In this document: piece after piece, positions 1 through 26,739 of the stretch
Layout: each line of letters starts with the position of its first letter
Position numbering within the stretch: the stretch's first letter is position 1
Assembly (NCBI GenBank): GCA_022451765.1
Contig: JAKUNY010000001.1
Coordinates: 1 to 26,739 of the forward strand
Direction: 5' to 3'
Origin: Candidatus Poseidoniaceae archaeon
GTDB lineage: Archaea > Thermoplasmatota > Poseidoniia > Poseidoniales > Poseidoniaceae
DNA length: 26,739 nt
Made by a program: the position numbers and the translations under genes
The notes under the pieces: generated by a model
What the model was told of the DNA's origin: nothing
What the model saw: only the letters and a program-made list of their open reading frames with translations
Database searches by the model: none

Positions 1-180
1 TCGCCCCCAACTCAAACGACCCTTCCATGTCATGGTTGGAAGGCATCCATCCGGGTCCTCGAGGAGTTGACGTAATTGACGACGGATTCGCGTGGCTGTA
101 GCATCATTAGCATGCTTTGTCCCCCGCATACGCATCCTCTGTTTCTGGCCAGGGAAGGAAACTTGTGCTGGTCGTGCCAT
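1..180 (-). CDS. Hypothetical protein, N-terminal part only (runs off the window edge)
   Basis: Hand translation from ATG at 180 is open to base 1: MARPAQVSFPGQKQRMRMRGTKHANDATATRIRRQLRQLLEDPDGCLPTMTWKGRLSWGR. Protein-like composition; divergent from the 267 gene. Not in the ORF track. Confidence 0.55.
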   Translation of the reverse strand, partial: MARPAQVSFPGQKQRMRMRGTKHANDATATRIRRQLRQLLEDPDGCLPTMTWKGRLSWGR

Positions 181-266
181 AAGTCCGTCAACTCAATCCA
201 AACGGGCGTCTCGCTTGAGGTCTTCCCCCTGAATATGTCTATGATGCAGAACTGCCTGCTCTCATC

Positions 267-1106
267 ATGGCGGTCATCACGTTGCTTGGAATCGCCCAAG
301 ATGGTGGCCGCCCTCAGCCAGGATGTGTCCGCTCTTGCTGTGAAAATCTTGGAAACGAAGATCACCGAAGCCCTGTCGCGATGAGTATCCAAACAGATGG
401 AGGAAAGACACTCCTTGTCGAGGCGACGAGGGATTTAGGACGGCAACTTCGATTTATTGGAAACCCATCTGTTGATCATTTGATTCTGACCCATGCTCAC
501 CTCGGTCACGTGGATGGGCTCGGTCTGTTCGGCCGAGAAACCATGTCGGCTCGTAACATCCAACTTCATTGCAGTCCGTCCATGAAATCACTCGTCGAGA
601 TGACGCCAGCATGGAACCAGTTGCTGGAACAGAATGTGTTCCAGTTCGCTTCATTCCCTCGCATTGAAATCGACGATGTTGCAGTTGAGTTTCATCAGGT
701 CCCACATCGTGACGAGTTGTCGGATACGCATGCAATTGTTGTTCGTGGCGAGAACAAATCAATTCTCTTTTTGTCTGATCATGACACTTGGAAAGAGACA
801 CTTGATGCACACGGTTGCGTAACAATCCGTGAATTTCTTGCTAAACTCAATGTCGATATTGCATTGCTTGACGGAACATTCTGGTCAGGCGACGAACTGC
901 AGGGTCGCGACATGAATGTCGTCCCTCATCCTACCGTTCTGGAAACCCTGCAACGACTGGGCATGAAAAGAGAAGAAGATCCGCAAATTGTGTTCTTTCA
1001 TTTGAATCATACGAACCCATTGCACAATCTGGATTCGGAAGAATACAGGATTGTTACAGAGTTAGGATGGGACGTTGGCTTTGAAACCCAACAATTCATT
1101 CTTTGA
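267..1106 (+). CDS. Metallo-beta-lactamase-fold hydrolase, stand-alone PqqB-like family
   Basis: N-terminal LLGIAQDGGRPQPGC, THAHLGHVDGL metal motif, VPHRDE, LDGTFWS, VPHP, HLNHTNP; pattern of PqqB/PhnP-like MBL proteins. No other pqq genes in the window. Confidence 0.8.
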   Translation: MAVITLLGIAQDGGRPQPGCVRSCCENLGNEDHRSPVAMSIQTDGGKTLLVEATRDLGRQLRFIGNPSVDHLILTHAHLGHVDGLGLFGRETMSARNIQLHCSPSMKSLVEMTPAWNQLLEQNVFQFASFPRIEIDDVAVEFHQVPHRDELSDTHAIVVRGENKSILFLSDHDTWKETLDAHGCVTIREFLAKLNVDIALLDGTFWSGDELQGRDMNVVPHPTVLETLQRLGMKREEDPQIVFFHLNHTNPLHNLDSEEYRIVTELGWDVGFETQQFIL

Positions 1107-3159
1107 CTTCTGTAAGTGTATAGTCCAGTATGATCAGGGAAACAATCCAATCAACGGATTCATCCGAATCTCCGTTTTGACAGACTGGAGAACCTCCACT
1201 GTTGACCACAACACTGATTGTGAAATCGTAGGTTCCAATACCAGAATCTCCTCCTGTAAGTGATGCATCTATTTCCGATGACGAACTGTTGGTCGTACTT
1301 CCGACTAGGCTTTGGTTGATGAAGTACAACTCGGATTCGAGATTCTCTTGTACCCCGGAGTCTGAGACGTTAAAATCTTGAATTCCCCCCTCGTATCCGA
1401 CTTCATCATCCTCAGTATTCGCTAAGAAATTGCACGCTTGTTCGTTATCTGTGTGACTTGTTGCGATACGGAACCCAACGACGTTGAGACCGGAAACGTC
1501 AACAGCATCACTGGATGCTGAGATTTGAGCACTGTCTGTTATCACTTCTGTACCGGAACCGATTTCCAGAAGAGTGAAATTCCCATCAATTTGATACATT
1601 GCAACCATGTTTGCATCAGAATCTTCGCTTGAATCTGGACCATAGACAGCATACGCCCCCTCAGCAACGCCAAGGAAACACAGTGCGATGACACCAACGG
1701 TAGCGAACAGGTCTCTATGTTCCGGTGAAATCTCAAATCGACCCAGTGGATTTGAGGCCGAATCATCTCGAACGGCGCACATAATGAAGTGAGCAATGAA
1801 TGCAGAACCGACCCCTGGAACTGAAGGGAAGACATCGTCACCAAGCCCGAGAAGGGTCCAGACAATGACTCCAGAGAAAGCAGAAATCATCATGACGATT
1901 GAATGGAACGTGTCAGGCTTGTACCCCATCCACCGAATGATGAGAAGAGGAACAAAGATTCCACCTAGACCGTACCCGGCAAGAACCACTAGAGCAAATA
2001 CAGAGTCACCTCCGGGAACATAAAGTCCTGCAATAGAGATCATTGTTGCAGCAGCTGCAACGTACAATGTGACGATCTTCGTTGTTTTGTGATTTTCTCG
2101 CCATTCTGGTTTGATGTCATCCGTTATCGCTGCAGTACAGGCAAGAACCTGACTATCAGCCGTTGACATGGTAGCAGCAAAGATTGACGCAAGAATCATC
2201 CCAACTCCAAGCGCAGGAAGTGTGTCCATTGCAAGTGCCGGTAACCCAAGTTCCGCATCAAAATCACCTTCCGTGAACAAGACTCGACTGGCCAGTCCAA
2301 CGATAAACATCAATGCAATGAACGGCGTTTGCCAGACGAAAAACCAGATCATGGCCTGTTTTCTGTCTTCATCAGAGTTGAGGGTCATGACCCGAGATAC
2401 GACTTGTGGCTGCCCTGCAACACCGAGCCCTCCTAAGAAGAAGGCTAACAGGTAAAGCGAAATTCCCAGGGAAATATCGGTTGGAAGGAAATTGACAAGT
2501 GTTGTGCTTTGGGATTCCAGTTCACTATGCATTCCAGAAAAGCCTCCAACGTTGCCAAGAGCAACCCAGCATAGAATGACTGAACCGATGATCATGACAC
2601 AGGATTGTGCAGCATCGGTCCAAATCGAGGCCCGAATACCGCCTGCATAGCAGTAAGCGACGACAAGAACGAACCCAATCAGAATACCGACCAATTCTGG
2701 CCATCCGAGCATAACGAAAAGCGCTTTTCCGCCAGCCGTTAGTTGGGCAGCAGCATAAATCGACAAGAAAAACACTGATAGAACAGCGGCTAATTTTGCC
2801 TCGGGCGCTCCCGCTTTCTCAGCTACCAATGAGGAAAGGGAGCGAAGACCACGCTCATTTCCTTCTTTTTGTATGAACTTGTACAACCAAGCCCATGCGA
2901 CCAGTTGCCCGATAGTGGATATGACACCAATCCAGATAGCAGAATATCCCATTAGGTAGATGAATCCAATGAAACCGATGAACATGTAACCAGAATTCCA
3001 CGTGCTCACTGCAGAAAGGGCTGCGAGCGCAGGATGCATTCCTCGGCCGGCGACGAGATAATCATCCGTCGTATCTTGTTTGACGCGCATGCTCGCCAAT
3101 CCAACACCGGCAAAAAAGCCAAGAAAAAGCAAGAACGAAAGAAGAATCCCAGTGTCCAT
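1096..3159 (-). CDS. putP: Sodium:proline symporter (SSS family, PutP-like) with an extra TM helix and C-terminal soluble domain
   Basis: DDYLVAGR, ALSAVSTWNSGYMFIG, YCYAGGIRASIWTD, GQPQVVSRVM, AATMSTADSQVL match PutP signatures; about 13-14 hydrophobic segments. Substrate assignment is by family only. Confidence 0.85.
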   Translation of the reverse strand: MDTGILLSFLLFLGFFAGVGLASMRVKQDTTDDYLVAGRGMHPALAALSAVSTWNSGYMFIGFIGFIYLMGYSAIWIGVISTIGQLVAWAWLYKFIQKEGNERGLRSLSSLVAEKAGAPEAKLAAVLSVFFLSIYAAAQLTAGGKALFVMLGWPELVGILIGFVLVVAYCYAGGIRASIWTDAAQSCVMIIGSVILCWVALGNVGGFSGMHSELESQSTTLVNFLPTDISLGISLYLLAFFLGGLGVAGQPQVVSRVMTLNSDEDRKQAMIWFFVWQTPFIALMFIVGLASRVLFTEGDFDAELGLPALAMDTLPALGVGMILASIFAATMSTADSQVLACTAAITDDIKPEWRENHKTTKIVTLYVAAAATMISIAGLYVPGGDSVFALVVLAGYGLGGIFVPLLIIRWMGYKPDTFHSIVMMISAFSGVIVWTLLGLGDDVFPSVPGVGSAFIAHFIMCAVRDDSASNPLGRFEISPEHRDLFATVGVIALCFLGVAEGAYAVYGPDSSEDSDANMVAMYQIDGNFTLLEIGSGTEVITDSAQISASSDAVDVSGLNVVGFRIATSHTDNEQACNFLANTEDDEVGYEGGIQDFNVSDSGVQENLESELYFINQSLVGSTTNSSSSEIDASLTGGDSGIGTYDFTISVVVNSGGSPVCQNGDSDESVDWIVSLIILDYTLTEVKE

Positions 3160-3163
3160 TGTG

Positions 3164-3982
3164 TCACTTCCAGCGGTTGATGGCTTCCTGCTCCATCTCC
3201 GATGTGTTGGCTAAGAAGACCATGCAATTCAATCTCCCGCCTGGAACTTCCCTCAGATTTCGAATTCTTGTCGTCTTCATCAATTCGTCGTCTGTTCCTA
3301 AATCACTGCAAAGGACACACATGGAATCGAAAACAGACCCCGCTTGTTCCTTAATTGCATCATCAACAACCGAATCATGTAATTTTGCAACCATTTTCTC
3401 AATGCTTGTAAGTGCATCAGAGGGTTGCATTGGACGTTGGTCTCCTGTCCCTGCTCCCGTTGGGTCGAGGTCAAACAGCACTAAGGTATGCAGACCCTGC
3501 ATCTGATTTCTTAACATCACTTCTAAGGGAGATGTAACAATCCATTCACCGTAAGGGTATGTGAGTGTCGGTGGCCGCCCAAATTTATAATCCGATAGGC
3601 CCGTCGAGCCTGGGACAAGCGTTGTCACAGAGATACCATGAATGACACGAAAAGGAAGCCCCTCTTTTTCAGCCCGTAGTTGGAAATCGATGTGGGTGGT
3701 CGCTTGCATTGGATCTCCAACAACCAGGATTGCAACTGACGTTGTCCGGGCTCGCTGAAAAAGATCCTCAGGCCGTTCTAGTGCGGGCCTCATGACTCTC
3801 TCAATCGGGCCAACCATTGCCTCCAGTTTTTCCAGTTCTGATTCAGGCCACAGGGCAGTGTATGCTTCGTAAAGACGAACATCCGAATTCTTTGCAGTCT
3901 CAATCGCTTCGATGGTCATGGACTCGACTTTTCCTGGACCGATTCCAATGAGGGAAAAGCCGGTTTCGTTGCCATTTTCCAT
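3164..3982 (-). CDS. dph5: Diphthine synthase (tetrapyrrole-methylase fold)
   Basis: LIGIGPG, LYEAYTA, LVVGDPMQATTH, VIHGIS, GLSDYKFGRPPTL, GLHTLVLFDL. The ATG start at 3982 is preferred over the track's TTG at 3988. Confidence 0.92.
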   Translation of the reverse strand: MENGNETGFSLIGIGPGKVESMTIEAIETAKNSDVRLYEAYTALWPESELEKLEAMVGPIERVMRPALERPEDLFQRARTTSVAILVVGDPMQATTHIDFQLRAEKEGLPFRVIHGISVTTLVPGSTGLSDYKFGRPPTLTYPYGEWIVTSPLEVMLRNQMQGLHTLVLFDLDPTGAGTGDQRPMQPSDALTSIEKMVAKLHDSVVDDAIKEQAGSVFDSMCVLCSDLGTDDELMKTTRIRNLREVPGGRLNCMVFLANTSEMEQEAINRWK

Positions 3983-4019
3983 CCTCAAACCTCATACTTG
4001 CGATGGTTGTCCGAGAACC

Positions 4020-5111
4020 ATGCGTCATTTGAGGGTGCCGAGTGCTCAGACGTCACATTGGATTCGGTACTGTAAATCAAATGGCTGGTACGAGACGGGC
4101 CATCGTGTTCAACAGATAGAAGGCGAGAGCGCAATCCCTCTAAATGAACAAGCTCCGGATGAAAGCCATACTGCTTGGGATGGCAATCCGATGATTGAAC
4201 TTGAATCGGGTGAACAGAAAACTCGGTACTATTGGGAACATATTCCAAATGAGATTCGCGTCGCATTTGATGACCAATTTCCTCAGGCGTTTGAAACACA
4301 AGGTGACATTTTGCTGGTCAAAATTCCTGATGAGATGGTTGAAATTGAAGACGAGATTGCAGCCGCAATGCTGAAGCAATTTCCATCCGTACGAATCGTC
4401 TGTCACGACAACGGAGTCGAAGGCGAATTCAGAGTCCGAAATTTACGTGTCCTCGAATCACGTGACAACAACTCTTCGACGCAGACTATGTATCGTGAGC
4501 ATGGACACGAATTTGCCATTGATCCTGCAGTAGCATACTTTTCTGGGCGTCTAAGCACCCAACGGATGAAATCCTTTGAGGCGATCTCGTCTTTCGCTGA
4601 GCGCAAAGACCGACCACTCGTCGTAGTTGACCCATATGCTGGCGTTGGACCTTCAATGGCGTTGTCGTATACCACGCCTGGCCTCATTTCCACAGCATAT
4701 CTGAACGACATCAACCCTGATGCAGCCAACCTTCTCAAACTGAATATGGAACGGTTCCAACGGAATCGAAAGACTGATGGAACCTATGTGAGTGATTGCA
4801 TGGAGGCAAGAAATCTCGTCAATGCGAGGCCTGAAATGAAGGGTTGTGCGGATGTACTTTTGTTGAATCTGCCTCACGACGGCATTGCTCATCTCATACA
4901 CCTGCACCCTCTCTTGTCTCATGAGATCTCGCTCATTTGCGGATGGACCATACAAGAAAAGCAAGCGAATATATTCGAGCAACTGCAAACCATCATCGAA
5001 ACGACAGGCAGGACAATGATTGAGCATCATATTGAGGAAGTGAAGGGATTTTCAACCTCAAAAGCCATGTTCCGCTATGAATTGATTTTATCGAAGGGTG
5101 AGAAGCGTTGA
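4020..5111 (+). CDS. trm5: tRNA (guanine37-N1)-methyltransferase, Trm5/Met-10+ family
   Basis: FETQGDILLVKIP, GVEGEFRVRNL, REHGHEFAID..YFSGRLSTQR, SAM motif VVDPYAGVGP, DINP, LLNLPH. Start moved to ATG 4020 because the track start (3912) overlaps dph5. The Trm5a/b/c subtype cannot be resolved by eye. Confidence 0.82.
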   Translation: MRHLRVPSAQTSHWIRYCKSNGWYETGHRVQQIEGESAIPLNEQAPDESHTAWDGNPMIELESGEQKTRYYWEHIPNEIRVAFDDQFPQAFETQGDILLVKIPDEMVEIEDEIAAAMLKQFPSVRIVCHDNGVEGEFRVRNLRVLESRDNNSSTQTMYREHGHEFAIDPAVAYFSGRLSTQRMKSFEAISSFAERKDRPLVVVDPYAGVGPSMALSYTTPGLISTAYLNDINPDAANLLKLNMERFQRNRKTDGTYVSDCMEARNLVNARPEMKGCADVLLLNLPHDGIAHLIHLHPLLSHEISLICGWTIQEKQANIFEQLQTIIETTGRTMIEHHIEEVKGFSTSKAMFRYELILSKGEKR

Positions 5112-5141
5112 TTTCATGAACATCCTATTGCTAGGTTAGCC

Positions 5142-5291
5142 ATGCGCAACATTATCCAATGCTCCGGATGTGGAGCTAGCATCGACATAGCAGGGGCGAC
5201 ACCGCGAATCGATGGAATCAAAGTGTGGTGCAGGGTTTGTGGAACTGTAACAGTTCATTTCAGAGATGGTGGCGCCCGCTCCGGGAATTGA
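5142..5291 (+). CDS. Small zinc-ribbon protein (49 aa, CxxC-x19-CxxC)
   Basis: Hand translation: MRNIIQCSGCGASIDIAGATPRIDGIKVWCRVCGTVTVHFRDGGARSGN*. Two CxxCG knuckles; starts 30 nt after the trm5 stop. The last 22 nt overlap tRNA-Asp on the opposite strand. Confidence 0.6.
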   Translation: MRNIIQCSGCGASIDIAGATPRIDGIKVWCRVCGTVTVHFRDGGARSGN

Positions 5292-5344
5292 ACCCGGGTC
5301 GCAGGAATGACAATCCTGCATGATAACCTCTACACCAAGCGGGC
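5270..5344 (-). tRNA. tRNA-Asp (GUC), no intron, CCA encoded
   Basis: Reverse complement GCCCGCTTGGTGTAGAGGTTATCATGCAGGATTGTCATTCCTGCGACCCGGGTTCAATTCCCGGAGCGGGCGCCA: 7-bp acceptor stem, CAGGA/TCCTG anticodon stem with GTC, GGTTCAATTCC T-loop, G73 discriminator. Confidence 0.97.
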
Positions 5345-5371
5345 CGTAGGCATCTTGCCGTAACGGAACCG

Positions 5372-5380
5372 CTATTTAAG
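5372..5380. promoter_or_regulatory. Putative TATA box between divergent tRNA-Asp and the 5411 gene
   Basis: CTATTTAAG (TTAAATAG on the minus strand) is the only AT-rich element in the 66-bp gap; about 28 nt from the tRNA 5' end and about 30 nt from ATG 5411. Confidence 0.55.
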
Positions 5381-5410
5381 CCGCGAGGTATCGCATAGTC
5401 AGGGACGACC

Positions 5411-6829
5411 ATGGCGGCAAAGAAAACCTCTGCAGAACAGGCACGAGAAAAAGCAGAAGAGGCCGCTTTGGGCTCAATGCTCGACGGTGCATTTGGTGCT
5501 ATGGAGGGCATTGAAACTCCACCATCAGACGCTGGACCATCAGGCCCGCCTCCCGGTCCAACTGGACCGCCACCAGAAAGTACAACGAAACCACCCTCTG
5601 GGCCCCCTGGTGGACCTCCTAGCGGACCTCCAACCGGACCCCCCAGTGGACCTCCAACTGGACCTCCAACTGGACCTCCTTGTGGGCCCCCTGGCGGACC
5701 GCCGGGGAGACCTCCATCAGGCCCTCCATCTGAACCTCCGCAAGAGGAAGAGGAACCTGCCCCAGAATCGGATTCCACAGAGGAGGTTCCTCCAATGGAT
5801 GTTGAACAACCCGAACCGCTTCCAGAGGAAGGAGAGACAGTGTCAGAAGAATCAGAAGCCTCAGGAGAAAAGGAGGAGATGGCTAGCAAAAAAGCACCCG
5901 AAATTGAGGGTGAACCGACTCCAGAGAAATCAGAAGCCGCGCCTGAGGAAACGGTAACTGAAGAATCACCTGCCGAGGAAGCAGAGGCACCTGAACCCAC
6001 AAAAGCCGAAGTGGCAGAAGATGGTACAATTTCTCCAGAAGCAGAAGTTGTAGCGGCTGAACCAAAAGAAACCACCAAAGAAGATCCCCCGATCGATGCG
6101 GAAAGAGAAATGGAAATCGCTCGCCTTACAGCTGAAATTGAACGTCTCCGTGGTAGCCTCGTCGGTGCTGCTGAAGTCATCGAAGAAATCGAAGAAACAC
6201 CGATGCCACCAGTTGTTCTCGACAACATCGTTGTTCCCCCGCACATCGTCGCGGATTTCGCTCGAATGGGGCGTCAACTCAGTAGAGAATCGTTGGTCAA
6301 AGGCACCATGGGCGCAATATCGATGCTCCACCCGGACGAACCCGGTCTGATGATCAGTACTCGTCACTCGACAATGCTATCTCGTTTGGACGAACGCGGT
6401 ATTGTAGGAGGACGTCTCGGTGGAAATCCACCGCGCGGCTCCATCGGCGATTGGAAAGTTCACGAGGTCCTCCTCGCATCCGTCGCTCTTGTTACGGGAG
6501 GGCCAGCAGCTTGCATTCACATGCAGGGCCCATACACGACGGCTGCAAGTTGTGAAAAGGACCTAATCCTCGTCCAACCGATCGATGTTCTCGGGAAAGA
6601 ACACATCGGTAAAGTTGTCATCGTAGATCCGGACGATGACGCACAAGAAGAATTCCTTCGCCAAGTTGCTGAAGCGCTACAGCAGGGTGGAATGCGCTGT
6701 GTTGTCGTTCGAGGACATGGAGCATACACTGTTGGAGCCACCCTCGATCAGGCGATGGCGAATGCAGCCATGCTTGAACACTCGATGCAAGTTCTACTAC
6801 TCGCTCGACAAGCGAACCTCAAGATCTAG
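5411..6829 (+). CDS. Class II aldolase/adducin-family domain protein with a long Pro/Gly-rich and acidic N-terminal region
   Basis: C-terminal ~190 aa: GTMGAISM, PRGSIGDWKVH, ACIHMQGPYTTA, VVVRGHGAYTVGATLDQA..LEHS (FucA-like). aa 1-230 are low complexity; a short coiled coil sits at about aa 229-252. Confidence 0.8.
   Translation: MAAKKTSAEQAREKAEEAALGSMLDGAFGAMEGIETPPSDAGPSGPPPGPTGPPPESTTKPPSGPPGGPPSGPPTGPPSGPPTGPPTGPPCGPPGGPPGRPPSGPPSEPPQEEEEPAPESDSTEEVPPMDVEQPEPLPEEGETVSEESEASGEKEEMASKKAPEIEGEPTPEKSEAAPEETVTEESPAEEAEAPEPTKAEVAEDGTISPEAEVVAAEPKETTKEDPPIDAEREMEIARLTAEIERLRGSLVGAAEVIEEIEETPMPPVVLDNIVVPPHIVADFARMGRQLSRESLVKGTMGAISMLHPDEPGLMISTRHSTMLSRLDERGIVGGRLGGNPPRGSIGDWKVHEVLLASVALVTGGPAACIHMQGPYTTAASCEKDLILVQPIDVLGKEHIGKVVIVDPDDDAQEEFLRQVAEALQQGGMRCVVVRGHGAYTVGATLDQAMANAAMLEHSMQVLLLARQANLKI
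5591..5740 (+). repeat. Coding tandem repeat: 12 PPxG-type tetrapeptides (12-bp period)
   Basis: PPSG PPGG PPSG PPTG PPSG PPTG PPTG PPCG PPGG PPGR PPSG PPSE PP; exact GGACCTCCAACT twice at 5648-5671. Confidence 0.9.
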
Positions 6830-7419
6830 GCATCTCGTGCTTGACGACAGACTTCGACGAAGTTTTCGAACATCTCTTTTCCAAATTCTGAATCGTTGAC
6901 CTCTGGATGGAATTGCAAACCAAACCGATCCCCTGCAATATTTTCCATACCTTGGATGCTGCAGGACGGGCTGCTTGCGGTAACAAAGAAACCATCCGGG
7001 ACGAGATGAACTTCGTCGTTGTGTGATTCCCAAACAGTTTGTTTTTGCGATGTCCCAGCGAAGATTTTACCACCGCCATCGTGAAGTTCAATGTCCATCG
7101 CTCCAAATTCAGGAATCGGCGACTCACGAGCGTCACCTCCGTAAAATCGAGCCATGAATTGATGTCCTGCGCAAATTCCGAGAATTGGAATATCAAGCTT
7201 GAGGAATTCAGCACAATTCCCCAATTCTCCTGACAGACCGATTCGAGCAGCACCTCCTGAAAGGATGAGTCCATCCAACGCTCGAAGTTGACTGACAGGG
7301 GTGTCGTTTGGGATGATTTGTGTATCGACTTTAAGATACTTCAACATCCTCCATTCACGATGAGTCCATTGCCCGCCGTTGTCAACAACGTCAATGACAA
7401 GAGGTGCATCTTCGCCCAT
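6826..7419 (-). CDS. guaA: GMP synthase glutamine amidotransferase subunit A
   Basis: VVDNGGQWTHR, LILSGG, PILGICAGHQ (catalytic Cys), WESHNDEV, GLQFHPEV (His-Glu). Stand-alone GATase as in archaeal split GMP synthase. ATG 7419 (MGEDAPL) preferred over the track start. Confidence 0.88.
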   Translation of the reverse strand: MGEDAPLVIDVVDNGGQWTHREWRMLKYLKVDTQIIPNDTPVSQLRALDGLILSGGAARIGLSGELGNCAEFLKLDIPILGICAGHQFMARFYGGDARESPIPEFGAMDIELHDGGGKIFAGTSQKQTVWESHNDEVHLVPDGFFVTASSPSCSIQGMENIAGDRFGLQFHPEVNDSEFGKEMFENFVEVCRQARDA

Positions 7420-7467
7420 GAATTCCCATGTTCCGAGAACATCCTTGAACATGCCGAATATCGCGCG

Positions 7468-7476
7468 TTCATATAC
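7468..7476 (+). promoter_or_regulatory. Putative TATA box for the tandem ubiquitin-like gene
   Basis: TTCATATAC about 32 nt upstream of ATG 7508; purine-rich GAGGTTGCGAGG at 7489-7500. Confidence 0.4.
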
Positions 7477-7507
7477 TCTGGAGATTCAGAGGTTGCGAGG
7501 AACAACA

Positions 7508-8128
7508 ATGTCGGATAAGAAATTCACAGTTCACGTAGCCAGAGAAGCAGGTCACGAGCAAGAGCTCATGACCCGACAAGACATCGTCGATGCGGTGTCA
7601 ACAAACGAAAACAATTGGGTCTTTGTCGATTCACAAATGGTCAGTGTCGAAGAACTCGAAACCATCGAGTTAAACGATTCCACTGAAATTCGCATCAACC
7701 CCGGAATGGTCGGCGGAGCAGAAACATTCACTGTTCTTGTTGCAAGCGAGAAAGGTGACCAGGCCATGACGATGACCAAACAACAACTTGCAGGCGAATT
7801 AACAAGCAACCGAGGAAACTGGCTCTTTGTCGATGGCCAGATGGTTGATGCAGCCACCATAGAAAATACTGAACTCAATCAAGACAACGTCTTGCGCTTG
7901 GTGCCGTCCATCGTTGGCGGATCAGAAACCTTCACTGTTCAGATTACCGATGCGACAGGTCACTCGGTTTGCGAAATGACCAAGGAAGAAATTGCATCGA
8001 GTGCGAAAGAAGGCAACAACTGGGTATTCGTTGACGGTCAGATGGTCGCTTCAAGTGCTATTGCAGAAACAGATCTTGCACAAGCTGCCGAGATCCGTAT
8101 CACGCGCCCACTTGTTGGTGGTTTCTGA
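7508..8128 (+). CDS. Tandem triple ubiquitin-like (SAMP/ThiS/MoaD beta-grasp) precursor; each unit ends in VGG
   Basis: Units 7508-7717 (70 aa, ..INPGMVGG), 7718-7921 (68 aa, ..LVPSIVGG), 7922-8122 (67 aa, ..ITRPLVGG), then F-stop. Shared motif FTV-x6-G-x5-MT..NW[VL]FVD[SG]QMV..L..[IL]R..VGG. Start placed at 7508 because the track start overlaps guaA. Confidence 0.8.
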   Translation: MSDKKFTVHVAREAGHEQELMTRQDIVDAVSTNENNWVFVDSQMVSVEELETIELNDSTEIRINPGMVGGAETFTVLVASEKGDQAMTMTKQQLAGELTSNRGNWLFVDGQMVDAATIENTELNQDNVLRLVPSIVGGSETFTVQITDATGHSVCEMTKEEIASSAKEGNNWVFVDGQMVASSAIAETDLAQAAEIRITRPLVGGF

Positions 8129-8179
8129 TATCAGATTTTGACGGACAGGTTCAAAACCAATGGGTAGGTCGGTCAGGCT

Positions 8180-8341
8180 ATGTCGGAACTTGTAGACTAC
8201 AAGTGTGCGCTCTGCGGGACCCACGAAAGCTTTGACCGTGAGCGAAACGGGATTCACTGCAGCCACTGCGGTTGCAAAATCTTCATGAAGCTCCGCAGAA
8301 GCAGTGGAGACCGAAAGAAGAAGACGCTCAAAGCAGTTTGA
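8180..8341 (+). CDS. rpoP: DNA-directed RNA polymerase subunit P (Rpo12)
   Basis: Hand translation: MSELVDYKCALCGTHESFDRERNGIHCSHCGCKIFMKLRRSSGDRKKKTLKAV* (53 aa). YKCxxCG...IxCxxCGxKIxxKxR...KA is the Rpo12/RPB12 pattern. Below the ORF-track cut-off. Confidence 0.88.
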   Translation: MSELVDYKCALCGTHESFDRERNGIHCSHCGCKIFMKLRRSSGDRKKKTLKAV

Positions 8342-8375
8342 GCCCACGCAAATGGTCAAAGACCTATGCCGCTGA

Positions 8376-9509
8376 ATGATGCACATGGCGAGTTGGCTTG
8401 AGACCTACCCACCTCGCCGTTTTTCTGAACTGGCACTCGATGAGTCTATCATTGATACCATTGAACGCGTTGCGCTTCAAGCAAACCCTCCTCACCTTCT
8501 CATCTCCGGCCCACCGGGTTCTGGTAAGACGGCTACTTGGCATCTCATCGTTCGGCAAGTTCTCGGACCATCGTGGCGCTCAACGACCCACGTCCTTCAA
8601 GCAAAGGACCTAGCAAAAACTGCAGGTGCGATGGCAGCTTTTGAATCGTTTTTGCGTCCGGGCGGCAAAGACTCAAGCGATACACTAGCAAGCCGCACCT
8701 CACTTGACGCGTTCGATTCCACTTTCTCGCAGGTCTCTGCCGATGATGTCGCTCCTGCGGGACATGAATCTCAGCGTGGAAGTCAGAACGATGTTCACAT
8801 CTCTCGAATCATTGTCATTGAGGATGCAGACCACCTCGGACATAAACGGCAGCCTCTCCTCCGTCGCATGATGGAGGCAACAAGCCATACTTCGCGATTC
8901 ATATTCACTGCACAAACACCATCGCGAATGATCGATGCGCTTCGTAGCCGAACCCAACACATCCGGTTAACTGGCGTACCCCGGAAAAAAATTGAACGCA
9001 GGCTGACTCAGATTTGCAGTATGGAAGACATTGACCCAGTTCGCGGGATCCTTGGCGACATCGCGCATATTTCGGATGGCAACCTACGGAAAGCACTGTT
9101 CACAACGGAGGTACTCGCATTGAGAGAGCTACTAGGAGATCGAGAAAATCTCCATCGCCTGTTAACAATGATCTCAACAAATGAAGTCCAACGCATGATT
9201 GAGGCTGCTTTGCGAGGCCAGGTCGTTGAATGGCGATGGGAAAAAGATGGTTACAAGAACACACGAAAACTGAAAGGCGCACTGGGAATCTATGATGACA
9301 TAATTTCTCAGCAAAGTCTGGAGGCCGAGGACGTAATTGAGCAAGTGCACCAAGTGTTGACAGGTGGGCGACTTAATCTCCCAGAGAAACAACTCATCTC
9401 AGCCTTGGCAGCACTCTCTGATTGCGATGTTCGACTCCGCCGTTCCTCACAAGGGCGCATACAAGTTGAGAAGATGTTGCACGAATTCGCTTCAATTCAT
9501 CAACAGTAA
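8376..9509 (+). CDS. Replication factor C small-subunit-like AAA+ protein (divergent)
   Basis: WLETYPP (cf. WVEKYRP), Walker A GPPGSGKT, Walker B region IIVIEDADHL, LRRMME..RFIFTA..PSRMIDALRSR, DGNLRKAL, C-terminal clamp-loader helical domain. True start may be ATG 8385. Confidence 0.8.
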   Translation: MMHMASWLETYPPRRFSELALDESIIDTIERVALQANPPHLLISGPPGSGKTATWHLIVRQVLGPSWRSTTHVLQAKDLAKTAGAMAAFESFLRPGGKDSSDTLASRTSLDAFDSTFSQVSADDVAPAGHESQRGSQNDVHISRIIVIEDADHLGHKRQPLLRRMMEATSHTSRFIFTAQTPSRMIDALRSRTQHIRLTGVPRKKIERRLTQICSMEDIDPVRGILGDIAHISDGNLRKALFTTEVLALRELLGDRENLHRLLTMISTNEVQRMIEAALRGQVVEWRWEKDGYKNTRKLKGALGIYDDIISQQSLEAEDVIEQVHQVLTGGRLNLPEKQLISALAALSDCDVRLRRSSQGRIQVEKMLHEFASIHQQ

Positions 9510-9540
9510 CCTCCATCATAGGGAGCGTTTAGGCAACGCT

Positions 9541-9617
9541 GGGCGTGTAGCACAGCTGGATAATGCGTCGGCCTCCTAAGCCGAAGATCGCGGGTTCGAA
9601 TCCTGCCACGCCCGCCA
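9541..9617 (+). tRNA. tRNA-Arg (CCU), no intron, CCA encoded
   Basis: GGGCGTG/CACGCCC acceptor stem, TCGGC-CTCCTAA-GCCGA anticodon arm, GGTTCGAATCC T-loop, terminal GCCA. Confidence 0.97.
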
Positions 9618-9687
9618 AACGTATGCCTTTCATTGCGAATGCATCGAAGAAGACATATGTATGCTGCATGTAGAAGTGCTGATTGCG

Positions 9688-11229
9688 ATGGAGCCCGAAG
9701 AAGAATCCATCGTCGCTCGTACCCGGCGGACTATCAAGTCCTTGCCAGACCCCTATGGTCATGGTTTTGCCAGGAATGAAGACCCGCTAGAGCGGACCAG
9801 AGAAGCGTGGGAAAGGAGCGAGCGGTTCCGCATGAAAAGCGGCCAGATTGCCAACAATTCCTTCTTCCTTGCCTTCCGAAACGTAGTTGGTTTCGGTATT
9901 GCAATGACTGCAGTTTTGCTGGTTGTTGACCATTCCATTCTTCCATTCAGTTCACCGTTGTTTATACTCGCCCTCTGGCTTGTACCTGCCCTAGCCGCTT
10001 TTGTACCTCCTATCGCTGGTAGTGAAGCCACGTGGTCTGCTGTTGAAGCAAAAATATCGCTACGTGAGCAGGGTGGCTTTGGTGATGGAAAACGCCATAC
10101 ACTAAGGGCGCAACCTGGCATGGATCGCGTTCTTGAAGGCCTCAGAGATGGGCGCCGACAGAACAACATTAGCGCATTCCTTGCGACAACCTCCTTGACG
10201 CTTCTTTGTTTATCGATGCTCATAACCCCTCGATCTGTAGCATGGAACCTGTTGCTTCTCACCTCTATGACAGCAGGTATTGGATTGAGCATTCATTCTA
10301 TTTTGACAACCTACTACATTCGACTTCAAGCAGACTCAATGCCACTTTTGATTCACTATGCCCCAACCCATCACCCCACACAGTTAGGTTCGCCACTCGG
10401 GCAATTGCTTCAGTCGCATCTCGACCCAGATTCCCTTATCGAATGGTCAGAATGGGAGCAACGGTTCCATCAGGCGATACTACCAGGGACGGATCCAACC
10501 CAAGCAAGGGAGCGTCTGCTCTTCTTGCTTCACCTTAACGCAAGCAATATTATCGACGAAGCAACTGTCTTTAATTCGCTTCGCGACTTCATGTCACCGA
10601 ATGCAATCCAGAGAGTTCTGCTCTCTCAGGAGGAGTTGTTCAATTGGAGAACCCTTCAACGTGCCCTCGAGCATGCTCGTGCTTGGCAACCGGGAGCTTT
10701 CCGGCTTTTCGAACGGCTTCAGAATGATTTTCTCTCAGGTGCACCAGAGATACTCCTCTCACCCTGGCGTATGGATATATCACTTGATTCGACCTGTTAT
10801 GATGGCTCTGGGAGCCTCTTTATCGCACTCAATAACCAAACCTTCGATGCAACACACGTTCGCGTCGAAGTGCAGGTTCCTGGTGGCGAACCTCAATCCA
10901 TCGATCATCGCTTCGAATTGGCTCCTTGTCCCCCGCCATTGAAAGCAATCGAACTTACAAGTACATCAGAGGATGATGTTTTGAGTTGGCTCCCTCGTTA
11001 CCTTGAGCGAACTGTGGTTTTGTGGATCAATGTAGCATGGGACCGTGGTTTCCAAGGGGATGCTCAAGTTCAGATTACACTACGTGATGATGAAGGCATC
11101 GTCCTCGGTTCTCGAATTGTTCGAACCAATGTATTGCCCAAAGAGAGCCGACAAAGGATTGAGCGCATACGCCAATTGCTACGTGTTCGCAGGTTTTCTG
11201 AACTCGATTTACCACCCACAACGAGTTGA
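9688..11229 (+). CDS. Hypothetical membrane protein (about 4 N-terminal TM helices plus a large soluble region)
   Basis: Long ORF with hydrophobic pairs FRNVVGFGIAMTAVLLVV / LFILALWLVPALAAFV and AFLATTSLTLLCLSMLI / NLLLLTSMTAGIGLSI; beta-rich C-terminal ~130 aa. Start 9688 or 9661. Confidence 0.75.
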   Translation: MEPEEESIVARTRRTIKSLPDPYGHGFARNEDPLERTREAWERSERFRMKSGQIANNSFFLAFRNVVGFGIAMTAVLLVVDHSILPFSSPLFILALWLVPALAAFVPPIAGSEATWSAVEAKISLREQGGFGDGKRHTLRAQPGMDRVLEGLRDGRRQNNISAFLATTSLTLLCLSMLITPRSVAWNLLLLTSMTAGIGLSIHSILTTYYIRLQADSMPLLIHYAPTHHPTQLGSPLGQLLQSHLDPDSLIEWSEWEQRFHQAILPGTDPTQARERLLFLLHLNASNIIDEATVFNSLRDFMSPNAIQRVLLSQEELFNWRTLQRALEHARAWQPGAFRLFERLQNDFLSGAPEILLSPWRMDISLDSTCYDGSGSLFIALNNQTFDATHVRVEVQVPGGEPQSIDHRFELAPCPPPLKAIELTSTSEDDVLSWLPRYLERTVVLWINVAWDRGFQGDAQVQITLRDDEGIVLGSRIVRTNVLPKESRQRIERIRQLLRVRRFSELDLPPTTS

Positions 11230-11299
11230 CATTCCCTAAGGGACCAAGCGCTTTGCTTATTGCGGGGGTTTGCCTCGGTGATAACACCGGGGTGTTGGT

Positions 11300-12934
11300 G
11301 TGGAAGCATGGGATGTCGTGATTCTAGGAGACGGTCCTGCAGCACTGTCTGCTGCTGCTCAAGCATCGAAGGATGGTGCGAGCGTTCTCATGATGAGTTC
11401 AACAGGACTCGGTGACGCTGGAGCAGAGGCGCTTGATGGAATTGCGTGCCATATTCAAGAAGAAAGCAATCGAGGTCATCGAGAAGATACCATCAAGGGC
11501 GGCGCCTTCCTTTCTGATCAAGATATTGTTGCTGCTCATACAACAAAGGCACTCCGAATTGTCGATCTTCTTGAACGCAGAGGCGTGAATTTCCGACGCG
11601 ATGCAAAAGGAATTGTCAAAGGGCACTATGCATCAGGCCACTCAAAACCACGGCTTTGCAATGCAGGCGACGCAACAACGAGAGAAATTCAACAAGTGCT
11701 TGAAGAGCAGTGTATGAAGCACGGCGTCACTCGTCGCGGCGACCAAGTTCCGCTCGAGTTGATTCACACTGATTATTCTGTCAACGGACTGATTGCTATT
11801 GACATGCTCAATGGTAGAATTCTTTCAATTCAGTGCAAAGCCCTCATTATTGCTGATGGGGGCTTCGAAGGTGCGTTTACCAATGGCTCCACATCTTTAG
11901 GGATGGACCTTGCCTACCGTGCAGGAGCTCCACTACGAAACATGGAATTCATTGCTGAAGCGCCCCTCGGCATTGTCGGGACCAATCTCGTCATATCACA
12001 ATCCATTCTCTCCGATGGAGCGACACTTCACACACCTTCGGGTACGGCACTCGAAACGACATCAAGTACACCGACATCTGAAATCTGCTCAAAGATGCAT
12101 GAAGCCGGAACAACGGTTCTTGATGCCCGAAATCTTGGAGAGAATGCAGAATGGTGGACTGTTTTGTTTGACAACATCAAACAACGCACAGGTATTGACA
12201 TGCACCGCCAAACCATTGAAGTCGCGCCCGTTCCAACTCACACAATCGGGGGGCTCCCCACGGACGAGCATGGTCGCGTAGTGATGCAATCTTGGGCTCG
12301 GTGGTTTACTGGACTCTACGCTGCAGGTTCAGCATCATCCAGTGGACTACACGGAGCAGATGTTCTTGAAGGAAACCGCTTGCTGGAGTCCCTTGCAGTT
12401 GGGGAAGCCGCTGGTACACATGCTGCAGAATGGATTGAGAAGCGGAAATTCACCGCAGCGTCAAAACTGGAAGATGCCAATGGTCTTGCAGAAGCTGAAT
12501 TGAGTATGCTTGGAGGGGAATCTGAGGGCCCCGTTCAGCGCCTGAATCCGGTACTAACTGGCTTGAGGGAGATCTTGACCAGTTTGAACACGCCTGCCAG
12601 TGCTGCAGTTGATTATGACAATGCCAGTACGATGCTGGAACAACTCTCGATCAAGGCCGAGCAACTTTACTGCGATCAAACCTCACTCATCGCGAATCAA
12701 AATCTCCTCGAGATTCTACGTACACAGGCCGCAATTCGGATGGCCCAGGCATACGTAAAATCAGCATCGCTCAGGACAGAATCCAGAGGGCTGCATCAAC
12801 GCTCCGATTACCCAGAGTCCAACGATGAGCAGTTGCATCACAATTTGATATTCTCCAACGGTACTCACGGAACGCTGGCCTTGCGAAAGGGACCTTCAGG
12901 AAACTGGATTCTCCCTCCTACCGCTGCGGTTTGA
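11300..12934 (+). CDS. FAD-dependent oxidoreductase, SdhA/FrdA/NadB family, divergent active site
   Basis: DVVILGDGPAAL, DTIKGGAFLSDQD, GHSKPR, IIADGG, GAPLRNMEF, HTIGGLPTD, GLYAAG, LHGA..GN.LLE, RTESRGLHQRSDYP. GTG start with GGGGTG 5 nt upstream. No sdhB/C/D nearby. Confidence 0.85.
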   Translation: MEAWDVVILGDGPAALSAAAQASKDGASVLMMSSTGLGDAGAEALDGIACHIQEESNRGHREDTIKGGAFLSDQDIVAAHTTKALRIVDLLERRGVNFRRDAKGIVKGHYASGHSKPRLCNAGDATTREIQQVLEEQCMKHGVTRRGDQVPLELIHTDYSVNGLIAIDMLNGRILSIQCKALIIADGGFEGAFTNGSTSLGMDLAYRAGAPLRNMEFIAEAPLGIVGTNLVISQSILSDGATLHTPSGTALETTSSTPTSEICSKMHEAGTTVLDARNLGENAEWWTVLFDNIKQRTGIDMHRQTIEVAPVPTHTIGGLPTDEHGRVVMQSWARWFTGLYAAGSASSSGLHGADVLEGNRLLESLAVGEAAGTHAAEWIEKRKFTAASKLEDANGLAEAELSMLGGESEGPVQRLNPVLTGLREILTSLNTPASAAVDYDNASTMLEQLSIKAEQLYCDQTSLIANQNLLEILRTQAAIRMAQAYVKSASLRTESRGLHQRSDYPESNDEQLHHNLIFSNGTHGTLALRKGPSGNWILPPTAAV

Positions 12935-12962
12935 TTATTTGTCCTGTCCGGTTGGGAGAGGT

Positions 12963-13394
12963 ATGGCAGAACTTACGCTTTTCCAGCGGATACTGTCCGG
13001 AGAGATTCCTTCGCACAAAATAGCATCCGGTGAAGGGTGGTACGCATTCCTCGACATCTTTCCACGTCGGGAGGGCCACACGCTAGTAATTCCGACGACG
13101 CCCGTGCAACGAATTGCGGAACTTACAACCTTAGAACGCTCGAGGTTGATGACCGGAGTTGCAGAGGTCCAATCATTGCTCTCGTCTCATTTCCAAACGA
13201 TGGATTTCACGGTTCTTGTCCACGATGGGCCCTTAGCTGGACAAGAGGTTCCGCATGTCCACGTTCATGTCTTGCCCAGGACTCCGAAGGATGGCGGCTC
13301 AACCATAGCCGCGATGTGGCCACGTTCATCGGTCGCAGAACCCGATCATGACGCATTGGGGGCTCTTGCATCCTCGATTACAAAGGAGGCATAA
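12963..13394 (+). CDS. HIT family nucleotide hydrolase (Hint-like)
   Basis: LFQRILSGEIP, AFLDIFP..EGHTLVIP, GQEVPHVHVHVLPR histidine triad. ATG 12963 preceded by GGAGAG. Confidence 0.92.
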   Translation: MAELTLFQRILSGEIPSHKIASGEGWYAFLDIFPRREGHTLVIPTTPVQRIAELTTLERSRLMTGVAEVQSLLSSHFQTMDFTVLVHDGPLAGQEVPHVHVHVLPRTPKDGGSTIAAMWPRSSVAEPDHDALGALASSITKEA

Positions 13395-13480
13395 TTCTGG
13401 CGAAGGGAGTCGCTCCGTTCGATGGAGCAGTTGACCATCGCGGGGAGGCACTCCCGGTTTTATCGAAATCTTCAGCCAAT

Positions 13481-15022
13481 ATGAAGATGGAAAAACTCAT
13501 GAACACACCGATGCCTACGTTTGATAAAGCAACGCCAGGCAGTCCTTTTTGGACCAAATTAGCCTTCTTCTTCTGCCGAAGAACCGCAGCAAATCAATTT
13601 CGGACAATTGAGTATTCTGGGATGGAAAACATCCCTACAGATCGCGGCTCTCTTTGTGCCGCATGGCACACCAACGGTCTCATTGACCCTCTCGGCATCA
13701 TGCTTGCACATCCAAAGGAGTTTGTTATGGGAGGCCGGCACGACCTTGTGACCCGGCCAGTTCTTTCTTTTTGGACACGCAGACTTGCAGTTCAACCAGT
13801 TGTGCGGAAAGCAGAATTGCTCCGAGGTGGCTGCAGTGAAGAGGAAGCGACCAATCTGAATGGGCGTTCATTAATCACATTAGCATCTGGGATTTCGAGC
13901 GGGTTTGGCTGCGTTTTATTCCCAGAAGGAACCAGTCATGACCTTCCACATATGATCCGATTCCGAACAGGCCCAATGCGAACGGTGCTTGCTGCTGCTG
14001 CCATCGCCAAAGGAACTGGCAAGAACTGCCCCGTGTTGCAACCTGTTGGCCTTCATTTTCGCGTACGACACCATTATCGAACCGATATGTGGGTGGAATT
14101 TACGGATCCATATTTCCTTCCCGAAGATGACATACCAGAGGATTTGATTGAAGCTGTACAAAAGAGAGAATGGGTTGAACCCCCCGGGGACCTCGTCCGC
14201 TCTTTGCGAGATGGACTACGTCCACACCTCCTCCCAATTACACCGAACGCATCAAGTTGGGATGAGCACGGTGCTTTTCATCTGATTGCACAACTTGAAT
14301 CTCGTGAAAACAAGCGTCCTCTAGATACATGGAGAAAGGAAGTTCTCGCTGCGAGGGAGGTCCGAGACCGGTTCCAATCTGAATTGGAAGGAGAGGACTC
14401 GAAGCCAGTGAAAATCGAACACCCCATTGTAGACGCTGCGAAAGAAATTCACAGTCAGTTACAAGCACGCAGACTCGATGGTCGAGATCTCGACGCCTCT
14501 GGACGGAAGTTACGATTTGGCAATCCTCTGCAAGGGATTGGATTTTGCAGCAAGACATCTCTTATGGCAGCACTACTACCCGCTTTTTTACTGTCGTTGT
14601 CTCCTCAACTGGTTCTTGGACGCTTTCTAGGGGACCGAACCGACGAAGGTGTCGATGCTCGCACAACATATCAGTTCCTCGCAGCTATGTTTGGTTCTCT
14701 TCTGTTGTGGCCGTTCTTCGCTCTCATCGGCACATGGATGGTCTGGGCGAACTTAGGGTCCATTTCAGATCTTTTCTCCTTTGATGCAACAGCGATGTTT
14801 GGTGGAGGGCAGACCAGCCAGATTCTATCGCTGGTTGTTCTTTATGTTGTGATGTTTCCACTGTTTTGGCTATCCGGTCGAATGTTCGGATTCTGGTGGG
14901 ATGGGTACGTTGATGCTCGGAGAGCGTTTTCTAGACTTAGTGCCGGAAGCCTGTACAAACAGAAGCTTGAACAGCGATTGCAGGCACTTTCAACCGAATT
15001 GGAATCATTCAGCAAGCGCTGA
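13481..15022 (+). CDS. Glycerolipid acyltransferase (LPLAT/PlsC superfamily) with C-terminal TM helices
   Basis: WHTNGLIDP catalytic motif, PVVRK, LFPEGTSH, RFRTGPMR, PVGLHF; 3-4 hydrophobic helices near the C-terminus. Start may be 13487 or 13499. Confidence 0.85.
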   Translation: MKMEKLMNTPMPTFDKATPGSPFWTKLAFFFCRRTAANQFRTIEYSGMENIPTDRGSLCAAWHTNGLIDPLGIMLAHPKEFVMGGRHDLVTRPVLSFWTRRLAVQPVVRKAELLRGGCSEEEATNLNGRSLITLASGISSGFGCVLFPEGTSHDLPHMIRFRTGPMRTVLAAAAIAKGTGKNCPVLQPVGLHFRVRHHYRTDMWVEFTDPYFLPEDDIPEDLIEAVQKREWVEPPGDLVRSLRDGLRPHLLPITPNASSWDEHGAFHLIAQLESRENKRPLDTWRKEVLAAREVRDRFQSELEGEDSKPVKIEHPIVDAAKEIHSQLQARRLDGRDLDASGRKLRFGNPLQGIGFCSKTSLMAALLPAFLLSLSPQLVLGRFLGDRTDEGVDARTTYQFLAAMFGSLLLWPFFALIGTWMVWANLGSISDLFSFDATAMFGGGQTSQILSLVVLYVVMFPLFWLSGRMFGFWWDGYVDARRAFSRLSAGSLYKQKLEQRLQALSTELESFSKR

Positions 15023-15052
15023 GTTCAAATTACCCTAACGTGCCGGGAGTTC

Positions 15053-15679
15053 ATGGTCGATTCCGGGCATGTCCAGCAAATACGTCAATGGCTTGCAAGC
15101 GAGCGCCTCGAAATCCGGGACAAAAACGACCCACGCGCAGAGTCACATTTACTGGTTCGCTACCCTCCGGGACCGCAAGGTCATATGTTTGCGGTTGTTC
15201 TTCCAAAAGGGCGAGATTTGGTTTTTGTTTCGAGCATGACACGGGTAGATCTTGGTCAACAAAATCAAATGAAGGAACATATGAACGACGAACCCGAAGT
15301 GTGGTCCGAATGGGTCCACGAATGCAGACTTTCTCTCATGCGCGCTGAACTCGACTGGGGAATCCACATGGGGCATCAAGGAAAGGAGAAACCAGGCCCT
15401 CTTCAAGCATTCAATGTTAGCCTTCCAATATGGTTTGATGGATTGACCAAAAACGCGCTCATGCACAGCCTACGGCGTTTGTGGCTTGCGAAACTAAGTA
15501 TGATTCATGAGATTAAATTTGCATACGGTCCAGGCAAAGGAGAACCGGGCCCGGTCGACGATTGGGCAGAGCAAAAGAAGCGAAAACAACCTCAAGAAAA
15601 CGCTCCAGAGCCCGCTCAAATAGAGTACAACGACATGATGCCATTTGGCACTGGTTTGGACCCAGAAGAGTGGGCATAG
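15053..15679 (+). CDS. Conserved archaeal protein, DUF2299-like
   Basis: IRQWLASERLEI..DPRAESHLLVRYP..FAVVLPKGRD resembles the archaeal DUF2299 pattern (recalled, not searched); C-terminal low-complexity tail. Confidence 0.55.
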   Translation: MVDSGHVQQIRQWLASERLEIRDKNDPRAESHLLVRYPPGPQGHMFAVVLPKGRDLVFVSSMTRVDLGQQNQMKEHMNDEPEVWSEWVHECRLSLMRAELDWGIHMGHQGKEKPGPLQAFNVSLPIWFDGLTKNALMHSLRRLWLAKLSMIHEIKFAYGPGKGEPGPVDDWAEQKKRKQPQENAPEPAQIEYNDMMPFGTGLDPEEWA

Positions 15680-15768
15680 TTGCCGCATTGCACCCCGTTT
15701 ACGAACTGACGGCAGAGGGTCGCGGTTAAGTAGTGGTGAACTCTGCTTCAATTCACACAGGTGATACC

Positions 15769-18700
15769 ATGCGTCAGACAACAAAATCGATTACACTCGT
15801 CAGCCTTTTCCTGCTCTCATTGTTCTCAGGAATGGTCATAGGAACAGAGCAAGCCGAAGCATCCCAAGTAGTAATTACAGAAGCTGTTCGCATAGTCGAC
15901 GGCGGGACCGCCTCTGATAGTCAAGCAGCAGTTGCTTCGGACAGCGAAGGCAACGTCCACATCGTTTGGTCTCGAAATTCGCAGCACCTGTATTACTCCA
16001 TGCTTTCACCCCGTGGAGAAACGCTGATTGACGCAACACAAATCACCAATCCAGGCCTCCACAAAGTATGGCATCCAGACATGATAATTGATGAGAATGA
16101 TCGGATTCATCTGGTTTGGTCTGATAAGTCAGGGCAACACAAAATCATGTACACTTCCATCAACCCATATCTTGCACCTCTCGATGGAATGGCTGCGGAG
16201 GACAGCGCAATATCAGTCATCGATGACACCATCATATCCATGCGCGCTCAAGACAGAGACTGGCCTTCAATAGCTGTTGACAGTCAAGGGAACCTCCACA
16301 TTGCATGGCAAGACTCTTATGACGAGTTGCAGCAGTTCTTCAATCAACCTCAAATCTATTACTCGATGATTCAGCCAGAATACAGCGGAGGCTCTGTCTT
16401 AACCCTCTTTGAGGACACACTCCTTACACCGATCATCGGACACAAAGGCCATCCAGACATCGTAATCGACTCCAATGACTTGGTTCAAATCGCTTGGGAT
16501 GATACACGTGGAGGCAAGGTCGAACTTGTTTTCCTTGTCGACACCTCCGGTTCGATGTATTCCGAATGGGCAGACGTTTGTACCGTAATTTACGGCGGTA
16601 ACTTCGCAGCAGGCGGATACTTCCAAGGACTCAAACCCATGCTTCAAGAAGGAAACATGACTGTCTATGAAACGATATACGGTCTCGGAAACACACTTCC
16701 CGGTGCCGCAAGTTCAGGTAACTGTGCTGGAAAAAATCAGAACGCAGGTCCACGCTCAACCGCTCTTGGAATCACCCCAGGGGATGATTCTGGAGGCATT
16801 CGAAAACTTCCAGGTACGGTCTACAATGGAAACACTTACTCCGGTTATTCAGGCGAAGACTGGGGACCAGGAACCAATTGGGCATGTCTCTCTTGGAAAG
16901 ATGCGCAAGGCAACGTCCCAGGAAACCCTCCAACACAGGATGACCACAAGTGGAATCCAAATGCAACCAAGATTGCGATCCCAATCTCTGACGAAGGCCC
17001 AAAAGACGGTGACCCATCACAGCAAGCAGATGACACCACCTCCATAGAAGAAGCGAAAGAAAACTGTGTGAATGCAGGCGTCGTTCCAGTCGGAATGTAT
17101 GGTCAAACCTACGGTGGTGCAACAAGCGTCCAATCCCACTTCAAGGACCTGGCGCAGTGTCCAAACGGGGTTCAGAGTACTGCTACCCGAAATTGCCCAG
17201 GTAACACAATTCGCTCAACCGATGCGGGCGGCCAAGTTTACGAATTCCCATCCGGTAGCGGTGGAGCAAGCCAAATGGCCCTTCTTGTCGAAGCGATGGT
17301 CTACATTTCTACCAACAACTCTCGAGAAATCTACATGTCTGTTCTTGACCCATACGGCAAGATGAACAACGACCCAAGCTGGATTCCTGGCGTATCGGGC
17401 ACTGTCGCTCAGAATGGTGCCTACATTGAGGATACAGGAAAAGGCTCTGAGGGACATCTTGTCGTCGTCAACGATACACGTGTAACCATCGACGATGCTT
17501 ACTCGTTCCACCCCTCAATCGGTGTCGACATGGAAGGAAACACCCACATCGCTTGGATGGATGGTCGCGACTACGGTTTCGAGAAGGACGTTAACTACGA
17601 AGTATACTACACGAAACTTCGGCTCCAAGGAGCGGGTGAATTCGACGGACGAGACGATGGATTGTCAACCTACGCAATCAAGAAAATTGACGATACACCA
17701 ATATCAAACGTCGAAACCAATGCAGGACTGCCGCAAAATGCCCCATGGAGTGGAAACTCTGTATTCCCGTCGTTGTTAACAGACGATCAGAACCAAGTTC
17801 ACATTGCATGGGTTGACTCTGGAAACATCTCAGCCGGAGAGGAGTTACTCTATGTTCGACTAAATCACACTTCGCTTGAAGGTGATGGGTTTACAGCACT
17901 CGACCCTTGGGAAACGGTTGCTATTACATCCTGGTCTTCCAATAAACTCGGGCCAAATTCTGGGTATAAACCGAGCATAGGTATGCCGCCGGCCTTCTCA
18001 AACGATCTTGGAAGCGGAGCCCACGTGGCCTGGTCGGATACAAACAAATGCAACGACGAAACCAACAACAATCGTTTCACCATATGCTATTCCCACGTTT
18101 TAACTGGGCAAGTCGATGTTGACTTCGACGCAGGAGAAACATTCTACCACGTCATCGAACCCGGTGAACAGACCATCTACAACCTTACCATGAACAATTC
18201 AACACCCGGTCCAAAAGACCTGGTTGCTGACTCCTATGGCCTCAACATTACGGGCGTTCCTTCAAACTGGACCGCAACCCTGTTCTTTGCCGATAACCAT
18301 ACAGCAATCTTCCCAGATACGGAAATCTTCCTCGAAGGTGGAGAATCAATACGGTTCTATCTCAGGGTACGTGCTCCTTCCATCTATCAGGCAAATGCAG
18401 ACGAACTAGCAGAAATACGCGTCGAAGCGAAGTCCTACAAGGACCCCGCGATTCGATCTGAAATCACAACACTCACACTCATGGACGTCGTTCACGGAAT
18501 TGCCCTTGACGCATCACATAGTGTTGCTGACGTCGAACAGGGCCAAACAGCGATTTTCTCGATTACCATAACGAATACAGGCAACGTGGCGGACACATTC
18601 CTCTTCTGGGATCCACAAACCCTTGAAGGACGTCAAGAGTGGCTCTTACCGTTCGCTTGGGACGTTAATTTCCCGCTTAGCGTTCAGCTTGATCCGAAGC

Positions 18701-20778
18701 AATCGGTAACCAAGAACCTCGAAATTAATGTTCCAACATCGGAAGATCCAGGCGCATTCGTTATTCTTCTCAAAGGCTGGTCAGCAGGAGAACCTGTCAA
18801 GTCTGTGGAAAAAGGAACGTATGACATCCTCGAACTCGGTGTGTTTGTATCGATTAGGTCATCAAACAACATTGTTTTCAACATTACAGATCAGATGGCG
18901 ATAGTCACACCTGCACCATACGCTCCGAACGCTCTCGATCCAAACTGCCACGTCTTCGAAATAGAGGTGGAGAAGTATTTCGATACGGGTGATCTCGTAT
19001 TTACTACGCCGGGAACAACTGAAAACGAGGACAACTGGACAACCGAAGTGATCTTCCCGAACGGACTTAATCTGAATCCAGATGGTGTCTCATATCCTTG
19101 GGTTCTGATGTCAGGCGACGACTACCGAATGCACGTGGTTAAGGTAAAGATATGTGCACCGGATGATGCACCAGCAGGACTTGGCAAAGCAGTCACAATC
19201 AAGGCAAATCTGAAGGGGTATCCAAAGATTTCAGCAGCAAAGATTCTGCAAGTTGATGTAGACCACGTTTACAGCTTGTCCACAAACGTGGCCCTCGTCG
19301 ATGATGAGCAACTCACGGTCAATCCAGGCGAAGCTATCATACTCCCAACGACCGTCAACAACAACGGTAACGGACCAGATCGGTTCGATTACACGCTTGC
19401 ACGTGTAACAGATTCCTCCGGTGTCGATGTCATTTGGGACATCACCATCCCACGCAATACGCTAGAAGAACTCGATTCGGGCTCTTCTCAGTCGTTTGAG
19501 GTTCTGATGAACGTTCCTGAGCAAGTCCCAGCAGGTGATTATACCATCGTGTTCCATACGAAGTCCGAACAAAAGGATGAAGACGCATCAGGACGAATGA
19601 CGCGGTTGCGAGATGTAACCACGCTCACAGTAACGGTGCGAGAATTCTATGATATGCAAATCTCGATGGACCCAACGGTTGATAACGATGTGAAGACATC
19701 TGCACCAGGCCGCGTTGTTCGTTTCATTGTCAACGTAACCAACGCAGGAAACGTTCCTGATGTACCAACATTGGATAACCATACGTCCACACGTTCTGGT
19801 ACGGACATTATGGTCGAAGAAATCCCTGATATGGGTACACTTGATGGATGGGACGTTTCATGGAAAATTATTCGACAGGTCGGACTTGATCTCGAGAGCG
19901 AGGAAGATTGCGTAGAGCAAAAATCGACTGATGCCTCGTTCCCAGAGGACAGCTGCGTTTACCTAACCGACATAGATTCATGGCGCCTCCCTGAGATGGC
20001 ACCATACGAAACCTACACGATGGTTGCAGTTGTTTCAGTGGACCCTGGGGCACAATTGCTCACTCGCAGTCTCGGCCTCAAGGTTGTGTCAATGATGGGC
20101 AATGCAGAACAAGGAGGCGATTACGACGATTCACCATCTTGGAACGGGGACTTCCTCGATACAAACGAGAAAATCGTTACCATCAATTTGCTCGCACCAA
20201 ACCTTGTAGCGAAATCTGCATCATCAGATATAACCGCAGCAGATGTCGGTGAATCGATTCCAATCCGTGTTGAAATTGCCAATACAGGCAATGTCCATGC
20301 CTCAGACATTGAAGTTATCCTTTGTGAGTATGACGCAGATGACATGCAGGCAGAGATTCGCAAGAACAACAACATGTGCGATGAGGACAGCATTGTCATG
20401 CGCCAGATCATTGGTGCACTCGACAAGCCAGATGATTCCCAAGACGAGCGTGTTATTGAGTTGTACATGCTTTATCCGGTTACTGCTGGTAACAAGAATG
20501 TCTATGTTGTAGTCGACCCCGGTAACACCATCGTTGAAGCAGATGAAAGTGATAACATCCGTCGGATTACACAAGAACTTGGGTCATCGAATCCGTTCTT
20601 CGATGTCGCTGGTGAAGTCGCAGGTAAGGTTGCATTACCGACCATGATTGTTTTACTCACTTTCTCACTCTTCGGTGTTCTCTACCTTGTTGGTCGTGGA
20701 CGACGCGCAGCAGTGAAGGATCGTATTGCAGAACAATCATCGCTGATGTCTGTACTGGGCGATGAAGACGATAACTGA
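15769..20778 (+). CDS. Large single-pass surface protein: signal peptide, beta-propeller with inserted VWA domain, Ig-like/CARDB repeats, C-terminal TM
   Basis: AGGTGAT SD at 15759-15765 supports ATG 15769. Signal peptide ..TEQAEA; seven D-x-x-G/D-x-x-H-I-x-W repeats; MIDAS LVDTSGS and ISDEGP; repeated NxGNxxD strands; VVDPGNTIVEADESDN (CARDB); TM VALPTMIVLLTFSLFGVLYLVG followed by RGRR. Confidence 0.85.
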   Translation: MRQTTKSITLVSLFLLSLFSGMVIGTEQAEASQVVITEAVRIVDGGTASDSQAAVASDSEGNVHIVWSRNSQHLYYSMLSPRGETLIDATQITNPGLHKVWHPDMIIDENDRIHLVWSDKSGQHKIMYTSINPYLAPLDGMAAEDSAISVIDDTIISMRAQDRDWPSIAVDSQGNLHIAWQDSYDELQQFFNQPQIYYSMIQPEYSGGSVLTLFEDTLLTPIIGHKGHPDIVIDSNDLVQIAWDDTRGGKVELVFLVDTSGSMYSEWADVCTVIYGGNFAAGGYFQGLKPMLQEGNMTVYETIYGLGNTLPGAASSGNCAGKNQNAGPRSTALGITPGDDSGGIRKLPGTVYNGNTYSGYSGEDWGPGTNWACLSWKDAQGNVPGNPPTQDDHKWNPNATKIAIPISDEGPKDGDPSQQADDTTSIEEAKENCVNAGVVPVGMYGQTYGGATSVQSHFKDLAQCPNGVQSTATRNCPGNTIRSTDAGGQVYEFPSGSGGASQMALLVEAMVYISTNNSREIYMSVLDPYGKMNNDPSWIPGVSGTVAQNGAYIEDTGKGSEGHLVVVNDTRVTIDDAYSFHPSIGVDMEGNTHIAWMDGRDYGFEKDVNYEVYYTKLRLQGAGEFDGRDDGLSTYAIKKIDDTPISNVETNAGLPQNAPWSGNSVFPSLLTDDQNQVHIAWVDSGNISAGEELLYVRLNHTSLEGDGFTALDPWETVAITSWSSNKLGPNSGYKPSIGMPPAFSNDLGSGAHVAWSDTNKCNDETNNNRFTICYSHVLTGQVDVDFDAGETFYHVIEPGEQTIYNLTMNNSTPGPKDLVADSYGLNITGVPSNWTATLFFADNHTAIFPDTEIFLEGGESIRFYLRVRAPSIYQANADELAEIRVEAKSYKDPAIRSEITTLTLMDVVHGIALDASHSVADVEQGQTAIFSITITNTGNVADTFLFWDPQTLEGRQEWLLPFAWDVNFPLSVQLDPKQSVTKNLEINVPTSEDPGAFVILLKGWSAGEPVKSVEKGTYDILELGVFVSIRSSNNIVFNITDQMAIVTPAPYAPNALDPNCHVFEIEVEKYFDTGDLVFTTPGTTENEDNWTTEVIFPNGLNLNPDGVSYPWVLMSGDDYRMHVVKVKICAPDDAPAGLGKAVTIKANLKGYPKISAAKILQVDVDHVYSLSTNVALVDDEQLTVNPGEAIILPTTVNNNGNGPDRFDYTLARVTDSSGVDVIWDITIPRNTLEELDSGSSQSFEVLMNVPEQVPAGDYTIVFHTKSEQKDEDASGRMTRLRDVTTLTVTVREFYDMQISMDPTVDNDVKTSAPGRVVRFIVNVTNAGNVPDVPTLDNHTSTRSGTDIMVEEIPDMGTLDGWDVSWKIIRQVGLDLESEEDCVEQKSTDASFPEDSCVYLTDIDSWRLPEMAPYETYTMVAVVSVDPGAQLLTRSLGLKVVSMMGNAEQGGDYDDSPSWNGDFLDTNEKIVTINLLAPNLVAKSASSDITAADVGESIPIRVEIANTGNVHASDIEVILCEYDADDMQAEIRKNNNMCDEDSIVMRQIIGALDKPDDSQDERVIELYMLYPVTAGNKNVYVVVDPGNTIVEADESDNIRRITQELGSSNPFFDVAGEVAGKVALPTMIVLLTFSLFGVLYLVGRGRRAAVKDRIAEQSSLMSVLGDEDDN

Positions 20779-20783
20779 GCCGT

Positions 20784-21554
20784 TTATCCAAGCCACCATC
20801 GGAGGCCAGGGTTGTCGTCAATAGCGACGATTTCACCGGAACGGTCTGAGCGTTGCCGCTCAACGAGTTCGCGAACTCTTGACATGACTGCTGATATGTC
20901 GCTTTGACTAAGATTGAGTTCTCTTGCCATTAACCCGAGATCAGGTTTGATACGTGGTGTATCTATCAATGCGTGAACCATGGTTCGCTGAGAATAGTCC
21001 TCGAAATCAGTATCCACTGCAGCGGATACACGGCCTCGAATTTGCTGATGAAGTGCAATGAGAGCGTCTCGCTGCCGGTCCAATTGTTCGAGTTGCTCAT
21101 TCAGTTGTTCGAGGTGAACAACGCCTTCGGTTACGCTAATTTTCTTCCGACCACTGACAACCTCAGCAATTGATTGTGCATGCTCAGGTAGTTTAGAACT
21201 CAACCGCAGAGGTCCGCCTGAGGGCAATTTCCTCCGTTCAATTTTGAAGAGATCGGGCCCCAAATCAACACGCAGTGAAAATGCTTCACACACTCTGAAG
21301 ATCGTTCGCGGAGGTCCACCTTTCTCACTTGGAACTTTCATTTTCTCGACCATGTCGCCTCGCTCAAGTTCCTTGAGATGTTTGACAATCGCTTGCTGAC
21401 TAACTCCAATCAATTCTGCAAGCTGCATAGGGTAATGCGGCTCACGAACCAACCGTTCCAGAATGGATCTTCGGGTCTTATTTTGCAACAACATCAAGGA
21501 ACGCTCGAGCTGGTCCATACTACTCAACCTGTAGTTAGGTAGAGAGGGACTCAT
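20784..21554 (-). CDS. ArsR-family winged-HTH transcriptional regulator with coiled coil
   Basis: LQNKTRRSILERL..PHYPMQLAELIGVSQQAIVKHLKELE, KGGPPRTIFR wing, heptad LEQLNEQLEQLDRQRDAL. Start 21554 or 21518. Confidence 0.85.
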   Translation of the reverse strand: MSPSLPNYRLSSMDQLERSLMLLQNKTRRSILERLVREPHYPMQLAELIGVSQQAIVKHLKELERGDMVEKMKVPSEKGGPPRTIFRVCEAFSLRVDLGPDLFKIERRKLPSGGPLRLSSKLPEHAQSIAEVVSGRKKISVTEGVVHLEQLNEQLEQLDRQRDALIALHQQIRGRVSAAVDTDFEDYSQRTMVHALIDTPRIKPDLGLMARELNLSQSDISAVMSRVRELVERQRSDRSGEIVAIDDNPGLRWWLG

Positions 21555-21586
21555 TTGAAGTCGTCGGAACAATGAATGGTTAGGAC

Positions 21587-21838
21587 TCAGTCTTCATCCC
21601 ATGATTGCCAGTCTTCGTTTTCGGCCTTTGGAATCTTCCTATCGGTCTGTACCTTCGGCTTTACATCAGACTTAGCAGGGATGGCTCTTGCTTGCTCTAC
21701 TGCTGGCGTTGGGAACGGATCAGCAACCTGTTGTTCTTTCTCTTGCGGAGTCGCTGCGTCGACATCGCCGCGCATGAGGGCATAGACTTGCTCAGTAGTT
21801 AGCATACTTCCAGCCCGAACGTCGCTCGAACCATCCAT
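21587..21838 (-). CDS. Hypothetical low-complexity ORF, probably the C-terminal tail of the 22579 gene separated by one in-frame TGA
   Basis: 83 aa ending EDWQSWDED; the frame stays open upstream of its ATG as far as the TGA at 21902-21904; no SD before the ATG. Confidence 0.55.
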   Translation of the reverse strand: MDGSSDVRAGSMLTTEQVYALMRGDVDAATPQEKEQQVADPFPTPAVEQARAIPAKSDVKPKVQTDRKIPKAENEDWQSWDED

Positions 21839-21901
21839 TTGTTGTTGATTTGTTTCTTGTTGTTGATCTATGTATTCTCCAGTTCGTACCTCAAACCCTA
21901 C

Positions 21902-22579
21902 TCAATCTGTTGTTCCTTGATTCATGGAGTCAATTTGTCCTTGAACAACATCGGGAGTAAGGTCAGTTAGCGGCATAAGTTTTCCATCAGGGCCAACCAC
22001 CATCATCACTTGTTGTTTACGGTTCTGTGAGAAAGCGAGGAGGACGCCAGACAACGGCAATAGGAAGATACCCAAGCAACAAAGCGTCGCTCCAATAACG
22101 ACCATCGGAGAACCGATAAGGTCGCTTTCCATTTTGTCGATTGATGTGAGCCAAACAGTTTCGTCAACGCAACCACTCTCACAGTTCGCCTGAAGCAAAT
22201 ATTCTCCTGCACTCAATTCCCATGAGCCAAGAACGCTGTATTCAACACTCCCATCCGCAGACATAGCACTCCAATCGAGTTTACATCTTGATTCGGCAAC
22301 ATCGTCTTTCGCATCCGAACCATCAACTTCGGCGAGAGTCACATTTCCCTCAAAATTTACTCCGTAAGCACGGTAGCACCCCGCATCGTCCACTGTTATG
22401 AGTTCCTGTGACTCAGTGTTCAAGTCGATGGAGCCGATGTTGTTTCGCTCAGGATCGAGGGCATCTCCAAATGTGTTCATTTGCCCCAAGACAATGATGC
22501 TTCCGAGAACAAAACATACCATGGAAGCAATAAGGATTCGAAGGGGCCAGGGGTTCTTCTTACCGCTTTCCATGGTCAT
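21902..22579 (-). CDS. Hypothetical two-TM membrane protein with a Cys-containing extracellular loop
   Basis: GGAGTGAT SD 8 nt upstream of ATG 22579; TM LRILIASMVCFVLGSIIVL and MVVIGATLCCLGIFLLPLSGVLLAF; ends at a TGA followed by a continuing open frame. Confidence 0.75.
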   Translation of the reverse strand: MTMESGKKNPWPLRILIASMVCFVLGSIIVLGQMNTFGDALDPERNNIGSIDLNTESQELITVDDAGCYRAYGVNFEGNVTLAEVDGSDAKDDVAESRCKLDWSAMSADGSVEYSVLGSWELSAGEYLLQANCESGCVDETVWLTSIDKMESDLIGSPMVVIGATLCCLGIFLLPLSGVLLAFSQNRKQQVMMVVGPDGKLMPLTDLTPDVVQGQIDSMNQGTTD

Positions 22580-22618
22580 TGGACAAATCACTCCCCAAAG
22601 AAGCCTCGCATTTTACCT

Positions 22619-23713
22619 TCACAATCCAAGTTGTTGCAATTTCTCTGGCAAGTAGGTCTCGGTAACGAAATCAAGACCGTATTTTGCAAGGGATTGTTGC
22701 TCCGCTTTCTTTCCAACCTCCAACATCATATTGATTTGCTCTTGCCACCAACCATCGGCGAATCGCGGGTCACTCAATTCCGCATTGAGAGCTTCTATGT
22801 CTTTCTTTGATAGGTCATCGCTCGGCAAATCGTATGCAAGGATGTCATCGGCAGTGATGCCCAGGTACGTGGATGTAGGAGTTGCTAGGTATTCTGAAAT
22901 GTGGGCTGTCTTAATCGCACCGTATGCAATCGAGGCAAAAATCCTGAACGACCATGGATCCCCGTCGAGGAAAACGACAACCGGTAGGTCCCATTCTTCA
23001 CTCATCCGTTTCATTATCCGCCGAGTTGATCGTGCAGGTTGTCCTTTGAGGTGCAAAAGAGCGCAATTGAAGTCTTCATCAAACCCATTTTCCACCAATC
23101 GATCGAACATACCACCCGTCTCGATGGCCATTATGAACTTGATATCGTGTTCAAGGAATTCAATTTTCTCAGCCTCTACGTTGTATGGGACACCGTACCC
23201 ACTGTCTCCAACGTCGTCTCGTGCATTGATTCGCATCCATTCTCCACGGCGGTTGCGTTCGCGCAGTGTAAGGTTACCAATCATCCGTGCTCCGTCCTCT
23301 TCAGGTCGAAGTTTGAAATCCTCACGAAGACAGCGTGTTACGATTTCCAAATCTTCTGCTAGATTGTTGCTTTCATTTTGCGATTGGAATTTTCCAAGCC
23401 CCCAGCCTTCTGAGATGTAATACATTTCACGGAGTGTGGACGATTTCCCGTCATCAATCATACTTTCAATGAACTCAATAACATGCAGCGCGCGTAGCAA
23501 CTGCTTGGCAGAACCAAGGCTTGTCGCATCACGAATCGTTCGCTTCTTTCCGTATTTGTAAACCCCGAGTTTCGGATCAAATCCAATGTTGTTTTTGGTG
23601 CGAACAGGAAGCGTCATCGTAGGAGGGTCCCCCTTGACGATTCGGTCGTACATCTCCCGAACAACATCATGCAATGCGACCTTCGTCTCTTCAATCGATT
23701 TACGTTCAGCCAT
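22619..23713 (-). CDS. top6A: DNA topoisomerase VI subunit A
   Basis: STLREMYY (catalytic Tyr), AIETGGMFDRL, KGQPARSTR, FLDGDPW, KKAEQQSL; perfect GGAGGTGAT SD at 23719-23727; TGATG overlap with top6B. Confidence 0.97.
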   Translation of the reverse strand: MAERKSIEETKVALHDVVREMYDRIVKGDPPTMTLPVRTKNNIGFDPKLGVYKYGKKRTIRDATSLGSAKQLLRALHVIEFIESMIDDGKSSTLREMYYISEGWGLGKFQSQNESNNLAEDLEIVTRCLREDFKLRPEEDGARMIGNLTLRERNRRGEWMRINARDDVGDSGYGVPYNVEAEKIEFLEHDIKFIMAIETGGMFDRLVENGFDEDFNCALLHLKGQPARSTRRIMKRMSEEWDLPVVVFLDGDPWSFRIFASIAYGAIKTAHISEYLATPTSTYLGITADDILAYDLPSDDLSKKDIEALNAELSDPRFADGWWQEQINMMLEVGKKAEQQSLAKYGLDFVTETYLPEKLQQLGL

Positions 23714-25773
23714 CAGTAATCACCTCCAAACAACGTCGTTTGTTTTGTATCCCCTGTTGGATGAGCAACCTCCGATTGAGGAACAGCCTCTACAGTTTCA
23801 TCTTCTCCATCCGTATCCTCGATGTCTTCTTCCGGCGGTGGTGCAGCGGCGGCTTGTTCCTGACGGCGTATCTCATCAAGCAATTTTTCATCCATTTTTG
23901 TGGCACCAATAACTTCCTGGGAGCCTCGATAGAACACATCTGTTTCGTTCCAATCACCTTTCTCAAGGCCTTCCAGGCTGTATGTAATCACCGTTTGAGA
24001 ACCGGGCTGCAAGGTTTCGAGTTTCCATGCCCATACGCCGAGGGCCTCTTTTCGGCCTCCAAGTTCATTGCCAACCATCGCTGCGCCTTGACGCTCAGGC
24101 CAGTTGACAAGCATGGTGTACGATCGTGCCCGAGACGTATAGTTGTAGAGAATGATGTGAACATCGGTTTGTTTGGTCTCTTTGTTCCACGTCGTTGTTG
24201 TTTCCGCTATAACAGCAGACATAATTTTGGTAATCGAAGCTGCGAGGTCAGGAACTGGTAAATCGAGGAGCGATGCCGATTTCTCAGCAATTGCTGGGAT
24301 AATATCGTTAATGAGCTCGAATTTCTCTTTTGTTTTCCCCATTTTCTTCTGTTTTTCAAGATGCTTACGAAGCCCACGACCCATTTCGAGCATTGCCTTA
24401 CGAGCCTCTTCCATAACGTTCTCGTTATCCGACAGAGCTTCCTTGGCTTCTGAGGTAAACTGAACATTGGTGCTCGCTAGATGCACGAGAATGGCAGCGG
24501 GGCCCTTTGGGACACCTCTACCGCCCGCTTGGTCCAAACCATATTGGCGCCAATCAACGCTTTCAATCGCTTTCGTCAACAGGCACCCTCCCTGTTGGTA
24601 CATTAGAGGTACTCGATTCGCAAAGCGCAATATTTCAACGGGTTTGTCTGCAGCCATTCCTTCGCCAAAGATCAAACCAACTTCAACTTGGAAGGGATTT
24701 CCTTGTGTCACACTCGGCACGCGAGTCATGGTCGTTACAAATTTTGAATCAATGGTTTTCGAGAGCCCCTTTTTGATCAGCAATTCCTCAATTGGCGAAA
24801 GACATGATGTTGGCGGATTTAGCAATTTAACAGGCTTACCCTTCAGCAATCGTTCGCCCTGAAACGCTTCGAGCAAAGCTCGAACCTTCTGTGGAGAGAG
24901 GGATTTCGGTTTGAGCTTCTCTTCTAGTTCCGCAACCTCGCACAATTCCTTCGCTGCACGCCCAGAAACTCCAGAGAATGTGCGACGAAGAAACGTCGTC
25001 ATTCTCGACTCCCGAGATTCTGAGCAGAGTCGCTGTAATTGTCCCAATTCAATCCCATTTGGATGAGGTTTGATGGCTTCTACGCGCCCAGGAAGACGTT
25101 CTGTAACTCTCTGCCAGTGGTGTTTTTCACCGTCAGGATCAATGAACAAGATGTCTGCATGAGGATTGACAATGCTTGTCATACGTAGATACTGCCATAC
25201 CGATTGACGTCCACGTTGATATTTTGCTTTCATCTTTGTTTTGACCTTGAGCCCGTGAGCCTTTTCGCCCCAATCAATACGATCTTGATTCGATTTAATC
25301 GCCTTGTTCTTTCTCGTATCCAACCCAATATCAACTGAAACCGCCGTTGCTTCTTTCGCAATTTTTGATTCAACATGCGTCGGATCGCCGGTCGTCAATT
25401 GAGCATACATCACAACACCGGTGATTCCAATCCCCTGCTGGCCTCGTGATTGACGAATAGCATGAAACCGTGATCCGAACAACAATTGGCCAAACACTTT
25501 CTCAATGCTCGCCCTCGGTATGCCTGGTCCGTTGTCTTCAACCTCAAGCTGTAGAATGTCCTTCTTGTTATCGAGTTTGGTAATCTTCACGACAATATCG
25601 GGTAGAATTCGAGCTTCTTCACAGGCGTCCAGTGCGTTATCAACGGCTTCTTTGACTGCTGTAATTAAAGCCCGATTGAGGGTATCAAAACCAAGAAAAT
25701 GTTTGTTCTTTTCAAAAAACTCCGAAATAGCGACTTGCTTTTGATTTGCTGCCATCTTTTCTGCAATGCTCAT
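23713..25773 (-). CDS. top6B: DNA topoisomerase VI subunit B
   Basis: EFFEKN, GHKL motifs KEAVDNALDA, EDNGPGI, GSRFH..QSRGQQGIG; H2TH region; RFANRVPL, HLASTNVQFTSEAKE; C-terminal Ig-like domain and acidic tail. GAGGTGG SD upstream. Confidence 0.97.
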   Translation of the reverse strand: MSIAEKMAANQKQVAISEFFEKNKHFLGFDTLNRALITAVKEAVDNALDACEEARILPDIVVKITKLDNKKDILQLEVEDNGPGIPRASIEKVFGQLLFGSRFHAIRQSRGQQGIGITGVVMYAQLTTGDPTHVESKIAKEATAVSVDIGLDTRKNKAIKSNQDRIDWGEKAHGLKVKTKMKAKYQRGRQSVWQYLRMTSIVNPHADILFIDPDGEKHHWQRVTERLPGRVEAIKPHPNGIELGQLQRLCSESRESRMTTFLRRTFSGVSGRAAKELCEVAELEEKLKPKSLSPQKVRALLEAFQGERLLKGKPVKLLNPPTSCLSPIEELLIKKGLSKTIDSKFVTTMTRVPSVTQGNPFQVEVGLIFGEGMAADKPVEILRFANRVPLMYQQGGCLLTKAIESVDWRQYGLDQAGGRGVPKGPAAILVHLASTNVQFTSEAKEALSDNENVMEEARKAMLEMGRGLRKHLEKQKKMGKTKEKFELINDIIPAIAEKSASLLDLPVPDLAASITKIMSAVIAETTTTWNKETKQTDVHIILYNYTSRARSYTMLVNWPERQGAAMVGNELGGRKEALGVWAWKLETLQPGSQTVITYSLEGLEKGDWNETDVFYRGSQEVIGATKMDEKLLDEIRRQEQAAAAPPPEEDIEDTDGEDETVEAVPQSEVAHPTGDTKQTTLFGGDY

Positions 25774-25865
25774 GTTGACACATCCACCTCAGGTCCTCCT
25801 CCGTACATGACTTCGGGCCAGCAGGTAACAGCAGTTGGTCGGCGAAGATACTTGATGTTTCGGCC

Positions 25866-25881
25866 AAAAACAAAACAGAAA
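25866..25881 (-). terminator. Possible oligo(U) terminator after the aconitase-family gene
   Basis: TTTCTGTTTTGTTTTT on the minus strand about 62 nt past the stop at 25944. Archaeal terminators are U-tracts, but the position alone is weak evidence. Confidence 0.3.
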
Positions 25882-25943
25882 GGGTACAAATCGGAAAGCA
25901 TTGCCATTGGTCAATTTTATTGACGCATGCCGTTATGCAGCGA

Positions 25944-26738
25944 TTATAACGCATTCAGACCCCATGCTCGAATGGAACCTGTGAATGCACTCGTCGCTAC
26001 AGTGAGTGGACTTGCAAGATACAATTTGCCCGGGCCTGACCGCCCCTGAAAGTTTCTGTTGATGGCAGAAACCGTAACTTGTTCAGGCGTCATTGAAACA
26101 CCAGGGCCTGCTCCAATGCAAGCCCCACAACCGGGATCGATGAGTTTAACCCCAACATCCAGGAACAGCTGGTGCCAACCTTTTGAAACGGCGACATCTT
26201 TGACAATTCCCGAACCATACTGAATGTAAAAATCAACACCTTCTCTGACTGTGAGGCCTCGTTCTTTAGCTGCCTGGCACACTCTTGCGTAATACGCTAT
26301 ATCGTCAATTTTTCCGGCGGTGCAAGACCCGCCATAAGCGATGTCAATGGACACATCACCGATTTCATCGATGTAAGCGCCGTTGGTTGGGTCACTGGGA
26401 ATTCCTTCGTCTGGATTTCCAGGATGGGCAACCATTGGACGGATTGTGGAGAGGTCAATGTGGTGTACGCCTCCATGGTATTCTGCACCTTCATCAGGTT
26501 CGATGGCACGACTACGCTGTTCCGTCATATCGAGGTGAGACATTCGCCCTTCCATCCAATCGTAGAGAATGTCATCAGCTTCGCAAATCCCGGTTCTTGC
26601 TGAACACTCCGTAGCCATATTGCACAACGTAGCACGTTCATCCGCAGAAAGTGATTTCAGACCAGGCCCGCCAAATTCCATCGAGCGATTGAGCGTTAAT
26701 TCCTTTCTTGCGTGATCTGCAAGAATGTGGAGAATAAC
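25944..26738 (-). CDS. Aconitase-family [4Fe-4S] hydro-lyase (LeuC/HacA-type large-subunit domain), C-terminal part only
   Basis: LSADERATLCNMATE, GGSCTAGK, PGCGACIG (three cluster Cys), SAINRNFQGRSG, YLASPLTVA. The frame is open upstream of the track's Met to the window edge (VILHILADHARKELTLNRS). Confidence 0.9.
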   Translation of the reverse strand, partial: VILHILADHARKELTLNRSMEFGGPGLKSLSADERATLCNMATECSARTGICEADDILYDWMEGRMSHLDMTEQRSRAIEPDEGAEYHGGVHHIDLSTIRPMVAHPGNPDEGIPSDPTNGAYIDEIGDVSIDIAYGGSCTAGKIDDIAYYARVCQAAKERGLTVREGVDFYIQYGSGIVKDVAVSKGWHQLFLDVGVKLIDPGCGACIGAGPGVSMTPEQVTVSAINRNFQGRSGPGKLYLASPLTVATSAFTGSIRAWGLNAL

Positions 26739-26739
26739 G

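What the first reader, a model, noticed from the sequence alone, without database searches (positions are those of the whole stretch)
7508..8128. Polyubiquitin-like precursor in an archaeon: three head-to-tail Ubl units, each ending Gly-Gly, with a one-residue cap
Seen: three 67-70 aa repeats with no linker, each ending VGG (nt 7717, 7921, 8122), and a single Phe between the last GG and the stop. Known: SAMP, ThiS, MoaD and ubiquitin are ~66-90 aa beta-grasp proteins needing a free C-terminal GG for E1 activation; VFVDGQMV and IR-x5-VGG match the ThiS/MoaD/SAMP2 'V.VNG..V' and 'I.I.P.V.GG' strands. Eukaryotic polyubiquitin genes are linker-less repeats with extra residue(s) after the last GG, so all units need protease release. 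Characterised archaeal SAMPs are monomeric genes, and the bacterial multi-Ubl proteins I recall carry the Gly-Gly only at the end of the chain. Inference: a protease-matured poly-SAMP precursor that cannot be activated until a JAMM/MPN+-type enzyme cuts it. I do not know of a description of this in MGII archaea but cannot check.
Basis: partly seen in the sequence, partly recalled or inferred. Interest (0 to 1): 0.92.

Follow-up and report, generated by a model that had tools for sequence, protein, structure and literature searches.

The report
Three-unit ubiquitin-like precursor gene, marine archaeon
A marine archaeon (Poseidoniaceae, Marine Group II) has a gene that strings three ubiquitin-like domains head to tail, each ending in Gly-Gly; it belongs to an undescribed modifier system (small E1 activating enzyme plus JAMM protease) shared with viruses of these archaea, and it looks like a prokaryotic counterpart of the eukaryotic polyubiquitin precursor, although cleavage has not been shown.

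Summary
Window 7508-8128 (+) encodes a 206-aa protein of three linker-less units (1-70, 71-138, 139-205). Each ends in VGG, followed by one Phe and the stop.

AlphaFold predicts three beta-grasp domains. Confidence is low only at the three VGG tails.

The units do not reach the ThiS/MoaD/SAMP or Multi_ubiq thresholds. They form a separate Ubl family with its own partners:
- The same genome carries a 212-aa mini-E1 and a 180-aa JAMM protease as an overlapping gene pair on another contig.
- In related archaea the Ubl is fused to this E1, or sits just upstream of an E1-JAMM fusion.
- In 151 Poseidoniales genomes, all 84 with the Ubl also have the E1 or the JAMM, and 59 have none of the three.

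At one syntenic site, upstream of rpoP-RFC, the gene has 1, 2 or 3 units depending on the lineage. Nearly every version carries a 1-6 residue cap, so cutting after GG is an obligatory step.

All six junction Gly codons show synonymous turnover without amino-acid change.

Sixty-six viral contigs that look like magroviruses carry the same module.

Cleavage into monomers is inferred, not shown. The rival is conjugation as one three-domain body.

This scan noted the same gene family before in two other genomes.

The parts
7508..8128 (+). Tri-Ubl gene (206 aa plus stop), protein P0001
   Evidence: ORF and translation. About 138 homologues, all from Poseidoniales or marine metagenomes. Model with mean pLDDT 79 and three beta-grasp domains.
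7508..7717 (+). Ubl unit 1 (aa 1-70), ends PGMVGG
   Evidence: Alignments A1-A3. Single-unit model has pLDDT 86 and pTM 0.73, with strand/helix order b-b-a-b-b-310-b. The top fold matches are overwhelmingly Ubl or beta-grasp domains. This is the most conserved unit across the genus.
7718..7921 (+). Ubl unit 2 (aa 71-138), ends PSIVGG
   Evidence: The only weak ThiS (E 0.0024) and SAMP1 (E 0.0075) profile hits fall in this unit. A divergent clade has AG here.
7922..8122 (+). Ubl unit 3 (aa 139-205), ends RPLVGG
   Evidence: The terminal GG is invariant in every full-length homologue.
7712..7717 (+). Gly69-Gly70 codons, junction between units 1 and 2 (predicted cleavage site after 7717)
   Evidence: Invariant amino acids with 3 synonymous codons each in 28 coding sequences. 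pLDDT is below 50 at residues 67-70.
7916..7921 (+). Gly137-Gly138 codons, junction between units 2 and 3 (predicted cleavage site after 7921)
   Evidence: Invariant within the genus, with 2 synonymous codons each. pLDDT is below 50 at residues 136-138.
8117..8125 (+). Gly204-Gly205 plus the one-residue cap Phe206
   Evidence: GG is invariant. The cap varies (F/L/I/Q/T, or 3-4 residues in some relatives). pLDDT is below 50 at residues 203-206.
8180..8341 (+). rpoP (RNA polymerase subunit P), conserved downstream neighbour
   Evidence: Pfam Zn_ribbon_RPAB4. In every Poseidoniaceae genus that has the Ubl gene at this chromosomal site (g1, g2, g3, g5, g8), whatever its unit number, it lies just upstream of rpoP-RFC; in g6 it lies elsewhere. 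RNA-library contigs span unit 3, rpoP and the start of RFC.
8376..9509 (+). Replication factor C small-subunit-like gene, conserved neighbour
   Evidence: Pfam AAA, RFC lid and Rep_fac_C. Synteny.
6826..7452 (-). GMP synthase-type glutamine amidotransferase, divergent upstream neighbour
   Evidence: Pfam GATase, E 1.3e-35. Conserved neighbour within the genus.

Best explanation
The gene encodes a linear precursor of three ubiquitin-like modifiers from a previously unnamed Ubl family.

Proposed mechanism:
1. The protein is made as three beta-grasp beads on a string.
2. A dedicated JAMM metalloprotease removes the one-residue cap, and most likely also cuts after each internal Gly-Gly. Its gene is in the same genome, contig C222 (L002:2106-2648).
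3. Each freed C-terminal Gly is adenylated by the dedicated mini-E1 (L002:1471-2109). That enzyme has an invariant Ser-Cys-Gln that could carry a thioester.
4. No E2 was found, so transfer would be E1-driven, as in archaeal SAMPylation. The targets are unknown.

Shown here: the architecture, the predicted fold, the conservation, and the genetic link between Ubl, E1 and JAMM.

Inferred: cleavage at the internal junctions, adenylation, and conjugation.

In this genus the three units are old, diverged paralogues kept in fixed order. They may therefore be three different modifiers rather than three doses of one.
For: Fold:
- The model has three beta-grasp domains and low confidence only at the VGG tails. 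Its pTM of 0.39 argues against a fixed inter-domain packing.
- The single-unit model matches ubiquilin and HOIL-1L Ubl domains, TtuB, linear di-ubiquitin, ISG15 and a bacterial Ubl, with Z 5.0-5.4 and Foldseek probability up to 0.99.

Link to the E1 and JAMM:
- The own-genome pair mini-E1 then JAMM overlaps by 4 nt.
- P0128 and P0162 are Ubl-Ubl-E1 and Ubl-E1 fusions whose E1 part is 44% identical to the own mini-E1 (E 1e-60). In P0128's contig (L008) the fusion is followed by a JAMM that is 45% identical and by the same ~80-aa ORF.
- In the other MGII family, the monomer sits directly upstream of an E1-JAMM fusion of 402-429 aa.

Co-occurrence: in 151 Poseidoniales genomes, 84 have the Ubl, 86 the E1 and 89 the JAMM. 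All 84 with the Ubl have the E1 or the JAMM, and 59 have none of the three. Patchy genera agree genome by genome.

Active sites are conserved:
- E1: GxGGIG, D45/D47, N53, Q57, K68, D108, R113 and S156-C157-Q158.
- JAMM: E60, H98, H100, S108 and D111.

Processing is obligatory in this family. MGII monomers, dimers and trimers all carry a 1-6 residue cap after GG, with one exception. Many non-MGII monomers end exactly at GG.

Junctions:
- 27 internal junctions were examined. 24 are GG and 3 are AG.
- AG also occurs at the terminal unit of the dimer of genome G056, so AG is functional there.
- The GG codons turn over synonymously without amino-acid change.

Unit number:
- The number is 1, 2 or 3 at one syntenic locus.
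- Arrays arose or were homogenised repeatedly, because units group by genome in several lineages. This is expected for a dosage array and not for a fixed multi-domain body.

Precedent: archaeal JAMM enzymes cut Ubl precursors and linear fusions exactly after GG (PMC6043591, read).

Expression: near-identical pieces occur in four seawater metatranscriptome runs from four studies.
Against: - No protein-level data exist, so cleavage at the internal junctions is pure inference.
- In this genus the three units are only 39-41% identical and keep positional orthology. That also fits a fixed three-domain protein.
- Multi-domain Ubls that are conjugated whole exist. ISG15 was the best Foldseek match of the full model, and bacterial Bil/Bub Ubl3 proteins act as rigid bodies (preprint 10.1101/2024.11.21.623966).
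- A divergent clade has AG at the unit 2 end.
- In this genome the Ubl gene is not next to the E1 and JAMM genes.
- About half of all columns are invariant within the genus, so invariant GG alone is weak evidence.
- Fold-match scores are modest (Z about 5).
- The RNA evidence consists of low-depth contigs, and DNA carry-over is not excluded.
Confidence: 0.6

Rival explanations
1. It is one three-domain modifier. Only the cap is removed, and the whole 205-aa protein is activated through its terminal GG and attached as a unit, like ISG15, FAT10 or bacterial Bil/Bub Ubl3 proteins. The internal GG serve only as flexible hinges inherited from the duplicated unit.
For: - The full model's best PDB matches are two-domain ISG15 (E 5e-5) and the OASL di-Ubl.
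- Bacterial Ubl3 proteins are described as intact dimers and filaments.
- In this genus the units are diverged and positionally orthologous.
- Unit 2 ends in AG in one clade.
Against: - Internal GG tails are as conserved as the terminal one. They are predicted to be disordered and not packed.
- pTM of 0.39 gives no fixed inter-domain arrangement.
- Unit number changes between 1, 2 and 3 at the same locus, and arrays arose repeatedly.
- The junctions have no linker beyond the tail, as in polyubiquitin.
- There is no match to Multi_ubiq.
- From general knowledge, not tested here: the N-terminal domains of ISG15 and FAT10 have lost the GG.
Confidence: 0.25
2. It is a sulfur carrier, not a protein modifier. 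The freed GG is adenylated and converted to a thiocarboxylate for a thiolation or biosynthetic reaction, as with ThiS, MoaD, TtuB, or the capped carrier QbsE matured by a JAMM enzyme.
For: - Among the closest structural matches is TtuB, with TM 0.61-0.65 and rmsd 2.8-2.9 by Foldseek and Z 5.3.
- There are weak ThiS and SAMP1 profile hits.
- No E2 was found (with silent controls).
- Capped sulfur carriers matured by JAB enzymes are known (Iyer et al. 2006, PMC1779556; QbsE from general knowledge).
Against: - The mini-E1 has no rhodanese domain.
- No sulfur-transfer, PP-loop or cofactor-synthesis gene lies beside the operon in any of the loci examined. Neighbours have no Pfam match, or only YbjN or GNAT.
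- The genome already has a canonical MoeB/UbaA-rhodanese E1 and an uncapped MoaD-like carrier.
- Arrays of 2-3 units suggest stoichiometric use rather than a catalytic carrier (inference).
- The module is common in viral contigs.
Confidence: 0.12
3. It is a non-activated structural or adaptor protein made of three beta-grasp repeats. The GG motifs and the link to the E1 and JAMM are coincidental.
For: - Beta-grasp domains serve many non-conjugating roles.
- The gene lies in a housekeeping neighbourhood (rpoP, RFC), not beside the E1.
Against: - Ubl-E1 fusions, Ubl-(E1-JAMM) operons, and the co-occurrence split of 84 with both, 0 with the Ubl only, 8 with E1/JAMM only and 59 with none.
- The family-wide C-terminal xGG with variable caps.
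Confidence: 0.03

Closest known systems
Eukaryotic polyubiquitin precursors (UBB, UBC, UBI4)
   Same: Both have head-to-tail beta-grasp units with no linker, each ending in Gly-Gly. Both have extra residue(s) after the last GG, so a peptidase is needed before activation. Unit number varies between lineages. In some Poseidoniales lineages the units are near-identical within a gene (P0122, G056, G080).
   Different: There is no significant sequence homology to ubiquitin; the phmmer hits are about 5 bits per domain. In this genus the units are 39-41% identical, not identical. The likely protease is a JAMM enzyme, not a USP/UCH enzyme. The E1 is a 212-aa single-domain enzyme. No E2 or E3 was found. 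Cleavage has not been shown.
Caldiarchaeum subterraneum Ub precursor with CsRpn11, and the archaeal SAMP/JAMM systems (HvJAMM1, CsJAMM)
   Same: These are archaeal Ubls made with a C-terminal extension that a JAMM/MPN+ protease removes exactly after GG. The same proteases cut linear fusions (PMC6043591). Activation uses a ThiF-type E1. SAMPylation needs no E2.
   Different: Those Ubls are single-unit genes. This family is a separate sequence family that does not reach the ThiS or SAMP1 cut-offs. It has its own mini-E1, which lacks the rhodanese and C-terminal domains of UbaA/MoeB. The genome also holds a canonical MoeB-rhodanese E1 and a MoaD-like protein.
Bacterial polyUbl proteins (6e operons of Iyer, Burroughs and Aravind 2006; Bub/Bil Ubl2 and Ubl3; Pfam Multi_ubiq)
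   Same: They are prokaryotic proteins with two or three tandem beta-grasp Ubl domains, genetically linked to E1-like and JAB enzymes (PMC1779556; preprint 10.1101/2024.11.21.623966).
   Different: There is no Multi_ubiq match. No E2-like or DUF6527 partner was found. The domain order is E1 then JAB, not JAB-E1. Bacterial Ubl3 proteins are reported as rigid dimers and Ca-dependent filaments, not as cleaved arrays. Here the tails are predicted to be flexible, and GG (rarely AG) is kept at every junction. Whether the bacterial proteins keep internal GG was not tested here.
Minimal ThiF-type E1 enzymes of mobile elements (PRTRC-system ThiF, TIGR03736; E1 part of CBASS Cap2)
   Same: The mini-E1's best NCBIfam hit is PRTRC_ThiF (E 1e-13), and its best PADLOC hits are the E1 part of the E1-E2 Cap2 models. 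Like those enzymes, it occurs on viral contigs.
   Different: The scores are far below the cut-offs (51 bits against 144.75). Only the Rossmann part aligns. No ParB or other PRTRC genes and no CD-NTase lie nearby.

Membership tests
ThiS/MoaD/SAMP (Pfam PF02597, NCBIfam SAMP1 NF041918) | Profile match above the curated cut-off | tested here: not met
   ThiS scores 18.8 bits against a cut-off of 22.5, and only for residues 95-138. SAMP1 scores 16.8 bits against 60. The single units give no hit. The unit profile finds no ThiS, MoaD or Ub chain in the PDB.
ThiS/MoaD/SAMP (Pfam PF02597, NCBIfam SAMP1 NF041918) | Beta-grasp fold with a flexible C-terminal Gly-Gly | tested here: met
   Predicted only: models. 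Matches to TtuB, MoaD, ThiS, SAMP1 and Urm1 with Z 4.3-5.3.
ThiS/MoaD/SAMP (Pfam PF02597, NCBIfam SAMP1 NF041918) | Activated by a MoeB/UbaA-type E1 | not testable with these tools
   The genome has such an E1 (L001, with ThiF and rhodanese domains). However, the genetic links point to a different, 212-aa E1.
Polyubiquitin-type precursor (architecture class) | Linker-less head-to-tail Ubl units, each ending in Gly-Gly | tested here: met
   Of 57 units from 33 proteins, 52 end in GG, 4 in AG and 1 in FG.
Polyubiquitin-type precursor (architecture class) | Extra residue(s) after the last Gly-Gly | tested here: met
   Phe206 in this gene.
Polyubiquitin-type precursor (architecture class) | Units kept identical by concerted evolution | tested here: not met
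   The units are 39-41% identical and group by position within this genus. Units do group by genome in other lineages, such as P0122, G056 and G080.
Polyubiquitin-type precursor (architecture class) | Proteolytic release of monomers | not testable with these tools
   Indirect support only: the obligatory cap, a conserved JAMM enzyme and flexible tails.
Polyubiquitin-type precursor (architecture class) | Sequence homology to ubiquitin | tested here: inconclusive
   The phmmer E of 6e-15 against nine-unit polyubiquitin is a sum of roughly 5-bit domain hits (i-Evalue about 100 each) that span a unit junction. The unit profile gives no ubiquitin hit.
Bacterial polyUbl (Pfam Multi_ubiq PF14452; Bub/Bil Ubl3) | Profile match | tested here: not met
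   No Multi_ubiq hit for P0001, even at E up to 10. None was found in the genome either (but the control genomes were also silent).
Bacterial polyUbl (Pfam Multi_ubiq PF14452; Bub/Bil Ubl3) | Operon with an E2-like protein and a JAB-E1 or E2-E1 fusion | tested here: not met
   No UQ_con or Prok-E2_B hit in the genome (the controls were silent, so this is weak). The partners here are E1 then JAB, or an E1-JAB fusion.
Ubl + E1 + JAB triad (prokaryotic Ub-like systems, Iyer et al. 2006) | E1 with intact adenylation motifs | tested here: met
   Pfam ThiF, E 2.9e-15. GxGGIG, D45, D47, N53, Q57, K68, D108 and R113 are conserved in 24 of 24 host and viral sequences.
Ubl + E1 + JAB triad (prokaryotic Ub-like systems, Iyer et al. 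2006) | JAB/JAMM with E...HxHx7Sx2D | tested here: met
   E60, H98, H100, S108 and D111 are invariant in 23 sequences. No Pfam or NCBIfam model reaches significance for this JAMM, so the assignment rests on the motif and on context.
Ubl + E1 + JAB triad (prokaryotic Ub-like systems, Iyer et al. 2006) | Conserved neighbourhood or fusion of the three parts | tested here: met
   Ubl-Ubl-E1 fusions, E1-JAB fusions and Ubl-then-E1-JAB operons occur in relatives. The co-occurrence split is 84 both, 0 Ubl only, 8 E1/JAB only and 59 none. In this genome the Ubl gene lies on a different contig from the E1-JAB pair.

The most novel reading that the evidence does not exclude
This may be the first prokaryotic polyubiquitin-type precursor. 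In it, a JAMM protease releases three different ubiquitin-like modifiers from one translation product, and a minimal E1 then activates them without an E2. The system evolved independently of eukaryotic polyubiquitin. It is shared between the most abundant planktonic archaea and their viruses, which suggests a role in virus-host conflict or in control of the information-processing machinery next to which it is encoded.
Probability: 0.5. Interest if true: 0.85.

Novelty: new variant of a known kind. Interest (0 to 1): 0.74.

Why it matters
- Polyubiquitin genes are regarded as a eukaryotic device for delivering large amounts of modifier. An independent archaeal version would show that the 'array plus cap plus peptidase' logic evolves readily once a Ubl, E1 and JAMM triad exists.
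- It would offer a minimal, E2-free system for studying how precursor processing and activation are coupled.
[quoted passage not shown] A dedicated modifier system that they share with magrovirus-like viruses, and that none of the paper searches run here found described, is a concrete lead into their cell biology and virus-host interactions.
- The natural series of 1, 2 and 3 units at one syntenic locus is a ready-made comparative experiment.

Tried and rejected
- Tandem Repeats Finder found no DNA-level repeat, because the units are too diverged.
- The unit profile against PDB sequences gave only a chance spectrin hit.
- Pfam, NCBIfam, PHROGs and PADLOC gave no family for the Ubl or the JAMM. 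The E1 hits only generic ThiF, PRTRC_ThiF or Cap2 E1 parts, all below cut-off.
- I considered whether the 522-aa ORF at window 9661-11229 matches the 523-aa ORF beside the Ubl-E1 fusion in L008. It does not.
- E2 searches (PF00179, PF14461) and the Multi_ubiq search in the own genome were empty. The control genomes were also silent, so these results are uninformative.
- GenBank phage records hold no relative of the viral contig or of its E1, so the viruses could not be named. 'Magrovirus-like' rests on a GroEL-type chaperonin, a TFB-like protein and contig sizes.
- The Atlas look-up of the conserved 391-403-aa viral neighbour gave only sub-threshold GNAT-like leads. It has no homologue in the own genome.
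- The genome-contig scan used one narrow peptide pattern, so it returned almost only same-genus relatives.
- Laying the RNA runs gave only low-depth assembled contigs. It gave no read-level strand or end information.
- The TTG start at 7379 was rejected.
Full report
OBSERVATION

The ORF that starts at ATG 7508 and stops at 8126-8128 encodes 206 aa (P0001). It splits into three units with no linker: residues 1-70, 71-138 and 139-205. The units end in MVGG, IVGG and LVGG, at nt 7717, 7921 and 8122, and one Phe codon precedes the stop. The units are 39-41% identical to one another. Tandem Repeats Finder sees no repeat at the DNA level, so the triplication is old. The alternative TTG start at 7379 adds a stretch that homologues lack and that runs into the start of the opposite-strand amidotransferase gene.

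The window is ordinary archaeal chromosome. It carries topoisomerase VI A and B, RFC, RpoP, a TYW2/Trm5-type methyltransferase and a GMP-synthase amidotransferase. Named relatives are Candidatus Poseidoniaceae / Poseidoniales MAGs.

FOLD

With a 24-sequence alignment, AlphaFold2 gives mean pLDDT 79. Each unit runs b-b-a-b-b-(3-10)-b, which is the beta-grasp order. pLDDT falls below 50 only at residues 67-70, 136-138 and 203-206, the three VGG tails. pTM is 0.39, so no fixed arrangement of the three domains is predicted.

A single unit modelled alone reaches pLDDT 86 and pTM 0.73. Its best PDB matches are overwhelmingly ubiquitin-like or other beta-grasp domains: ubiquilin-type and HOIL-1L Ubl domains, TtuB, ubiquitin in linear di-ubiquitin, ISG15, a bacterial Ubl, MoaD, ThiS, SAMP1 and Urm1. 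Foldseek probability reaches 0.99 and VIA Z is 4.3-5.4. Swiss-Prot models give RnfH, ycf40, midnolin and MoaD. The Z values are modest, as expected for 70 residues, and I read them as 'beta-grasp Ubl' and nothing finer. The full model matches two-domain ISG15 best.

NOT A MEMBER OF THE KNOWN PROFILES

- Pfam ThiS scores 18.8 bits (cut-off 22.5) and NCBIfam SAMP1 scores 16.8 bits (cut-off 60). Both hits cover only the second half of unit 2, and the isolated units score nothing.
- Pfam Multi_ubiq, the bacterial polyUbl family, gives no hit.
- A phmmer hit to nine-unit polyubiquitin (E 6e-15) is a sum of roughly 5-bit domain hits across a unit junction. I do not count it as homology.
- A profile of the unit finds nothing relevant among PDB sequences.

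THE FAMILY

A profile of the unit searched against 1.84 billion representative proteins finds 157 relatives. Reading 57 of them shows these types:
- many monomers of 66-72 aa that end exactly at (L/I/V)VGG, or at GG plus 1-3 residues;
- dimers;
- another trimer with near-identical units;
- fusions in which one or two units precede a ThiF-type Rossmann domain (P0128, P0162);
- fusions in which units precede unknown C-terminal domains.

THE PARTNERS

The same genome (82% complete, 282 contigs) has a canonical MoeB/UbaA-type E1 with a rhodanese domain, an uncapped MoaD-like protein ending in VSGG, and a 246-aa JAMM candidate.

Contig C222 is more telling. It carries a 212-aa ThiF-family protein (L002:1471-2109) followed, with a 4-nt overlap, by a 180-aa protein with the motif HTHx7SxxD (L002:2106-2648). 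An 80-aa ORF comes next.

The E1 part of the Ubl-Ubl-E1 fusion P0128 is 44% identical to this mini-E1 (E 1e-60). In its contig it is followed by a JAMM that is 45% identical and by a homologous 81-aa ORF. This Rosetta-stone link ties the Ubl family to this particular E1/JAMM pair.

Across 24 host and viral E1s, the nucleotide-binding and catalytic motifs and a Ser-Cys-Gln triplet are invariant. Across 23 JAMMs, the Glu, both His, the Ser and the Asp are invariant.

DISTRIBUTION

I searched the same 151 Poseidoniales genomes with the unit profile, the mini-E1 and the JAMM.

| Feature | Genomes (of 151) |
|---|---|
| Ubl unit | 84 |
| Mini-E1 | 86 |
| JAMM | 89 |
| All three | 79 |
| Ubl together with E1 or JAMM | 84 |
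| E1 or JAMM, no Ubl hit | 8 (all at most 93% complete) |
| None of the three | 59 |

The agreement holds genome by genome in patchy genera (1/10, 4/12, 3/7, 1/9 and 2/7), and one genus has none in 10 genomes. Relatives are not independent, so I give the counts rather than rely on the Fisher P value.

ARCHITECTURES

- In the other MGII family, the Ubl is a monomer ending PGLVGG plus a 1-2 residue cap. It lies directly upstream of an E1-JAMM fusion (402-429 aa) or of separate E1 and JAMM genes.
- One Poseidoniaceae genus has a Ubl-Ubl-E1 fusion followed by the JAMM.
- Other Poseidoniaceae genera have monomers, dimers or trimers.
- The window's genus always has the trimer (10 of 10 genomes).
- In every Poseidoniaceae genus that has the gene at this chromosomal site (g1, g2, g3, g5, g8), it sits just upstream of rpoP-RFC, whatever its unit number. 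Unit number has therefore changed in place. The exception is genus g6, whose Ubl copies (the Ubl-Ubl-E1 fusion and a separate monomer) lie elsewhere.

JUNCTIONS

Of 57 units from 33 proteins, 52 end in GG, 4 in AG and 1 in FG. AG also occurs at the terminal unit of one dimer, so AG appears to be a working C-terminus in this family. The AG at unit 2 of the divergent 208-aa clade therefore does not by itself argue against cleavage.

The cap varies freely (F, L, I, V, Q, E, N, C and longer forms). Removing residues after GG is thus an obligatory, ancestral step, even for monomers.

Within the window's genus there are 28 distinct coding sequences at 63-100% protein identity. All six Gly of the three GG are invariant while using 2-4 synonymous codons each. 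The residue after each GG varies. About half of all columns are invariant in this set, so this result is supportive but not decisive.

HISTORY OF THE UNITS

In a tree of 57 units (68 columns, so many forks are unresolved), the units of the window's genus fall into three well-supported clades by position. In several other lineages the units group by genome. Arrays were therefore built or homogenised more than once. In this genus the triplication is old and the three positions are kept distinct. That pattern fits three specialised modifiers, but equally a fixed three-domain protein.

VIRUSES

A scan of IMG/VR found 66 viral contigs, many of 80-100 kb, with a monomeric unit ending PAIVGG plus 0-2 residues. 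Within 6 kb downstream, 48 also carry the mini-E1 and 25 the JAMM; the remaining loci are cut off by the flank limit.

One such contig also encodes a TFB-like Zn-ribbon/HTH protein and a GroEL-type chaperonin. Both are traits reported for magroviruses (PMC5434244). That paper and two later ones on Poseidoniales viruses do not mention ThiF, JAB or ubiquitin. I could not name the viruses from GenBank records.

EXPRESSION

Assembled contigs from four seawater metatranscriptome runs, from four studies, contain pieces at least 99% identical to the gene. Some span unit 3, rpoP and the start of RFC. Depth is low, and the tool warns that DNA can be present in RNA libraries and that a contig is not a transcript. 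This shows presence in RNA libraries and no more.

INTERPRETATION

Shown:
- a three-unit Ubl gene with conserved GG tails and a cap;
- predicted beta-grasp beads on a string;
- a dedicated, apparently active E1 and JAMM linked to this Ubl family by fusion, operon position and phyletic pattern;
- variable unit number at one locus;
- presence of the module in viruses.

Inferred: the JAMM removes the cap and also cuts the internal junctions, the E1 adenylates the freed Gly, and the units are conjugated to targets without an E2.

The inference of internal cleavage rests on four points:
1. The protease must already recognise 'Ubl body plus xVGG followed by any residue'.
2. The same determinant is kept at each junction.
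3. The tails are predicted to be exposed.
4. Archaeal JAMM enzymes are known to cut Ubl precursors and linear fusions after GG (PMC6043591).

The main rival is conjugation of the whole protein, as for ISG15 or the bacterial Ubl3 proteins, which act as intact dimers and filaments. A sulfur-carrier role is possible but has no contextual support.

COMPARISON AND NOVELTY

Ubl-E1-JAB triads and bacterial polyUbl proteins were predicted in 2006 (PMC1779556). Capped archaeal Ubl precursors cut by JAMM enzymes are established. What is new here:
- a distinct Ubl family with a minimal E1;
- linear arrays that keep a GG (rarely AG) tail at every junction;
- occurrence in Poseidoniales and their viruses.

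The seven paper searches run here found no description of this, but the library is incomplete. This scan had already noted the same gene family in two other genomes with a similar reading. I reached the same conclusions from my own tests and added the order-wide co-occurrence table, the syntenic copy-number series, the codon analysis, the unit tree and the viral survey.

I class the finding as a new variant of a known kind. My confidence that the protein belongs to an E1/JAMM-dependent Ubl system is about 0.9. My confidence that it is cut into monomers is about 0.6.

Noticed in passing
L044:1654-2301 (genome G018, same genus): A 215-aa gene begins directly after the tri-Ubl gene. It opens with a fourth Ubl unit ending APLVGG and continues into a ~140-aa C-terminal domain with no family match (P0149 is similar). 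This is a Ubl-X fusion that would also need cutting after GG.
   Followed up: partly
L056-L121 (IMG/VR viral contigs), e.g. L079:1534-5621: Sixty-six viral contigs carry the monomeric Ubl. In 63 of them it is followed by a conserved ~400-aa protein of unknown function. In 61 there is also a ~290-aa TFB-like Zn-ribbon/HTH protein. The mini-E1 and the JAMM come after these. The ~400-aa protein has no homologue in the window's genome and is a candidate partner or target.
   Followed up: partly
L002:2645-2887 (own genome, contig C222): An 80-aa acidic ORF, which looks helical from its sequence, overlaps the end of the JAMM gene. It is conserved (32% identity) at the same position after the JAMM in the Ubl-Ubl-E1 fusion locus L008. 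It has no family match.
   Followed up: partly
L001:1051-2367(-), L004:1498-1746(-), L003:1183-1923(+) (own genome): The genome also has a canonical MoeB/UbaA-type E1 with a rhodanese domain, an uncapped 82-aa MoaD-like protein ending in VSGG, and a third JAMM-motif protein of 246 aa. The cell therefore appears to run two separate Ubl systems.
   Followed up: partly
P0130, P0200, P0141; P0175, P0181; P0163-P0165, P0160, P0187: Other family members fuse one or two Ubl units, each ending in LVGG, to unrelated C-terminal domains of 130-300 aa with no Pfam match. Some of these proteins end in a Cys. Their source organisms are unknown.
   Followed up: no
L026:3774-3983(-) (genome G103): This genome has two Ubl/E1/JAMM sets. 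In the second set the Ubl ends in IVFG with no cap, and a 74-aa ORF lies between the Ubl and the JAMM.
   Followed up: no
window 5411-6829 (+): A class II aldolase/adducin-domain protein carries a ~280-aa N-terminal extension rich in Pro, Gly, Ser and Glu, with repeated PPSGPPTGPP-like motifs.
   Followed up: no
window 15733-20778 (+): A 1681-aa ORF has only weak CARDB, DUF7507 and NEW3 hits near its C-terminus. It is probably a large surface protein.
   Followed up: no
window 7974-8489 and 7629-8225: Metatranscriptome contigs run from Ubl unit 3 across the 51-nt gap into rpoP and on into the RFC gene. This is compatible with co-transcription of the Ubl gene with these information-processing genes.
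   Followed up: partly
L129, L135, L152 (genome contigs): Contigs carrying this archaeal gene are filed under bacterial MAG names (Salipiger, Rhodobiaceae, Altibacter). This is most likely mis-binning.
   Followed up: no
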